Of a DNA stretch of 64,000 nt, positions 1 to 64,000 are shown one piece after another (within the stretch, counting starts at the first letter, position 1; each line of letters opens with the position of its first letter). The translations under genes and the position numbers were made by a program. A model generated the notes under the pieces. That model saw only the letters and a list, made by a program, of their open reading frames with translations, was not told where the DNA came from and searched no databases. Origin of the DNA: an uncultured Bacilli bacterium (GTDB taxonomy: Bacteria; Bacillota_I; Bacilli_A; RF39; UBA660); contig OZ007038.1 of NCBI GenBank assembly GCA_963931685.1, positions 746,940 through 810,939 of the forward strand, written 5' to 3'.

Positions 1-30
1 ATTAATTGATACTGGAAAGGAATTGTAAAT

Positions 31-150
31 ATGGAAGCACTAATAATAATTTTAATACTGATTTTACTTTTCATTTACTGTGCTTGTAAAACTTCAAGTT
101 ATTGTTCAAGAAAAGAAGAAAATCAAGAAAGGAAAAATAAAGATGAATAA
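31..150 (+). CDS. hypothetical small membrane peptide (39 aa), conjugative-element backbone
   Basis: Read by eye, below the ORF-track cutoff. ATG 31 follows GGAAAGGA. Translates MEALIIILILILLFIYCACKTSSYCSRKEENQERKNKDE: one hydrophobic helix plus a charged tail. The stop overlaps the next start by 8 nt. Confidence 0.3.
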   Translation: MEALIIILILILLFIYCACKTSSYCSRKEENQERKNKDE

Positions 151-499
151 ATATCAAATTGAGATTGTAGAAACATTAAGCCGTGTTATTGATATTGAGG
201 CTAATAGTTATGAAGATGCATTAGAAAAAGTTAAAGAAAAATATGATAATTCCGATATTATTTTAGACTGGGAAGATTTGGAAAATGTTGACTATAAAGA
301 ATATCCATATCCTAAAATAAAAGACGATTTCATATTACAGGTTGATTATGATAAAGATGATAACTCTGTAATAATTGGAACGGAAACATCATCAGGAGCA
401 AAATATTATTGTTCTAATACAGAAGATTTAAAAAATAGCATTAATGAATACATTGATAATTATATAAATTATGATAACGAAAAAGAAATAAATTTTTAA
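143..499 (+). CDS. DpnD/PcfM-like conjugative-element protein
   Basis: ORF-track frame 80..499. Likely start is ATG 143 (MNKYQIEIVETLSRVIDIEANSYEDALEKVKEKYD...) after GAAAGGA. The N-terminal half resembles small DpnD/PcfM-type proteins of Gram-positive conjugative elements (recalled pattern, not searched). Confidence 0.5.
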   Translation: MNKYQIEIVETLSRVIDIEANSYEDALEKVKEKYDNSDIILDWEDLENVDYKEYPYPKIKDDFILQVDYDKDDNSVIIGTETSSGAKYYCSNTEDLKNSINEYIDNYINYDNEKEINF

Positions 500-603
500 A
501 GAAAGGACTGATTATTATAAAAAATGAAGTAAATGTTATATGTTATGACACATTAATTAAATACCCTACTAGAGAAAAAGCCATTAAATTTTATTTTGAG
601 TGT

Positions 604-870
604 ATGCAATGTAGCGAGGGTGCAGAAAGAGATAGATATGTAAATATTTATACGGATTTAGTTTCTACGAATAAGAAATTAGTACACGATCAAGACGATT
701 ATTTTTTCCCAGAGCCAACCTTTTATAGAGTTAAAAAATTTGTAAATAATCACGCAGAAATTATTGACGAATTACCTAAAAATATGACTTATAAAGAATA
801 TTTAAAATATAAAGAAAGCACTTATGAGAATAAAAAAGATATTGAAAAAGGCAGCATGGAATTGGGCTAA
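604..870 (+). CDS. hypothetical protein (conjugative element)
   Basis: ORF-track ORF. The frame stays open upstream to about 500 and GAAAGGA sits at 501-507, so a non-ATG start near 511 is possible. No motif recognised. Confidence 0.5.
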   Translation: MQCSEGAERDRYVNIYTDLVSTNKKLVHDQDDYFFPEPTFYRVKKFVNNHAEIIDELPKNMTYKEYLKYKESTYENKKDIEKGSMELG

Positions 871-968
871 ATTTTGGGGTACACATTACCGTATTTATTT
901 GGCTGATAAAAAGAAAATAGCCACTATACTAGTGTATCATCATAAAATTTATATTTTGGATTACAACA

Positions 969-3164
969 ATGATACTAGACAATAACCTGTCTTTTTTTTA
1001 TGTCTTAATTTTATTTCTAGTAATAGGTGCAATAATATTTATAGTATTAATACAACCTAGACTTAATCAAAGAAAAGTAAAAAACAAAAATGAGTATGGC
1101 TCATCAAAGTTTGCAACTAAAAATGAAATAGCTAAAACTTTTAAAAAAGAAAATATTTTTAATATCAAAGAAGCTGGTTTCCCTATATATTTTGAAAAGA
1201 AAAATAATCAATTTGAAAGTGTTTATTTTGATAATGTAAGCCCTCATTGGTTATTAATTGGTAGTACTGGATCAGGTAAATCTGCGACCGTTGTTTTACC
1301 CGAGTGTATAATGTTCGCAACAGCTAAAGAAAAAGAAAGTTTAATCATTACTGATCCTAAAGGCGAAATATTTTCTAAAACTTCTAGTATATTTAAAGAT
1401 AATGGTTATGAAAACATCATTACTATTGATTTTAGAAATCCCCATTTATCTACGCATATAAATATTATGCAACCGATTATTGATGAGTGGAAAATTCATT
1501 GTGTATATGAAGAAAAGTTATTTTATTCTGTCTGTTATTTATTTCATATTTTACAAATTGATTTTGAACAAATTATTGTAAATGAACAATATAAAAATAA
1601 TATTAAAGTAACTTATAAACTAGATGACTATATCATTGAGTATATTTTAAATAACATTGATGCTATTAAAGATAAACTAGAAAGTGAAGATTTTTTTGAT
1701 TTATTAAAAGAAAAAGTTGATTATGAATATAAATCTATTAATAATTCGGAGCTGTTAAATTATATAAAGCAATATCAAAATCAAAGTTCTTCTAGTCAAG
1801 CTGAAGCTACTAGGCTTATTAATAATTTAGCTGATTTGATATTCGCTGAAAAAGAAACAAAAGATCCATTTTGGTTAAACTCATCCAAAAATCTTTTCAA
1901 AGGTATTGCTGGTATTTTTTTAGAAGATTACGAAAGTGGCTTGATACCAGAAAATAAGATAAATGTTTCTAGTATTAAAAAGTTTCAAAACTCCTCTTTA
2001 TTAAAAGAAAATCAAATCTATTTACAGAGAAACTTAAATACTAGAGATTATGGTACTATTTCAAAAGATTATCTTACTTCTATTTTATCGGCGAGTGAAA
2101 ATACATATAAATCAATTACAGCTGTCTTTGGCGAAAAAATGCAAATATTTGATGACCTTAATGTAGAAAACATTACTAGCTCTAGTGATTTTGAAATATT
2201 TTCTTTAGTTGATAAACCTAGTGTACTTTATATTATCGTTCCTGACGAGGATAAGAGCTATTATCAGCTCGTTACTATCATTGTAGGTATTCTTTATAAG
2301 GAACTAACTAAAATCGCTAATATGCCCCATAATAACGGAAAATTACCACGTAAAATTGAGTGGATATTAGATGAGTTCGCAAATTGTCCACCGTTGAGTG
2401 ATATTGAAACGATCGTGTCTGTTGCTAGATCAAGAAATATGCGTTTTCAATTCTTTATTCAGTCTTTTGCTCAACTAGACCAAGTTTATGGGAAAGAATC
2501 ATCATCTATTATTCAAGATAATTCAGCACTCACTTATCTAAAGACAAATAGTATTGACTGTGCTGATGTTATTAGTCGTAAACTTGGTAAATCTACTATT
2601 GAAACCCAGTCAATAAGTCAAAGTACTGACACTTTTAAAGTAGGTGCTAATAAGACTACTTCTCTACTTGGTAGGGAACTTTTAACAGCTAATGAAATAA
2701 TCGCTTTAAAATATAAAACTATTATTTTCCCAACTGTTTCTAATCCTATTTTTAGAGATACTTATTTATATAGTGATATATTTAAAAATTATAATTTTAA
2801 TCCAATTACTAGACAAATAAAAATGATTAAGAAAAATACTCAAAATTATTATACTGTTGAACAAATGAGAGCTAACTATGAAAATCAAAATAATGACGAG
2901 GATAGTTCTGATGACAGTGATATTATGCCTATTGAAAATAATATATCTAATTTATCTTTTGTTATATCCAATATTGAAGATATAGTAAAAGTAAAAGCTA
3001 ATAACAATAAAATAGTTTTAGATAGAAAAATTAATATGTATGAAGAAAATAAAATACTAGAACAACTACTACCTATGATTAATATAGAAATTAAGACTAT
3101 AAGTGAAAGTAATAAAACGATTATTACTTTTTTTGATGCTGAAAAGTATCGTTATTATTTATAA
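969..3164 (+). CDS. type IV secretion coupling protein (VirD4/TraG/TraD family)
   Basis: 731 aa. N-terminal TM helix, Walker A GSTGSGKS, WILDEFAN and SVARSRNMRFQFF motifs typical of conjugative coupling ATPases. Confidence 0.85.
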   Translation: MILDNNLSFFYVLILFLVIGAIIFIVLIQPRLNQRKVKNKNEYGSSKFATKNEIAKTFKKENIFNIKEAGFPIYFEKKNNQFESVYFDNVSPHWLLIGSTGSGKSATVVLPECIMFATAKEKESLIITDPKGEIFSKTSSIFKDNGYENIITIDFRNPHLSTHINIMQPIIDEWKIHCVYEEKLFYSVCYLFHILQIDFEQIIVNEQYKNNIKVTYKLDDYIIEYILNNIDAIKDKLESEDFFDLLKEKVDYEYKSINNSELLNYIKQYQNQSSSSQAEATRLINNLADLIFAEKETKDPFWLNSSKNLFKGIAGIFLEDYESGLIPENKINVSSIKKFQNSSLLKENQIYLQRNLNTRDYGTISKDYLTSILSASENTYKSITAVFGEKMQIFDDLNVENITSSSDFEIFSLVDKPSVLYIIVPDEDKSYYQLVTIIVGILYKELTKIANMPHNNGKLPRKIEWILDEFANCPPLSDIETIVSVARSRNMRFQFFIQSFAQLDQVYGKESSSIIQDNSALTYLKTNSIDCADVISRKLGKSTIETQSISQSTDTFKVGANKTTSLLGRELLTANEIIALKYKTIIFPTVSNPIFRDTYLYSDIFKNYNFNPITRQIKMIKKNTQNYYTVEQMRANYENQNNDEDSSDDSDIMPIENNISNLSFVISNIEDIVKVKANNNKIVLDRKINMYEENKILEQLLPMINIEIKTISESNKTIITFFDAEKYRYYL

Positions 3165-3187
3165 AAATGAAAGGAGGAATTACTTAT

Positions 3188-3484
3188 ATGCCTAATGATG
3201 AAGTTATTGATTATTTAAAAAATATTACGGTCGGCGAATTTATATCTTTAATGGCTAATAATGATAAACCTAAAAATACTTCTACGGTTTATACTACTGA
3301 TGAATTATTAGAACATTACCCAATGTTTAGTAGATTTACTTTAAACAAAGCTATTAAAGAACAAAAATTACCATACTATCGTGAGGGACATAAAATGTAT
3401 TTTGAAAAGAAATTAGTCGATCAATGGATTAACGAACATACTTCTACTTATACCAAGAAAAATAAAGATAAATATAGGCTATAA
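3188..3484 (+). CDS. xis: excisionase-type HTH protein
   Basis: ORF-track 3167..3484. AGGAGG about 10 nt upstream favours ATG 3188. Small MerR/excisionase-like HTH (YTTDELLEHYPMFSRFTLNKAIKEQKLPYY) directly upstream of the integrase. Paralog at 9073..9372. Confidence 0.7.
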   Translation: MPNDEVIDYLKNITVGEFISLMANNDKPKNTSTVYTTDELLEHYPMFSRFTLNKAIKEQKLPYYREGHKMYFEKKLVDQWINEHTSTYTKKNKDKYRL

Positions 3485-3493
3485 GACAGAATT

Positions 3494-4774
3494 ATGAGTG
3501 AAACAAAAAAATATCCATATACAGTAGAGCCTAATATAATTAAATTAGCTCCCAACTATTATAGAATATTGATAAAAAAAGGTAGTGGTAAAAATCAACA
3601 AGTATTTTCTGAATATGTATCAGGTAAAATTGGAGATGCTAGAGCTGTTAAAAGAAAGGGTTTTGCAGAGTTAGAAAATCAAAAAGCAAAAGAAAAGGAT
3701 AAAGGAAAAATAACATTATTTGAATTTAGTAAAGAGTGGTTACAATTTTGTAGAGATACAGGATTAAGCCCTACAACTATAAATGGTTATAAAACTAGAT
3801 TAAATAATTATATATTACCAGAACTAGGTGGCTATCCGTTAGAAAAAATAAATGCTTATGTTATTGATAAGCTATTTGTAGAATTAAAAAACCGTGATAA
3901 ACAAACACCTAATTCAGATGGGGAAATAGAAAAATTATCCTCATCTTCTTTAAATGGTGCATACCGAGTTTTAAGAAATTTATTAAACAGAGCTGTTATA
4001 TGGGATTATATCGAGTATAATCCTATTCATAAAGTAAAATGTCCATCAGCAAAACCTCGTAAAGAAAAAGAAACTTATAATAAAGAAGAATTATTTACTA
4101 CAATTAAGTTATTATTAGACTACAATAAAAAATATGGTGGTATGTTTATTATTGACTGTTGTACTGGTTTAAGAAGATGCGAGTTAAATGGACTTCATAT
4201 TGAAAAAACAAGAAAGCATGATAAAGATATAGAATTAGACGTTGAGTTTGTTAATAAAGATGGTGAAAAATATATCGGTGGACTTGTGTTCGCTAGACAC
4301 TCTGTTGTTTTTGACAAAGAGCTTAAAAAGGTTGTTGAAAGAGATATACCTAAAACCGAAAAAGGAAAACGTGGTATTCCAATACCCCCTATATGTGTTG
4401 AAGCAATACGTGAGTGTATAAAATATCGTGAAAAAGAAATCCAATTATTAAGAAATAAATACGGTAAAGATTTAGAAATTGTCCCAAATTTATTTTTAGG
4501 AAAAACTGGAGGCTTAATGCACCCAGATACTTTGAGCCATAACTGGACTAAATTCAGAGAAAGAAATAAAGGGTTACTACCAAATAAAAATGTAACTCTT
4601 TATGGGTTACGTCATAGCTTTTGTACTTATATGAGAACTAATCCAGAAATTACTATAAATGAAATCATGAATTTAATGGGACATACAGATGAAAAAACAA
4701 CCGATAATTATACCCACTCAAATAGAGAAATTGGCGATAAAATTATTGGAATGTGGGACGGTTTAGAGCTTTAA
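3494..4774 (+). CDS. int: tyrosine-type site-specific integrase
   Basis: 426 aa. N-terminal core-binding segment (LSPTTINGYKTRLNNYILP) and C-terminal catalytic signature (GLRRCEL ... YGLRHSFCTY ... LMGHT ... NYTH). Followed by arm-type repeats and a tRNA 3' fragment. Confidence 0.9.
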   Translation: MSETKKYPYTVEPNIIKLAPNYYRILIKKGSGKNQQVFSEYVSGKIGDARAVKRKGFAELENQKAKEKDKGKITLFEFSKEWLQFCRDTGLSPTTINGYKTRLNNYILPELGGYPLEKINAYVIDKLFVELKNRDKQTPNSDGEIEKLSSSSLNGAYRVLRNLLNRAVIWDYIEYNPIHKVKCPSAKPRKEKETYNKEELFTTIKLLLDYNKKYGGMFIIDCCTGLRRCELNGLHIEKTRKHDKDIELDVEFVNKDGEKYIGGLVFARHSVVFDKELKKVVERDIPKTEKGKRGIPIPPICVEAIRECIKYREKEIQLLRNKYGKDLEIVPNLFLGKTGGLMHPDTLSHNWTKFRERNKGLLPNKNVTLYGLRHSFCTYMRTNPEITINEIMNLMGHTDEKTTDNYTHSNREIGDKIIGMWDGLEL

Positions 4775-4780
4775 AATAAA

Positions 4781-4830
4781 GGGAATTAACTAAAGTTGAT
4801 CAACTTTTTAGTTAGTTCCCACTTTTTTTG
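4781..4830 (+). terminator. rho-independent terminator after int
   Basis: Long hairpin GGGAATTAACTAAAGTTGATCAACTTTTTAGTTAGTTCCC followed by a T-run. Homologous hairpin after the second integrase at 10686..10735. Confidence 0.6.
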
Positions 4831-4836
4831 TTTTTT

Positions 4837-4861
4837 AGTACCCATTTTAGTACCCACTTTT
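4837..4861 (+). repeat. tandem direct repeat AGTACCCA(T/C)TTT x2 (candidate integrase arm sites)
   Basis: AGTACCCATTTT AGTACCCACTTTT. The same pair recurs at 10741..10765 downstream of the paralogous integrase. Confidence 0.5.
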
Positions 4862-5030
4862 GTTAAAATGAGTTAAAATGATTAAAAATAGTTGATAGTA
4901 ATTTAAAATTAAATTATAATTAATTTGTTAATACAAATAAACGAAAAGTATTGTTTTTCCTGTGTTTATTGACTGTTTGTGTTTTATGGGTGTTAATAAT
5001 AGTTGATAGGTATTTTGAAAACGCAGTTGA

Positions 5031-5075
5031 CTTCTAAGGGATGGGTCAGGGGTTCGAATCCCTTCTGGGACGCCA
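5031..5075 (+). other. att core: 3' fragment of a tRNA-Arg(UCU)-like gene (anticodon loop to CCA)
   Basis: CTTCTAA (loop with anticodon TCT), GGGAT, GGGTC, T arm AGGGG-TTCGAAT-CCCTT, acceptor CTGGGAC, G, CCA. No complementary 5' half (GTCCCAG) within 100 nt upstream, so this is a fragment, not a gene. Confidence 0.65.
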
Positions 5076-5089
5076 CTTATGAAAGTTTA

Positions 5090-5118
5090 AAGTCTTTGAA
5101 ATATAAGACTTTTTTTTT
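5090..5118 (+). terminator. rho-independent terminator downstream of the tRNA fragment
   Basis: AAGTCTT-TGAAATAT-AAGACTT followed by T9. Confidence 0.55.
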
Positions 5119-5146
5119 GTCCACAAAATAAAAAAACAACTCTGTA

Positions 5147-5878
5147 CTAGCAGTTGTTAAAGTATTTTAAATATTTTTCCTTTTTGTTATATTCTTCAAA
5201 AGCACACTCATATTGTACTTGATAATAATTTATAACATTATAAATAAAACGTTCTTTATCTTTCTTACTAAGTTTTATCTCTTTTAATTTTTTATTAAGA
5301 AAATACTCTATATCTTGAAATAGATTAAAACACCTAAAAGAACTTGTAGAACAAAAAACTATATCAGATAATAAACTTTTTATTTTTACAACTTCTTCTA
5401 AAGTATAGTCATTAATATTTTTAATGTCTATCTTTTTAATTTTAAATAATTTCATTATTTCTGTAATATATTTTATATTCTTAACAAAATTACTTATCAT
5501 AATTCTATAAATACTATCTTTAAAGAAATCAATATAATTATTATCCCCTAGATAATGTTTAGATAATAAATATTTTTCAAACATTGAATAATTAGTTTTT
5601 ATTAATGTTTCTATAATTGCTGATGTTTCAAGTCTTAAATAGAAAAAGTTTTCTTGAAACCAATATATAAATCTGTTTAATAAATCTATAAATTGCTTAT
5701 ATGATGATGTTATTTCGTTTGGTTTTACATTACTTGGAACACCAACATCATCTATTTTAATAATTATATTATCCAATAAAGTTGACTTTGAAATCAACTT
5801 ATAAACTAAAGTATCATAACAAAAATCATTATTAAGTATTAAGTTACTTAAATACTCTTTACGTTTTTTTAAATCCAT
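5147..5878 (-). CDS. hypothetical protein (243 aa), last gene of the ssb operon
   Basis: ORF-track ORF, 4 nt after the upstream ORF. Predicted helical. No motif recognised. Confidence 0.55.
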   Translation of the reverse strand: MDLKKRKEYLSNLILNNDFCYDTLVYKLISKSTLLDNIIIKIDDVGVPSNVKPNEITSSYKQFIDLLNRFIYWFQENFFYLRLETSAIIETLIKTNYSMFEKYLLSKHYLGDNNYIDFFKDSIYRIMISNFVKNIKYITEIMKLFKIKKIDIKNINDYTLEEVVKIKSLLSDIVFCSTSSFRCFNLFQDIEYFLNKKLKEIKLSKKDKERFIYNVINYYQVQYECAFEEYNKKEKYLKYFNNC

Positions 5879-5882
5879 AACT

Positions 5883-6266
5883 TCACTTTTTTAAAAGATT
5901 TTTATTATGGTTTAAAGCATCATTTTCTTTAGTCAGTTTATCTAAAGTTGCAACAGAATATCTGCCACTAGGTATTTTTTCATTAGGGGAAGTATTGACT
6001 ATTACATTAATATCATAATTTTGCATTTCGACCTCCTTTTCAAACTTAAATTTAAGATTATCAATATCTTTATCATCATATTTTAAATAATCTAATTTTC
6101 CTTTTCCATTATTATTAGAATTAAACATAAGTATTTTTTCACTATCTAGCATATAAAGAATTAAATCACCTTTATCGTTTTGACCGAAATACTTAAATTC
6201 TATGTTTAGTAAATCATATAAGTTTAATAACTCTTTGTAAGAGTAATATTTATTTTTATCAAGCAT
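5883..6266 (-). CDS. hypothetical protein (127 aa)
   Basis: ORF-track ORF, 2 nt after ssb. No motif recognised. Confidence 0.55.
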   Translation of the reverse strand: MLDKNKYYSYKELLNLYDLLNIEFKYFGQNDKGDLILYMLDSEKILMFNSNNNGKGKLDYLKYDDKDIDNLKFKFEKEVEMQNYDINVIVNTSPNEKIPSGRYSVATLDKLTKENDALNHNKNLLKK

Positions 6267-6268
6267 AA

Positions 6269-6625
6269 TTATTTTTCCATTTCTTTGCTTTTAGTTTTTT
6301 TAGTTTCTTTTTGTAATTCATAATCAATCTTATCAGCGATTAAATCATTAGTGTAAACTTTTTCGCCTTTATCATTGGTATAAGATCCACTTTTAAAGTG
6401 AGCTTCAACAGTAACATATTGTTCTTCTTTTAACTCATTTGCCACTTTTTCAGCATCTTTCCATAATTTTAAATTGATAAAGTCATAACTTGTTTTACCA
6501 CTATCATTTTGAAAATCACGTTTACTAGCAATAGTTAAGTAAGCATATTTTCTCTCGTTTCCTCGTAAAACAGGTTTTTTAGCAAGTTTGCCACTAAATT
6601 TACAATAATTAAAATCTTTATCCAT
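6269..6625 (-). CDS. ssb: single-stranded DNA-binding protein-like (OB fold), mobile-element type
   Basis: 118 aa. The pattern FSGKLAKKPVLRGNERKYAYLTIASKRDF...FINLKLWKDAEKVANELKEEQYVTVEAHFKSGSY matches the SSB OB-fold layout. It lacks a long acidic tail. Confidence 0.65.
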   Translation of the reverse strand: MDKDFNYCKFSGKLAKKPVLRGNERKYAYLTIASKRDFQNDSGKTSYDFINLKLWKDAEKVANELKEEQYVTVEAHFKSGSYTNDKGEKVYTNDLIADKIDYELQKETKKTKSKEMEK

Positions 6626-6772
6626 ATTACCATATCCTTTCTTTAATTTTTATTCACTAAACATATTTAATAATAATAATAATAATGACTTACACCACCT
6701 CCTTAAAATAGGGTATAAAAAAGAATCAGTAAACTATTGTTACCAATTCTATTTATTATTTTAAATTTTATA

Positions 6773-8329
6773 TTAATTAAATCTTTTTCTAATATATAAT
6801 CCTGTACCAATTAAGCCTACTAAACTTAATGTTCCAATAATTCCATAAATTAATATATTATCAGATGTTTGAGGATTATCTTCAGTATTATTATTTGTTT
6901 TTTCACTTACATTTGTATCTTTGTAATCAGCAATTGCATAAGTGCTAAAATGATTAGTTTTAAAATGAAGATATAAAACATTGTCAATTTTTTCAACTAC
7001 ACCGTTTATTGTTTCTCCTAATGATGAGTCATTTTTGACATAATATACATCTACTATCTTGCCTACCTCATAATCATTTGAAACAGGTATGTATACATCA
7101 ACATCGTTTGATGTTGTATTAATATATTTATTATTGTAAGCTCCTAGCAAATTAATATCAAAAGCATACTTTAAATTCAAATTATTGTTGTTTTTTGCTT
7201 GTGTTACATAATTTTTACCTAACACATCTTGCACTTTTATAAGTGTATCTAATGGAACATCAAAGCTATCAGTCGATATATTTATTCCTGTATTTTTATC
7301 AGTTGATCTTAAGTTATAATGATCAACATATTTTCCATCAACTTCAACTATTAAATAATATTCTTTAACATTGTTTATCGTAATATCCACACCAATCGAT
7401 TTATATTTTTCATTTGTACCTAATATTTCATTTATATCAGATGATAAATCATATCCATATGATGTAGCACTATTTTTATCAATAGATACTGCAACTGAAT
7501 TATTAAAATACTCATTAAGTTTCTTTTCAACTTTTTCATAAATTGTTCCTGATGAATTTTTATCAATAAAAATCATTGTTTGATAATTTAAATTGATTAC
7601 CTTATAACCATATAAAATATTATCCTTATACAAAAGAACAGCTACCAAATTGTTAGCATCATATGGTGAACCACCTCCACCATATGAAATTATTTTATAA
7701 TTAAACTCATCATTATTTTCAATTACTTTTTTTATTTCTGAAAATCTTAATAAAGTTGTATCTGTCAAAGTATCATCTGCAGACATTCCATAATCATTAT
7801 CTGATAAAGCTCCATAATGATAAATAGAATTTATTGCAGCCATACCATTTAACGAATACTCATCTTTAAAAGATTTTATTATAGATGCTGCTTTATCATA
7901 TGTGGTTTTGTCATAATTAGCATAATTTATTTTAACATCCTTACTTACACCATTACAATTTTTTGTTCCATAATTATAACCATAATAACATAACGTCACT
8001 AAATTATTTGATTTCACAATAGTTGTAAATCCATTATATTCATAATTATTTTTATTAAAATAAAGTGCAAGTGGTACATCATAGACAGTGCCAAAAAAAT
8101 TAAAATCATCATAATTAGTGTTACTTAAATTACTTAAATCAGCAGAATTAAGAGTTATCTCATTACCTATTGAATTTAAAAAATTAAGTGCTTCTTCATC
8201 AGTTGTTATCTCATTATAAGTCAATACCTTATTATAAGTTATTACCTCATTATAAGTCATTGATTTTATAACACTTGGTAAAACCATAGCCACCAACAAA
8301 AATGAAATAAATAAAAATCGTTTTTTCAT
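6773..8329 (-). CDS. secreted surface protein with C-terminal sorting-signal-like anchor
   Basis: 518 aa. Signal peptide MKKRFLFISFLLVAMVLPSVIKS. Three tandem TYNE(V/I)-type hexapeptides after it. C-terminus is NPQTSDN plus a hydrophobic helix plus RKRFN. Confidence 0.7.
   Translation of the reverse strand: MKKRFLFISFLLVAMVLPSVIKSMTYNEVITYNKVLTYNEITTDEEALNFLNSIGNEITLNSADLSNLSNTNYDDFNFFGTVYDVPLALYFNKNNYEYNGFTTIVKSNNLVTLCYYGYNYGTKNCNGVSKDVKINYANYDKTTYDKAASIIKSFKDEYSLNGMAAINSIYHYGALSDNDYGMSADDTLTDTTLLRFSEIKKVIENNDEFNYKIISYGGGGSPYDANNLVAVLLYKDNILYGYKVINLNYQTMIFIDKNSSGTIYEKVEKKLNEYFNNSVAVSIDKNSATSYGYDLSSDINEILGTNEKYKSIGVDITINNVKEYYLIVEVDGKYVDHYNLRSTDKNTGINISTDSFDVPLDTLIKVQDVLGKNYVTQAKNNNNLNLKYAFDINLLGAYNNKYINTTSNDVDVYIPVSNDYEVGKIVDVYYVKNDSSLGETINGVVEKIDNVLYLHFKTNHFSTYAIADYKDTNVSEKTNNNTEDNPQTSDNILIYGIIGTLSLVGLIGTGLYIRKRFN
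7403..7644 (-). repeat. left copy of a perfect 242-bp inverted duplication (inside the surface-protein gene)
   Basis: The reverse complement of 7403..7644 is identical base for base to 8713..8954 (aligned by hand). Confidence 0.9.
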
Positions 8330-8426
8330 AAAATCACTCCCTCACATTCTAAATACATGTCAAAACAATTCTCTATGTTCAATTGAATTATATCACAAAT
8401 GTGAATAGTTAGCAAGATAAACTTCA

Positions 8427-8719
8427 TTTAAGTTTCGGTATTTTACTAAACTCTCACATAAAAACTAACTTTCAATCAAACAACTTATAATAAATTTGAT
8501 TTGTAAAGGAAATTTATAAATTTTTTTCATGCTAACGCAGGGCATTAATCATGTCCTTTTTTAATATTATTCTAAAAATAATTATCTCTATAATTTTAAC
8601 TGTAATTGTTTAAATTTCTCTCTGCTTTCTATCTTTTGCCATTTTCTTATTCCTTCATGGGCATATGATAGTATATTTCTTATCCCCCTAGATATTTGTC
8701 CATACCATACTATAGCTGT
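8427..8719 (-). mobile_element. truncated right end (293 bp) of the IS4-family element found intact at 45888..47492
   Basis: The reverse complement of 47200..47492 is identical to 8427..8719 (aligned by hand). It includes the last 44 transposase codons and the right terminus TTTAAGTTTCGG. Confidence 0.9.
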
Positions 8720-8954
8720 TCTTTTGTATAAGGATAATATTTTATATGGTTATAAGGTAATCAATTTAAATTATCAAACAATGATTTTTATTGATAAAAA
8801 TTCATCAGGAACAATTTATGAAAAAGTTGAAAAGAAACTTAATGAGTATTTTAATAATTCAGTTGCAGTATCTATTGATAAAAATAGTGCTACATCATAT
8901 GGATATGATTTATCATCTGATATAAATGAAATATTAGGTACAAATGAAAAATAT
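8713..8954 (+). repeat. right copy of the 242-bp inverted duplication
   Basis: Identical to the reverse complement of 7403..7644. Overlaps the IS fragment by the 7-nt microhomology TAGCTGT (8713..8719). The ORF-track ORF 8724..8957 is this duplicated coding segment. Confidence 0.9.
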
Positions 8955-8956
8955 TA

Positions 8957-9055
8957 ATCACACCAATGATTAATATTGATATAAAAACTATTAGCGAAAG
9001 TAATACAACGGTTATTACTTTTTTAGATGCTGAAAAATACCGTTATTATTTATGA
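8957..9055 (+). pseudogene. 3'-terminal remnant of a second VirD4-type coupling protein gene
   Basis: Translates TPMINIDIKTISESNTTVITFLDAEKYRYYL*, against LPMINIEIKTISESNKTIITFFDAEKYRYYL* at the end of ORF 969..3164. Everything upstream is missing. Confidence 0.8.
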
Positions 9056-9072
9056 GAGGAGGAATTACTTAT

Positions 9073-9372
9073 ATGTCTAAAAAAGAAATTGTTGATTATC
9101 TAAAAACATTAACTATTGCAGAAATAATTGATTTATTATTAAATTCTAATTTAAAGGATGCAAAGCAAAATAAAAAGATAGTTTACACTACTGAAGAAGT
9201 TTTACAAAACTATCCAATGTTTAGCAGATATACTTTAAATAAAGCAATTAAAGAGCAAAAACTACCTTTTTATCGTGAGGGACATAAAATGTTTTTTGAA
9301 AAAGATTTAATCGACAAGTGGGTACAAGAACATACTTCTACTTTTAGTTATAAGGATAAATATAGACTATAA
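9073..9372 (+). CDS. xis: excisionase-type HTH protein (second copy)
   Basis: ORF-track 9052..9372. AGGAGG precedes ATG 9073. Paralog of 3188..3484 (YTTEEVLQNYPMFSRYTLNKAIKEQKLPFY). Confidence 0.7.
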   Translation: MSKKEIVDYLKTLTIAEIIDLLLNSNLKDAKQNKKIVYTTEEVLQNYPMFSRYTLNKAIKEQKLPFYREGHKMFFEKDLIDKWVQEHTSTFSYKDKYRL

Positions 9373-9386
9373 GGAAAAATTATATT

Positions 9387-10679
9387 ATGAGTGAAAAGAA
9401 AAAATATCCCTATACAATCGAACCTAACATTATAAAACTAGGTACTGATTATTATAGAGTTTTAATAAAAAAAGGTAGTGGTAAAAATCAAAAATCATTT
9501 TCTGAATATGTAAGAGGAAAATTAAAGGATGCTCGTGAAGTAAAACGTAAAGGTTTTGCTGAAATTGAAAAAGCTATAACTTATGATAAAGATAAAAAGA
9601 AAATGACATTATATGAATTTTGTAAAATATGGTTAGATTTTTGTAGAGAACAAAAATTAAGTCCAACTACTATTAGAGGTTATAAAGATAGACTAAATAA
9701 TTATATTCTGCCAACTTTGGGGGGATATAAACTAAATAAAATTAATGCCGAAGTTATTGACAGATTAATGATTGATTTGTTAAACCAAGATAAACAAACT
9801 TTAAATAGTGATGGCGAAGTTGAAAAGCTATCTTCTTCATCTGTTAATGGTGCTTACAGAGTATTAAGAAACGTTTTAAATGTTGCTGTAAAATGGGATT
9901 ATATAGAATATAACCCTATTTCTAAAGTTGATTGTCCATCAGCTAAACCCCGTAAAGAAAAAGATACTTGTAATAAAGAAGAATTGCTAGGTATTTTAAA
10001 ATTATTAAAGGATTATGATAAGAAATATACAGCAATGTTTATGTTATTTATTTGTACTGGTGAACGTCGTTGCGAAATTAACGGAATACATCTTGAAAAG
10101 ACAAGAAAAGAGGAAAGTAATATTGATCTTAATGCAGAATTTATTAACGATAAAGGCGAAAAAGTTAAAGGTGGTCTAATATATGTTAAGCATTCCGTTG
10201 TTTATGATAAAGATTCAAAGCAAATAGTAGAAAGAGATATACCTAAAACTGAAAAAGGGATAAGAGGTATTCCTATTCCTATGTTTTGTGTAGAAGCTAT
10301 AAAAGATTGTATTAAATATCGTGAAACGGAAGTTAAATTAATAAAAGAAAAATATGGAAAAGATACAAAAATTGTACCTAACTTATTTTTAGGTAAAATG
10401 GGAGGATATATGTTTCCTGATACTTTATCTCATAATTGGACTAAATTTAAAAACAAAAATAAAGAAGAATTAAAAAAGATAATTGGTAATAAAAATATTA
10501 CACTACATGGATTAAGACATAGTTATTGTACCTATATGAGAATTGAGGGTAAATTTGCCGACAAAGAGATAATGGATCTAATGGGTCATACAGCAATTAA
10601 AACCACTGATGGCTATACTCATTCTAATAGAGAGATTGGCGATAAAGTTATTGAAATGTGGGATGACTTTACCCTTTAA
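9387..10679 (+). CDS. int: tyrosine-type site-specific integrase (second copy)
   Basis: 430 aa, collinear with 3494..4774 and sharing the same catalytic motifs (HGLRHSYCTY, LMGHT, GYTH). Confidence 0.9.
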   Translation: MSEKKKYPYTIEPNIIKLGTDYYRVLIKKGSGKNQKSFSEYVRGKLKDAREVKRKGFAEIEKAITYDKDKKKMTLYEFCKIWLDFCREQKLSPTTIRGYKDRLNNYILPTLGGYKLNKINAEVIDRLMIDLLNQDKQTLNSDGEVEKLSSSSVNGAYRVLRNVLNVAVKWDYIEYNPISKVDCPSAKPRKEKDTCNKEELLGILKLLKDYDKKYTAMFMLFICTGERRCEINGIHLEKTRKEESNIDLNAEFINDKGEKVKGGLIYVKHSVVYDKDSKQIVERDIPKTEKGIRGIPIPMFCVEAIKDCIKYRETEVKLIKEKYGKDTKIVPNLFLGKMGGYMFPDTLSHNWTKFKNKNKEELKKIIGNKNITLHGLRHSYCTYMRIEGKFADKEIMDLMGHTAIKTTDGYTHSNREIGDKVIEMWDDFTL

Positions 10680-10685
10680 AATACT

Positions 10686-10735
10686 GGGAACTGATTAAAG
10701 TAGAACAACTTTTTAATTAGTTCCCATTTTTTTTG
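10686..10735 (+). terminator. rho-independent terminator after the second int
   Basis: GGGAACTGATTAAAGTAGAACAACTTTTTAATTAGTTCCC followed by a T-run. Confidence 0.6.
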
Positions 10736-10740
10736 ATTTT

Positions 10741-10765
10741 AGTACCCATTTTAGTACCCACTTTT
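10741..10765 (+). repeat. tandem AGTACCCA(T/C)TTT x2 (candidate arm sites, second copy)
   Basis: AGTACCCATTTT AGTACCCACTTTT, identical to 4837..4861. Confidence 0.5.
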
Positions 10766-10923
10766 ATTAAAATAATTAAAAATGTTTTAAAATGATTTGC
10801 ATTAATTTAAAATTAATATATAATCAAAACAGTAATGAAATCAAGGAAAAACCTTTACTTTTAAAGGAAATACGAGTAGTTAAAAAAATACTAAAACTGA
10901 TTATTTTATAGAAAAGCAATTAA

Positions 10924-10968
10924 CTTCTAAGGCGTGGGTCGCGAGTTCGAATCTCTCCGGGGACGCCA
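10924..10968 (+). other. att core: second tRNA-Arg(UCU)-like 3' fragment
   Basis: CTTCTAA GGCGT GGGTC GCGAG-TTCGAAT-CTCTC CGGGGAC G CCA. No 5' half upstream. The T stem has one C-T mismatch. Confidence 0.6.
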
Positions 10969-10981
10969 TTTATGAAATTAA

Positions 10982-11007
10982 AACCTTTGAAATTTCAAGG
11001 GTTTTTA
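10982..11007 (+). terminator. rho-independent terminator downstream of the second tRNA fragment
   Basis: AACCTTTGAAATTTCAAGGGTT followed by a T-run. Positionally homologous to 5090..5118. Confidence 0.5.
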
Positions 11008-11062
11008 TGTGCTATATTTTGATAAATACTCCCAAAGATTAAAAATATGCCAATGTTTATCA

Positions 11063-11596
11063 TTAAATTTCATAATATAAAACTTCGCCATTATCTTGCT
11101 GAAAATTAATGATTTCAGATATATCAGATATATGATTTAAATAACTATAAATAGCCTTACATACATCACCATGTGTGACTACTAAAATTGTTTTATTTTT
11201 ATAGTGTTTTTTTATGTCTTCAATAAAATTAGCCACGCGTGTAAAAACGCTTTTAAACCCTTCACAGTCTTCATAAATAATATCATATTTTAAATTATAA
11301 AAATAATTATTATCAACATCTTGAAAATTGTGATACATCATTTTTTTAGTATCTCTTTCTAAGATTCTATTATCATAAATAATATTTTTATTATTTATAT
11401 TAATTATTTTAGCTGTTTCTATTGTTCTTTTTAATGGAGAACAAATAATAAAATCAAAATGAATATTTTTTAATATTTCTGAGGCTTGTTTAACTTGTTT
11501 AATTCCTTTTGCGTTAAGAATACTATCGTTTCTTCCATTTAATAATCCTTTTGCATTAACATCTACTTCACCATGTCGAATTACATATAATTTCAT
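11063..11596 (-). CDS. histidine phosphatase family protein (phosphoglycerate mutase-like)
   Basis: ORF-track 11063..11617. AGGAGA precedes ATG 11596 (MKLYVIRHGEVDVN...). RHG motif at the N-terminus and VVTHGD near the C-terminus. Confidence 0.8.
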   Translation of the reverse strand: MKLYVIRHGEVDVNAKGLLNGRNDSILNAKGIKQVKQASEILKNIHFDFIICSPLKRTIETAKIININNKNIIYDNRILERDTKKMMYHNFQDVDNNYFYNLKYDIIYEDCEGFKSVFTRVANFIEDIKKHYKNKTILVVTHGDVCKAIYSYLNHISDISEIINFQQDNGEVLYYEI

Positions 11597-11611
11597 ATTT
11601 ATCTCTCCTTG

Positions 11612-12710
11612 GAACAAAATACCAAAATAAATTTTGGCACTAGCCTACCTCACGGTAAGCCTTTTCTACTTCACAGAAACCTAAGATTTCTCCATAGACC
11701 AGTATCGGATAGTCTTTTGCCCTAATTTATATTTTATTTATGTCAAAATTTATTGATTAGATACCTTGTTCTATTCCTCTCATATATATTTTTAATCCTT
11801 TAAACATTATATTAACTGCTGCATTATAATCACGTTCATGCTCTGTATGACATACTGGACATTCCCATTTCTTTATACTTAAATCTTTTACTTCTTTATT
11901 TTGATAATTACATACACTGCATATTTGACTGCTTGGATAATATCTGTCTATTTGAATTAGTTTCTTATTATTCCAATCAGCTTTATATTTAAGTACTCTG
12001 ATTATTTCTGATATTGGGTTTTCATTTAATCCTTTTGCTACATAGTGATTCTTCTGCATACTTTTTACATCTAAATTTTCAGTTACTATAATGTCATTTT
12101 CGTTTATTAATTTATTTGTTATATCATGTATCATATGTTTTCTTACATTTCTTATTTTTTGATATAACCTTTGTATTTTTAATTTCATTTTATATCTATT
12201 TTTACTTCCAGACTTACATCTAGATATTCCTCTTTGTAAACATACCATTATAACTACTTTTAATATTATTAATTTTATAACTTTCATGTACTCCTTTAGC
12301 TTTAAATCTAGAATAACCATTTCCGTTAAAAAATCTTTTATAAGCATCTTCTAAATTAAATAGACTTGTTCTAAGTGCGCAGCTATCTACTTCTTTTAAA
12401 AACGGATATTCTTTAAAAAGTAATGGGATTAATTTAATTTGATCATAAGTTGTTTTATTTTTGCCAATTTTTTTATATTCTTTAATTTTATCATCCTAAA
12501 AATGATTATATATAAATCTAGAGCAGCCGAAAGTTTTATTAATTAACTTTTCTTGCTTTTCATTTGGATACATTCTAAACACATAGCCTTTTAGTATTTT
12601 CATAGCATCACCCTCTATCATTATTGTAATCAATATATCATGAATAGTTATATTTGTAAATAACTTTTTTGCAAACTTTTACCTTTTGCAAAGCAAATTC
12701 CTAGTATATA
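11612..12710 (-). mobile_element. decayed TnpB-only IS200/IS605-family element (copy C)
   Basis: Left end ...TATATACTAGGAATTTGCTTTG... and right end ...GCTTACCGTGAGGTAGGCTAGTGCCAAAATTTATTTTGGTATTTTGTTC match copy B. About 300 bp shorter than copies A and B. Confidence 0.85.
11757..12603 (-). pseudogene. tnpB: tnpB pseudogene (premature stop plus internal deletion)
   Basis: From ATG 12603 it reads MKILKGYVFRMYPNEKQEKLINKTFGCSRFIYNHF then TAG. The central part present in copies A and B is missing. ORF-track ORF 11757..12347 keeps only the C-terminal RuvC/zinc-finger half. Confidence 0.85.
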
Positions 12711-12819
12711 AAATAATTTACCATTTTCTTTTAAAACTGTAAAATTTTTATTTATGCGATGATTTTTAGATAAATTTCACAAAAGTTGGTTACTATATTT
12801 ATATAAGAAGGAGATGTAT

Positions 12820-14433
12820 ATGGAAAAAATAAAGAAACATAAAAAGAAAATATTGGTGGGATTTTTAATTTTAATTGTACTGACGTGTGTCAGTTTTTGT
12901 GGTTATAAATATTATCAGCACTATCAAAATACGAGGTTTGAAAATTCTAATTGGTTAAGTAGGCATATAAATTTGGAAGAAAATAATGATGGGGTTTATG
13001 AAGTAAATACAGTTAATACTGATGAAGATATATCTATTTTTAACTTAGTTTATCAAGATACTATAGAAAGTAAAATTAATGAATTAAAAGAAAAAAATAA
13101 CTATTCTTTAGAAAATCCATTAATTATTTACAATCCATATGGTACTGGAAGCCTTTCATATTATGTTTATTTGGGTGATAGTTATGATAATTTAAGTTAT
13201 ACTATAAGTACTGATGGTTATGCGGATTATAGTCATGATTTGGGTGATAATGAGGAATATCAATTAGTTGGATTTATTCCAGGTGAGACAAACACTTTAA
13301 GTATAACTAATGGAAATACAACTTTTGAGACTGAAATTACTACTCCAGAAATTGAAGATGATATTGATATTCAGGTTGAAAAGATAGATGGTGATAGTGA
13401 TAATGAATTAACTGATGGATTATATACAGTACTTGGACATGATAAAAATTATGAGGCAAATATTTATTTATATGATAATGAAGGAATTTTGAGGAATGAA
13501 CTTGTTTTAAATGATTATAGAGCTGATAGAATTATATTTGATGATGGATATATGTATTATCCTTATGAAAGCCGTGGGATAATGAAGGTTGATTCTTTAG
13601 GTAAGATTGTAGAAATGTATGATCTTGGAAAATATAGAATGCATCATGATATGATTTTAGATGGAAATAAATTAGTTATTTTAATAGATGAGGTTGGATC
13701 TGATACTAAAGAAGATGTAATTATTACTTTAGATTTAGAGTCTGGTGATGTTAAAGAAGTAGTAGATATGAAAGATTTACTTCCAGAGCTTTATGAAAAA
13801 GCTATTTTACCAGAAGATAACGAAACACTAGATTGGATTCACTTGAATTGTTTGACCCTTAAAGGTGATGATTTAATTTTGAGTGCTAGAGAAATTTCAA
13901 CAATTGTTTATGTATCTGATTATGAAACTAATCCTACTATTAAGTATTTGATTACTGATGAAAGTATGCTTGAAGGAACATCTTATGATGATTTACTTTA
14001 TGATAAAACTGGTGATTTTGTAGATACTGCTGGTCAACATTCGGTCACTTATATTCCAGGTGAATCTGATAGTGAGTATTATTTGATTATGTTTAATAAT
14101 AACTACGGGTCAATCGTGACAAGACCAGACTTTGAATGGACTAACTACCCAGGTGTTGGGACTTATGAAGAAGGAGATACATCATATTTCTATATGTATA
14201 AAATTAATGAGAATGATGAAACTTATGAACTTGAAGATAGTTTGGAAATTCCTTATTCAAGTATTGTCAGCAGTGTTCAATTTGTGGATGATAATTTAGT
14301 TGTTGGCAGTGGAATGGATAATTCATTTGGAGAATACGATGAGAGTGGTGATTTAATTAGACAGTTTAAATATGGAGCCAAAAAATATGCTTATAGAGTG
14401 TTTAAATATTCATTCGATAATTGGTTTAATTAG
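12820..14433 (+). CDS. arylsulfotransferase (ASST)-like beta-propeller protein, membrane-anchored
   Basis: ORF-track 12814..14433. ATG 12820 is better spaced from AGGAG. N-terminal TM helix. IYNPYGTGSLSYYVY, MHHDM and repeated Gly/Asp-rich blade-like segments. Paralog at 40518..42248. Confidence 0.6.
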   Translation: MEKIKKHKKKILVGFLILIVLTCVSFCGYKYYQHYQNTRFENSNWLSRHINLEENNDGVYEVNTVNTDEDISIFNLVYQDTIESKINELKEKNNYSLENPLIIYNPYGTGSLSYYVYLGDSYDNLSYTISTDGYADYSHDLGDNEEYQLVGFIPGETNTLSITNGNTTFETEITTPEIEDDIDIQVEKIDGDSDNELTDGLYTVLGHDKNYEANIYLYDNEGILRNELVLNDYRADRIIFDDGYMYYPYESRGIMKVDSLGKIVEMYDLGKYRMHHDMILDGNKLVILIDEVGSDTKEDVIITLDLESGDVKEVVDMKDLLPELYEKAILPEDNETLDWIHLNCLTLKGDDLILSAREISTIVYVSDYETNPTIKYLITDESMLEGTSYDDLLYDKTGDFVDTAGQHSVTYIPGESDSEYYLIMFNNNYGSIVTRPDFEWTNYPGVGTYEEGDTSYFYMYKINENDETYELEDSLEIPYSSIVSSVQFVDDNLVVGSGMDNSFGEYDESGDLIRQFKYGAKKYAYRVFKYSFDNWFN

Positions 14434-14436
14434 AAA

Positions 14437-14462
14437 AGACTTACGATTAATTTCGTAAGTCT
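14437..14462. terminator. bidirectional terminator between the ASST-like gene and topA
   Basis: AGACTTACG-ATTAATTT-CGTAAGTCT flanked by an A-run and a T-run. Confidence 0.6.
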
Positions 14463-16488
14463 ATTTTGTATAATCACATTTACTGCATTTAATTGTTCCC
14501 TTTTTTTCGGTAAGCATTTCACCACACTCTGGACATTTTTCACCTGTTGGTTTATCCCAATAGGCTGTTTTACATTTTGGATAATTATTGCATCCATAGA
14601 AGATTTTTCCTTTTCTTGTTTTCTTTTCAATTATTTTTCCATCACAATTTGGGCAATCACAAATAACGATTTCTTCTTTAGGTTCTTGTTTTATATACTT
14701 ACACTCAGGAAAATTACTACATGCAACAAACTGCCCATATTTACCTTTTCTAATTACTAATGGATGGCCACATTCTGGGCACATTTCGCCTGTTTGTTCT
14801 GCTTCTTTTTTAGGAAGCTTATCAAAAGCTTCTTTAACGGCTGGTTCGAATTCTTTATAAAAATCTTCTAAGATCTGATACCACACTTCTTTGCCTTCTG
14901 CTATTTTATCTAAATCTGTTTCCATATTAGCAGTATATTTTACATTTATTATATGATTAAAACATTCTTGAAGTTTATCATTTACTTCAAAGCCAATATC
15001 TGTTGGAACAAATTTACGTTCTACTAGATTAACATATCCCCTATTTTTAATATTGTCGATTATAGTGGCATATGTACTAGGTCTACCTATACCTAATTCA
15101 TCCATTTCTTTAATAAGTTTTGCTTCAGTATATCTAGCTGGAGGCTCAGTAAAGTGTTGTTCTTTAATGATATCATTTGAAACAATTACTTTTGAGTTAT
15201 ATGTATCAAAAGGTGGTAAAATGGTATCTTTTGTTTCCTCGTAATCACTATATACTTTTAAATAACCATCAAAGATAATAACACTACCAGTAGCTTTGAA
15301 GTTATAATCATTATTATTTAATATAACGGTTGTTCCTTCAACTTTAGCTGGAGCCATGATGCTGGCTAAGGCTCTATAATAAATTAATCTATATAATTTA
15401 AATTCGTCATCAGTTAAATATGGTTTAACACTTTCCGGTGTTCTTTCAATACTTGTTGGTCTGATTGCTTCGTGAGCATCTTGAACGTTTTCTGTTTTTT
15501 TACTTATTTTAACTGGCCCTGTATATTCTTTTCCATATTTGTTTTCAATAAATTTATATGTTTCTGATACAAATTCGTTAGAAAGTCTAATTGAATCGGT
15601 ACGCATATAAGTGATTAAGCCAACTGTTTCACTTGCTAAATCTATACCTTCATATAGTTTTTGGGCAACGCTCATTGTTTTTCTAGATGAAAATCTTAAT
15701 CTATTTGAAGCGGTTTGTTGGAGGGTACTTGTTGTAAATGGTGGTTTTGATTGTTTATTTCTTTGTTTTTTATCTACACTTTCAATTTCAAAAGCTTTTG
15801 TTAATTTATCTAAGATGGTGTTTGCTTCACTTTCTGTTTTAATTTCTATTTTTTTATGATTATAAGCAAATAAATCGGCTTTAAAATCTTTGAAGTCGGC
15901 TTCGATAGTCCAATATTCTTCTGGGTTAAAATTATTTATTTCTCTTTCCCTATCAACAATCAATTTTAAAGCAACACTTTGAACTCTACCAGCTGATGAT
16001 CCGTCTGTTTTAGACTGAATTAGTTTACTTAATCTAAAACCGATAATTCTATCTAGTATTCTTCTTGTCTCTTGACTGTTTACTAGATTTTGATTAATTT
16101 TACCTTCATGTTTCATCGCTTCTAAGATAGCATTTTTAGTTATTTCATTAAATGTTACTCTACTATAAGGTTTGTCTTTTAAATTCAAACAATCATAAAG
16201 GTGCCAAGCAATAGCTTCCCCTTCTCTATCGTGGTCGGTTGCGAGATATACTTTACTGGCTTTCTTAGCTTCTTTTTTTAGTTCATCAATAACACTTTTT
16301 TTGCCTTTTATTGTTTTATAATCTGGTTTGAAATGATTTTCAATATCTACTCCTAAACCATATTTACCTTTAGTTGATAAATCTCTAATATGCCCTTTAC
16401 TAGATGATACAACGTAGTTATTTCCTAAATATTTACTAATTGATTTTACTTTTGTTGGAGACTCCACAATCACTAAATCTTTGCCCAT
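14461..16488 (-). CDS. topA: DNA topoisomerase I
   Basis: 675 aa. TOPRIM start (LVIVESPTKVKSI), active-site region (ITYMRTDS) and three C-terminal CxxC...CxxC zinc-ribbon repeats. Confidence 0.95.
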   Translation of the reverse strand: MGKDLVIVESPTKVKSISKYLGNNYVVSSSKGHIRDLSTKGKYGLGVDIENHFKPDYKTIKGKKSVIDELKKEAKKASKVYLATDHDREGEAIAWHLYDCLNLKDKPYSRVTFNEITKNAILEAMKHEGKINQNLVNSQETRRILDRIIGFRLSKLIQSKTDGSSAGRVQSVALKLIVDREREINNFNPEEYWTIEADFKDFKADLFAYNHKKIEIKTESEANTILDKLTKAFEIESVDKKQRNKQSKPPFTTSTLQQTASNRLRFSSRKTMSVAQKLYEGIDLASETVGLITYMRTDSIRLSNEFVSETYKFIENKYGKEYTGPVKISKKTENVQDAHEAIRPTSIERTPESVKPYLTDDEFKLYRLIYYRALASIMAPAKVEGTTVILNNNDYNFKATGSVIIFDGYLKVYSDYEETKDTILPPFDTYNSKVIVSNDIIKEQHFTEPPARYTEAKLIKEMDELGIGRPSTYATIIDNIKNRGYVNLVERKFVPTDIGFEVNDKLQECFNHIINVKYTANMETDLDKIAEGKEVWYQILEDFYKEFEPAVKEAFDKLPKKEAEQTGEMCPECGHPLVIRKGKYGQFVACSNFPECKYIKQEPKEEIVICDCPNCDGKIIEKKTRKGKIFYGCNNYPKCKTAYWDKPTGEKCPECGEMLTEKKGTIKCSKCDYTK

Positions 16489-16705
16489 TAGTTCACTTCC
16501 TTTTTTGACTAATATAACTTATACACTAGTTTATGATGATTGTCAAATATTTTTCTATACATTTCTGAAATAAATTTTTAATAGTTACTATTTTTTATAT
16601 ATAAGGAAAGTGCATTTTTTACCCAAAAACATTCGTTCGCCAAAAAACTTTACAAAATAAATAGTATGTGATATAGTGAATGCAATAATGATAGAAGGTG
16701 ATGAT

Positions 16706-17854
16706 ATGAAAACACTAAAAGGTTATGTGTTTAGAATGTATCCAAACAAAGCTCAGGAAGAACTAATTAATAAAACTATTGGGTGCTGTAGATTTATATA
16801 TAATTATTTTTTAGATGATAAAATTAAAGAATATAAAGAAACTGGAAAAAGTAAAAGTACATATGAACAAATAAAACTAATCCCATCACTTTCTATAGAA
16901 AAGCCATGGCTAAAAGAAGTAGATAGCTGTGCTTTAAGAAATAGTCTGTTTAATTTAGAAGATGCCTATAAAAGACTTTATAACGGAAGTGGTTATCCTA
17001 AATTTAAAGTCAAAGGTGTACATGAAAGTTATAAAACTAATAATATAAAAAATAGTTATAAAGGTAATAATTATAACTCAATCAAATTAGATTTAAAAAA
17101 TAAAACTTTAACACTTCCAAAATTAAAAGAAGTAAAAATTAGAGGATATAGGAATAAAAATATTATACCTGGTGAGGTAAAAAGTGCAGTAGTTAAGAAA
17201 GAGGCCGGTAAATACTATGTAAGTATCTTAATCGAAGAAGAACTAATAAGACCAGAATTTATTCCAACAAGTATAATAGGAATAGATCTAGGGATAAAAG
17301 ATTTAATAGTAACATCATTTAATGAAAAAATAGAAAATAATATAAAACTTAACACAAAAAGAATGATAGGCTTACAAAGAGGATTATCAAGATGTAAAAA
17401 AGGAAGTAAAAATAGATATAAAATGAAATTAAAAATACAAAGATTATATCAAAAAATAAGAAACGCAAGAAAACATATGATACATGATATAACAAATAAA
17501 TTAATAAACGAAAATGACATTATAGTAACTGAGAATTTAGATGTAAAAAGTATGCAGAAGAATCACTATGTAGCAAAAGGCTTAAATGAAAATCCAATAT
17601 CAGAAATCATCAGAGTACTTAAATACAAAGCTAACTTTAATAATAAAAAATTAATACAAATAGATAGGTATTATCCAAGTAGTCAAATATGCAGTGTATG
17701 TGATTATCAAAATAAGGAAGTTAAAGATTTAAGTATAAGAAGGTGGGAATGTCCAGTGTGTCATACAGAGCACGAACGTGATTATAATGCAGCAGTTAAT
17801 ATAATGTTTAAAGGTTTAGAAAAATACATGTTATATCTAGAACAAGGTATCTAA
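16706..17854 (+). CDS. tnpB: RNA-guided endonuclease TnpB (IS1341/OrfB type)
   Basis: ORF-track 16676..17854. GAAGGTGA precedes ATG 16706 (MKTLKGYVFRMYPNK...). RuvC triad contexts IGIDLG, VTENL and ERDYNAAVNI, and zinc finger CSVC...CPVC, are all intact. Confidence 0.9.
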   Translation: MKTLKGYVFRMYPNKAQEELINKTIGCCRFIYNYFLDDKIKEYKETGKSKSTYEQIKLIPSLSIEKPWLKEVDSCALRNSLFNLEDAYKRLYNGSGYPKFKVKGVHESYKTNNIKNSYKGNNYNSIKLDLKNKTLTLPKLKEVKIRGYRNKNIIPGEVKSAVVKKEAGKYYVSILIEEELIRPEFIPTSIIGIDLGIKDLIVTSFNEKIENNIKLNTKRMIGLQRGLSRCKKGSKNRYKMKLKIQRLYQKIRNARKHMIHDITNKLINENDIIVTENLDVKSMQKNHYVAKGLNENPISEIIRVLKYKANFNNKKLIQIDRYYPSSQICSVCDYQNKEVKDLSIRRWECPVCHTEHERDYNAAVNIMFKGLEKYMLYLEQGI

Positions 17855-17996
17855 TCATAAATTTTGACAAAGAAATAATATATAAATTAGGGTAGCGACT
17901 ATCCGATATTGGTCTATGGAGAAGCCTTAGGTTTCTGTGAAGTAGAAAAAGCTTACCGTGAGGTAAGCTAGTCAAAATTTATTTTGACCTTTGTTC
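17855..17996 (+). ncRNA. putative omega RNA scaffold / right-end region of copy A
   Basis: Conserved in all three copies: TTAGGGTAGCGACTATCCGATATTGGTCTATGGAGAAGCCTTAGGTTTCTGTGAAGTAGAAAAAGCTTACCGTGAGGTAAGCTAG plus a terminal hairpin. Assigned by position and conservation only. The 5' boundary probably lies inside the tnpB 3' end. Confidence 0.5.
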
Positions 17997-18033
17997 TTTG
18001 TATAAATGTTACAATGGATTTAAGAGGGATTAT

Positions 18034-18957
18034 ATGACAGAAAAAGAAATAGAAATATTTGAGATGATTGATAAGGGGCACACGTTAAATGAAATGGCAT
18101 ACGAGCTTTGGCTTAGTCCTAGACAAATTCATCAAAAAATTACTAAACTGAAAAATGAAGGTTATTTCATTAGACCCATATATTATGATAATGGTGAGAT
18201 TAAATATGAGTTTGAAAGTGATTTAAATAAACATACTATAAATATCAAATTATTTGATAGTTCTAAGTTTAAAGCTTTGGTTATTTCTGATATTCATATA
18301 GGAAATGTTTTAGAAAATTTAAGTTATTTATATAAAGCTTATGATTATGCGAGAAACCATAATATTCATGTTATTTTAAACTGTGGTGATATGATTGATG
18401 GTAATTTTACTAGAGGTAATCAAACTATTTCTAATATTGATGAACAAATAGAACGTGTAATTAACAATTATCCTCATGATAATTATATTTTAAATTTTAT
18501 TTGTTTTGGTAATCATGATTATGTATCTAACGAATACGGAAGGGATATATCTATGGCTATTTCTAGTCATAGACAGGATTTAATAAGTGCGGGATATGGT
18601 TTTTCTTTAATTAATATTGAAAGAGATCAATTTGCTTTATATCATCCTTTAAACGGAATTAGTTTTAAGCCTATTCCTAATAAGCTTATTTTAGAAGGCC
18701 ATCATCATAAAATGAAAGTAAAAATTGATAGAAATAATTATTTTGTAAATGTACCTCCACTTAGTGATTTATGCTTTGGTAATCAGGAAAATCCTGGAAT
18801 GTTAGAGATGGAATTATTATTTGGTAATGGGTTTATTCATAGCGCTTTTTTCAAACAAATTGGGGTGAAAAATAATTTTGAAGTTTTTAGTGAGTTTAAT
18901 TTAGAATTTTTTCTAAAACACGAAAATTATGATGAAAAAAAATTAATACTTAAATAA
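18034..18957 (+). CDS. winged-HTH / metallophosphoesterase fusion protein (paralog 1)
   Basis: ORF-track 17998..18957. AGAGGG precedes ATG 18034 (MTEKEIEIFEMIDKGHTLNEMAYEL...). Calcineurin-like motifs SDIHIGN, CGDMIDGNF, FGNHDY and LEGHHHKM. Confidence 0.7.
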   Translation: MTEKEIEIFEMIDKGHTLNEMAYELWLSPRQIHQKITKLKNEGYFIRPIYYDNGEIKYEFESDLNKHTINIKLFDSSKFKALVISDIHIGNVLENLSYLYKAYDYARNHNIHVILNCGDMIDGNFTRGNQTISNIDEQIERVINNYPHDNYILNFICFGNHDYVSNEYGRDISMAISSHRQDLISAGYGFSLINIERDQFALYHPLNGISFKPIPNKLILEGHHHKMKVKIDRNNYFVNVPPLSDLCFGNQENPGMLEMELLFGNGFIHSAFFKQIGVKNNFEVFSEFNLEFFLKHENYDEKKLILK

Positions 18958-18968
18958 AGGAGTTTTAT

Positions 18969-19973
18969 ATGTTAGAAAATATAGAAGTTTTAAATAAACT
19001 AAAAGAAGAAAAAACATTGAATGAAATTTCTTCAGAATTAAATATACCTATTTCAGAAGTTTATAAAAAAGTAAAATCACTAAAGAATGACGGATGGCTT
19101 TTAAGAAAAGTTATTTATGATGATGGAAATATTAATTATTATTTTAAAAAATTTCCTGAGTTTATGAAAACTAATACTATTGACCTTAGAGTTAAGAATC
19201 ACTATAGTCTATCAGCTATGCTTATTAGTGATACCCACTATGGTAATAGTCTTTCTTGCATGAATTATTTAGATATGGTTTATGATTACTGTAAGGAATG
19301 TAATATTCATATAATTATAAATGCCGGCGATTTAGTTGATGGATCTTTTAATCGAGAAAAGCAAGAAATTAGCGATCCTTTGAAGCAATTAGAATATACA
19401 ATTAAGAATTATCCTTTTGATGATAGTATTTTAAATTTGATATGTTTAGGTAATCATGATTTTAGTTTATTTAAATCTGGTATTGACATTAAAAAAGCTT
19501 TAGAAAGTGCGAGGAGTGATTTGATTCCTTTAGGTTATGGTCTTGGAATTATTAACACTGAAAATGATCAATTATTTGTAAGGCATAATATACCTGATTA
19601 TTCTTTTGAACCAATTAATGGAAAAATGGTTTTAGAAGGGCATAAGCACAAAATGGCTTTTACTGATGACGCTTCAGGGTTTTTAGTAAATATTCCTACT
19701 TTAAGTAATTTAACTTTGGGAAAACATAAATATCCAGGTGCATTAAGAATGAATTTATTTTTTGATAATGATGGTTATATTAATTCTGGTAGCTTCGAAC
19801 AATTTATATTTAATGATAAAATGTATACAGTCAATGAAACTTTAATTAATTTTGATTTGGACCATGAAAGGCTTTATGAAAAAGATGTAAAGCCAAAATT
19901 AAGAGTTAAAAAATACGATTCTAACGGTTTGAATCAAGTAGAAAAGTTTAATAAAAAATGGGGACGAAATTAA
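18969..19973 (+). CDS. winged-HTH / metallophosphoesterase fusion protein (paralog 2)
   Basis: Starts 11 nt after paralog 1. Same architecture: LNEISSELNIPISEVYKKVKSLKNDGW, then SDTHYGN, AGDLVDGSF, LGNHDF and LEGHKHKM. Confidence 0.7.
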   Translation: MLENIEVLNKLKEEKTLNEISSELNIPISEVYKKVKSLKNDGWLLRKVIYDDGNINYYFKKFPEFMKTNTIDLRVKNHYSLSAMLISDTHYGNSLSCMNYLDMVYDYCKECNIHIIINAGDLVDGSFNREKQEISDPLKQLEYTIKNYPFDDSILNLICLGNHDFSLFKSGIDIKKALESARSDLIPLGYGLGIINTENDQLFVRHNIPDYSFEPINGKMVLEGHKHKMAFTDDASGFLVNIPTLSNLTLGKHKYPGALRMNLFFDNDGYINSGSFEQFIFNDKMYTVNETLINFDLDHERLYEKDVKPKLRVKKYDSNGLNQVEKFNKKWGRN

Positions 19974-19991
19974 AATATTTTTTAAATGATT

Positions 19992-20927
19992 TTAATATTT
20001 ACCACATTTACTCCCCCATGAATCAACTAACTCATCATTTCTATATATTTTAAGCAGTTCACAAGTATTTGGACATTTATGACATTCAAAAGCTTTAGTT
20101 ATAAATTTTAGATTACTCATTTCTAAAGAATAAGTGTTTCCTGTTTTATTTCTTCTAGCTAAAACTGCTATACCTATAGCTCCCATTAGATGACTATTTT
20201 CATCGACAATAATGTCTTCTTTTAATATTTCTTTAAAATATTTAACGACTCCTTTATTTTTAGAAACTCCACCTTGGAAAATGATAGGTGGAATTATTTT
20301 TTTACCTTTACCAACATTGTTTAAATAATTTAATACTACACTTTTACAAAGCCCGGCAATGATATCTTCTTTGGGATAACCGACCTGAGCTTTATGCACT
20401 AAGTCTGATTCAGCAAAAACAGTACATCTAGCAGCTATTTTAACTGGATTTTTAGATTTCAAAGCATAATCACCAAATTCTTCTACATTAATACCTAATC
20501 TTTTGGCTTGACTTGATAAAAATGAACCTGTTCCTGCTGCACACAAAGTATTCATGGCATAGTTAGTTATTATGCCATTTTTAATTAATATTATTTTAGA
20601 GTCTTGTCCACCTATTTCTAATATTGTTCTAATGTTTGGATAGAAGGTTAACGTGCCAATGGCATGGGCGGTTATTTCATTTTTTACTATATTAGCTTTT
20701 AACATTAGACCAATTAGTTTTCTAGCACTTCCTGTTGTACCTATACCTTTTATCACATAATCTTTTGGTAAATTTTTCTTTAACACATTCAATAATTTTT
20801 TTACAGTTTCTGTAGGATTTCCTTCAGTCCAAATATACGCGGATGTAATTATGTTATTATCATCATCAATTATAACGCCTTTAGTGGATATAGATCCAAT
20901 ATCTACTCCTAAATAACAATCTTTCAT
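19992..20927 (-). CDS. BadF/BadG/BcrA/BcrD-type ATPase (2-hydroxyacyl-CoA dehydratase activase-like)
   Basis: 311 aa. GVDIGSISTKGVII phosphate-1 motif, acetate/sugar-kinase fold pattern, C-terminal Cys cluster CHKCPNTC...CGKY. Confidence 0.75.
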   Translation of the reverse strand: MKDCYLGVDIGSISTKGVIIDDDNNIITSAYIWTEGNPTETVKKLLNVLKKNLPKDYVIKGIGTTGSARKLIGLMLKANIVKNEITAHAIGTLTFYPNIRTILEIGGQDSKIILIKNGIITNYAMNTLCAAGTGSFLSSQAKRLGINVEEFGDYALKSKNPVKIAARCTVFAESDLVHKAQVGYPKEDIIAGLCKSVVLNYLNNVGKGKKIIPPIIFQGGVSKNKGVVKYFKEILKEDIIVDENSHLMGAIGIAVLARRNKTGNTYSLEMSNLKFITKAFECHKCPNTCELLKIYRNDELVDSWGSKCGKY

Positions 20928-21988
20928 TTATCTTTCCTCATTTCTAACATATCGTAAAATGCTTCTAATCTTGTCTTTATACCAGTTTCTGAGGTAGCTG
21001 AATCAAAGCTGAAAAACAGAACCGGTTTTTGATAAGTATTCGCAATTTTATTAATAATTGGCATGGCTCCTATTTCGGGAGTGCAGAAGGATGACTTTAT
21101 ATGAATGATTCCGTCATAGTCTTCCCTACATAAGTATTTGCACCTAGCTATATTATCTGAAGCGTCAGCTCCCATATTATACTTGAAATATTCTTTAGCA
21201 TATTTTTTATATTTTTTATATTTATGAGATTTTTCAAATAATAAGTAATGAACATTTGTAAACCTTTTTATTTCTATATGATGTTTAGCTAGCTCTTTTT
21301 CTAAAAAATAATTTGAAAAAGGTTCTATGATTGTATATAACTCTCCTATTATGCCTATTTTAATTCTATTATCTGGTTTATGGACTTTAATTTTGTGTAA
21401 TTTATCTAAATATCTTTTATATGTTTTTTTTAAATCTTTATAATTTTTTATATGGGTGAAGGCAATTAACATTTCTTCTTTTAAACTTTCAAATGATCCT
21501 TCTTCTAATTCAAATCCTATATTTTCTCTAATATAATCATCTATCTTATCCATATATTTAACCATTTTAAATGTAATAAACCCATAATATAAAGCTTTAA
21601 TTTTAGAATATTTTGGTTCTATACTTTTTAATAAGTTATTTATTCTTTTTATGTTTGTTTTTCCTTCAGTTACCAGATTAATCACTTTACAGTTATATCC
21701 TATATCTTTTAGAATTTTATCTTGAAGTTCACTATAATAACCATACCTACACCCACCACCCATTTGGATTAAAGTATCAGCTCCTTTTTCTAAGCATTCT
21801 ATCATCGTCCCTAAGGTGTATTTAAATGGTGTACAGACAAATTCTGGAGAGTGCTCAGTACCTAGTTCAATGGTTTTTGATGTTATTTTTGGAGCTTTTA
21901 TTACTTCTGTGTTTGGAAAGATATGTGATAGCAGATAGTTTGCTGGAACGTGATAGTCACCCATATGGGGAAAGGCTATTTTAGTCAT
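20924..21988 (-). CDS. acyl-CoA dehydratase activase-related protein (DUF2229-like)
   Basis: 354 aa. Overlaps both neighbours by 4 to 8 nt. The pattern FPHMGDY...EFVCTPFKYTLG...GGGCRYGYY resembles the uncharacterised C-terminal modules of large CoA-enzyme activase proteins. Confidence 0.6.
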   Translation of the reverse strand: MTKIAFPHMGDYHVPANYLLSHIFPNTEVIKAPKITSKTIELGTEHSPEFVCTPFKYTLGTMIECLEKGADTLIQMGGGCRYGYYSELQDKILKDIGYNCKVINLVTEGKTNIKRINNLLKSIEPKYSKIKALYYGFITFKMVKYMDKIDDYIRENIGFELEEGSFESLKEEMLIAFTHIKNYKDLKKTYKRYLDKLHKIKVHKPDNRIKIGIIGELYTIIEPFSNYFLEKELAKHHIEIKRFTNVHYLLFEKSHKYKKYKKYAKEYFKYNMGADASDNIARCKYLCREDYDGIIHIKSSFCTPEIGAMPIINKIANTYQKPVLFFSFDSATSETGIKTRLEAFYDMLEMRKDK

Positions 21989-22883
21989 TTAATTTTCCTC
22001 CTATCATATCTAAAAAACTTTCTAATCTAGTTTCTAGGCCAGTAAATGATGAATTATTATCTATAACTAAATTTAAATAAGGTAGTTTAATTTTTCTCAT
22101 GGCTAGTTCGTTAGCTAAACTATCTGGTGCACACGGAAATGATGATATAAAAATAACTCCATTTATATCTTTTTCACTGTAAGCTATAGCGCCTAAATTG
22201 TCTTTACTATATTTGAAATAAAGGTCTTTGGATATTTTTTTACTTAAAGGATTTGTAATTTTTGAATCAAATTTATCTGAATAAATAATTTCAATATTAT
22301 TTTTTATTAAATATTTTATGATATCTTTGCCTATTAGTTCATCATATAGGTTATATGGATGACCTACTATTAAAATTTTTTTCTTTTTACTTTTTAGTTT
22401 GTTTTGGTTTATTATATGATTTTGCTTTATTCTCTTTTTTTCTTTGGTAATGGCATATTTATAGGCTTTTTTTATTTGATGATTATTTTTGTTTAATTCT
22501 TTCCCTATTTTAAATAGACCTTTTTTTAGAGTTTGTTTCTTTTCTAAATCGATATTATAATTTAAAATATTTACATTAAATAAATTTTTTACAATATCAT
22601 AAATAGCCCAAAAATTTGTACATGTTTGGTTGTTATTTTTAAAATTACTTATTCTTGGAACTAATATGTAATCACATTTGTCTTTTAGATAATCTATGTG
22701 TCCTAAATAATTTTTTAAAGATAAACACATTTCATCATTAGCGACGGTTTCTCCCCTACTCATGATATTTTTATTAGTGTTAGGACTTATAATATACGGG
22801 ATATTTAAACTATCAAAAAAATCAATCCATAAATCTTTATAATAATAGTAAAACAGACTACGAGGAATACCGACTCTGTTCAT
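21981..22883 (-). CDS. acyl-CoA dehydratase activase-related protein (DUF2229-like)
   Basis: 300 aa. The N-terminal VGIPRSLFYYYYKDLWIDFFDSLNIPYIISPNT...DEMCLSLKNYLGH pattern is typical of this family. First gene of the three-gene operon. Confidence 0.6.
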   Translation of the reverse strand: MNRVGIPRSLFYYYYKDLWIDFFDSLNIPYIISPNTNKNIMSRGETVANDEMCLSLKNYLGHIDYLKDKCDYILVPRISNFKNNNQTCTNFWAIYDIVKNLFNVNILNYNIDLEKKQTLKKGLFKIGKELNKNNHQIKKAYKYAITKEKKRIKQNHIINQNKLKSKKKKILIVGHPYNLYDELIGKDIIKYLIKNNIEIIYSDKFDSKITNPLSKKISKDLYFKYSKDNLGAIAYSEKDINGVIFISSFPCAPDSLANELAMRKIKLPYLNLVIDNNSSFTGLETRLESFLDMIGGKLND

Positions 22884-22973
22884 AATATCACCATTACAAA
22901 TATATTAAGGTTATTTATTTTTTATGAATAATTATGTATTTTTAGTAAAGGATATTAATGGAGGTAATTTTTT

Positions 22974-23105
22974 ATGAATAATCAAAAAATTAACTGCACT
23001 GTTTATGATTGTAAACATTGTGATGTTATGAAGGACTCTTGCATGTTAAATCAGATTAAAGTGGCGTGCTGCAGAGCTAATGATGAAAAAGAGTCTACAA
23101 TGTGT
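22974..23105 (+). CDS. small Cys-rich protein, DUF1540-like (43 aa)
   Basis: Read by eye. GGAGG precedes ATG 22974. MNNQKINCTVYDCKHCDVMKDSCMLNQIKVACCRANDEKESTM, ending in TGA TAA. The C-x-V-x2-C-K-H ... C ... I-x-V pattern resembles DUF1540. Confidence 0.4.
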
Positions 23106-23236
23106 GATAATTATGTTAAAACAGAATTGAATTAAGCATTGGATATATTTCTGATGCTTTTATTTTATTTTTTTAAGATAAAAACTATATATTATGGCAT
23201 TATTTTGGTATAATTAGATAGGTAGGAGGCGTTTAT

Positions 23237-24484
23237 ATGCAGATAAAATCTCTTTCAAATTCGGAATTTTTAGAATTTGCCAAATTATTTAAACCTGGAT
23301 CTATATATCAAACTCCTTATTATGCTTTTACAATGAATGAAGAAAATTATAGTTCTATGTTTGTTGGACTTATGGATGGCAATATGCTTAAAGCAGCTAG
23401 TTTGATTTTGGTATATAAGATTAATGGATTTAAATATGCTTTAGCGCCTAGAGGCTATTTAATTGATTATAATGACGATGAGCTAGTAAAAACATTTACA
23501 AAATTGATTAAAAAATATTTAGGAAAAAAGGATATTGTGGCAATTAAAATTAATCCAATGATTATAAGAAAAGTATATAATAGTGCTGGACATGCAATTA
23601 CTAATAATGATTTATATGATGAAACTTTTAATAGACTTAAAAAGCTTGGGTATTTTCATTTAGGCTATAATAATTATTTTGAGGCATTAAAACCTAGATT
23701 TGAAGCTTATATTAATTTAGATTTAGATTATATTAAATTGTTTGGTAATATTGATAGAAGTTGCCGTAATAAAATTAGAAAAGCTGTTCGTGATGGTATT
23801 AAAGTGTATCATGGTGATATTGATGATTTAAAATATTTATATGAGCAAACTAAAGGAAAATATCCTAGAGGTTTACAATACTTTGAGGATTTATATAGGT
23901 TTTTTGGTAAGGATAATTTAATTGATTTTTACTATAGTAAATTAGATACAACTGATTATTTACAGTATACACAAAAACAATATAATGAGTATTATAAAAA
24001 AAGTACTGAACTTAGTCAAAAATTAATGAATCAAAAAGGAAATTCAGATAAACTTATTAGTGAAAAATTAGAGGTTGATAAGAAGGTTGTTAAGTACCGT
24101 AATCAATTAGCTGAGGCAACCGAATATTTGAAAAATTATCCTGATGGAATTATTACTTCTTCTGCTTTAGTTATTAAATGGCAAGATGATGTTTATTTTG
24201 CGATTGACGGTTATGATAAAAAGTATAAACATTTTGGGGCTAAACAATTGATGATTTGGAAATTAATGGGTAGATATGCGAAGCTTGGATATAAGAAATT
24301 ATATTTAGGTGGTGTGGCTAATATTAATAAAGTTAACAATAAATATAAGGGCTTAAATGAATTTAAACTTAATTTTCATGCGAATGTTATTGAATATGCG
24401 GGTGATTTTGAATTAATTACTAATTCTCCTAGATATTTTGTTTATAAAAATTCCTTTGGAATTACTGGAGTATTTAAAAAATAA
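23237..24484 (+). CDS. FemAB-family peptidoglycan interpeptide-bridge aminoacyltransferase
   Basis: 415 aa. Two acyltransferase lobes separated by a coiled-coil insert (YNEYYKKSTELSQKLMNQKG...), the layout typical of FemA/FemX/MurM. Confidence 0.7.
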   Translation: MQIKSLSNSEFLEFAKLFKPGSIYQTPYYAFTMNEENYSSMFVGLMDGNMLKAASLILVYKINGFKYALAPRGYLIDYNDDELVKTFTKLIKKYLGKKDIVAIKINPMIIRKVYNSAGHAITNNDLYDETFNRLKKLGYFHLGYNNYFEALKPRFEAYINLDLDYIKLFGNIDRSCRNKIRKAVRDGIKVYHGDIDDLKYLYEQTKGKYPRGLQYFEDLYRFFGKDNLIDFYYSKLDTTDYLQYTQKQYNEYYKKSTELSQKLMNQKGNSDKLISEKLEVDKKVVKYRNQLAEATEYLKNYPDGIITSSALVIKWQDDVYFAIDGYDKKYKHFGAKQLMIWKLMGRYAKLGYKKLYLGGVANINKVNNKYKGLNEFKLNFHANVIEYAGDFELITNSPRYFVYKNSFGITGVFKK

Positions 24485-24503
24485 GGTTTAAAAATAACCT
24501 TAT
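24481..24503. terminator. bidirectional terminator
   Basis: ATAAGGTT-TAAAAAT-AACCTTAT between convergent genes. Confidence 0.55.
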
Positions 24504-24507
24504 TTTT

Positions 24508-25024
24508 CTATGCAATTATCTCAAATGGATTTTCTTTAGTTCCACTACCTGACAAAATAGTATCAGATTTTAAGAAAACTACAGGGCGAACAAAAGCAGA
24601 ACTACCATCATAACCTGCAGATTCATTAGATATTGCTACAAAATTATAATCACTATTAACTGTCCAAAGATCTGAAACATTAATAGGGTTTATAGTCCAA
24701 TAACGGCTTTGGGAAAAAAATAAATAATTATTGCATGACATATCCCATGCATCATGTGAATAACTAGCAGATGTACATAATGGGTTTGTACTAGCTTTTA
24801 AAACATCTGATACATTAACTAGCCCGACATTTCCTGTCCATTGATACATTTTCTCTCCTGCTATATTCTTTTCTATACTATCAGATGATGCATCATTTAA
24901 ATATTCTATCGCTCCTATATTAAATGAATGAGAAGTCATTATATCCTACTCCCATTATGACTAATATCATACATAAGCCTATTATTATATAATTTCGCTG
25001 GCTACTATTTAATCTTTTTTTCAT
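24508..25024 (-). pseudogene. frameshifted gene for a membrane-anchored or secreted protein (DUF6273-like C-terminal domain)
   Basis: AGGAGG plus ATG 25024 gives MKKRLNSSQRNYIIIGLCMILVIMGVGYNDFSFI*, stopping at 24920. The 143-aa ORF 24508..24939 continues in another frame. Its C-terminus ...FVRPVVFLKSDTILSGSGTKENPFEII resembles DUF6273-type domains. Confidence 0.55.
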
Positions 25025-25170
25025 GGTTGCTCCTCCCTATATTTATTATTTATATTATACCCCCCTCCTGAAAATTACAAGTATAATGGTTTTATTTAGT
25101 TAAGCGCTTTACACAAAATTGTCAATTAACCCAGTGTGGGGGTGGTGGGGGTATATTTTGCCCTTAAGGA

Positions 25171-25269
25171 CAAAATATACCTTTTACGCCCATAAATATT
25201 TTACACTTATTATGTATAAATCTTTTATAAACAAAGGCTTTTCAAACTTTTATAATCGTAAAATATTTT
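25171..25269 (+). repeat. RIT left terminal inverted repeat
   Basis: CAAAATATACCTTTTACGCCCATAAATATTTTACACTTAT... matches the reverse complement of 28182..28280 at 93 of 99 positions (hand alignment), and the outer 40 bp are identical. Confidence 0.85.
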
Positions 25270-25316
25270 TTTGTTTGATATGATTATTTTGTGAAATTAT
25301 AAAGGAGGTTGATAAA

Positions 25317-26258
25317 ATGATTTCACAAAATAATAAACGGAAACACATCAAAAAATATGTGTTTTCAGGAACTTTACTAGAAGAATATCTGGCTTATACA
25401 AGATATTTAGAGGAACTTGAGATTACTAAGGATACAATGAAATGGAGGTTAAAACATATCAGAGGCTTTTTAGATTATTTAGATAAACATAATATAGTTA
25501 TTAATAATATCTTGCCAAATGTTGTATATGATTATATGATGTCAATCGATGATTTAAGCGTACGTACAAAAGAACATAGAGCTGTTTGTATTAGACTTTT
25601 CTTAAATTGGTTATTTAATAATAAAAAGATTGAAACAAGCGGAACTCATATTTTACCGAAAATAAAAAACAACAAACAAGATAAAGTGGCTGCCTATTAC
25701 TCCAATGAAGAAGTGTCTAAAATATTAAATTCTATAAACATACATGACGTTAATGGAAAGAGAGATTTAGCTATTATGTTGTTATTCGTGAGATTTGGTT
25801 TAAGAGAACGTGATGTCCAACAACTTAAATTGGAAAATATTAAATGGAATGACAATAAAATTATAATAGTTCAAAGTAAGAATAAACAAGTTAATACTTA
25901 TCCAATGATACCTGAAATTAAATATGCTTTAATTGATTATTTAAAAAATGAACGTCCTATTTCTAATTTACCATATCTATTTTTAACCGATTCTAAAAAT
26001 ATATGTACTAGTCATTTTTTTTATAAATTAGTAAACAAGTATTTTAGGAAAGCAGAAATAAATACAAGTTACAAAAAACACGGTTCACATTCTTTAAGAC
26101 ATAGTTTGGCTACTTCGTTACTTAATGATGGCAATTCACTTTATACTATTTCATCTATTCTTGGTCATAAATATATTGCTGATTCTCAAGTCTATACTAA
26201 AGTAGATATTGAAAATTTAAAAAAAATACCTTTGGAAGTGCCTCTATGGAAAGCTTAA
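25317..26258 (+). CDS. tyrosine recombinase 1 of RIT trio (RitA position)
   Basis: 313 aa. GLRERDV, HSLRHSLATS, LGHKY and VYTKV catalytic contexts. Confidence 0.85.
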   Translation: MISQNNKRKHIKKYVFSGTLLEEYLAYTRYLEELEITKDTMKWRLKHIRGFLDYLDKHNIVINNILPNVVYDYMMSIDDLSVRTKEHRAVCIRLFLNWLFNNKKIETSGTHILPKIKNNKQDKVAAYYSNEEVSKILNSINIHDVNGKRDLAIMLLFVRFGLRERDVQQLKLENIKWNDNKIIIVQSKNKQVNTYPMIPEIKYALIDYLKNERPISNLPYLFLTDSKNICTSHFFYKLVNKYFRKAEINTSYKKHGSHSLRHSLATSLLNDGNSLYTISSILGHKYIADSQVYTKVDIENLKKIPLEVPLWKA

Positions 26259-27160
26259 AAGGTCCCTTCAAAGATATTATTCCACAATTCCAAAACTATA
26301 AAAAAAGTCTTGGATATTTATATGATAACATATCTTCTTTTGTACAGTTAGATAATTTTTTATATAATCAGGGTATTTATGACTTTAATGATACAAAAAT
26401 TATCTTTGAAGTTTTAATTAAAAATGAGCCAAATTTGTCTAAGAAAACAAATAGATATACTTGTTTACAACAGTTATACGAATTTATGGAACTATTAGGA
26501 TATCACAATCTTTATTTTGAAAATATACAATTTGATAAAAAACCAAATTTTATTCCTAGAATTTTAAATGCAAAAGAAATTACTTTATTTTTAAAAAAAA
26601 TAGACCAATTAAGTATTTTGTTAGATAATGATGAACAATATATTTATCCAACTTTATTTAGATTATTATATAGTTCGGGATTGAGAATTAATGAAGCTTT
26701 AAAACTTAAGATTACTGATATATCTTTAAAAGATGGTACAATAACAATTGTTAAGGGTAAAGGTAATATTGCTAGATTAATACCTTTATCTCCAACCATG
26801 AAATGTACACTAACTAATTATTTAAAAATAGTTAATTGTAAAACTTATCTATTTGAAATTAATAATAAACCAATTACATATATAAAAGTTGCTGATTTCT
26901 TTCATAAAATTACAAATAAAATGTTTGACTTTAGAATACATGATTTACGTCATACTTTTGCTGTTACTGTATTTAATAATTTATATAAAAAAGGGTTGTC
27001 TGAATATCAAATACTTTATTTACTTCACATATATATGGGTCATACAAATATTAAAAGTACAGAATATTATCTACGAATGACAGATGAAACTTACAATAGA
27101 ATTATAAATAATTTTCATAATAAATATCCAAATGTTATTCCTAAGGTGGGTGAGATGTAA
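26246..27160 (+). CDS. tyrosine recombinase 2 of RIT trio (RitB position)
   Basis: 304 aa. Overlaps the upstream gene by 13 nt. GLRINEAL, HDLRHTFAVT, MGHTN and EYYLRM. Confidence 0.85.
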   Translation: MESLKGPFKDIIPQFQNYKKSLGYLYDNISSFVQLDNFLYNQGIYDFNDTKIIFEVLIKNEPNLSKKTNRYTCLQQLYEFMELLGYHNLYFENIQFDKKPNFIPRILNAKEITLFLKKIDQLSILLDNDEQYIYPTLFRLLYSSGLRINEALKLKITDISLKDGTITIVKGKGNIARLIPLSPTMKCTLTNYLKIVNCKTYLFEINNKPITYIKVADFFHKITNKMFDFRIHDLRHTFAVTVFNNLYKKGLSEYQILYLLHIYMGHTNIKSTEYYLRMTDETYNRIINNFHNKYPNVIPKVGEM

Positions 27161-27161
27161 G

Positions 27162-28163
27162 ATGTTAATGAATTTCTCATATTATATTAAAAAATATTTT
27201 ACTTCTTATCTTCCAGTTACACGAAATTTAAATTCTTCTACAATTAGAACTTATAAAAATGATATGCTATGTTTTATTAAATATTTAATAGAAATTAATA
27301 TAAACGTTGATGAGCTACAATTAAAAGACATAAGTTTTTCATTTATAGAAAATTATATAAAATTTTTAAAAGATGAAAAAAACAATGGGGCTAAAACTAT
27401 TAATTTAAAACTCACCATATTAAAATCCTTCTTTTCATATTTAAGTCTTGAAACTGTAGATGCAATTGATGTTTGTGAAATGGTCAGAAAAATTAAGTTA
27501 TTAAAACCTGAAGTTACTATTCCTAGTTATTTAACAGCCAAAGAAATAGAATGTTTATTAATACAACCAATTAAGTTAAACAATATAAAAGAATTAGCTA
27601 TTTTAACTCTACTTTATGATGGTGCTTTAAGAGTTAGTGAATTATGTAATTTAAAAGTAGAAAATATTACTTTGGATAGTATTTCTAAAATTAATGTAGT
27701 TAAAAGTAAAAATAACAACTTTAGAATTATTCCCCTTAATAAGCAAACCACTAAAATATTAAAAAAATATATTGATGAATATAATTTAAACAATAACGAT
27801 TTTTTATTTACTAATAAATATGGTAAAAAATATACCCAAAAAGGAATAGCTTATATTTTAAATAAAAATTATAATTTAGCTAAAAAATATTGTAATGATA
27901 ATACAATGTATAATTATAAGAGTCATCCTCATATGTTAAGGCATAGTAAAGCAATACATTTATTAGAAAGTGGAATTGATTTAATAACTATTAGAGATTT
28001 TTTAGGACATAAACATGTAAGTACAACAGAAATATATGCGCGTATCACTGATGAAAAGAAAGCAGAAATTTTATTAAAAAACACGAAAAAAAAGCCATTA
28101 AAACTCAAACGAAGAAAAAAACAAAGAGAAAATTTAGAAAGTTGGTTAAGAGAAAACTATTAA
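27162..28163 (+). CDS. tyrosine recombinase 3 of RIT trio (RitC position)
   Basis: ORF-track 27132..28163. ATG 27162 directly follows the upstream stop, with GGTGGGTGAG upstream. ALRVSELC, HMLRHSKAIH, LGHKH and EIYARI. Confidence 0.85.
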   Translation: MLMNFSYYIKKYFTSYLPVTRNLNSSTIRTYKNDMLCFIKYLIEININVDELQLKDISFSFIENYIKFLKDEKNNGAKTINLKLTILKSFFSYLSLETVDAIDVCEMVRKIKLLKPEVTIPSYLTAKEIECLLIQPIKLNNIKELAILTLLYDGALRVSELCNLKVENITLDSISKINVVKSKNNNFRIIPLNKQTTKILKKYIDEYNLNNNDFLFTNKYGKKYTQKGIAYILNKNYNLAKKYCNDNTMYNYKSHPHMLRHSKAIHLLESGIDLITIRDFLGHKHVSTTEIYARITDEKKAEILLKNTKKKPLKLKRRKKQRENLESWLRENY

Positions 28164-28181
28164 GTTTTTTCTCTTTTTTTC

Positions 28182-28280
28182 AAAATATTTTACGATTATA
28201 AAAGTTTGAAAAGTCCTTATTTATAAAGGATTTATGCAAAATAAGTGTAAAATATTTATGGGCGTAAAAGGTATATTTTG
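28182..28280 (-). repeat. RIT right terminal inverted repeat
   Basis: See 25171..25269. Confidence 0.85.
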
Positions 28281-28300
28281 TTATTTTTTCTAAAAAAGAC

Positions 28301-28324
28301 ATATAAAAAGAGCTTTATAGCTCT
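28301..28324 (-). terminator. terminator of yebC
   Basis: On the minus strand AGAGCT-ATAA-AGCTCT then TTTTATAT. The stop codon sits in the loop. Confidence 0.45.
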
Positions 28325-29031
28325 ACATTGTGATATACGTGCTGAACATCTTCAACTTCATCTAATAGATTAAGCATTCTTTCAAAGGTTTCTTTATCTT
28401 CTCCAGTTAATGTAACTTTTTCTTTTGGAAGCATTGTTATTTCATCTAAATCAAATTCTACATTTGGTAATTTAGCTAAAATGGCTTCTTTGATTTTATT
28501 CAAATCGTTTGGGGCTCCATAAACTACTACTTCATCATTTTCACTTTCAATATCTGTTATATCTAATCCAGCTTCTAATAAGGCATCTAAAGTTTCTTCT
28601 TCAGATAATCCTTTAAAACTTACTATACATAAATGGTCATACATATAACTTACACTACCTTGTGCACCCATTTTAACATGGCATTTATTGATAACTGCTC
28701 TTATACTACTAACACTTCTATTAACATTATCGGTTAGGCAAGCAACAATTGCAGTTGAACCAGATGGACCAAAAATTTCATAATTAGCTTCAGTATATGT
28801 TTCATCTGCCCCACTATTTACTTTATCTATTGCTCTATTAATAATATCATTTGGTACTTGTTCTTTTTTAGCTTTTTCAACTAATCTTTTTAATGTTGGA
28901 TTGCCTTCTAATTCAGTTCCACCGTTTTTTGCTGCTTGATATACTTCTCTCGCGTACATTGAATATAATTTAGCTTTTGCAGCTCCTGTTTTTTGAATGC
29001 TTGCTTTTCTTACTTCATATGCTCTTCCCAT
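28315..29031 (-). CDS. yebC: YebC/PmpR-family transcriptional regulator
   Basis: 238 aa. MGRAYEVRKASIQKTGAAKAKLYSMYAREVYQAAKNGG matches the conserved N-terminus of the YebC/TACO1 family. Confidence 0.85.
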   Translation of the reverse strand: MGRAYEVRKASIQKTGAAKAKLYSMYAREVYQAAKNGGTELEGNPTLKRLVEKAKKEQVPNDIINRAIDKVNSGADETYTEANYEIFGPSGSTAIVACLTDNVNRSVSSIRAVINKCHVKMGAQGSVSYMYDHLCIVSFKGLSEEETLDALLEAGLDITDIESENDEVVVYGAPNDLNKIKEAILAKLPNVEFDLDEITMLPKEKVTLTGEDKETFERMLNLLDEVEDVQHVYHNVEL

Positions 29032-29699
29032 AATAAACTTCCTTTCTGTGCTTTATTTAAAGCGTCTTTGGCAGCCTCTTGTTCGGCTGATTTTTTACTA
29101 TGTGATCTACCAGTTCCATAAACTATATCATCAATAATTACTTCAACAGTAAACTGTCTATTATGTGATGGACCTGTTTCACTTACTAATTTATATTCCA
29201 AACTTTTTTTCCCTGTTTGGACAAATTCTTGTAAAGCTGATTTGTAGTCATCAAAAAAATCAACTTCATGATTTTCAATTATAGGAACTATTTTATTGGT
29301 AAAGAATTCTTTTACTTTATCTAGTCCTTGATCTAAATAAAGGGCTCCTAAAAATGATTCAAAGATATCTGAAACAATAGCTTTGCGAAGTCTTCCACCA
29401 TTTTCTTCTTCACCTTTTCCAAGCTTTAAATATTTATTTAATCCTAGTTTTAGAGAATACTCATAATTAGCTGTTTCACAAACATAATGAGCTCTTATTT
29501 TTGTCATTTCTCCTTCATTATATTTATTACTTTGATAGAGATAATCGCTCATTAATAGTTCTAAAACTGCATCACCTAAAAATTCTAATCTTTCATAGCT
29601 TTTTACACCATGTTCATTAGAATATGAGGTGTGTGAAAAAGCTGTTTCATAAAGATTCATATCATTTGGCTTGATTCCTAATTCATCTAATAGTTCCAC
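29010..29699 (-). CDS. rnc: ribonuclease III
   Basis: 229 aa. Signature ERLEFLGDAVLEL and a C-terminal dsRBD (GPSHNRQFTVEV...SKKSAEQEAAKDAL). Confidence 0.95.
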   Translation of the reverse strand: MELLDELGIKPNDMNLYETAFSHTSYSNEHGVKSYERLEFLGDAVLELLMSDYLYQSNKYNEGEMTKIRAHYVCETANYEYSLKLGLNKYLKLGKGEEENGGRLRKAIVSDIFESFLGALYLDQGLDKVKEFFTNKIVPIIENHEVDFFDDYKSALQEFVQTGKKSLEYKLVSETGPSHNRQFTVEVIIDDIVYGTGRSHSKKSAEQEAAKDALNKAQKGSLLWEEHMK

Positions 29700-29799
29700 T
29701 TAAATCACCTAATATATTATATCATTTATTTAAATACTTTAAAACCCCTTTGTTTAAGAGAAAATATGCCTATTTTTTTACATTTTAAAAGTCGCTACT

Positions 29800-30627
29800 T
29801 TATAACGACTTTTTTAGAACTTTTTGATTACTATTTTTTATTAATGTTTGTGTGTCTATTATCTCTTCTTTTGTTAGAGATGGTTCTTGAACATCACTTT
29901 CTATAATTGTTCTTATTTCTTCGATTATTTCTTCTAAGTGATTTTGATGTGTTTTTAGCATTCTTTTAAAAATATCTTCTTTTGATTCTAAAAATATTTG
30001 ATTTTGAAGATGCATATTTTCAGAATTTTCTTTTTCAATTATATAATCTGCTTGAAGTTTTTTTATTAATCGTGCTATTTTCTTTTGAGAAATATGTGTT
30101 CTAACATTTGAGTTTAGTGTATCGTTACAAACGTAAGAGACACAGTTAGCAATAGCCGGAAATGATGATAGAACTGCTATTATTTTTAAAGCAATTAAGT
30201 CAACAGACATACTAATATTATATAGAATAATACTTATTATCATAAATACTAAAGCGTTATAAAGTCCATTACTTGATTTTTTAAAAAGCATTTTAGAATA
30301 CATTCTATTTTCAAAAATATCTTCATTTAATTGCTGTTTTTCGATTTCTATATGTTCTATTTTTTTGCTTTCATTTAAGGTGCCTTCAAATTGATATCTA
30401 CTTTTTTTAGGAAGCCTTTTCAATGTATTTATTGTCTTTTTAATTTCTATTTGTTTTTTGGTAGGATTGACTTCATCATTTCTATCTTTTTTAAAATTAT
30501 CTAAATTTCTTTTTAGATTATTAACTAAGTTTGTTTCTTTTAAATATTCACGGTAATATTCTTGCAATTTTTTTAAATCTTCTAAATCCATATTTTCTAA
30601 AATTAATTTTATTTCATCTTGTGTCAT
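29800..30627 (-). CDS. hypothetical coiled-coil membrane protein
   Basis: 275 aa. Charged helical N- and C-terminal regions flank two central hydrophobic helices (LYNALVFMIISIILYNI, IALKIIAVLSSFPAIA). Confidence 0.5.
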   Translation of the reverse strand: MTQDEIKLILENMDLEDLKKLQEYYREYLKETNLVNNLKRNLDNFKKDRNDEVNPTKKQIEIKKTINTLKRLPKKSRYQFEGTLNESKKIEHIEIEKQQLNEDIFENRMYSKMLFKKSSNGLYNALVFMIISIILYNISMSVDLIALKIIAVLSSFPAIANCVSYVCNDTLNSNVRTHISQKKIARLIKKLQADYIIEKENSENMHLQNQIFLESKEDIFKRMLKTHQNHLEEIIEEIRTIIESDVQEPSLTKEEIIDTQTLIKNSNQKVLKKSL

Positions 30628-30763
30628 ATTTTTTTCCTTTCAAAGTAGGTAATATTATAATTAGTTTTATTTTTTTTGTCAATAGTGTTTGTTTTACGTT
30701 TTTTTAACATACATGATATTTGCCTTTTACTTTTTTTATTATTTTTAGTATAATAAATAAAGA

Positions 30764-31003
30764 GTGAATATGAAAAAGATTTTAATAAAGATAATTAAAA
30801 TATATCAAAAGATACCTGGACCATGGCATGATTCGTGTAGGCATATTCCTACCTGTTCTAATTATGCTATAGAAGCGATTGATACTTATGGTGCTTTTAG
30901 GGGGTCAATTATGGCTTTTAAGAGGATTTTAAGATGTAATCCTTGGGGAACCAGTGGGTATGATCCGGTAATTAAGGAGGATAAGCATGAAAAAAATATT
31001 TAG
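30764..31003 (+). CDS. yidD: membrane protein insertion efficiency factor YidD
   Basis: 79 aa. The CRHIPTCSNYAIEAIDTYG ... RILRCNPW pattern is diagnostic of YidD. Confidence 0.9.
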   Translation: MNMKKILIKIIKIYQKIPGPWHDSCRHIPTCSNYAIEAIDTYGAFRGSIMAFKRILRCNPWGTSGYDPVIKEDKHEKNI

Positions 31004-31853
31004 TATATTGACGTTATTTGTTTTTGTTTTTAGTTTAACTGGGTGTTTAAAACATGATAATATGGAGGATATTACAATTTATACAACTAATTATCCTACT
31101 GAATATATTACAAAGCGGTTATATGGAGATTTTAGTACAGTTAAAAGTATTTATCCTGATGGTATAAATATTCAAGACTATAAATTAACCAATAAGCAGA
31201 TTGAAGATTACAGTAATTCAGATTTATTTATTTTTAATGGTCTTAGTAATGAAAAAGATTATGTTGAACCTATGAGAAAGAAAAATAAAAATTTAAAGAT
31301 TATTGATACAACTTTATCAATGGAATATAATAATGGCATTGAAGAATTATGGCTAGACCCTTCTAATTTCTTGATGATGGCTCAAAATATTAAAACTGGT
31401 TTTAATGAATATATAGATAGCTATTATTTAACTAATAAAATTGAGGAGAACTATGAAGAATTAAAAATTGAAGCTTCTAATTTAGATGCGAAGATTAAGG
31501 ATATTGTTTCTAATGGTAATAGTACATCTATTGTGGTATCAAGTAATTTATTTAAGTATTTAGAAAAATATGGTGTGACAGTTTACTCTTTAGACGAAAG
31601 TAATACTGATGTTAATGCTGTTTATAGAGAGGCTTTAAATATGATTAATAATGGTTCTATAAAATATGCTTTTATAATATCTAATGAAGAGTCAAATTCA
31701 ACGGTTAAAAAGCTTATTAAAAATACTGGTGTACAAACATTAGAATGGAATACTCTTTCTAATTTATCTGAAATCCAAAGAAATGAAAAAGAAGATTATT
31801 TTACGATTATGAATTCCAATTTAGAATTACTTAAAAATGAATTATATAAATAA
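30987..31853 (+). CDS. ZnuA/TroA-fold lipoprotein (cluster-9 solute-binding protein-like, metal ligands not evident)
   Basis: 288 aa. Lipobox LTGC and ZnuA-like blocks (LFIFNGLSNEKDYVEPM, LWLDPSN). The His residues normally found in the DPH motifs are absent. Confidence 0.55.
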   Translation: MKKIFSILTLFVFVFSLTGCLKHDNMEDITIYTTNYPTEYITKRLYGDFSTVKSIYPDGINIQDYKLTNKQIEDYSNSDLFIFNGLSNEKDYVEPMRKKNKNLKIIDTTLSMEYNNGIEELWLDPSNFLMMAQNIKTGFNEYIDSYYLTNKIEENYEELKIEASNLDAKIKDIVSNGNSTSIVVSSNLFKYLEKYGVTVYSLDESNTDVNAVYREALNMINNGSIKYAFIISNEESNSTVKKLIKNTGVQTLEWNTLSNLSEIQRNEKEDYFTIMNSNLELLKNELYK

Positions 31854-31862
31854 AGCAGACTG

Positions 31863-33080
31863 TTAGCCTGCTTTTTTTGTTAATTTCTTTTTGATTATTA
31901 CTATGGAAATTATTATAACAATTAGTCCTACTATAGCAATTATTATTTTTATAAACTCTTCTTTTACAAAACTTAAAAAATTAAATTTTAGGTTTTCTTT
32001 TAAAATTATTTCTTGAGTATCAAGTAATTTATCTTGATAATATATATTTAAAGTTCCTAATTTTTCACCTTTTTTATTAAATGGAGTTATTTCCCCTTTT
32101 CCATTATAAACATATTTGACTCCATTTTTATTATAATCATTTTTTAGATATAATGTTATATTTTTAGTTGGATACAATTTAAGTGTTTCTTTATCTGTAT
32201 ATTTTGTTTTAATTTCCATGAATGATTTTTCTTTATTTACAACTAATTGATTACCATAGTTTTCTATAAAATAATCATATATTATTTTTGCATCTTCTAT
32301 GTTATGCGGTGATTTTTTATCATATGTAGCACCTAGTGTTATTAACATATAATTTACATCTTCGGCTTCAGCAATGGTAGCTAAACAAAGTCCTGCATCA
32401 GTTGTTGTTCCAGTTTTTCCACCTAAAACATATGGTATTTCAATATTAAATTTTTTAGCATTGCTTTGAATTGTACTATTTAATTCAATTTTTCCATCTG
32501 ATGATGTATATTTTTGTGTAGTAATAATAGTTTTGAATTCCTCATTCTTTAAAGCCTCTTTAAAAATAGTGGCTACTTCTTTGGCTGTAGAAAAATTAGC
32601 TGTATCATCTAAACCAATTACTGTAGAAAAATGAGTTGATTTTAAGTGTAATTTTGCTGCTTTTGTATTCATTTTTTCGATGAATGCTTCTTCACTTCCA
32701 GCAATATTTCTAGCTAAAGCTTTAGCAGCATCTGCTCCTGATGGAAGCAATAACCCATATAATAAATCTCTATAAGTTACTACTTCTCCCACTGTAAAAC
32801 CGGCTGTTACAGCATTAGCTTCAATTAAACCTTCAAGGTCATCCTTAGTTATAATAACTTGCTCGTCCAAATTATCAATATTCTCTAAAGCGACTAGAGC
32901 TGTCATTATTTTAGTTAAACTAGCAATCGAGGCTTTTTCGTCAGCGTTTTTTTCATATAATATTTCTCCGTTATCCAAATTATATAAAATGGCATTTTTT
33001 GATGATATGCCCAGTTCTAAGGCACTTGTTTTAGCTATAAATAATATAAAAATCAATAAAAAACTTAATACTTTTTTCAT
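31863..33080 (-). CDS. D-alanyl-D-alanine carboxypeptidase (S11, PBP5-type)
   Basis: 405 aa. Signal peptide, SxxK (ASLTK), the SxN region (LPSGAD), KTG (GKTGTT) and a C-terminal membrane anchor. Confidence 0.85.
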   Translation of the reverse strand: MKKVLSFLLIFILFIAKTSALELGISSKNAILYNLDNGEILYEKNADEKASIASLTKIMTALVALENIDNLDEQVIITKDDLEGLIEANAVTAGFTVGEVVTYRDLLYGLLLPSGADAAKALARNIAGSEEAFIEKMNTKAAKLHLKSTHFSTVIGLDDTANFSTAKEVATIFKEALKNEEFKTIITTQKYTSSDGKIELNSTIQSNAKKFNIEIPYVLGGKTGTTTDAGLCLATIAEAEDVNYMLITLGATYDKKSPHNIEDAKIIYDYFIENYGNQLVVNKEKSFMEIKTKYTDKETLKLYPTKNITLYLKNDYNKNGVKYVYNGKGEITPFNKKGEKLGTLNIYYQDKLLDTQEIILKENLKFNFLSFVKEEFIKIIIAIVGLIVIIISIVIIKKKLTKKAG

Positions 33081-33135
33081 GTCTACCCTCCAATAATAAT
33101 TATACCTTATATTTAAGAAAAAAAGAAGTACAAAA

Positions 33136-34992
33136 TCACTTCTTTATAGCTATTGCTCCATGGGGTTTTAAATAACCTGGTTTTGATTTATTTAAAGTAT
33201 ATATTTTAGATGGGGTTTTATATTCGTTTGGCAAACTAAATTCGCTTTCTTCCCCTATTCTACTTATAGCAATTAACATTTTTTCATCATTATTATATCT
33301 TTCGTAAACAAAACAGTTTTCGTTTATATCTTTTATTTCTGTCTCAGCTGTTTTTAAAAAAGCTTCTTTTTTCCTGATTTTTCCTATTTCTTTAAAGAAA
33401 TTTTGTAATTCTATATCACGGTTTATTTTGGGATATGGTTTTCTATTAGATAAATTTCCCATACCTTGCATACCAATTTCATCACCATAAAAAATAGATA
33501 ATATTCCTGGCAAAAAATTTAAAGTAAATATGTAAGATTTATAAATTTCTTTACCTTTTTCATATTGATTTTTATCTAAAATATAGTTGTTACACCAATA
33601 AATATCATTATTATTTAAGTTCCATGCCCATTCACCATCTTTTTGAAATTCATCAGTGGCAAAAAGATTAATGGCTCTTGTAATATCATGGGTTGAAGTA
33701 AAGTTCATTAAACTTTTTATTGTGTCATCGGGATATTCATTTAAAATATCATTAAGTATATAGTTTAGTTTATTGACATCACCATATTTGAAATATCTAA
33801 GTAAGGCATCAATTAATAAATAGTTCATTACACTATCCATTTCTTTACCAGAATATATATAGTCTCTATTCATTCTCATAGGATTTTTCCAAACTTCTCC
33901 TATAATAAATCCATCTGGTTTATTTCTTTTAACCGCTTTTCTAATTTGAGTAATAAAATTATCAGTAAGTTCATCAGCAACATCTAATCTTAACCCATCA
34001 ATTCCTAAATCAAACCATTTATCAATTATTCCATTTTTTCCTGTGATATAATCTATCCATTCTTTGGATGAGCCATCACATTCTGGTAAGTTTTTCATTC
34101 CCCACCAATAATCATATTTTATTTGTCCATTTTCTTTGTGTTTTCTATAAAATTTACTATAAGGAGATTCTTTTGATTGATAGGCTCCTAGTTCTGGGTA
34201 TGATCCATATTCATTAAAGTATTTACTGTCATTACCTGTATGATTAAAAACGGCATCTAAAATAATTTTTATATCTAATTCGTGAGCTTTATCACATAAT
34301 TTTTTTAAATCTTCATTATTTCCAGCATAAGGATCTACTTTTTCATAATCAGCTGCATCATATCTATGATTAGACTGGCTTTCAACGATTGGACTTATAT
34401 AAATTATATCTACACCTAATTCTTTTAAATATTCTAGTTTTTCTATGATACCTAATAAATCACCGCCATAAAAATCATTATTCCATATACCGTTTTCATC
34501 TGGGCCGACAGGCATTTCTTCATCCCAGGATTTATGAATTTTTCTTCTTGGTTTTTCTTCCATTAAATTTTTACTTCCACGGTTAAAACGGTCTAGGAAA
34601 ATGTGATACATAATACTACCTTTAGCCCAGTCAGGAACATCAAAATTAACTGATGTTTTAAATGTTTCATTTATATTTATATTTTTTAAATCTTCTTTGT
34701 TTTTGTTTTTTAAATATATTTGATTACCGTTGATTTTACAAGTAAAATAATAATGGTATATAGCTCTTGTTTTAAGATAAATATTTGACTGGAAAAGTGC
34801 TAGCCCATTTTCTTCTTTTATAAAATTCATATTAAATTCTTCTTTTGGATAATCAAAATCTAATACAAACTTAACATCATCAATCCAACCTAACTCTGTA
34901 GGTATTTGGATTTTTATTTGATAAATGTTTCCCTCTTCATTAATCTCAGTAGGATTCATCTCTACTTTAATTTTTTCTAATATTTCATTCAT
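33136..34992 (-). CDS. GH13 alpha-amylase family enzyme (neopullulanase/cyclomaltodextrinase-like)
   Basis: ORF-track 33136..35001. ATG 34992 (MNEILEK) follows GAAGGTAG. GH13 regions DAVFNHTG, GIDGLRLDVADE, IIGEVW and FTSTHD. Confidence 0.85.
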   Translation of the reverse strand: MNEILEKIKVEMNPTEINEEGNIYQIKIQIPTELGWIDDVKFVLDFDYPKEEFNMNFIKEENGLALFQSNIYLKTRAIYHYYFTCKINGNQIYLKNKNKEDLKNININETFKTSVNFDVPDWAKGSIMYHIFLDRFNRGSKNLMEEKPRRKIHKSWDEEMPVGPDENGIWNNDFYGGDLLGIIEKLEYLKELGVDIIYISPIVESQSNHRYDAADYEKVDPYAGNNEDLKKLCDKAHELDIKIILDAVFNHTGNDSKYFNEYGSYPELGAYQSKESPYSKFYRKHKENGQIKYDYWWGMKNLPECDGSSKEWIDYITGKNGIIDKWFDLGIDGLRLDVADELTDNFITQIRKAVKRNKPDGFIIGEVWKNPMRMNRDYIYSGKEMDSVMNYLLIDALLRYFKYGDVNKLNYILNDILNEYPDDTIKSLMNFTSTHDITRAINLFATDEFQKDGEWAWNLNNNDIYWCNNYILDKNQYEKGKEIYKSYIFTLNFLPGILSIFYGDEIGMQGMGNLSNRKPYPKINRDIELQNFFKEIGKIRKKEAFLKTAETEIKDINENCFVYERYNNDEKMLIAISRIGEESEFSLPNEYKTPSKIYTLNKSKPGYLKPHGAIAIKK

Positions 34993-35127
34993 ACAGCACA
35001 CTACCTTCTAATTTAATTATATTACATTTTTATGAAAAAGCATATAAAATTTAAAAAGTTATGATTAGTGGTGTCATTACTTTAAGATAAAATAATATAT
35101 ATAATTATTAGAAGCTTAAAGTTATAA

Positions 35128-35402
35128 GAAGGCAAAAGTCAAAATTTATGCTTAAATAGATTGGTTTAATATAACACATACTTTTTTAAATCTTTAAATA
35201 ATCAACTACCCCGCACTTTCAGTGCATGGTTTATAGTGATGACTGAAAATCATACTATGCTAAAGCATATTATCTTGTCTAAAAATGTCATCAACATTTT
35301 TACTTGTATAACATAAGTTTCTATAATTGTTGCAATAGTTATATTTGTAAATAGTTCTAGAAAACATTTGTTTTTTTTGAAACTGCACTTTCCTTATATA
35401 TA
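35128..35402 (-). mobile_element. TnpB-less miniature relative of the IS200/IS605-family elements (copy D)
   Basis: On the minus strand it starts TTTTATATATAAGGAAAGTGCAG..., nearly identical to the left end of copy A. It contains ATTTACAAATATAACTATT, shared with copies B and C. It ends CATAAATTTTGACTTTTGCCTTC. Confidence 0.55.
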
Positions 35403-35426
35403 AAAAAAGTCCAGAAATATCTGGAC
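35402..35426 (-). terminator. terminator downstream of comEC
   Basis: Minus strand GTCCAGATATTTCTGGAC followed by T7. Copy D begins immediately after the T-run. Confidence 0.6.
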
Positions 35427-35449
35427 TATCTATATAAAACGCTAATGCA

Positions 35450-37504
35450 TTAGCGGGCGGTGGTGATGGTTAAGTCATTTAAATTTATTTTGACTGCACC
35501 ATCTTTTTTGGTAACCAAAATTTTACTATTTTTTAATTTATTCAAAGTTTCTTGGTGGGGGTGACCATATACATTATTTTTACCGGCCGAAATTAAAGAT
35601 ATCTTAGGAGATACTTTTTGAATGAACTTTTTTGAAGAACTAGTATTTGAACCATGGTGTCCTACTTTTAGTATATCCATTTTAGACAAATTATATGTAT
35701 TTAATAAATACTCTTCACTTTTATTTGAAGCATCTCCCATTAATAATATATTCTTATCTTCTATTTTTGAATAAATAATGAGACTATCATCATTTTCATT
35801 ATGAGTATTTAGGCCATTTAAAAATTCTAAGGTTGTGCTATTAATTTTAATACTTCCTTCTGAAATATTTGTGATTTTTCCTTGAAATATTTTTATAATT
35901 TTATTTTCTAATTCGTTATTTTTTTTATTTAAAATTATATTTTTTATTTTAAAGTTTTTAATTAAATTTAAAGTCATACCAGCATGGTCAAAATCACCAT
36001 GGGTAATGATTAGATAATCAAGTTTATCTATACCTTCAGCTTGCATATATGGGATTGTTATGTTTTTAGCAATGTCATAAGGCTCTTTGTCATCGTATGG
36101 TAATTCGCCACCTGTATCAATTAATATATTTCCTTTATTATGTTTTAATTTAAGTAAAAAAGAGTCTCCTTGACCAACATCGATCATTGTTAGTGAAGAA
36201 ACTGAATTTATATAATTTATGTTATGATGAATCATTAAAATTATAAATAGTATTAAAATATTGTTTTGTCCTTTTTGCCATTTATATAATATTATTGTTA
36301 TTACTATATAGTATATGATAAAAATTAAAATATTTACATGGCATAGGCTTAGATTGAAAAAGTCAATACTAGATATTTTTAAAGATACATTTTCCATAAC
36401 ATTTATAATATTTAAAAAAATAATATCTAATGGTTTAAAAGCAAAAGTTATAAGGGCAAGTGGATAGATTATAAAAGTCATTAATGGGACAAAATATAAA
36501 TTAATTATTGGAGATAATAAGTTTAATTTAAAGAAGGTATTTATGATTATGGGAGCAGATGAAAAGAATGCTATTAAAGAAATAACTAAGGTTTTAGAAA
36601 AATAATTTTGATATTTATCTATAAGGGTTTTAAATAATATTAGATAAAAAGAAACTGTGAATGAAAGAACAAAGCCTAGACTATAAATAATAAAGGGATT
36701 TATAATTAAGGTAAAACAAGCTGTTATTATAAGTATGAAAATAGTATTTAATTTTAAATCAAATTGTTTATTGATGGTTAGGATGATAAAGAAGATTGTG
36801 GCTCTTATAACTGAGCTTTGAAAGTTTGTTATAAATAGATAGATTAATAAAAAAATGATGGTTATTAGATAAGAGGTATTTTTTGAAAATATTTTATTAA
36901 ACAGAAACAATAATATGGATGAGAATAAGGTTATTTGGGCGCCAGATATGGCTAAAAGATGAGTTATGCCATTGGTTTGATAACTATTTTGAATATTTTC
37001 GTTTATTTCATCATCGTTACCTAAAACTAAAGCGTTTAAGTATGGTTTTGATTGATAATTTTCTATGTGCTTATTTAAAGTATTTTTTATTTGGTATATT
37101 AATGGGATATTTTGGTTTGTTACTTCAATTTTATCAGCTTGGAAGATATAATTTATTTTTTGAGATAATAGATAATTTTTATAATTAAAAAGATAAAAGT
37201 TAGTGTTTTTTTGCGGCTTTTTTATTTCTCCTTTTGCTATTATTGTTTGTCCTAACCTACAATTAAAATTGTCATAATAATTTATTAAAATATTTTCTTT
37301 ACCTTTGATTTTTATGGTTGTTTTTTCTTCTGTTTTTTTACACTCATATATTATACCGGTAATTTCTGTTTCATCTTTGGAGTATTTACTTGGCGCGGGA
37401 TTTAAAATATTAAAAATTACATATAAAATAGTTATTAAGATTATAGCAAAAACAATTATATTAAACTGTGATATTATCTTTGATTTTTTCATAAACACTA
37501 TCAC
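35450..37504 (-). CDS. comEC: DNA internalisation competence protein ComEC/Rec2
   Basis: 684 aa. Polytopic competence domain plus a C-terminal metallo-beta-lactamase domain (DVGQGDS, HGDFDH, VGHHGS). The start may be the internal MKKSK codon. Confidence 0.9.
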   Translation of the reverse strand: MIVFMKKSKIISQFNIIVFAIILITILYVIFNILNPAPSKYSKDETEITGIIYECKKTEEKTTIKIKGKENILINYYDNFNCRLGQTIIAKGEIKKPQKNTNFYLFNYKNYLLSQKINYIFQADKIEVTNQNIPLIYQIKNTLNKHIENYQSKPYLNALVLGNDDEINENIQNSYQTNGITHLLAISGAQITLFSSILLFLFNKIFSKNTSYLITIIFLLIYLFITNFQSSVIRATIFFIILTINKQFDLKLNTIFILIITACFTLIINPFIIYSLGFVLSFTVSFYLILFKTLIDKYQNYFSKTLVISLIAFFSSAPIIINTFFKLNLLSPIINLYFVPLMTFIIYPLALITFAFKPLDIIFLNIINVMENVSLKISSIDFFNLSLCHVNILIFIIYYIVITIILYKWQKGQNNILILFIILMIHHNINYINSVSSLTMIDVGQGDSFLLKLKHNKGNILIDTGGELPYDDKEPYDIAKNITIPYMQAEGIDKLDYLIITHGDFDHAGMTLNLIKNFKIKNIILNKKNNELENKIIKIFQGKITNISEGSIKINSTTLEFLNGLNTHNENDDSLIIYSKIEDKNILLMGDASNKSEEYLLNTYNLSKMDILKVGHHGSNTSSSKKFIQKVSPKISLISAGKNNVYGHPHQETLNKLKNSKILVTKKDGAVKINLNDLTITTAR

Positions 37505-38123
37505 CTATACCTGATACATTTTTAATATCTTCGGTAGTTTTAAAATTACCATTTTTGTTTCGGTATTCAATAATAGCATTCGCTTTAGCTTCACCAATTC
37601 CTTCTAAGTTTTGTAATTCTTCAGAGGTTGCTTCATTAATGTTTATTTTTTCAGTGGTTTTAGTTTCTTCTGTTTCTTTTTCTAATTTAGCTTTTTCGTC
37701 TTCTTCTTTTATGCATGCATTATTACATGGTGGACATTCTATTTTATTTTCTTCATTCATTTTTTCTATTTCTGTTTTAGAATAAATAATAATAACCATT
37801 TCATCTTCTAATTTTTTACTTAAATTAATATTACTTGTATCACTTGCTTTAGTAAGACCTCCTGCTTTATTAATAGCATCCATAACTGTATTATTTGTGG
37901 TTAATTCATAAACGCCTGGTGTGATTATTTCTCCTTTAATATCAATTAATACTTTATCATCTTTTGTTTCTTTTTTTTCTTCTTTTTTAGTTACTGTTTC
38001 TGTTTTTTGCGTTTTCACTTCTGTTTTAGTTTCAAAATTATATGTGTCATAAACTGTATATAGAGTAAATAGTATAAAAATTAAGATAAATATTTTTCCT
38101 TTATGTTTGTTTAAAAATTTCAT
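37461..38123 (-). CDS. comEA: competence protein ComEA (SLBB plus helix-hairpin-helix)
   Basis: ORF-track 37461..38147. AGAGGTGA precedes ATG 38123 (MKFLNKHKGK). C-terminal NINEATSEELQNLEGIGEAKANAIIEYR...VSGIGDSVYEKIK. Confidence 0.85.
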   Translation of the reverse strand: MKFLNKHKGKIFILIFILFTLYTVYDTYNFETKTEVKTQKTETVTKKEEKKETKDDKVLIDIKGEIITPGVYELTTNNTVMDAINKAGGLTKASDTSNINLSKKLEDEMVIIIYSKTEIEKMNEENKIECPPCNNACIKEEDEKAKLEKETEETKTTEKININEATSEELQNLEGIGEAKANAIIEYRNKNGNFKTTEDIKNVSGIGDSVYEKIKDNITV

Positions 38124-38172
38124 TTTTTCACCTCTATATATTAACATACGACAAAAAAATAAAAATTCCTTT

Positions 38173-39348
38173 TTATTTTGGAATTTTTATTTTTTTATTT
38201 TTACTTTCAATAGCAACTCTTTGAACTATTGATAAAGTAGCAATTAATGATAATACAAAACTACCACCATAACTTAAGAATGGGAGTGGAACTCCCGTTA
38301 ATGGGATTAATCCAAACATACCACCTAAGTTAATAAATATGTGAATGAATATATAACTTATAATACCAACGCACATATACCTTCCTCTTAGAGTAGATGA
38401 TTTTGCGCCTATGACAGCTATTCGATATAATACTACACCATATAATATAAAAATAAAAATTGTTCTATAAATACCATATTCTTCGGCTATTATAGCAAAT
38501 GCAGAATCGGTATGGGGTTCTGGAATATATGAATATTTTTGTTTACTTTTACCAATACCTAATCCCCAAAGTCCACCATCATTAATAGCAATATAACTAT
38601 TACATACTTGATAACCTCCGTTTTCATAGTTACCACATGGATCTAAGAATGAAGTGAAACGACTTATACGGGCATCATTCAATATATATCCTTGAACACT
38701 ATACATGACTAATAAAGCCAAAGCTCCTAGGGCCACCATCAACAGAAATGTTTTTATTTTATCAACTTTTAAAATCGGACTAGAAAGGAACATCATGAAG
38801 ATTATAAATAAGATTATTAAAAGTGTTCCAAAATCTTTTTGCAGAACAATTATAGCAGGTATAATCATGGCAACAAAAATCATAGTAGCTATTGTGTCAT
38901 AATGTTTGATATTTAATGTTCTTAGTTTTCGGTAATTTTTTTCAAACATGATAGCTAATAATGCGATTATTATTGGTTTTGAAAATTCACTGGGCTGCAG
39001 TTTAATAAATTTTAGATCAATCCAGTTTTTTGATCCAGATAATTCTTCAAAGGTTAAAGCCCATAGATTTAAAGCAATTACAGCAACAAATAAAATTGGA
39101 ACTATTAATTTATAATATTTTGTATCCGTTTTTATAATAATTAAACCAGCTATTAATCCTAAAATTATGAAGATTAACTGTCTATAAAAATAATAATAAA
39201 TCGATACATCATAATTTACTACGGCCGCTCTTGAAGAGGCGGTTACAATGTTTAAAAGTCCAAATATAAATAGAGCTGCAGATGCAATTAATAATGGTTT
39301 ATCTAAATCTTTAAGTAATTTCCCTAAAGATTGTGTTTTTTGTTTCAT
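38173..39348 (-). CDS. FtsW/RodA/SpoVE-family peptidoglycan glycosyltransferase
   Basis: 391 aa, about 10 TM helices. Conserved blocks PSEFSKP, PEPHTDSAFAII and TGVPLPFLSYGGS. Confidence 0.9.
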   Translation of the reverse strand: MKQKTQSLGKLLKDLDKPLLIASAALFIFGLLNIVTASSRAAVVNYDVSIYYYFYRQLIFIILGLIAGLIIIKTDTKYYKLIVPILFVAVIALNLWALTFEELSGSKNWIDLKFIKLQPSEFSKPIIIALLAIMFEKNYRKLRTLNIKHYDTIATMIFVAMIIPAIIVLQKDFGTLLIILFIIFMMFLSSPILKVDKIKTFLLMVALGALALLVMYSVQGYILNDARISRFTSFLDPCGNYENGGYQVCNSYIAINDGGLWGLGIGKSKQKYSYIPEPHTDSAFAIIAEEYGIYRTIFIFILYGVVLYRIAVIGAKSSTLRGRYMCVGIISYIFIHIFINLGGMFGLIPLTGVPLPFLSYGGSFVLSLIATLSIVQRVAIESKNKKIKIPK

Positions 39349-39491
39349 AACTCGCCTCCTATTCTTATATAATCATAGCATATTCTTGTCCCTTTTACCA
39401 TATTTGATTTTTAAAAAATAAAATTAGGTGTTTTTAATATACGGTTTTTGACTTTGACATAGACTATATTAGAATAGATAGGAGGTATTAT

Positions 39492-39653
39492 ATGTATTAT
39501 TATGGTGGGTATCAAGGCTATGGCTGTGGCAACCCTTGTGGTGGATATGGTTATGGCGGAGGATACGGATCAGGTTATGGCGCAGCAATCGTATTAGTTC
39601 TATTTATTTTACTTGTAATAATTATCGGAGCTAGAGCTTGTGGTAATCATTAA
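39492..39653 (+). CDS. YjcZ-like tiny Gly/Tyr-rich membrane protein (sporulation-associated family)
   Basis: Read by eye. GGAGG precedes ATG 39492. MYYYGGYQGYGCGNPCGGYGYGGGYGSGYGAAIVLVLFILLVIIIGARACGNH. Confidence 0.5.
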   Translation: MYYYGGYQGYGCGNPCGGYGYGGGYGSGYGAAIVLVLFILLVIIIGARACGNH

Positions 39654-39660
39654 TTAGAAA

Positions 39661-39694
39661 AGGCTGTATGTGAATATTCATATACAGCCTTTTA
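39661..39694 (+). terminator. terminator after the yjcZ-like gene
   Basis: AGGCTGTAT...ATACAGCCT hairpin (9 bp, inner palindrome TGAATATTCA) then TTTT. Confidence 0.6.
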
Positions 39695-39959
39695 CTTTAT
39701 TCTACAATTTGATATGGGGCTAACTCTGTTCCAACCCATTAATTTAATATTTGATGAGATGACGGCTAAAATGGCTAAAAAGTTACCTAAGCGTGCCGAT
39801 ATGTATAACAAGTAGTTTATATGACTGTTTTATGACAGTCTTTTTGTTTGACAATTTATGTATATAAGTTTATAATACGATTACTTTTAATTAATAAAAG
39901 ATTAGAAAAATAATTTTTTTAATCTAAATATGATAAAATAGTATATGGAGGTAATATTT

Positions 39960-40508
39960 ATGTTTAAACCTTTAAAAATATTAGATGAAAAAAACAAAAT
40001 TTTAAGACAACACAGTAAGGAAGTTAAGTTACCTTTATCTAAGGAGGATAAAGAAACAATTGAACATATAATTAAACATTTAAAATATAGTCAGATTGAA
40101 AAATATGCGGAAAAATATGACCTAAGACCTGGTATGGGACTTGCATTCCCACAATTAGGTAAACTGAAAAGGATTATTGTTTTGGTTTATGAATATGAAG
40201 AAGGCAAATTTCAAAATTATGTAATTGTAAACCCTAAAATAATTAGTCATTCTGAAGAAATGGTAGCTTTAGAGACTGGTGAAGGATGTTTGAGTGTTAA
40301 TAGAGAGGTTGAAGGACATGTTCCAAGATATGCAAGAATTACAATTACTGGATATGATCCTGATGGAAACAAGGTTACTTTTAGGGCGCGTGAGGATTTA
40401 TCTGTTGCTTTCCAGCACGAAGTTGATCATTTAGATGGCATTTTATTTTTTGATAGAATTGATAAAAAGAAACCTTTCTTTGATGAAAATGAGATAAGAT
40501 TAATTTAG
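39960..40508 (+). CDS. def: peptide deformylase
   Basis: ORF-track 39945..40508. GGAGG precedes ATG 39960. Motifs GLAFPQLG, EGCLS and QHEVDHLDG. Confidence 0.95.
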   Translation: MFKPLKILDEKNKILRQHSKEVKLPLSKEDKETIEHIIKHLKYSQIEKYAEKYDLRPGMGLAFPQLGKLKRIIVLVYEYEEGKFQNYVIVNPKIISHSEEMVALETGEGCLSVNREVEGHVPRYARITITGYDPDGNKVTFRAREDLSVAFQHEVDHLDGILFFDRIDKKKPFFDENEIRLI

Positions 40509-40517
40509 GAGGATTTT

Positions 40518-42248
40518 ATGAAAAAGATAATTGCAAAATACGTTATATTAATTGTAGTTACTTTTGCAGCGTCAATTTATATATACCAATATGTTATGAG
40601 TAACAAATCAATTGATACAGAAACTGATATTCTTTATCAACAGTCACAAACTGAAAGTCAGATTTTAAGTAATACTAATTATACTATTGATAATCCAAAT
40701 ATTATTTTAAATCCTTATGGAAATTCTCCATTATCTGCTTTAGTTGTGTTTCAGACTAAAGATTTAACAACGTCTACAGTTACAATTAAAGGCAAGGATG
40801 GGGCGGATGATTTAAAACATACTTTTACTCCTACTAAAGTACATATTTTACCAATTTATGGACTTTATGCCGGATATGACAATAAGGTTGTAATTGAAGC
40901 TAGTGGAATGGTTAAAGAGATTACTATTACAACTTCTCCTCTACCCGATGATTTTTCGAAAGTGACTGATTTATCTAATAGTGGTTTTGATACTAAAGAT
41001 TTTTATTTTACAACACCTGAGGACATTGGTTATACGGCTGCTTATGATAATGATGGTGAGGTTAGATGGTATTTAATTGGAGATTATAAATGGGATATTC
41101 AAAGGCTTAATAATGGTCATATATTACTTAGTAGTGATAAGATTTTAAGGAAAAAAAATAGTATTGGTTTAATTGAGATGGATTTACTTGGTAAGGTTTA
41201 TTATGAATATGCGGTTCCTGGTGGATATCATCATGATGTGTATGAACTTAATAATGGTAATTTACTTTTAGCTTCTAATAAATATGGCAGAGGCACTACT
41301 GAAGATATAGCTGTCGAGATTGATAGAGCTAGTGGGGCTATTGTTAAAGAGATTGATTTATATAAGATTTTACCTGGTGAAAAGAAAAATAACTGGTTTG
41401 GTATGAATTCTATTAATTATGATGTAAATACTAATTCTATTACTATTTCTGGATATAATGGCAATATGATAGTCAATTTAGATTATTCTACTTTAGATAT
41501 TAACTGGATTATTGCGGATGAGGATAAGGTTGATGATAAATACAAGGAATATTTATTAAAGGTTCAAGGTGATATAGATTATCCTAATAAACCAGAGTCA
41601 GTTAATTTACTTGATAATAATAAATTAATTTTTGCAAGTACAATTAAAAATAAGAAACATTTATTAACATATCAAATTGATTATTCTAATAGAAGTGTTA
41701 AAGAGTTACATGATTTTGAGTTACCTAATGATGAAGAGACATATTTAGAAGTTATTGGTGATAATGATTATGTCATTACTCAAGGACATACTATTTATGA
41801 AATTTACGATAATAAAAAGGTTATCAGTATGAATGTAAATTCTACTTTATATAATACTAAGAAAATGAGCTTATATGCGAATGATGTTTATACTGGAGTT
41901 CAAGGTGTCAGACTCGGAAGTTTGGGCGAGTCTGCAACGGTTAAAAACCATTTACTATTAACAGCTAAAACAGATGATTCTATTTTAGATAAGTATAAGA
42001 TTACTTTATACAAAGATGTTTTTGGTTTAAAGGTTAAAGGTACTTTTAAAGCAAGTGATGATGTTGAAATTATTTTAGACAATGTTTTAGATAAGAAAAC
42101 TTATGTAATACTTGATGGTGAAGATTCAAACAAAAAGGTTACAACTTCGCGTTATATTAGTGAAGATGGTATTAAAGGTAAATATTATATATACTTAAGA
42201 ATAAATGGTACTATTTATAAATTAAGTAAATATGTGTTATTCTATTAA
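40518..42248 (+). CDS. arylsulfotransferase (ASST)-like beta-propeller protein, membrane-anchored (paralog 2)
   Basis: 576 aa. N-terminal TM helix, then ILNPYGNSPLSALVVF and GGYHHDV. Same layout as 12820..14433. Confidence 0.6.
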   Translation: MKKIIAKYVILIVVTFAASIYIYQYVMSNKSIDTETDILYQQSQTESQILSNTNYTIDNPNIILNPYGNSPLSALVVFQTKDLTTSTVTIKGKDGADDLKHTFTPTKVHILPIYGLYAGYDNKVVIEASGMVKEITITTSPLPDDFSKVTDLSNSGFDTKDFYFTTPEDIGYTAAYDNDGEVRWYLIGDYKWDIQRLNNGHILLSSDKILRKKNSIGLIEMDLLGKVYYEYAVPGGYHHDVYELNNGNLLLASNKYGRGTTEDIAVEIDRASGAIVKEIDLYKILPGEKKNNWFGMNSINYDVNTNSITISGYNGNMIVNLDYSTLDINWIIADEDKVDDKYKEYLLKVQGDIDYPNKPESVNLLDNNKLIFASTIKNKKHLLTYQIDYSNRSVKELHDFELPNDEETYLEVIGDNDYVITQGHTIYEIYDNKKVISMNVNSTLYNTKKMSLYANDVYTGVQGVRLGSLGESATVKNHLLLTAKTDDSILDKYKITLYKDVFGLKVKGTFKASDDVEIILDNVLDKKTYVILDGEDSNKKVTTSRYISEDGIKGKYYIYLRINGTIYKLSKYVLFY

Positions 42249-42277
42249 AAAGGCATTAGATTTTTGGTCTAATGCTT

Positions 42278-42703
42278 TTAATTTAAATTATTTTCATCAT
42301 AGCCTTTGGTTTGATAATTATTACCACATTTTAAATATGGTTTATATGATACTTTGGCTCCATCTTGAATAAACTCAACATATCCTGTACATTCTTTTTT
42401 ATCATTTGGATCAATAAGTTTATCTAAATATTTTTCTTTTCTAAGCATGGAATAACTTAAAGACCAAACTTCTGTTTCATTTGTATTACCTGAATATGTA
42501 TCATTTTGATATCTTTCAGCTGCTTTTTCCAAACTCTTTTCTAAATCTTCATAAGTTACTGTTTCTATTGTTTCATCAATTGTTTGATTTGATTCAGCAT
42601 TTTGAAAAATACTTTGAAATAATGCCATTATAATAATTAATGAGATAAATACAACTGAAATAATTATAATGAATTCTTTTATTCCAAAACCTTTTTCATT
42701 CAT
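42278..42703 (-). CDS. type IV pilin/pseudopilin-like protein
   Basis: 141 aa. N-terminus MNEKGFGIKEFIIIISVVFISLIIIMALF fits a prepilin leader: G, then cleavage, then F at +1, E at +5 and a hydrophobic helix. Confidence 0.55.
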   Translation of the reverse strand: MNEKGFGIKEFIIIISVVFISLIIIMALFQSIFQNAESNQTIDETIETVTYEDLEKSLEKAAERYQNDTYSGNTNETEVWSLSYSMLRKEKYLDKLIDPNDKKECTGYVEFIQDGAKVSYKPYLKCGNNYQTKGYDENNLN

Positions 42704-43356
42704 ATTCTCTTACCTTTCATTTTATCTATATTAAATCTATATAGAGTTCCTGGTCTACCACTACCCTTTGATGTTTTGAATCCTGTATCAATTACTAATT
42801 CTTGATTGACAAATTTTTTATGAAAGTTACGTCTATCAATTGGTTTACCTAATACGTTTTCATAAAAGTTTTGTAATTCTGGTAAGGTAAAGTCACTTGG
42901 AAAGAATGACAAAAACATATCATTATAATTAGATACAATTTGTTTTTTTACTTCTTTAGATACTTTTTCAATTATTTCGGCATGGTCAAAACCTAATTTT
43001 GGCAATTCTTCTACATCAAACCAGGCTTTGTCATTATCTTCTTTTTTCATATCGGTTAGATTTTTATCGGTTATTGCAACAAAAGATACACCTATTATTC
43101 TATTATTTGGATTACGGTCTAAGTTACTAAATATTTTGTTTTGGAACATGACTGTTTCATTTAAATTTGTCATATTTTCATAGATTTTATGAGCGTTTTC
43201 TTCTAAAGTTGTTTGATTATCTAAAGGGGCACAAGGCAAAATCCAATATCCTTTATAAGGTTCGTCTTGTTTTTTCTTTAAATAAATTTTTAATTTTCCT
43301 TCATCGGCAGCATAGATAAGTACTATTGTTTCTAGAATATTATAATAGTTTTCCAT
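42700..43356 (-). CDS. NrtR-like regulator (degenerate Nudix domain plus C-terminal winged helix)
   Basis: 218 aa. N-terminal Nudix-fold pattern without a clear GX5EX7REUXEE box. The C-terminal ...RRNFHKKFVNQELVIDTGFKTSKGSGRPGTLYRF is typical of NrtR. Confidence 0.55.
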   Translation of the reverse strand: MENYYNILETIVLIYAADEGKLKIYLKKKQDEPYKGYWILPCAPLDNQTTLEENAHKIYENMTNLNETVMFQNKIFSNLDRNPNNRIIGVSFVAITDKNLTDMKKEDNDKAWFDVEELPKLGFDHAEIIEKVSKEVKKQIVSNYNDMFLSFFPSDFTLPELQNFYENVLGKPIDRRNFHKKFVNQELVIDTGFKTSKGSGRPGTLYRFNIDKMKGKRI

Positions 43357-43462
43357 AATATCACCCTTTGCGTCAAAATTTACGCATTATTATATACCGA
43401 GTTTATAAAATTGTCAATTTTACCTTATTTTCACTTATTATGTACTTTTTCTAGGTGATATT

Positions 43463-43954
43463 TTATTTAATCATTAGTTTATCATAGACGATGGCTAGAG
43501 CGTATTTGAAATTTTCGTTGGCTTCTATATTCATCATTAAATCATTATATTTTTCGTTTTCAATTGGGTAAGAGAAAATACATAAATCTTTAGCTTTAAC
43601 ATTCTTTTTTGTTCTTACAATTGTTTCTAGATTAGCTATATCAGCAGTTATAACATCATATTTTTCTGTATCTTTATATTTTAATATTTCTTTTATCATT
43701 AAAAAGGTAATTATACTATGGTTAAATTCTTTTTCAAAGTATTCATCTAACAATTTGAATTGATCACGGTAATCATTATAATTACTAATAAATGAATAAT
43801 CTTTATCATATATCATCATAACTAGTTTTACTAAATCATATTTTTTATAATTATGTTTGTTTATGGTATATTTTATAGCTTCATCTAAAATATCATAAAC
43901 TGGATTTTGAAATTCTAATTTTAATCTTTGGTTTAAAATATCTTCATTGGTCAT
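43463..43954 (-). CDS. hypothetical protein (163 aa)
   Basis: ORF-track ORF. No motif recognised. Confidence 0.5.
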   Translation of the reverse strand: MTNEDILNQRLKLEFQNPVYDILDEAIKYTINKHNYKKYDLVKLVMMIYDKDYSFISNYNDYRDQFKLLDEYFEKEFNHSIITFLMIKEILKYKDTEKYDVITADIANLETIVRTKKNVKAKDLCIFSYPIENEKYNDLMMNIEANENFKYALAIVYDKLMIK

Positions 43955-44023
43955 TGGTAATCCCCTTTTCTATTATTTACATTATAACAAATTTTAGGTA
44001 GAAAAAAAAGAGCGTTTAGGCTC

Positions 44024-45484
44024 TTAATTTATTTCAATTATTTTCATAGTATTTTCATTAGCGAGTATTTGAACGTCTACTTCGCTTAATTTTGAATAGT
44101 TATATATTTTGTTATCTTTTAAATTATTAATGAATTCTTTATACCTGTTTTTTTCATAATTATAGTTATCATTATAATTATAATTTAAAGAAATATAATT
44201 ATATGTGGTTTCACATTTATGTTTATCAGCACTATAGGTACATTCTTCATTAGGAAAGTTATATACTGGTTCATTATATATGTCAATATTTGCATAATCT
44301 TTAATATATGTAATGTTTAGCTTAATTTCATTATCTTTTAATGTGCTGTCAACTTTTTTATTGATATCACCATTTAAATAGTTATTAATGTAATAAGGTT
44401 TATTGGTGGTAAAGGTTTTAGTCATGGTTTCAGTTTTATAAGATTTTGGAGGTTCATTAATGTATTCAATGTTGGTTACCATGTCTATAAAAAATAATGT
44501 TCCAAACACGGTTATTATTAAGCCTATGAAAAATGGAATTATACTTACTTTTCTCTTTGAAAATGTTAGGTTGAAAATTAAATTAGTAAACCAGATGAAC
44601 ATTGATGATACGCCTAATAATAATAGTGTGAGTCCTAGCAAATTAATACCTTTAATCCAATAAAATATAGAAACTACTAGACCTATGATAGCAAAAACAT
44701 CAATACAGAATAAAGGAAGTAAGATAAACATAATTACCCATATTTTTAATATTAACATAAATACTGATCCAATGGTTGGTCCATTTCTTTGAATTATTTT
44801 AACTTCTTTATTTTCATATTCTTTTTTTGTTGTTTCTTCTTTTGTTTGTTTCAAATTATTTGTTTCTTTCGGTTCATTTTCTTTTATTCCCTCATTATTT
44901 TCTTTTTTAAAATACTGTTTAAATAAGGAAATAATTATTAACATTCCTATACTTAAGTAAAGGGCAATGAAAAGGATAAAAATAATGATTTTTATTAGGA
45001 TACTGAATGGTTCAATGAATGTTTCAGCGAAAGAGAATCCTAAATTTCCAAAGAATCTCAAAGGTATTGTTAATACAGCTAAAATAATTAGAGTAAAGAA
45101 TACTTTGATTATTATTTCAAAGGCAAGATTTAAATTCATTTCTGCGTCATTATTTCTAATGTTATCTGCAAAATCTCTAGTCATATCAGCTAATTTATTC
45201 GCACCTTTTTTTATTAGTTTTTCTCCTTCTTCAGTGAATTTACTAAAGCTACCATCTTTTTCTTTATATTCAGGATTTATTTTATAAGCATCTAGTATTT
45301 CACTTACGAGTTCATCTAGGTCACCAAAATCTTTAACTGCTTCTTCTTCTGTTTGACCATGTTTTACTTTTTCTTCTATAGTGGATTTATATTCATCAAT
45401 AATATCTTCTTTTTCTTTATCATTTAAAATAGATAATTCTTTTTTTAATTTTTCTAAAAACTCCTCTTTATTCATCTTTATCAC
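44024..45484 (-). CDS. DUF1700 (HAAS)-domain membrane protein, PadR-associated
   Basis: 486 aa. N-terminal MNKEEFLEKLKKELSILNDKEKEDIIDEYKSTIEEKVKHGQTEEEAVKDFGD is the DUF1700 pattern. Multiple TM helices. Overlaps the padR stop. Confidence 0.7.
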   Translation of the reverse strand: MIKMNKEEFLEKLKKELSILNDKEKEDIIDEYKSTIEEKVKHGQTEEEAVKDFGDLDELVSEILDAYKINPEYKEKDGSFSKFTEEGEKLIKKGANKLADMTRDFADNIRNNDAEMNLNLAFEIIIKVFFTLIILAVLTIPLRFFGNLGFSFAETFIEPFSILIKIIIFILFIALYLSIGMLIIISLFKQYFKKENNEGIKENEPKETNNLKQTKEETTKKEYENKEVKIIQRNGPTIGSVFMLILKIWVIMFILLPLFCIDVFAIIGLVVSIFYWIKGINLLGLTLLLLGVSSMFIWFTNLIFNLTFSKRKVSIIPFFIGLIITVFGTLFFIDMVTNIEYINEPPKSYKTETMTKTFTTNKPYYINNYLNGDINKKVDSTLKDNEIKLNITYIKDYANIDIYNEPVYNFPNEECTYSADKHKCETTYNYISLNYNYNDNYNYEKNRYKEFINNLKDNKIYNYSKLSEVDVQILANENTMKIIEIN

Positions 45485-45791
45485 TCTCCTTAATAAAATT
45501 GTTTACAGAATCACTAAATTCTTTCCAGGCATCTTTTAACTCTTTTAATCTACTTTGACCCAATACGGTAATTTTATAGTATTTTCTAGAGGGGCCTTCA
45601 GTTGATTCCATAAGATATGTTTCAAAATAATTTTCATTAGTTAATCTTTTTAGCAATGGATATATTGTTCCTTCGTTTACATCGACTACTTTAGAAACTT
45701 CTAATACTAGTTCATAACCATACATATCTTTTTTATTGACGGAAACTAAAACTATGAGTTCTAAAACTCCTTTTTTAAATTGTGAGTTCAT
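45468..45791 (-). CDS. PadR-family transcriptional regulator
   Basis: 107 aa. KGVLELIVL...MYGYELV...EGTIYPLLKRL...SRKYYKIT is the canonical PadR winged helix. Confidence 0.9.
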   Translation of the reverse strand: MNSQFKKGVLELIVLVSVNKKDMYGYELVLEVSKVVDVNEGTIYPLLKRLTNENYFETYLMESTEGPSRKYYKITVLGQSRLKELKDAWKEFSDSVNNFIKESDKDE

Positions 45792-45887
45792 AAATCACCT
45801 CTTCAATGACATTATATTCTAACTACCTTGCATTGTCAAGTACTAAATTATAAAAAGTAGTTAGGCTTTTGTCAACTGATATGAAAA

Positions 45888-47492
45888 TTTAAGTTCCGGT
45901 GAAATTTAAATGGCTAATAAAAAAAGATGAATCCTGTGGAAAAGAATTCATCTTTTTACTTTAAAAATAAGGAAAAACCATTCCAAATTTAGTATAATTA
46001 AATTGAAAAAACTTTTACTAATAAACAAAAAATAAGGAGGTCTTTCCATGAATAATTTTACTACAAATACCTATGAGGTGAAAAGAGATATTTTAAATTT
46101 TTCGAAAAAAATTTCAGAAGGCTTATGTAAGCCTGACAAAAAGTTCATAGCTGATATGTTATATGGCATAGAAAAAAGTGGAAGTATTTTATTTAGTGAT
46201 ATAGCTAGAGCTTTGAATGAGGAAAATAAACTTAAAAATACTATTGAAAGATTATGTGATAGATGTAATTATTTGTCAGATGAAAGTATAGAAAAAATAA
46301 AAGAGAACTATTTAAATGAAGCAATAAAACAATTGCCAGACGATGAAGTAATATTAATAGAAGATGATTCTGATGTAAATAAAGAATATAGTAGAAAACT
46401 AGAAGATTTATGCACAGTGAAAGATGCCAGTAGTAAGGAAGATAGATACGTTAATGGCTATCATGTGTGTGAAGTAGTTGGGCTTACGAAAAATGAAAAA
46501 CAACCAGTCAGTTTATATTCAAAAATATACTCTACAGAAACTTCCGGGTTTATCAGCTGTCCAGATGAAACCAAGAAATCTGAAAAAGAAGTTATAAGTA
46601 AATTAAGGAAAGAAAACGAAAAGATAAAGATAATAGTAGTAAAAGATAGAGGTTATGATTCCTATAACTTGTTTGAAGAAACAATAAAAAATAAAATATC
46701 GTTTATAGTTAGATTAGATGGTGACAGACATATGTTATTTAAAGGGAAAAAGAGATTAGTAAAAGAAGTGGCAGCCACAAGAAAAGGAAAGATTCATACT
46801 AAATTAATGTATAAAGGCGAAAATACAGATTGTTATATATCATATACGACAGTACAATTTCCAAAGATGAAAGAAAAAGACTTAAGCCTAGTTATAATAT
46901 ATAGAAAAGATGAAGAAAGTGATCCGATGTATTTACTATCAGATTTACCAATCAAAACAAAAGATGATGTTTTAAAAATAGCTAGGACTTATATGATGAG
47001 ATGGAAAATAGAAGAATATTTTAAAGCTAAGAAACAGAATTATGATTTTGAAAATTTTAGAGTAAGAAATTTAAGAGGGATCAATAATTTAAATTTAATA
47101 TTAAGTTGTGTAATGTTACATATAGGAATACTCTCAGACAAGATAGATTTTAAATTATTGATTATAAAAATAATAGAGGCAAGTAAATCAATTAAAAAGA
47201 CAGCTATAGTATGGTATGGACAAATATCTAGGGGGATAAGAAATATACTATCATATGCCCATGAAGGAATAAGAAAATGGCAAAAGATAGAAAGCAGAGA
47301 GAAATTTAAACAATTACAGTTAAAATTATAGAGATAATTATTTTTAGAATAATATTAAAAAAGGACATGATTAATGCCCTGCGTTAGCATGAAAAAAATT
47401 TATAAATTTCCTTTACAAATCAAATTTATTATAAGTTGTTTGATTGAAAGTTAGTTTTTATGTGAGAGTTTAGTAAAATACCGAAACTTAAA
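45888..47492 (+). mobile_element. IS4-family insertion sequence (complete, 1605 bp)
   Basis: Termini TTTAAGTTCCGGT... and ...ACCGAAACTTAAA (12 of 13 inverted). Flanked by a 9-bp direct repeat ATATGAAAA at 45879..45887 and 47493..47501. Confidence 0.85.
46048..47331 (+). CDS. IS4-family DDE transposase
   Basis: 427 aa. YMMRWKIEEYFKAKK gives the Y-x2-R-x3-E-x6-K signature of IS4-family transposases. Confidence 0.85.
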   Translation: MNNFTTNTYEVKRDILNFSKKISEGLCKPDKKFIADMLYGIEKSGSILFSDIARALNEENKLKNTIERLCDRCNYLSDESIEKIKENYLNEAIKQLPDDEVILIEDDSDVNKEYSRKLEDLCTVKDASSKEDRYVNGYHVCEVVGLTKNEKQPVSLYSKIYSTETSGFISCPDETKKSEKEVISKLRKENEKIKIIVVKDRGYDSYNLFEETIKNKISFIVRLDGDRHMLFKGKKRLVKEVAATRKGKIHTKLMYKGENTDCYISYTTVQFPKMKEKDLSLVIIYRKDEESDPMYLLSDLPIKTKDDVLKIARTYMMRWKIEEYFKAKKQNYDFENFRVRNLRGINNLNLILSCVMLHIGILSDKIDFKLLIIKIIEASKSIKKTAIVWYGQISRGIRNILSYAHEGIRKWQKIESREKFKQLQLKL

Positions 47493-47555
47493 ATATGAAA
47501 ATTATTGAAAATAGTTTATATTTGTAGTATACTTATTTTAATAGGAGGCTATATA

Positions 47556-48290
47556 ATGGACGATAAAAGATATAATTTTGGTCAAGAAAAATATAGTGGT
47601 GATTATATGTCTGATGTAAATCAAGAAGTTAAAACTAGTCAAAATTTAGAAGCTATTGAAAGGTTATTTGAAGAATGGGATGATGATGATAAAAGTTTTT
47701 CTGATTCTTTTAGTTTAAATAATCAAGCTTTTGATGACGGGGCTTTAACTCGTAGGTCAGAATCTCAAAGTACTCCTACTCCATATTCAAACAGTTCATT
47801 TTACGAGGAGTTATTGCATGACAAAAAAAATGTGACTTCTAATGGTTTATATAATGAAGAAAATAATGTTTCAAAGATAGATGACTATGATAATTTATTA
47901 AATGATAGAAAACAAGATAATCTTTATGATAATTTGTTAAGTGATAGAAAGTCTGATAATTTAAATGATTATTCAGATGATTCTAATTACAACATTACTT
48001 CTAATGATTTAATGGATCAAACAAGAGAAATTGATAGTGTTGATTTAGCTGAATTAAAAGCAATTCAAGAGGAACTTCATAGATTATATGATGAGCCTAA
48101 TGAAGAAAATACATTAGAAAATGATGGTGTGAGTCAAAGTAAGGGCAAAACACTTACTAAAGCTACTAAACAAGGTATTGCCTTTTCTAACGGTAGTTTA
48201 ACTAAAACATTTCTAGATTGTGCAGTTTTGTGTTTTGTAACTGCTTCTATGGGATTTGCCTTTTTAATGAATATAATTAGTCATATATAA
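47556..48290 (+). CDS. hypothetical Asp/Asn-rich protein with C-terminal TM anchor
   Basis: ORF-track 47505..48290. AGGAGG precedes ATG 47556 (MDDKRYNFG). Low-complexity acidic repeats (DNLLNDRKQDNLYDNLLSDRKSDNL) and a C-terminal hydrophobic helix. Confidence 0.5.
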   Translation: MDDKRYNFGQEKYSGDYMSDVNQEVKTSQNLEAIERLFEEWDDDDKSFSDSFSLNNQAFDDGALTRRSESQSTPTPYSNSSFYEELLHDKKNVTSNGLYNEENNVSKIDDYDNLLNDRKQDNLYDNLLSDRKSDNLNDYSDDSNYNITSNDLMDQTREIDSVDLAELKAIQEELHRLYDEPNEENTLENDGVSQSKGKTLTKATKQGIAFSNGSLTKTFLDCAVLCFVTASMGFAFLMNIISHI

Positions 48291-48291
48291 A

Positions 48292-48317
48292 TTAAGGATT
48301 TGTCCTTAATTTTTTTT
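48292..48317 (+). terminator. rho-independent terminator
   Basis: TTAAGGA-TTTG-TCCTTAA followed by T8. Copy B of the IS605-family element starts within or after the T-run. Confidence 0.6.
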
Positions 48318-48420
48318 ATATACTAGGAATTTGCTTTGTAAAAGGTAAAAGTTTGCAAAAAGTTATTTACAAATATAACTATTCGTGATATAGTGGAGAG
48401 CAATGATAGAAGGTGATGTT

Positions 48421-49569
48421 ATGCAAATACTAAAAGGCTATGTGTTTAGAATGTATCCAAATGAAAAGCAAGAAGAGTTCATTAATAAAACTATTGGATG
48501 CTCAAGATTCATATATAATTATTTTTTAGATGATAAAATAAAAGAATATAAGATAGCAGGTAAAAGTAAAACAGCTTATGATCAAATAAAATTAATACCA
48601 TCACTTTCAAAAGAAAAGCCATGGCTAAAGGAAGTAGATAGTTGCGCTTTAAGAAACAGTCTATTTAATTTAGAAGATGCTTATAAAAGATTTTTTAATG
48701 GAAACGGTTATCCTAAATTTAAAGCAAAAGGAGTACATGAAAGTTATAAAACCAATAATATTAAAAGTAGTTATAAAGGAAATAATTATAACAGTATAAA
48801 ATTAGATTTAAAAAATAAAACAATCACTTTACCAAAATTAAAAGAAGTAAAGATAAGAGGATATAGGAATAAAGAAGTTATACCTGGTGAGGTAAAAAGT
48901 GCAGTAATTAAGAAAGACGCTGGTAAATATTATGTAAGCGTATTAATAGAAGAAGAATTAATAAGACCAGCTTTTGTTCCAACAAGTATAATCGGCATAG
49001 ATTTAGGGATAAAAGATTTAATAGTAACATCCTTTAATGAGAAAATAGAAAATACCATTAAACTAAATACAAAAAGAATGATTGGCTTACAAAGAGGAAT
49101 ATCTAGATGTAAGTCTGGAAGTAAAAACAGATATAAGATGAAACTAAAAATACAAAGATTATATCAAAAGATAAGGAATGCAAGAAAACATATGATACAT
49201 GATATAACAAATAAATTAATAAACGAAAATGACATTATAGTAACTGAGAATTTAGATGTAAAAAGTATGCAGAAGAATCACTATATAGCTAAAGGACTAA
49301 ACGAAAATCCAATATCAGAAATTATCAGAATACTTAAATATAAGGCTGATTGGAATAACAAGAGATTAATACAAATAGACAGATATTATCCAAGTAGTCA
49401 AATATGTAATGTTTGTAATTATCAAAATAGAGGGGTAAAAGATTTAAGCATAAGAAAATGGGAATGTCCAATATGTCATACAGAGCATAAACGTGATTAT
49501 AATGCAGCAGTTAATATAATGTTTAAAGGTTTAGAAAAATACATGTTATACTTAAAGCAATATATCTAA
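48421..49569 (+). CDS. tnpB: RNA-guided endonuclease TnpB
   Basis: ORF-track 48403..49569. ATG 48421 (MQILKGYVFRMYPNEKQ). Collinear with copy A, with intact IGIDLG, VTENL, KRDYNAAVNI and CNVC...CPIC. Confidence 0.9.
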   Translation: MQILKGYVFRMYPNEKQEEFINKTIGCSRFIYNYFLDDKIKEYKIAGKSKTAYDQIKLIPSLSKEKPWLKEVDSCALRNSLFNLEDAYKRFFNGNGYPKFKAKGVHESYKTNNIKSSYKGNNYNSIKLDLKNKTITLPKLKEVKIRGYRNKEVIPGEVKSAVIKKDAGKYYVSVLIEEELIRPAFVPTSIIGIDLGIKDLIVTSFNEKIENTIKLNTKRMIGLQRGISRCKSGSKNRYKMKLKIQRLYQKIRNARKHMIHDITNKLINENDIIVTENLDVKSMQKNHYIAKGLNENPISEIIRILKYKADWNNKRLIQIDRYYPSSQICNVCNYQNRGVKDLSIRKWECPICHTEHKRDYNAAVNIMFKGLEKYMLYLKQYI

Positions 49570-49712
49570 TCAATAAATTTTGGCAAACAAATAAAATAAT
49601 TAGGGTGGCGACCATCCGATACTGGTCTATGGAGGAGCCTTAGGTCCCGTTGAAGTAGAAAGAGCTTACCGTGAGGTAAGCTAATACCAAAATTTATTTT
49701 GGTATTTTGTTC
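49570..49712 (+). ncRNA. putative omega RNA scaffold / right-end region of copy B
   Basis: TTAGGGTGGCGACCATCCGATACTGGTCTATGGAGGAGCCTTAGGTCCCGTTGAAGTAGAAAGAGCTTACCGTGAGGTAAGCTAA plus a terminal hairpin. Homologous to 17855..17996. Confidence 0.5.
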
Positions 49713-49761
49713 TTAATTTTTACATTATAATTACATATATTTTTATTAGAGGTGTGATTTA

Positions 49762-50454
49762 ATGTTAAATTTTTTAAAAAAATTATTTAAGGATTTTTAT
49801 CTTTTTACGGCGTCCTATTCTAACAATGTATTCCCCGATCCTTTATCTAAGGAAGATGAGGAGAAATATATTAAGCTAGCTAATATGGGCGATATGGAAG
49901 CGCGTAATAAATTGATTGAACATAATTTAAGGTTGGTGGCACATATTGTAAAGAAATATGACCATGGTTCTGATATGTCGGATGATTTAATTAGTATTGG
50001 GACTATTGGTTTAATTAAGGGGGTTGATAGTTATTCTTTTAAACATAAAACTAGACTTACTACTTATTGTGCGAGATGTATTGAAAATGAGATTTTAATG
50101 TTTTTTAGGTCTGATAAAAAAAATAATAAGAATATAAGTATTGATGAGCCTATTGGTTTTGATAAAGAAGGAAATGCGATTACTTTTTTAGATATTTTGA
50201 AAACTGACAAACCTGATTTTGCTTTGGATTTACACATCCAAAATAATGTGAAACTATTAAAGAAGTATTTTGAGGTTTTGACTGATAGAGAGAAAGAAAT
50301 AATTATTAAAAGATATGGCCTTGATGGTAAGGATGAGATTACTCAAAAAGAGATAGCAAAGGAGCTTGGGATATCTAGAAGTTATGTTTCTAGAATTGAA
50401 AAAAGAGCATTAACGAAGATGCTCAGAGAATTTATTAAAAATAAAAATAGTTAA
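49762..50454 (+). CDS. sigK: sporulation sigma factor SigK-like (pro-sigma)
   Basis: 230 aa. NNVFPDPLSKEDEEKYI, LIEHNLRLVAHIVKKY, DLISIGTIGLIKGV and RCIENEILM match SigK more closely than SigE (from memory). The N-terminal 20-aa extension looks like a pro-sequence. Confidence 0.75.
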   Translation: MLNFLKKLFKDFYLFTASYSNNVFPDPLSKEDEEKYIKLANMGDMEARNKLIEHNLRLVAHIVKKYDHGSDMSDDLISIGTIGLIKGVDSYSFKHKTRLTTYCARCIENEILMFFRSDKKNNKNISIDEPIGFDKEGNAITFLDILKTDKPDFALDLHIQNNVKLLKKYFEVLTDREKEIIIKRYGLDGKDEITQKEIAKELGISRSYVSRIEKRALTKMLREFIKNKNS

Positions 50455-50475
50455 ATTAAAACTAGTTCAATTGAA

Positions 50476-53205
50476 CTAGTTTTCTTCACTTACTATTTCA
50501 TGACATCTTGGACATAGATGGTCAGTTAAATCAATTTCATTAAAGTAATTCCAACATCTTTCACATCTTTCACCTTCGAATCTTTGAACTTTAACTTCAC
50601 AGTATTCATATTTTGTAAGTTCATCTGGGGTTAAGATAACTTCAGATACAATGAATAATTGTTTTAATTTAGTTAAAATTGGTTTTAATGTTTCTTTATC
50701 TTCATCACGTAATTTTAAGAATACTTTTGCTTCTAATGACTTACCAATTATTTTTTCATTTCTAGCTTCTTCTAAGGCTTTATAAACATCATTTTTAATT
50801 CCAAAGAATAATTCGAATATTTCTTTTATTTCTTCTTCATCTTTATATGTTTTTGTCTCTGGGAAGTTTTCTAGATGAACACTTTTCTCTTTTTTACCTG
50901 GAAGTAATTTATAAACTTCTTCTGATGTATAAGGTAAAATTGGAGCCATTAGTTTTATTAATGAAGTTAAGATTTCATATAAAACTGTTTGAACGCTTCT
51001 TCTTTCATCGCTATCAGCTTTTTCAATATATAAGATGTCTTTGGTAAAATCTAAATAGAAATTAGATAATGAATTAACATAGTTATTGATGATTTTATAG
51101 ATTTCATCATAGTTATAATTATCATATTCTTTGATTACTTTAGTTATAATATCATTTAATTCAATTAACATATATTTATCAGAATAAGGTAATTTATCAT
51201 ATGGTACTTTATCTTGTTCTGGATTAAAGTCAAATAAATTACCTAACATAAATCTATATGTATTTCTAATTTTTCTATATGATTCTTTAACACCGGCTAA
51301 TAATTCATCACTAAATCTAACATCTTCTGTATAATCTACACTGGCAACCCAAAGTCTTAAGATATCAGCACCTTGTTTACTTACAACGTCCATTGGTCTT
51401 ACGATGTTACCGATACTTTTACTCATTTTAAAGCCTTTTCCATCTAAGACGAATCCGGCAGAGATTAATTCTTTATAAGGGCTATGACCACTATAGGCCA
51501 TACTACAGATTAGTGAAGAATTAAACCATCCACGATATTGGTCTGATCCTTCTAGATAAACATCGGCTGGATAAGGTAATTTTCTTTCTAGTAGTGTTCC
51601 AGCCCATGAAGTTCCAGAATCAAACCAAACATCCATAATGTCTGTTTCTTTTGTAAAGTTTCCATTTGGACTAGCTGGGTTAGTGTATCCTTTTGGAAGT
51701 AAGTCTTTAGCATCTTTTTCAAACCAAATATTTGAACCATATTTTCTAAATAATGAAGCAACGTGCATCATAACATCATAATCAATGATTTCTGAACCAT
51801 CTTCATTATAGAAAATTGGAATTGGCACTCCCCATGCTCTTTGTCTTGAGATACACCAGTCTCCCCTATCTTTAATCATGTTATAGATTCTAGTTTTACC
51901 CCAGTCTGTATGGAAATTTACGTTTGTATCTAATTCGTTTAAGATTTCATCTCTTATTTTATCAACACTACAGAACCATTGCTTAGTGGCTCTAAAGATG
52001 ATTGGTTTTTTAGTTCTCCAGTCATGTGGATATGAGTGGGTTATTTTCTTTAATTTTAATAAGTATCCATTCTCTTTTAACCATTTTGGAATTTCTTTGT
52101 TAGCATCTTCTACTGATAGACCTTCAAACATACCTGATTCTTTGGTTAAAATACCTTGGTCATTAACACCGTTTACCATTCCTAAGTTATATTTTTTTCC
52201 GACATTGAAGTCATCTACACCATAAGCTGGAGCAGTATGAACAAGTCCAGTTCCGGCATCTAGTGTGACATGTGAGCCAGTAACTACAGGTGATGTTCTA
52301 TCCATGAATGGATGAGCATATTTAATTTTTTCTAAATCTTTTCCTTTAAATGTAGATACTTTTTCATATGTATCAAATTCAAATTCTTTCATTAAGTCTT
52401 CTAATAATTCTGTTGCGACAATATAGTTATCATTTCCTACTTTAACTTTAGAATATTCAAAGTCAGCACCTACACAGACTCCCATGTTTCCTGGTAAAGT
52501 CCATGGAGTTGTAGTCCAAATAACTAATTTATCGCCAGGGTTAACAAAGTTATTACCATCAGTAACTGTGAATGCGACATAAATAGATGGGTCTGTTTTA
52601 TCTTTATATTCGATTTCAGCTTCAGCTAGGGCTGTTTCACTACTTGGTGACCAATAAACTGGTTTTAATCCTTTAAAGATTAAACCTTTTTCAGCCATTT
52701 TAGCGAATACTTCGATTTGTTTAGCTTCATATTCTGGTTTTAAAGTAATATAAGGATTATCCCAATCACCGATGACATTTAATCTTTTGAAATCATCCAT
52801 TTGAGTTTCTACTTGTTTTAAGGCATATTCTTTACAATATTCTCTAAATTCGGCTACACTCATGCTTTTTCTATCAACACCACTATTGGTAACGGCTTGT
52901 TCGATAGGTAAACCATGAGTATCCCATCCTGGAATATATTCAACGTAATATCCTTCCATCATTTTAGAACGGTTGATAAAATCTTTTAAAATTTTATTTA
53001 ATGAATGACCTAAATGGATATTGCCATTCGCATAAGGTGGACCATCGTGAAGAATAAATGGTTTATTGTTTTTATTTTTATTTTTGATTAGGTTATATAA
53101 ATCCATCTCATCCCATTCTCGACGTTGTAAAACTTCGTTTTCGGCTAAATTTCCCCTCATTTTAAATTCTGTTTTTGGCATTAATAATGTGTCTTTATAA
53201 TCCAT
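50476..53205 (-). CDS. ileS: isoleucine--tRNA ligase
   Basis: 909 aa. HIGH motif (NGNIHLGH), KMSKS (FKMSKS) and C-terminal zinc-binding CxxC pairs. Confidence 0.97.
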   Translation of the reverse strand: MDYKDTLLMPKTEFKMRGNLAENEVLQRREWDEMDLYNLIKNKNKNNKPFILHDGPPYANGNIHLGHSLNKILKDFINRSKMMEGYYVEYIPGWDTHGLPIEQAVTNSGVDRKSMSVAEFREYCKEYALKQVETQMDDFKRLNVIGDWDNPYITLKPEYEAKQIEVFAKMAEKGLIFKGLKPVYWSPSSETALAEAEIEYKDKTDPSIYVAFTVTDGNNFVNPGDKLVIWTTTPWTLPGNMGVCVGADFEYSKVKVGNDNYIVATELLEDLMKEFEFDTYEKVSTFKGKDLEKIKYAHPFMDRTSPVVTGSHVTLDAGTGLVHTAPAYGVDDFNVGKKYNLGMVNGVNDQGILTKESGMFEGLSVEDANKEIPKWLKENGYLLKLKKITHSYPHDWRTKKPIIFRATKQWFCSVDKIRDEILNELDTNVNFHTDWGKTRIYNMIKDRGDWCISRQRAWGVPIPIFYNEDGSEIIDYDVMMHVASLFRKYGSNIWFEKDAKDLLPKGYTNPASPNGNFTKETDIMDVWFDSGTSWAGTLLERKLPYPADVYLEGSDQYRGWFNSSLICSMAYSGHSPYKELISAGFVLDGKGFKMSKSIGNIVRPMDVVSKQGADILRLWVASVDYTEDVRFSDELLAGVKESYRKIRNTYRFMLGNLFDFNPEQDKVPYDKLPYSDKYMLIELNDIITKVIKEYDNYNYDEIYKIINNYVNSLSNFYLDFTKDILYIEKADSDERRSVQTVLYEILTSLIKLMAPILPYTSEEVYKLLPGKKEKSVHLENFPETKTYKDEEEIKEIFELFFGIKNDVYKALEEARNEKIIGKSLEAKVFLKLRDEDKETLKPILTKLKQLFIVSEVILTPDELTKYEYCEVKVQRFEGERCERCWNYFNEIDLTDHLCPRCHEIVSEEN

Positions 53206-53225
53206 AAATACATCTCCTTGCTTTA

Positions 53226-54422
53226 TTATTTAACTCCCTTTTTAAATCCGTTTGTTTCATTATAATTACTTAATATATTAGATGTAAAACTTGATGTTTT
53301 ACGTATTTCATTTTTATAATCTTTAATAGCTGATTTTATTAATTCATCAGTTAATGTTTTATAGTCTTTACCTTTTGGTTTATATAGATAAAATGCGAGT
53401 GAACCTGGGATAGTATTTGGTTCATTTACATATATCTCACCAGTTTCTTTATTGACAAGATAATCTATACGGCAAACTCCTTTTAAGTTTAAGACTTTAA
53501 ATACTTGTTTTGATATTTCATATATTTTATTTGTCATTTCATCTGAAATGTTTGCGGGAACATCAAATTCACTTGTTGACATAGAATTTGGCATTTTATT
53601 TCCCATTTTCATACCTTTTCCTTTGCCTCCACCTAGATATTTATCTTCAAAGGTTAAAAGTTCGTTTTTTACTTTCATTTCAGCGATTAAACTTGTTTCA
53701 TTATATTCATAATTTCCGCATACTGCACAGTTTAATTCTTGCAGATTAGGAATCATTTCTTCTACGTCAATTTTCTTTTCGTATTCTAAGGCTTCTTCAA
53801 TGGCTTTAGTTAATTCTTCTTGGTTATGGGCAACTCCAATACCAATTGTACTACCTAGATTAGCTGGTTTTACTATTACTGGATAGTTTAGTTTTTCTAT
53901 TTTTTCTATTATTTCATCTTTATTCATACTATATTCGTAATCATAAAACCATACATATTTTGGGGTTTTAATTCCATTGGCTTCTAATACTTGTTTTAAG
54001 ACTACTTTATCTTGTCCTAAAGCGGCACCTAAAACGGAAGGTCCAACTACTGGAAGACCTAGTGTTTCTAAGTATCCAGCTAGTGAGCCATCTTCTACTC
54101 CTTTACCATGAACTATCGGGAATGCTACATCAATTGTATTCACATCTCTTCCAAAAAATCCTTTTATTTTTTGAAGCACTATGTCATTTCCTTTTCTACA
54201 TATGGTTATTTCTTTAACAAATTTTTTCATATTGTCAAAGTATTTATATGTTTCCATATCTCTTAAGGCATTTCCTGTATAAAAATGTCTATCTTTACTT
54301 ATATAAATAGGAATAATTTCATATTTTTCTTCATCAATATTTTCCATTGCTTGCAAAGCAGAGATTATACTTACTTCATGTTCTACTGAATCTCCACCAA
54401 AAATAACTCCAACTTTAATCAT
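53226..54422 (-). CDS. ddl: D-alanine--D-alanine ligase (with a Gly/Lys/Met-rich insert)
   Basis: 398 aa. N-terminal VGVIFGGDSVEHEVSI, ATP-grasp core and NEPNTIPG. Carries an extra GGGKGKGMKMGNKMPNSMS segment after the FEDKY motif. Confidence 0.85.
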   Translation of the reverse strand: MIKVGVIFGGDSVEHEVSIISALQAMENIDEEKYEIIPIYISKDRHFYTGNALRDMETYKYFDNMKKFVKEITICRKGNDIVLQKIKGFFGRDVNTIDVAFPIVHGKGVEDGSLAGYLETLGLPVVGPSVLGAALGQDKVVLKQVLEANGIKTPKYVWFYDYEYSMNKDEIIEKIEKLNYPVIVKPANLGSTIGIGVAHNQEELTKAIEEALEYEKKIDVEEMIPNLQELNCAVCGNYEYNETSLIAEMKVKNELLTFEDKYLGGGKGKGMKMGNKMPNSMSTSEFDVPANISDEMTNKIYEISKQVFKVLNLKGVCRIDYLVNKETGEIYVNEPNTIPGSLAFYLYKPKGKDYKTLTDELIKSAIKDYKNEIRKTSSFTSNILSNYNETNGFKKGVK

Positions 54423-54427
54423 TTATA

Positions 54428-56029
54428 TCACTCCTTTTCATTAAATATATCTGGTAAGTCATTTTCTAAAAGTACATAAGTTTCATTTTCTTTTAATGTT
54501 TGAATAAGTGGGAAGGCTTTTAATACATCATTTATTATATGTATTTTACTTTCATCAAAATTCTTTTCTTTTAAGCCTTCATAGATTGGTTTTGTTTTTT
54601 CGGCTCCAACTAGTATTACTTCATCGGCCTTTGATAATGCGATTTGGTTACCGAATTCTTTATTTTTTTCATATTCTTCTGAACCCAGTTCAATCATACC
54701 TGGTGTTACTACAATATGTTTTCCTGGCATTAATTTTAAAACATCTAAGGCCATTTTAGCGCCTGTAGGGTTTGAATTATATGCATCATCAATTATAGTT
54801 ATATCACCGTTTCTTTTTAGTTCTAGACGGTGCTCAACGGCTTTTACTTTAGATACACCAGCTTTTAGTTGTTCGATTGTCATACCAAATTCTCTACCTA
54901 AGGCAATAGAGGCTAATATGTTATATACATTAGCATATCCTAGTAATTTTGTTTCAAATTTATATGGTGTTTCATCACCTTTGAAGTAACAATCAAAGGT
55001 AGTTCCTTTGGGGCTCAATGTAATATTTTTAGCTCTTACATCAACATTTTCACTATCAATTCCAATCCATTTTATTTTACAATTATTTTTTATTTTATAA
55101 CTTCTTTGCCATTCATCGTCACCATTTAATATGCCTATTCCATCACTAGGAAGAGATTCTATAAGTTCAAATTTTGTTTTTTGGATATTTTCTCTTGAAC
55201 CAAAGGTTGCGAGATGAGCTACTCCGATTTTAGTTATGATAGCGTATTTTGGATGTACTAAATCACATAGTTCTTTTATATCGCCTGATTGACAAGCTCC
55301 CATTTCGGCTATAAAAACATCAGCAAATTTATCTAAATAGTTATTTATTGTAATCATTAGTCCAAATGGTGTATTAAAATTTTTGGGGGTTGGAACTACA
55401 TTATACTTTATATTTAAAATGTCATTTAAAATGTTTTTACTACTTGTTTTTCCATAACTTCCAGTAATGCCTATTACTTTTAGGTTTTTCATGCCTTTTA
55501 TTTTATTTATAGCTTTTCTTTTAAAATAATATCCTACAAAGCTTTCAACTGGAGTATTTATTAAAAGGGCAAGTAAAATATAAAGGTTATTTAGATAAGC
55601 AATTAGGCCTAAAATTAAATAAAAATAAGGTAAGTTAGTTTCATTTACAAAGATACTCATTATAATTATTGGAATTAAATGGGTCAAAATGTTTGTAAAT
55701 GTTAACCGTTTAACTCTAGATGTATATTTAAGTGGTAATTTATTTTGTGATTTTTTTCTTTCTAAAATTAAATTAACGGTTAAGATTAGATATAAAACGT
55801 TAAATACAAGTATTAATAAAATTATATTATCATAAAAAATAAATATGGCTAGTATGATAAAAAATATACTATAGTTTTTAAAGGCTTTTGCAGGATTTCT
55901 TTTAAGCCATTTTAAGTATGTTTTTTTTCTATTATATTTGTTTTGCTGAAGCATTTGCATAGAGTCCATGCTTCTTAGAAAAACATAAATAAAATAGATA
56001 ATTACTGAGATTAAAAATATTTTAGTCAT
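54428..56029 (-). CDS. murF: MurF-like Mur ligase with N-terminal polytopic membrane region
   Basis: 533 aa. Residues 1 to about 165 form about five hydrophobic helices. These are followed by GITGSYGKTS (P-loop), EMGA..GDI, KIGVAHL and DDAYNSNP, typical of MurF central and C-terminal domains. Confidence 0.65.
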   Translation of the reverse strand: MTKIFLISVIIYFIYVFLRSMDSMQMLQQNKYNRKKTYLKWLKRNPAKAFKNYSIFFIILAIFIFYDNIILLILVFNVLYLILTVNLILERKKSQNKLPLKYTSRVKRLTFTNILTHLIPIIIMSIFVNETNLPYFYLILGLIAYLNNLYILLALLINTPVESFVGYYFKRKAINKIKGMKNLKVIGITGSYGKTSSKNILNDILNIKYNVVPTPKNFNTPFGLMITINNYLDKFADVFIAEMGACQSGDIKELCDLVHPKYAIITKIGVAHLATFGSRENIQKTKFELIESLPSDGIGILNGDDEWQRSYKIKNNCKIKWIGIDSENVDVRAKNITLSPKGTTFDCYFKGDETPYKFETKLLGYANVYNILASIALGREFGMTIEQLKAGVSKVKAVEHRLELKRNGDITIIDDAYNSNPTGAKMALDVLKLMPGKHIVVTPGMIELGSEEYEKNKEFGNQIALSKADEVILVGAEKTKPIYEGLKEKNFDESKIHIINDVLKAFPLIQTLKENETYVLLENDLPDIFNEKE

Positions 56030-56030
56030 T

Positions 56031-56762
56031 TTACTTCTCCTTTATAAAGTTTTTAATAATAGAATTTGTTTGCCCTATTCTTTCTAAGTAAGCATAGTGA
56101 GTACACCCTTCATATGGTATGACTGCTGAATCTTTAATTAATGTTTCTAATTCATAGGCATCGGCAATAGGAACGGCGGCATCATGTGTTCCCCATATAA
56201 TTATAGTGGGACAAGTTATTTTTTTTACGTTTTCTGTTATATCTGTATTTACATGTTTAACTAATATATCTCTCATCATTGGAGAAGCATTTCTATAATC
56301 GGTAGATCCCATATGTTTTTTCATGGTTTCGGCTATGTTTTTTAGGCCTGGCAATTGTTTTAGTTTTTTTAATGTTTTTACTTTTAAACTATTTGGATTT
56401 TTCCTTACTTTAAACGGGCTACCAAATAAGATTAGTTTTTTTACAGGGTAAATACTTGCGTAAAGTAAGCTTAATTTCCCACCGAATGAATGACCTATTA
56501 AAATTGGGTTTTCTACATTTAATGATTTTAATAGTTCATGAATCATTTCTACAAAATCATTAAGTTCCCATACTTCTTTAGGCTCTTCACTTTTTCCGTG
56601 TCCTGGGAGGTCAATAATAATTACATCGTTATCTATTAGACTATCCCCTACTGGTTTCATCATTTGGATATTTTGACCCCATCCATGAAGTAATACAACA
56701 GTTTGATTTTCTATATTTCCATATCTTATATAATTTACATTAATATCTTTATATTTAAACAT
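56031..56762 (-). CDS. alpha/beta hydrolase
   Basis: ORF-track 56031..56771 starts at GTG. ATG 56762 (MFKYKD) follows GAAGGTG. HGWG oxyanion region and GHSFGG nucleophile elbow. Confidence 0.8.
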   Translation of the reverse strand: MFKYKDINVNYIRYGNIENQTVVLLHGWGQNIQMMKPVGDSLIDNDVIIIDLPGHGKSEEPKEVWELNDFVEMIHELLKSLNVENPILIGHSFGGKLSLLYASIYPVKKLILFGSPFKVRKNPNSLKVKTLKKLKQLPGLKNIAETMKKHMGSTDYRNASPMMRDILVKHVNTDITENVKKITCPTIIIWGTHDAAVPIADAYELETLIKDSAVIPYEGCTHYAYLERIGQTNSIIKNFIKEK

Positions 56763-56799
56763 TTCATTCACCTTCTTTTTATTATAGCATACTCATTTA

Positions 56800-57000
56800 A
56801 TTTCAACAACAAAAAAACGTCCTAGTTAAGGACGAGTTTTCCCGCGGTACCACCTTATTTTATTAATTAAAATACACTCAAATAACTATAACGCGTTACC
56901 GTTCTTATCTACTTATTTTCAAAAAGAAACATCAAGAGTGATCTATATATTAAACTGTTATTAGTTCACACCACCACTAACTCTCTTTAAACTATTTTAA
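56800..57000 (-). promoter_or_regulatory. T-box riboswitch leader, candidate Ile (AUC) specifier
   Basis: Minus strand: AGAGAG (56986..56981) ... AUC-A-CUCUU (specifier 56942..56940) ... F-box-like ACGCGUUA ... T-box AAGGUGGUACCGCGG (56854..56842) ... terminator CGUCCU-UAACU-AGGACG (56834..56818) plus U7. Confidence 0.8.
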
Positions 57001-57024
57001 TATACCGGCTCTATCATTTGTTTT

Positions 57025-57504
57025 TTATATATCTAATTTGTCTATATCATCAATAATTTCTAATTGTGATTCAATAATGTTTTTTAATCTATGTTTTAAA
57101 ACATTAATATTTCTTTTCATCATTTCAGCATCGTTTTCTATTTTTTCAGCTCTAATTAAAGCTTCATTAACTATTCTACTAGCGTTTTTCTTAGCATCAT
57201 CTAAAATTATTTCACTTTCGTGGTGAGCGGCAACTTTTAACTGGTCTGATGTTTTTTGGGCCATTAGTATGGCTCTATTTAAAGTACTTTCCATTCTTTC
57301 ATATTGCTCGAGTTTTTCTTTTAGAGCATTTGTTTCTTCTAGTTTTGATTTTAATTTTCTAATTTCGTCATTTTTGTCAACAATTAATTTGTTTTTAGCA
57401 TCTATATCAGCTATCATTTTTTCTACTCTTTTAATAACTTGATCTAAGAAGTTATTTACTTCATCTGGATCATAGCCTCTCATGACTCTAGTAAATTTTT
57501 CCAT
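57025..57504 (-). CDS. divIVA: DivIVA-domain protein
   Basis: 159 aa. FTRVMRGYDPDEVNNFLDQV followed by a coiled coil. Confidence 0.8.
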   Translation of the reverse strand: MEKFTRVMRGYDPDEVNNFLDQVIKRVEKMIADIDAKNKLIVDKNDEIRKLKSKLEETNALKEKLEQYERMESTLNRAILMAQKTSDQLKVAAHHESEIILDDAKKNASRIVNEALIRAEKIENDAEMMKRNINVLKHRLKNIIESQLEIIDDIDKLDI

Positions 57505-57547
57505 AAACTCGACCTCACCTTGGCAAAAACGCCTTATATTCTTTTAT

Positions 57548-57952
57548 TTACCACTCAATATCTATATTATTATTATCATGGATACCTTTTCCTTCGGTAT
57601 CGTTAGTTATTTTTCCTTGAACGCTAACATTATTTGGCGTACATAGAAAAATTCCTCCTCCAATTTTTTGCAAATCCCCACCAATTGCATAAATTGTACC
57701 ACTTAAGAAATCTACTATTCTTTTTGCTTGTTCAGGGGTAACTCTTTTTAAATTAACAACGACAGTATTTCTCTTTTTTAAATGGTCAGCAATTTGTTGG
57801 GATTCAGAGTAAGCTCTTGGCTCTAATAAAATCATTTTAGCTCCGCCTTCTTCTGTTAAAGCTTCTTCTGTTTTTAAATCATAGTATTGATCATTTGTTG
57901 GGGCTGCAAATACATCTTCTTCCTCACCCATGATTTTCTTTATCAAACCCAT
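57548..57952 (-). CDS. sepF: cell division protein SepF
   Basis: 134 aa. The C-terminal domain [31 protein letters not shown]...[23 protein letters not shown] is the SepF pattern. Confidence 0.9.
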
Positions 57953-58135
57953 ATTTATCCTCCTTAGTATGAAACTATTTCACTTTGCTATACTTAATTT
58001 TATCATAGTTTTTAGAAAAAGAAAATGTTTTTTCTGATACTTTTACTATTTTGTGTAAAGTAAGACGTATAATACGACTTATTTTAACATTTATAGATAT
58101 AATTTGATATAATTATTTTAAAGGAAGTTTGATTT

Positions 58136-59422
58136 ATGGCAAAAAGAGTCAGTAAAAAGATTAGAAAAAGAAAAAGAATCTTAAAGTTTATTTTAGTTTT
58201 AGTTTTAATAGGTATAGGAATATTTGTTTATTTTTGGGTCAATAATAAGATTTTTTTTAGTAGTGCTGATTATACTAATGAAGGAGATATTACCTATTAT
58301 GATATTTATGGAATTCATATGAATTTTGAAGGCTCTTTTAAACTTGATGATGGTTTTAGTAATCCTAAACTTGTTTTGGCTAATGGTTCTGATGAGAAGG
58401 TTATCGAATGGGATTTATTTGAGGATGGTGATGGTTATAGTTTTAAAACAAGTAAATATATAAATGACGGTATTAATTTAGAAGAGTTAGAAAATGGAAC
58501 TTATTATTTATTGATTAAGGCCTTTGGTAATGAGGAAGCTAAATATTTTCCTTTGATTAATAAGACTAAATATAGTGATTTAACTTATTATACTTTGACT
58601 AAAAATAGCAGTAATAAAAAAATTGATATTACATGGGATAAATATCAAGGTAATGAAATTTTGGGTTTTCATATTAGAACTACTAAGTTACCCGATGATG
58701 TTTATGATATTACTATAGATCCAGGGCATGATGGTAAGGATGCTGGTATGATTGTGTGTGAAAATGGTGATGTACCTAGTAGTTCTGGTAAGTGTTCTAG
58801 AAGTAAGTCTTACAAGGAATCGGATATTAATTTTACAGTTTCTAAGGCGTTAAAGGATGAGTTAGAAAATTTAGGATACAAAGTTAAATTAACAAGAGAT
58901 AGTAAATCTGATACGGTTCCAACTTATGGAGAAATGGGAGGTGCAACTACAGCTAATGCGACTAAATCTAAGTTTAATTTTGCTTTACACCATAATTCAA
59001 CAAATGTTCCTGGTGGCATGTCTTCAACTTATGGGTTAGAGGTTTATGTGGCTGGTGATAGTAAGTTTGATTTAGCTAAATTACTTGTTTCAAATATATG
59101 TGAGTATGGTAATACTTCTACTTCTACTAAGGAAGAATTTAAGGTTGAAAATGGTATTTATCAGAGGTTTTCTGATGATGGGGTTACTCCTTATTATTAC
59201 ATGATTAGAGAAGTTGGTGGGATTGCGACTCATGCATATGTGGATGGCAGTAATACTAATTATGATGAAAATCCTTATTATAATTCTAATAATACAGCGG
59301 AAGGTTATTTGTTAGAACTTGGTTATATTGATAATGTGAACGAACTTAAAAATATTTTAGATAATCCAGAAGGTTATGCGAGAGGTATTGCTTTGGCTTT
59401 GAAGGAATATTTAGAAAAATAA
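58136..59422 (+). CDS. N-acetylmuramoyl-L-alanine amidase (Amidase_3) with N-terminal anchor and extra domain
   Basis: 428 aa. TM helix, then an unknown domain of about 170 aa, then ITIDPGHDGKDAG ... FALHHNS ... LELGYIDN. Confidence 0.8.
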   Translation: MAKRVSKKIRKRKRILKFILVLVLIGIGIFVYFWVNNKIFFSSADYTNEGDITYYDIYGIHMNFEGSFKLDDGFSNPKLVLANGSDEKVIEWDLFEDGDGYSFKTSKYINDGINLEELENGTYYLLIKAFGNEEAKYFPLINKTKYSDLTYYTLTKNSSNKKIDITWDKYQGNEILGFHIRTTKLPDDVYDITIDPGHDGKDAGMIVCENGDVPSSSGKCSRSKSYKESDINFTVSKALKDELENLGYKVKLTRDSKSDTVPTYGEMGGATTANATKSKFNFALHHNSTNVPGGMSSTYGLEVYVAGDSKFDLAKLLVSNICEYGNTSTSTKEEFKVENGIYQRFSDDGVTPYYYMIREVGGIATHAYVDGSNTNYDENPYYNSNNTAEGYLLELGYIDNVNELKNILDNPEGYARGIALALKEYLEK

Positions 59423-59455
59423 AAGAATATATTTTAGGATTGATATATTCTTTTT

Positions 59456-60382
59456 TTAAATCTTCTTTACTAATTTTTTATTTGTATTATTAATAGCTCT
59501 ATGGCTTAAAAAAGCAAGGGCTGATACAGCTAATATACTTGGAAAGACTTTTTTGTGACTAAGCATTCCGATAAGCCCTATAAGAACTGAGACACTAAAT
59601 AAAGCGATTAGGTTTGGGCTTTTCTTTTGCAGCTTATATTTTGGGGCTTTTGGTCTATTTTGGACTACTTTTGTATTATTTTCTTTTTTCTTTATAGGTT
59701 CTTTGGATGTAGTTTTTGGATTATTTTTTTGTTTACTTTTAATTTCAGAATGCTTTTGATTAATTACCTTTTTATTTGGTGCTTTTTGTTTAGTAATTTC
59801 TTTTCTTTCTGGTTTTTTTATTTCGTTTGGTTTCTTTTTTATGTTTTCCTTTTTTATTTCATTGGATTTCTTTTTTAAGTTTTCTTTTTGTTTGGATACA
59901 TTCATAACTAATTTATGTTTTCTACTAATATTTGGCGTTAGTATAACAACTTTACTAATTAGTTTTTTTTGCTTGCTAATATTAATTGGTGTTTTGGTAA
60001 TATTTGGTTTCTTTTTTGAGGGAGGTAAAGCACTGAAGTTTATAATATTATCAGATGCTTTTTTAGAATAATTTTGATTTGACTTTATTTTTTCTTTTTT
60101 ATAATTATTTCCAATAATACTAAGGACTTCTCCTCCATCAGAAGAATCATTAAATAATGCTATTAGTTCTTTATTTATTATCAATATAGAAATATCATAA
60201 GTTTTATAATCATTTTTTATTTGCATTTTTATTTTTTTAAATATGGTTTTAGAGGTTTTTGTTTTCGAAAAAATAATGGTATTATTTACTTCATTATTTA
60301 ATATTTTACAAAATTTATCTACATTTTTATTTTGAAATAAGGCTTTTAAAAATGCTTTTTTTGATAAAATGATTTTGTTCAT
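59456..60382 (-). CDS. hypothetical Lys-rich protein with C-terminal TM helices
   Basis: 308 aa. The central region is Lys/Asn/Pro low-complexity repeats (KKSNEIKKENIKKKPNEIKKPERKE). The C-terminus has two hydrophobic helices. Confidence 0.5.
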   Translation of the reverse strand: MNKIILSKKAFLKALFQNKNVDKFCKILNNEVNNTIIFSKTKTSKTIFKKIKMQIKNDYKTYDISILIINKELIALFNDSSDGGEVLSIIGNNYKKEKIKSNQNYSKKASDNIINFSALPPSKKKPNITKTPINISKQKKLISKVVILTPNISRKHKLVMNVSKQKENLKKKSNEIKKENIKKKPNEIKKPERKEITKQKAPNKKVINQKHSEIKSKQKNNPKTTSKEPIKKKENNTKVVQNRPKAPKYKLQKKSPNLIALFSVSVLIGLIGMLSHKKVFPSILAVSALAFLSHRAINNTNKKLVKKI

Positions 60383-60425
60383 AAACTTTCTCCATTTCTA
60401 TATTTAAAAACTTTTATTGGATGTT

Positions 60426-61796
60426 TTAAAATTTTATTTTTTCATTTAAGTAATCTTTTAGTTCTTCTATTTTAATAACGGCTTGTTTCATGCTGTCTCT
60501 ATCTCTAACGGTTACTGTACCATTATTTATTGTTTCATCATCTATAGTTATACAAAATGGTGTTCCAGCAATGTCCTGTCTACGGTATCGTTTACCAATG
60601 TTACCGGTTTCATCATATGTTATCATGAAATCTTTTGCTAGTTCATTATATACTTCTATAGCTTTTTCTTTATGATGTTTTTTTACAAGTGGTAATACGG
60701 CTGCTTTATAAGGGGCTAAGAAAGGATGGAAGTGCATAACTTCTCTAGTAGTTCCATCTTCTAAGGTTTCTTCTTCATAGGCGTTACATAGGAGCGCTAA
60801 AGCTAGACGGTCAGCTCCAACGCTTGATTCAACGACTGTTGGTAAGATTTTTTCATTGGTATCTGGGTCTAGATAACGCATACTATTTCCTGAATATTCT
60901 TCATGTCTAGATAGGTCGTATGTTCCTCTATGGTGAGTTCCCCAAAGTTCATCAAAACCAAATGGGAATCTATACTGAATATCACAAGCGGCTTTACAAT
61001 AGAAGACTAATTTTTCATGGTCTTTGAATCTAATATCTTCTTTTTTTATACCTAGGCTTATTAAGAAATCCCATGCTTTCTTTTTATAATTTTCATAAAA
61101 ATTCATTGAGTCTTCATCTGTACAGAAAAGTTGGTGCTCCATCTGTTCAAATTCTAATGTTCTAAATGTAAAGTTACCTGGGGTAATTTCATTTCTAAAG
61201 GCTTTACCTACTTGACCTATTCCAAATGGTAATTTTGCTCTCATTGATTTTTGAACGTTTAAGAAGTTAACGAACTCTCCTTGAGCTGTTTCTCCTCTTA
61301 GATATACTTTAGATGAGTCATCTTTAATAACTCCTCTACTTGTTTCAAATAGTAAGTTAAACTGTCTTATTTTAGTCCAGTTTGATTTACCACATTTTGG
61401 ACATTTAATGTCATGCTTTATTATATAATTATATAGTTCTTCATCGCTCATAGAGTCGCCATCAATTTCTGGATTTACTGCTTCGACTAATTTATCAGCA
61501 CGCTGTCTTGATTTACATTCTTTACAGTCGATTAATGGATCTGAGAAGTTTTGAACATGGCCTGATGCTTCCCATACTTTTGGGTTCATTAATATAGCGG
61601 CATCTACACCATAGCTATGTTTACTTTCCTGGATGAATTTCTTCCACCAAGCTTTTTTTAAGTTGTTTTTAAGTTCGGTTCCAAGTGGACCATAATCCCA
61701 AGTGTTGGCGAGTCCTCCATAGATTTCACTACCTTGAAATATAAATCCATATTGTTTACAAACACTTACTAATTTTTCCATTGTTAATTTTTCCAT
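60426..61796 (-). CDS. glyQS: glycine--tRNA ligase (alpha2 type)
   Basis: 456 aa. Class II motifs (FRNEITPGNFTFRTLEFEQME, GADRL) and a C-terminal anticodon-binding domain. Confidence 0.95.
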   Translation of the reverse strand: MEKLTMEKLVSVCKQYGFIFQGSEIYGGLANTWDYGPLGTELKNNLKKAWWKKFIQESKHSYGVDAAILMNPKVWEASGHVQNFSDPLIDCKECKSRQRADKLVEAVNPEIDGDSMSDEELYNYIIKHDIKCPKCGKSNWTKIRQFNLLFETSRGVIKDDSSKVYLRGETAQGEFVNFLNVQKSMRAKLPFGIGQVGKAFRNEITPGNFTFRTLEFEQMEHQLFCTDEDSMNFYENYKKKAWDFLISLGIKKEDIRFKDHEKLVFYCKAACDIQYRFPFGFDELWGTHHRGTYDLSRHEEYSGNSMRYLDPDTNEKILPTVVESSVGADRLALALLCNAYEEETLEDGTTREVMHFHPFLAPYKAAVLPLVKKHHKEKAIEVYNELAKDFMITYDETGNIGKRYRRQDIAGTPFCITIDDETINNGTVTVRDRDSMKQAVIKIEELKDYLNEKIKF

Positions 61797-61811
61797 AAAT
61801 ACCTCCTAAAT

Positions 61812-61936
61812 AAAAAACTCCTAGTAATATATAAGGACGGTTAATGACCGCGGTTCCACCTTATTTATTCTAGAAGAATCACTTTCTAATATATGACTCC
61901 CTGCTTTCCACACAGATCATCGCCTTTCAATATACA
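61812..61936 (-). promoter_or_regulatory. compact T-box leader upstream of glyQS
   Basis: Minus strand: ...GCGAUGA... (K-turn-like, as in the Bacillus glyQS leader), GGC and GGA triplets, stem UAGAA-AGUGAUUC-UUCUA, T-box AAGGUGGAACCGCGG (61862..61848), then UCCU...AGGAG pairing next to the SD. Stem I was not resolved by hand. Confidence 0.6.
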
Positions 61937-61941
61937 TTTTC

Positions 61942-61970
61942 ATTTTATGTTTTTCTTTTATTTTAGTCAA
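61942..61970 (-). promoter_or_regulatory. candidate sigma-A promoter of the glyQS leader
   Basis: TTGACT (61970..61965), 17-nt spacer, TAAAAT (61947..61942). Confidence 0.4.
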
Positions 61971-61971
61971 G

Positions 61972-62712
61972 TTAATTTGTTAATTTTTGTAAATTTTTGA
62001 TAAAACTTTTACTTTTTAAATATAAACCGGTGTATCTAGAATAGTAATCATCTAAGAATAAATTGATTTCGTTTTTTGATTTTGGGCCTATATCCAGTTT
62101 GGATATTTTTTCAATATCAACATAATAAAACATTCTAATTAGTTTGATTGTTTTATCTGATACTATATTTTCGTTTGTGTAGCAGTCTTTACAGACATAG
62201 CCACCTTTATAACTAGAGAGTGTTACTATGCCTGTTTTTTTTCCACATATTGCGCATGAATCTATTATAGGCATGACACCTAAAAATTCTAAGTATTTTA
62301 ATTCTAAAATATTCATGATAACTAAAGGATCAAAGCCTTCATTAATTTTTTTTAAACTTTGAATTAATAGGTCAAATATATGAGGGTTATTATTTTGTTT
62401 GATGACACCTTCACTTAATTCTAACATATAGGCGGCATAACTAATAGAGGTTATGTCTTTTTTTAAGTTTTTAAAATTATCTAAAACGCTTACTTCTTTG
62501 ATTGTTGAAATTTTATTTTCTTTATAGTAAATGATAAATGTTCCATAGGTTAATTTTGAAGAGACACTTCTTAAAGGGCTTTTTAGATTTTTGCATCCTT
62601 TAGCCATCATTGAAATTAAGCCTTTTTCTTTGGTTATAACATTTAATATTTTACTTGTTTCTCCATAATTTGTTTCACTAACTATTATTCCGGTTACTTC
62701 CTCTAGATTCAT
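61972..62712 (-). CDS. recO: DNA repair protein RecO
   Basis: 246 aa. N-terminal OB fold (GIIVSETNYGETSKIL) and zinc motif CAICGKK...CKDC. Confidence 0.9.
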   Translation of the reverse strand: MNLEEVTGIIVSETNYGETSKILNVITKEKGLISMMAKGCKNLKSPLRSVSSKLTYGTFIIYYKENKISTIKEVSVLDNFKNLKKDITSISYAAYMLELSEGVIKQNNNPHIFDLLIQSLKKINEGFDPLVIMNILELKYLEFLGVMPIIDSCAICGKKTGIVTLSSYKGGYVCKDCYTNENIVSDKTIKLIRMFYYVDIEKISKLDIGPKSKNEINLFLDDYYSRYTGLYLKSKSFIKNLQKLTN

Positions 62713-62834
62713 TTTTTCCCTCTTCTTTATATTTTAAATAATATTCTATTTTTCCTGTTAATCTAAATAGATTCCATAAATCTTCTTTATTCATTTTTAT
62801 CACCCATTAATATTGTGGTGATGTTTACTATTTT

Positions 62835-63723
62835 TTATTCAGTAAAATCGTTAAAATTAAACTCTGTTAAATATTTTTCTCTATCACGCCATTTTTCAAT
62901 TGTTTTGACATATAATTCTAAATATACTTTAGTTCCTAATATTTCTTCTAAATCTTTTCTAGCTAAGGTGCCGATTTTTTTAATCATGCTTCCACCTTTA
63001 CCGATGATTATTTTTTTAAGGGCATCTCTATCAACAATGATAGCAACATTAATGATATTTTTATCTTTATCCTTGACTATTTTTTCTACAACGCATGTTA
63101 CTGAATGAGGTACTTCTTCTTTGGTGAGCCAAAGTATTTTTTCTCTGACTGTTTCAGCTATCATGAACTGCATACTTCTATTAGTAATCATACTGTCATC
63201 AAAGTATTTGATATTATCTTTGAGATACTCTTTTATTACTTTGATCAGTTCATCTACATTTTTATTTTTTAAGGCAGATATTGGAACTATTTCTTTAAAG
63301 TTATATAAATCTTTATATTCGTTTATTTTTAGGAATATTTCATCTTTTGATAAACCGTCAATTTTATTAATGACTAAGATAACTGGTTTGTTTATATTTT
63401 TTAATCTTTCTATAACATATTTATCGCCTTTACCAAGGCCGGCTTTGGCATCTACTAATAGGCACACTACATCAACATCTTCTATACTGTAATAAGCTCC
63501 CCTATTTAATATTTGACCTAGTTTATGAGTTGGTTTATGAATTCCTGGGGTATCTACAAAGACGATTTGGGTGTCATCATCGTTATAAATACCTTGAATG
63601 ATGTTTCTAGTTGTTTGGGGTTTATCAGAAATTATAGCTATTTTGCTTCCAACTATTTGGTTTATTAAGGTTGATTTTCCAACGTTTGGTCTTCCTACAA
63701 AACTTACAAATCCACTGCGCATA
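62835..63723 (-). CDS. era: GTPase Era
   Basis: ORF-track 62835..63770. AGGAGG precedes ATG 63723 (MRSGFVSFVGRPNVGKST). G1 to G4 motifs (DTPG, NKID) and a C-terminal KH domain. Confidence 0.95.
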
Positions 63724-63725
63724 TT

Positions 63726-64000
63726 TATCCTCCTATTAAGACTAAGATTTTTGGCACGAAAATAATACATCCAATAACAATAGCTGTTAGACCAAATACT
63801 AAGACGGCGGCAGCGGCTGTATCTTTGGCTATTTTTGCTAGTGGATGGGTTTCTTTAGTAACTAAATCAATGGTGGCTTCGATACTGGTGTTTATTAATT
63901 CTGTTGCTATAACTAAGCCAATTATTAGAGCTAGGACAAGCCATTCGGTGATTGATATTTTGAAGAAGATTCCAGCAATTATTACTAATATGGTGGCTAA
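63726..64000 (-). CDS. dgkA: diacylglycerol/undecaprenol kinase DgkA (C-terminal part, runs off the window)
   Basis: Minus-strand translation read by eye: ...ATELINTSIEATIDLVTKETHPLAKIAKDTAAAAVLVFGL... It stops 2 nt before the era start. Confidence 0.75.

Follow-up and report, generated by a model that had tools for sequence, protein, structure and literature searches.

A mobile recombinase-in-trio (RIT) element of the short-RitA type in an uncultured Bacillota genome, with a proposed double-core mode of movement

The window analyzed here, a 64-kb stretch of DNA from an uncultured, small-genome Bacillota organism of ~25% G+C, contains a 3120-bp insert at positions 25156–28275. The extent of this insert was fixed by comparison with empty sites, the register being ambiguous within the 11-bp GGTATATTTTG. 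From left to right it comprises a 20-bp spacer, the core TATACC, a left inverted repeat, the genes ritA, ritB and ritC, a right inverted repeat and the mirror core GGTATA (Table 1). Only these three genes lie between the repeats, in agreement with the first-pass annotation of this DNA, which had found no cargo gene.

Table 1. Features of the RIT element and its insertion site (window coordinates)
Feature	Position	Strand	Basis or remark
Target context, ~100-bp unit with TATACCCCCC and GGGGGTATA at its ends	25056..25155	.	Insertion at right-hand G-run/GTATA
Target-derived core GGTATA, outer core of left junction	25150..25155	+	One copy in empty sites, two when filled
20-bp near-palindromic spacer TTTTGCCCTTAAGGACAAAA, inserted DNA outside the left-repeat core	25156..25175	.	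Absent from empty sites
Left inverted repeat as measured	25170..25269	+	Functional part 25176–25269
TATACC, intact second core of the element, mirror of GGTATA	25176..25181	+	Homology of the two copies on the 604-kb contig starts exactly here
Left-repeat motifs	TTTTACGCCC 25182; AAATATTTTAC 25194; inverted GTAAAATATTT 25258		
Promoter-like site in left repeat, reading toward ritA	25228..25256	+	TAAACA-17-TATAAT, 10/12 matches; consensus match only
ritA, short form, tyrosine recombinase, 313 aa	25317..26258	+	PF00589; RitA best matches; RitA clade
ritB, tyrosine recombinase, 304 aa	26246..27160	+	PF00589; RitB best matches; RitB clade
ritC, tyrosine recombinase with basic C-terminal extension, 333 aa	27162..28163	+	PF00589; RitC best matches; RitC clade
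Right inverted repeat as measured	28182..28281	-	Functional part 28182–28275
GGTATA, right-junction core	28270..28275	+	Empty/filled comparison

The inverted repeats measure 100 nt each and are complementary at 94 of 100 positions. All six mismatches fall at positions 43–68 from the outer end, the outer 42 nt and inner 32 nt being identical. The first-pass annotation had drawn them at 25171–25269 and 28182–28280, with 93 of 99 positions matching and the outermost 40 bp identical; the repeats and their identical ends are real, but the outer 6 nt are spacer on the left (25170–25175) and, on the right (28276–28281), target DNA which is already in the empty site. The 37-nt terminus occurs exactly twice in the 64 kb, versus 0.00 copies expected. 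An internal inverted pair of an 11-mer, also claimed previously, is present in each repeat, with AAATATTTTAC at 25194 (+) and 25258 (-) and at 28183 (+) and 28247 (-); a fifth copy lies at 27192 (5 in total versus 0.83 expected). Each repeat has three copies of a TTTTAC-type motif, two of which make up the 11-mer pair; the layout of the three, two direct and one inverted, recurs in five other RIT lineages, and they are likely recombinase-binding or accessory sites. Every full copy examined has the spacer at one of its junctions. We also considered whether the left-flank palindrome was a pre-existing target palindrome, and rejected this: empty sites hold only GGTATATTTTG, the remainder being inserted.

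Genes ritA and ritB overlap by 13 nt, and ritC starts 1 nt past the ritB stop. The complete tyrosine-recombinase signatures ascribed earlier to three same-strand ORFs are borne out, in that all three products match PF00589 and the HxLRH, (L/M)GH and tyrosine motifs were located in RitA, RitB and RitC by regular-expression search, at the sequences given in the first-pass annotation. The same approach recovered box I [GLRxx(D/E)] in RitA and RitB; the box I arginine of RitC (GALRVSE) was identified by eye. The third ORF has two possible starts, 27132 and 27162, of which 27162 is likely the one used, because a Shine-Dalgarno-like GGTGGGTGAG precedes it and gene callers choose it on 17 contigs. 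An exact look-up returned no record for the 343-aa form beginning at the upstream ATG, while the 333-aa form did match.

Based upon the placement of its proteins, one each in the RitA, RitB and RitC subfamilies and in the canonical gene order, the element is a RIT. When compared with the trios of pHG1 (C. necator H16), a Bacillus sp. S3 plasmid and R. albus pRUMAL02, ORF1, ORF2 and ORF3 best match the first, second and third genes, respectively, with E values of 1e-25 to 1e-57 (RitA, 1e-41 to 5e-51; RitB, 5e-25 to 2e-35; RitC, 1e-52 to 1e-57). Cross-position matches are 1e-15 or weaker, the positional ones being 10–40 orders of magnitude better. With 24 proteins of 8 trios, an NJ tree resolved three positional clades with the window proteins within them, as the RIT architecture proposed from the first reading implied. 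The gene trio, the subfamily order, the catalytic R...HxxR...H...Y set, terminal inverted repeats and movement as a unit are all found here.

By sequence comparison the element belongs to a large Bacillota clade with short RitA. Its RitA, with a catalytic domain from residue 130, aligns only to residues ~115–405 of the 403–420-aa reference RitAs and lacks the N-terminal ~100 aa of RitAs of 400–420 aa. The RitA subgroup is described as having two sequential core-binding domains before the catalytic domain (Smyshlyaev et al. 2021, PMC8138268); here there is space for one before residue 130. This trait is a descriptive one of the subgroup and lies outside the original RIT definition. The RitC subgroup possesses an extra conserved C-terminal helix (PMC8138268). 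Our RitC has 41 residues after the catalytic Tyr, and its alignment with the pHG1 and R. albus RitC extends to residue 329 of 333.

The RIT elements of Cupriavidus metallidurans CH34 and C. necator pHG1, reportedly treated by Van Houdt et al. in 2009 and 2012 and by Ricker et al. in 2013, are like ours in that ritA, ritB and ritC, each a tyrosine-recombinase gene of its own subfamily, adjoin and overlap in this order, and also in having terminal inverted repeats with repeated motifs, no cargo, and several near-identical copies per genome. The pHG1 element also displays core, 20-bp palindrome and core at one end. Unlike the present 313-aa protein, their RitAs are of 398–420 aa. Furthermore, our element resides in an AT-rich, small-genome Bacillota host and has natural empty, filled and inverted alleles. 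RIT repeats are given as 34 bp (PMC10214605), versus ~94–100 bp here.

Other short-RitA Bacillota RITs include those of Sporomusa ovata, Desulfitobacterium dichloroeliminans and Thomasclavelia spiroformis, and the IS66-nested P0069-type. They share with ours a RitA of 302–316 aa, a unit of ~2.9–3.1 kb and the trio order, and differ in having 37–65% RitA identity to it and other cores and targets. The P0069-type element (RitA identity 38%) has in addition ~100-bp repeats and the layout of 6-bp core and 20-bp spacer, its junction reading GTTTACATAA|GATGAA|TTATGTAAATATTTACATAA|TTCATC|TTATGTAAAC. Its core TTCATC lies inside catalytic-motif codons of IS66 transposase genes, whereas the site used here is G-run-GTATA. 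The IS66 target holds a single GATGAA according to a protein-level test, and a DNA search for the uninterrupted IS66 target gave no match. The arrangement of arm, 6-bp core, 20-bp palindrome, 6-bp core and arm is common to the P0069-type, R. albus pRUMAL02 and pHG1 elements; in the Bacillus sp. S3 RIT both ends lack a spacer.

Further copies and uninterrupted sites, the search for which the first-pass annotation had suggested, were both found. The 604-kb contig tig00016541 of sample ERZ21549406, by its name presumably a long-read assembly, carries two element copies with 1 mismatch in 3105 bp, and three insertion sites have empty counterparts in other samples. What is gained at each of the three is the spacer, the core TATACC, the left repeat, ritABC, the right repeat and the core GGTATA. 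The window site is empty in L015/16/17/21/22, reading ...GGTGGGGGTATATTTTGTTATTTT..., with 11 bp common to element and target. The L001/L042 site is empty in L047–L050, reading ...GGGGGGGTATAATATACATAG..., and only GGTATA is common to element and target. The third, L038, site is empty in L052/53/58, reading ...GGGGGCATTTTACAAC...; here the target has GGCATT and the left junction GGTATA with the element-type T, an element/target identity of 4 of 6 bp. The flanks of the empty-site strain in the L038 pair are only ~94–97% identical, so that a polymorphism could account for the C/T difference in the core. Uninterrupted-site sequences are ...GGGGGTATATTTTGTTATTTT... and ...GGGGGTATAATATACATAG....

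The element occurs at least twice in one genome, with copies 1 nt apart, and sites filled in some samples are empty in others, as befits a recently active element. The five window-locus contigs which have neither repeats nor genes place the repeats with the element and not with its flanks. Two copies per genome could have arisen by a replicative or a non-replicative route, copy-out or cut-out. Both lie near paralogous genes, and a segmental duplication was considered as the source of this and rejected; the gene-element flanks are unrelated, and an empty allele exists separately for each site. A DNA similarity search of plasmids and phages with the whole element gave no match, and a scan of GTDB species genomes with RitC revealed only ~30%-identical relatives; the representative of the host species therefore either lacks the element or is missing from that collection.

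The target consists of a G-run, then (T/C)AT and AT-rich DNA, the window site having GTATA after a G-run. Within the window GGGGGTATA has just two occurrences, one at each end of the ~100-bp target unit, and the L001 copy is flanked by a comparable unit. At the L001 site the poly-G tract varies between samples, and the gene there is a retroelement target. A candidate target sequence for the element is GGGGGTATAAT.

The order of parts differs between copies. In the window copy the G-run is followed by the spacer (C..A) and the left repeat, and in the L001 copy by the spacer (T..G) and the right repeat, TATACC being the crossover site used by the latter. In L041 and L043–45 the spacer at the L001 site keeps its orientation, but the left repeat and ritA adjoin it. 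That this site is filled in both orientations with the spacer unchanged indicates, at the level of sequence, inversion between the cores; the spacer is oriented by one asymmetric base pair and the contigs are of different samples.

Tyrosine recombinases such as Cre (at loxP) and XerCD (at dif) act on short inverted arms around a 6–8-bp strand-exchange overlap, inverted sites giving inversion and direct sites excision. The P0069-type core, TTTACATAA-GATGAA-TTATGTAAA, is alike. The present system differs in having two back-to-back cores over a 20-bp palindrome, three recombinases, and a G-run target half-site distinct from the element arms.

The explanation which we favor, and consider probable, is that this is an intact, recently active short-RitA RIT moving by double-core site-specific recombination. 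Movement would be a conservative site-specific recombination carried out by tyrosine recombinases and not a cut-and-duplicate transposition, starting from a form with abutted repeats; that only the 6-bp core is common to element and target fits this. In the donor the two repeats would meet across the spacer, the simplest such form being a circle, with a junction ...GGGCGTAAAA|GGTATA|TTTTGCCCTTAAGGACAAAA|TATACC|TTTTACGCCC...; allowing for both variants we would expect GGGCGTAAAAGGTATATTTTG(C/T)CCTTAAGG(A/G)CAAAATATACCTTTTACGCCC. Such a junction would possess two mirror-image cores, each within A/T-tract arms in lox- or dif-like fashion, either of which might recombine with the target pseudo-core so as to give insertion in either orientation. 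The spacer and the unused core would then remain at one junction. The orders in the window and L001 copies are the two products predicted from one such junction, which suggests that both cores are used. In the inserted element the intact inner core and the far-end core are inverted, and recombination between them would flip the whole element in place.

A more ambitious version of the double-core model, which we think rather unlikely as a whole, holds that RITs run wholly on this junction, that the recombinases share out its half-sites, and that the element is an invertible promoter insertion. One reaction geometry would then account for three outcomes, namely integration in both orientations, excision, and inversion in place, with the recombinases dividing among them the unlike half-sites (repeat arm, spacer arm and G-run target arm). 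In this organism the preferred target would lie where a poly-G tract meets a -10-like TATAAT, ahead of genes of a surface-protein-like family, whose promoters the element could turn on or off as a mobile and invertible insertion.

Alternatively, the intermediate may be linear, hairpin-ended or single-stranded and not a double-stranded circle, the terminal palindrome being a hairpin-forming end, as suggested for Sphingobium RITs by Nielsen et al. (PMC5737581). In that study RIT coverage was raised in exonuclease-treated ‘mobilome’ DNA without circular junction reads, and imperfect palindromes of 47 and 51 bp were found at RIT ends; the 52-bp arm-core-spacer-core-arm sequence of our element is such a palindrome. 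The predicted circle junction had 0 matches in JGI metagenomes, which might be counted in favor, but the element terminus is absent from that collection too and the result is thus uninformative. Furthermore, the palindrome is present at one junction only per insertion and half of it (outer core and flank) is target DNA, as a crossover within a double-core junction predicts and a terminal hairpin does not. Tyrosine recombinases normally use duplex core sites, and we consider such an intermediate quite unlikely.

The repetition of GGTATA could also be taken as an ordinary target-site duplication, made by a staggered cut at a preferred sequence, and not as the overlap of a crossover guided by homology. 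A 6-bp direct repeat does surround the inserted DNA at the L001 site, and a sequence-specific 6-bp duplication is inseparable from a 6-bp overlap by sequence alone. The length of the repeat, though, is that of chance identity with the element end (11 bp at the window site, 6 bp at L001), and the third site pairs a GGCATT target with a GGTATA left junction, which simple duplication of the target would not give. Since, in addition, what is duplicated is in all lineages examined the terminal core of the element itself, and tyrosine recombinases are the only enzymes encoded, we give this reading little credence.

A resident, non-mobile invertible switch or a domesticated Xer-like system, with the repeats as chromosomal recombination sites, is very improbable. 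Inverted repeats could support inversion, which apparently occurs, and in NCBIfam the XerC/XerD models and those of tyrosine-type DNA invertases are matched below threshold. These scores fall far under the curated cut-offs, however (for XerC/XerD, best 114–182 bits versus equivalog cut-offs of 330–335), and the locus is polymorphic for presence, the five contigs described above having the locus without repeats or genes. A near-identical copy lies elsewhere on the contig, and a third site also has empty alleles.

Tn554, SE/GInt and Tn916/CTnDOT-type elements are tyrosine-recombinase transposons with 6–7-bp junction sequences and site preference (PMC10214605), and the double-core palindrome is found in none of them. 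That the trio is of Tn554, GInt or SE type is scarcely credible: these too are multi-recombinase elements with site preference, and there is a weak NCBIfam match to GmtY (E 2e-8, 34 bits versus a cut-off of 340), but the third gene encodes a full 333-aa tyrosine recombinase, not a small TnpC/Srap-like protein, the proteins group with pHG1 RitA, RitB and RitC, and the inverted repeats, lacking in Tn554, are 100 nt long. The TnpC of Tn554 is grouped with the non-recombinase Srap/GinD (PMC10214605). SE/GInt elements carry a conserved set of four genes, Tfp/GinC and Srap/GinD among them; only three fit within the insert, with no fourth present. Filled and empty sites differ by exactly 3120 bp, which leaves no larger Tn554-like unit.

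This is a known kind of element for which the evidence of natural mobility is unusually clear. No laboratory reproduction of RIT transposition exists, and the specificity for targets, the formation of empty sites and the way of moving are listed as not tested, according to a 2023 comparison (PMC10214605, Table 1 and Discussion), in accord with the earlier remark that RIT movement is not experimentally settled. The natural allelic series described here, made up of a pair of near-identical copies, three sites known both filled and empty, and a site occupied in each orientation, narrows the crossover to 6 bp and predicts an exact intermediate junction. Both the movement of RITs and the need for three recombinases become experimentally addressable on a minimal 3.1-kb substrate. 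RIT elements are widespread, and assemblies of this and related elements often break at the element ends, giving contigs of ~2.9–3.1 kb.

RITs have been known since 2009–2013, and the element in the window is a new member of them, belonging to a short-RitA clade common in Bacillota. In blastp comparisons with annotated plasmid-borne reference trios (C. necator H16 pHG1, a plasmid of Bacillus sp. S3, and R. albus pRUMAL02), window ORFs 1, 2 and 3 matched the first, second and third gene, respectively, of every trio, with E-values of 1e-41 to 5e-51, 5e-25 to 2e-35 and 1e-52 to 1e-57; their cross-position matches were all 1e-15 or weaker. pHG1 has been named as RIT-rich by Van Houdt et al. (PMC3414803). 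A neighbour-joining tree of 24 RitA, RitB and RitC proteins from eight trios gave three clades by gene position, with the window proteins within them. This makes the element a RIT whose genes follow the canonical A-B-C order; the observation made in the first-pass annotation is confirmed and its RIT interpretation supported. Unlike the RitA subgroup, which possesses two successive core-binding domains (Smyshlyaev et al., PMC8138268), window RitA lacks this trait: at 313 aa, it aligns only to residues ~115–405 of RitAs of 403–420 aa. Most of the 120 best matches in a database search with RitA measure 302–316 aa, the short ones including proteins of Sporomusa ovata, Desulfitobacterium dichloroeliminans and Thomasclavelia spiroformis, and short RitAs group together in the tree.

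The interval between the repeats is filled by three plus-strand ORFs, all matching PF00589, and the complete recombinase signatures attributed to them were found: HxLRH, (L/M)GH and the tyrosine motif are kept in RitA, RitB and RitC. A motif match identified the box I arginine in RitA and RitB; in RitC (GALRVSE) it was read by eye. The overlap of ritA with ritB measures 13 nt; for ritC the most likely start is 27162, a single base past the ritB stop and behind a ribosome-binding-like stretch (GGTGGGTGAG). An exact-protein look-up found the corresponding 333-aa RitC on 17 public contigs and no record of a 343-aa version. The element had been described as free of cargo, and an ORF scan between the repeats indeed showed no further credible gene. 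RitC has a tail of 41 residues past the catalytic tyrosine, alignable with the reference RitCs, which appears to fit the “extra C-terminal helix” of the RitC subgroup (PMC8138268).

A repeat finder placed the inverted repeats bracketing the trio at 25170–25269 and 28182–28281 (100 nt, 94% complementary). All six mismatches lie at positions 43–68 from the outer end, the outer 42 nt and inner 32 nt being identical. Within the window a 37-nt terminus is found at exactly two places (0.00 in shuffles), and the 11-mer AAATATTTTAC, present at all four positions first assigned to it, has a fifth copy at 27192 (five copies in all, 0.83 expected). In the RIT lineages examined a ~10-nt motif is present three times per repeat, twice in direct orientation beside the core and once inverted at the inner end; the 11-mer pair originally seen is the second and third of these. 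While the repeats are real, their outer limits have to be redrawn, as alignment of empty and filled sites shows the outer 6 nt to be spacer on the left and target DNA on the right. Their pairing is due solely to the chance continuation of this target as TTTTGT; at the site of the second copy (L001) the corresponding 6 nt do not pair. In a variant copy (L009 1816–1909) the right repeat shows 98.9% identity to the sequence of the left one, versus 94% in the window, which points to homogenisation of the pair. The sequence TGATATGATTATTTTGTGAAAT, which separates the left repeat's inner end from the ribosome-binding site of ritA (window 25272–25300; L061 ~640–675; L066 ~3960–3990), is conserved in RITs with RitA only 50–63% identical and may be a promoter or operator for the trio.

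Insertion is precise, cargo-free and 3120 bp long, with target identity limited to the core. By exact RitC look-up, the 604-kb contig ena:ERZ21549406:tig00016541 holds the window locus (L002) and the second copy ~80 kb away, with 1 nt difference over 3105 bp. A search for further copies and uninterrupted targets gave, besides this copy, three sites with empty alleles. A look-up via the neighbouring YebC-family protein yielded five contigs from other samples that lack both the trio and the repeats and have the two flanking genes side by side, which disposes of the suspicion that the repeats belong to the flanks. The window site reads ...GGTGGTGGGGGTATATTTTGTTATTTTTTCTAAAAAAGAC... when empty and ...GGTGGTGGGGGTATATTTTG / CCCTTAAGGACAAAATATACC...GGGCGTAAAAGGTATATTTTG / TTATTTTTTC... 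when filled, which gives an insert of 3120 bp; of the flank only GGTATATTTTG is repeated, and it matches the right end of the element itself exactly. For L001 the empty allele, found through its NifU neighbour, is ...TATAGAGGGGGGGGGGGTATAATATACATAGAAC... and the filled one ...GGGGGGGGGGGGTATA / TTTTGTCCTTAAGGGCAAAATATACCTTTTACGCCC...GGGCGTAAAAGGTATA / ATATACATAGAAC..., element and target having only GGTATA in common. The third site holds a 94%-identical variant (L038; empty, ...GTAGGGGGCATTTTACAAC...; filled, GTAGGGGG / TATATTTTGCCC... and ...AAAAGGTAT / TTTACAAC). Its target core, GGCATT, equals the element core at 4/6 positions and the left junction has the element's T, which speaks for exchange within the overlap and against target duplication; strain polymorphism is a possible alternative. 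Beside the second RIT copy an IS200-type insertion sequence (Y1 transposase; L042 6504–7105 versus L047 5990–6000) is precisely absent from the empty-site contigs, and so represents an independent insertion polymorphism.

Anatomy of the window insert and of the retroelement at the second-copy locus (L001)
Feature	Position	Remark
Hybrid core GGTATA	25150–25155	target-derived; empty/filled pairs
20-bp near-palindromic spacer TTTTGCCCTTAAGGACAAAA	25156–25175	empty/filled pairs
Intact core TATACC	25176–25181	empty/filled pairs
Left repeat	up to 25269	followed by ritABC
Right repeat	from 28182	
Core GGTATA	28270–28275	right junction
Target DNA	28276 onward	
RVT_1 and bAvd genes of diversity-generating retroelement	L001 2439–3861	
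Template repeat	L001 4534–4627	
Variable repeat	L001 6449–6542	3' end of 468-aa gene
468-aa secreted-type protein gene	L001 6384–7790	minus strand

If the insert is closed on itself, right end to left end, the junction reads ...GGGCGTAAAA / GGTATA / TTTTGCCCTTAAGGACAAAA / TATACC / TTTTACGCCC..., a long palindrome with two mirror-image cores. Both insertion polarities occur, and both orientations at one site. The window copy runs G-run, GGTATA, spacer (C..A), left repeat; L001, from its own G-run, runs G-run, GGTATA, spacer (T..G), right repeat. These orders match the pair of products expected if one or the other junction core recombines with a target of fixed polarity. On four contigs with the L001 site (L041 and L043–L045) the spacer orientation is the same (T..G), but the left repeat and ritA adjoin it. 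The simplest reading is inversion of the entire element between two cores of opposite orientation, the inner one and the far one. In L043–L045 (e.g. L044 6650–7080) a RIT remnant comprises the spacer, left repeat and first 77 ritA codons, the deletion after codon 77 also removing the 468-aa gene and the retroelement region up to a SufBD gene.

We infer that the element moves by conservative site-specific recombination, starting from a form in which the repeats abut, the simplest being a circle, with strand exchange within or at the edges of GGTATA; recombination between cores would invert the element. The synapse would bring together unlike half-sites, namely repeat arm TTTTACGCCC, spacer arm TTTTGCCC and, in the target, the G-run and the AT-rich arm, and one might speculate that for this reason two recombinase species do not suffice. 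According to PMC10214605, RIT transposition has not been reproduced under laboratory conditions, and the entries for mode of movement, target specificity and empty-site formation read “not tested”; the allelic series provides sequence-level answers or predictions on all three. The element itself is not strange; its value is that of a minimal RIT, evidently active, for which natural substrates and products are available.

A similar end layout occurs in other RITs. The P0069-type RIT (RitA only 38% identical) interrupts IS66 transposase genes on ten contigs and is found there in either orientation, with junctions ...ctgaactggcgt / TTCATC TTATGTAAAC... and ...GTTTACATAA GATGAA / TTATGTAAATATTTACATAA / TTCATC gcaatg.... 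Two 6-bp cores here stand on either side of a perfectly palindromic 20-bp stretch, and each core is enclosed by perfect inverted arms of 9 bp (TTTACATAA / TTATGTAAA). When the transposase is reconstructed with GATGAA present once, ...HCDETPVQVL... is restored; 101 residues of this product align without a break to an intact IS66 transposase gene (303 nt). The unbroken alignment indicates that there is no gap, so this target too held the core once. Among the long-RitA elements the same layout is seen at one end in R. albus (CTTTACATTA AATCTC TAATGTGAAGCTTTACATTA GAGATT) and pHG1 (TAGCGC AAATGTGCTGCAGCACATTT GCGCTA TTACCGG); the Bacillus sp. S3 copy has the spacer at neither end. In some P0069-type contigs both flanks are of the spacer-less kind, or both carry the spacer, forms which recombination between copies would produce. 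On contigs L028–L037 the nested short-RitA RIT lies at the codons of the CDET motif. Some of these have a second, long-RitA RIT (398/313–318/339 aa) nearby, adjoining IS66 transposase fragments, and some have identical, inverted flanks on both sides (inverted repeats extended to 293–503 bp), suggesting rearrangements between copies. The 47- and 51-bp imperfect palindromes at RIT ends for which Nielsen et al. (PMC5737581) proposed hairpins are probably the same feature as the 52-bp arm-core-spacer-core-arm of the window, and part of the end architecture may already have been described in Ricker et al. 2013.

The RIT target is a G-run followed by (T/C)AT. In the 64-kb window GGGGGTATA occurs only twice, at both ends of a ~100-bp unit (25056–25155), and one of the two is occupied. 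At the L001 site, in the upstream region of the 468-aa gene, the G-run lies between TTGACA and TATAAT and varies from 6 to 18 G among samples (empty alleles L047 6148, L048 6654, L049 6655, L050 6656 and L051 6657; filled alleles L001/L042, L041 and L043–45); it looks like a slipped-strand, phase-variable promoter upstream of the retroelement target gene. The template and variable repeats (94 nt) are 79% identical, one copy lying within the C-terminal coding region of the 468-aa protein. Paralogues of this gene adjoin the window copy (a broken gene) and the L039 copy. RITs recur by this family because of a shared promoter-like motif, in favour of which duplication of a larger segment was set aside. 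The broken paralogue (remnant 24508–25025) includes a 143-aa minus-strand ORF, its C-terminal part, at 24508–24939; a signal-peptide-like start (MKKRLNSSQRNYIIIGLCMILV...) is readable in another frame at ~25025–24940, with the motif GGGGGGTATAAT (25056–25067, minus strand) ~30 nt upstream. Of the Rfam families, a T-box leader (RF00230, 110 bits) at 56825–57026 on the minus strand is alone in passing the threshold in the window.
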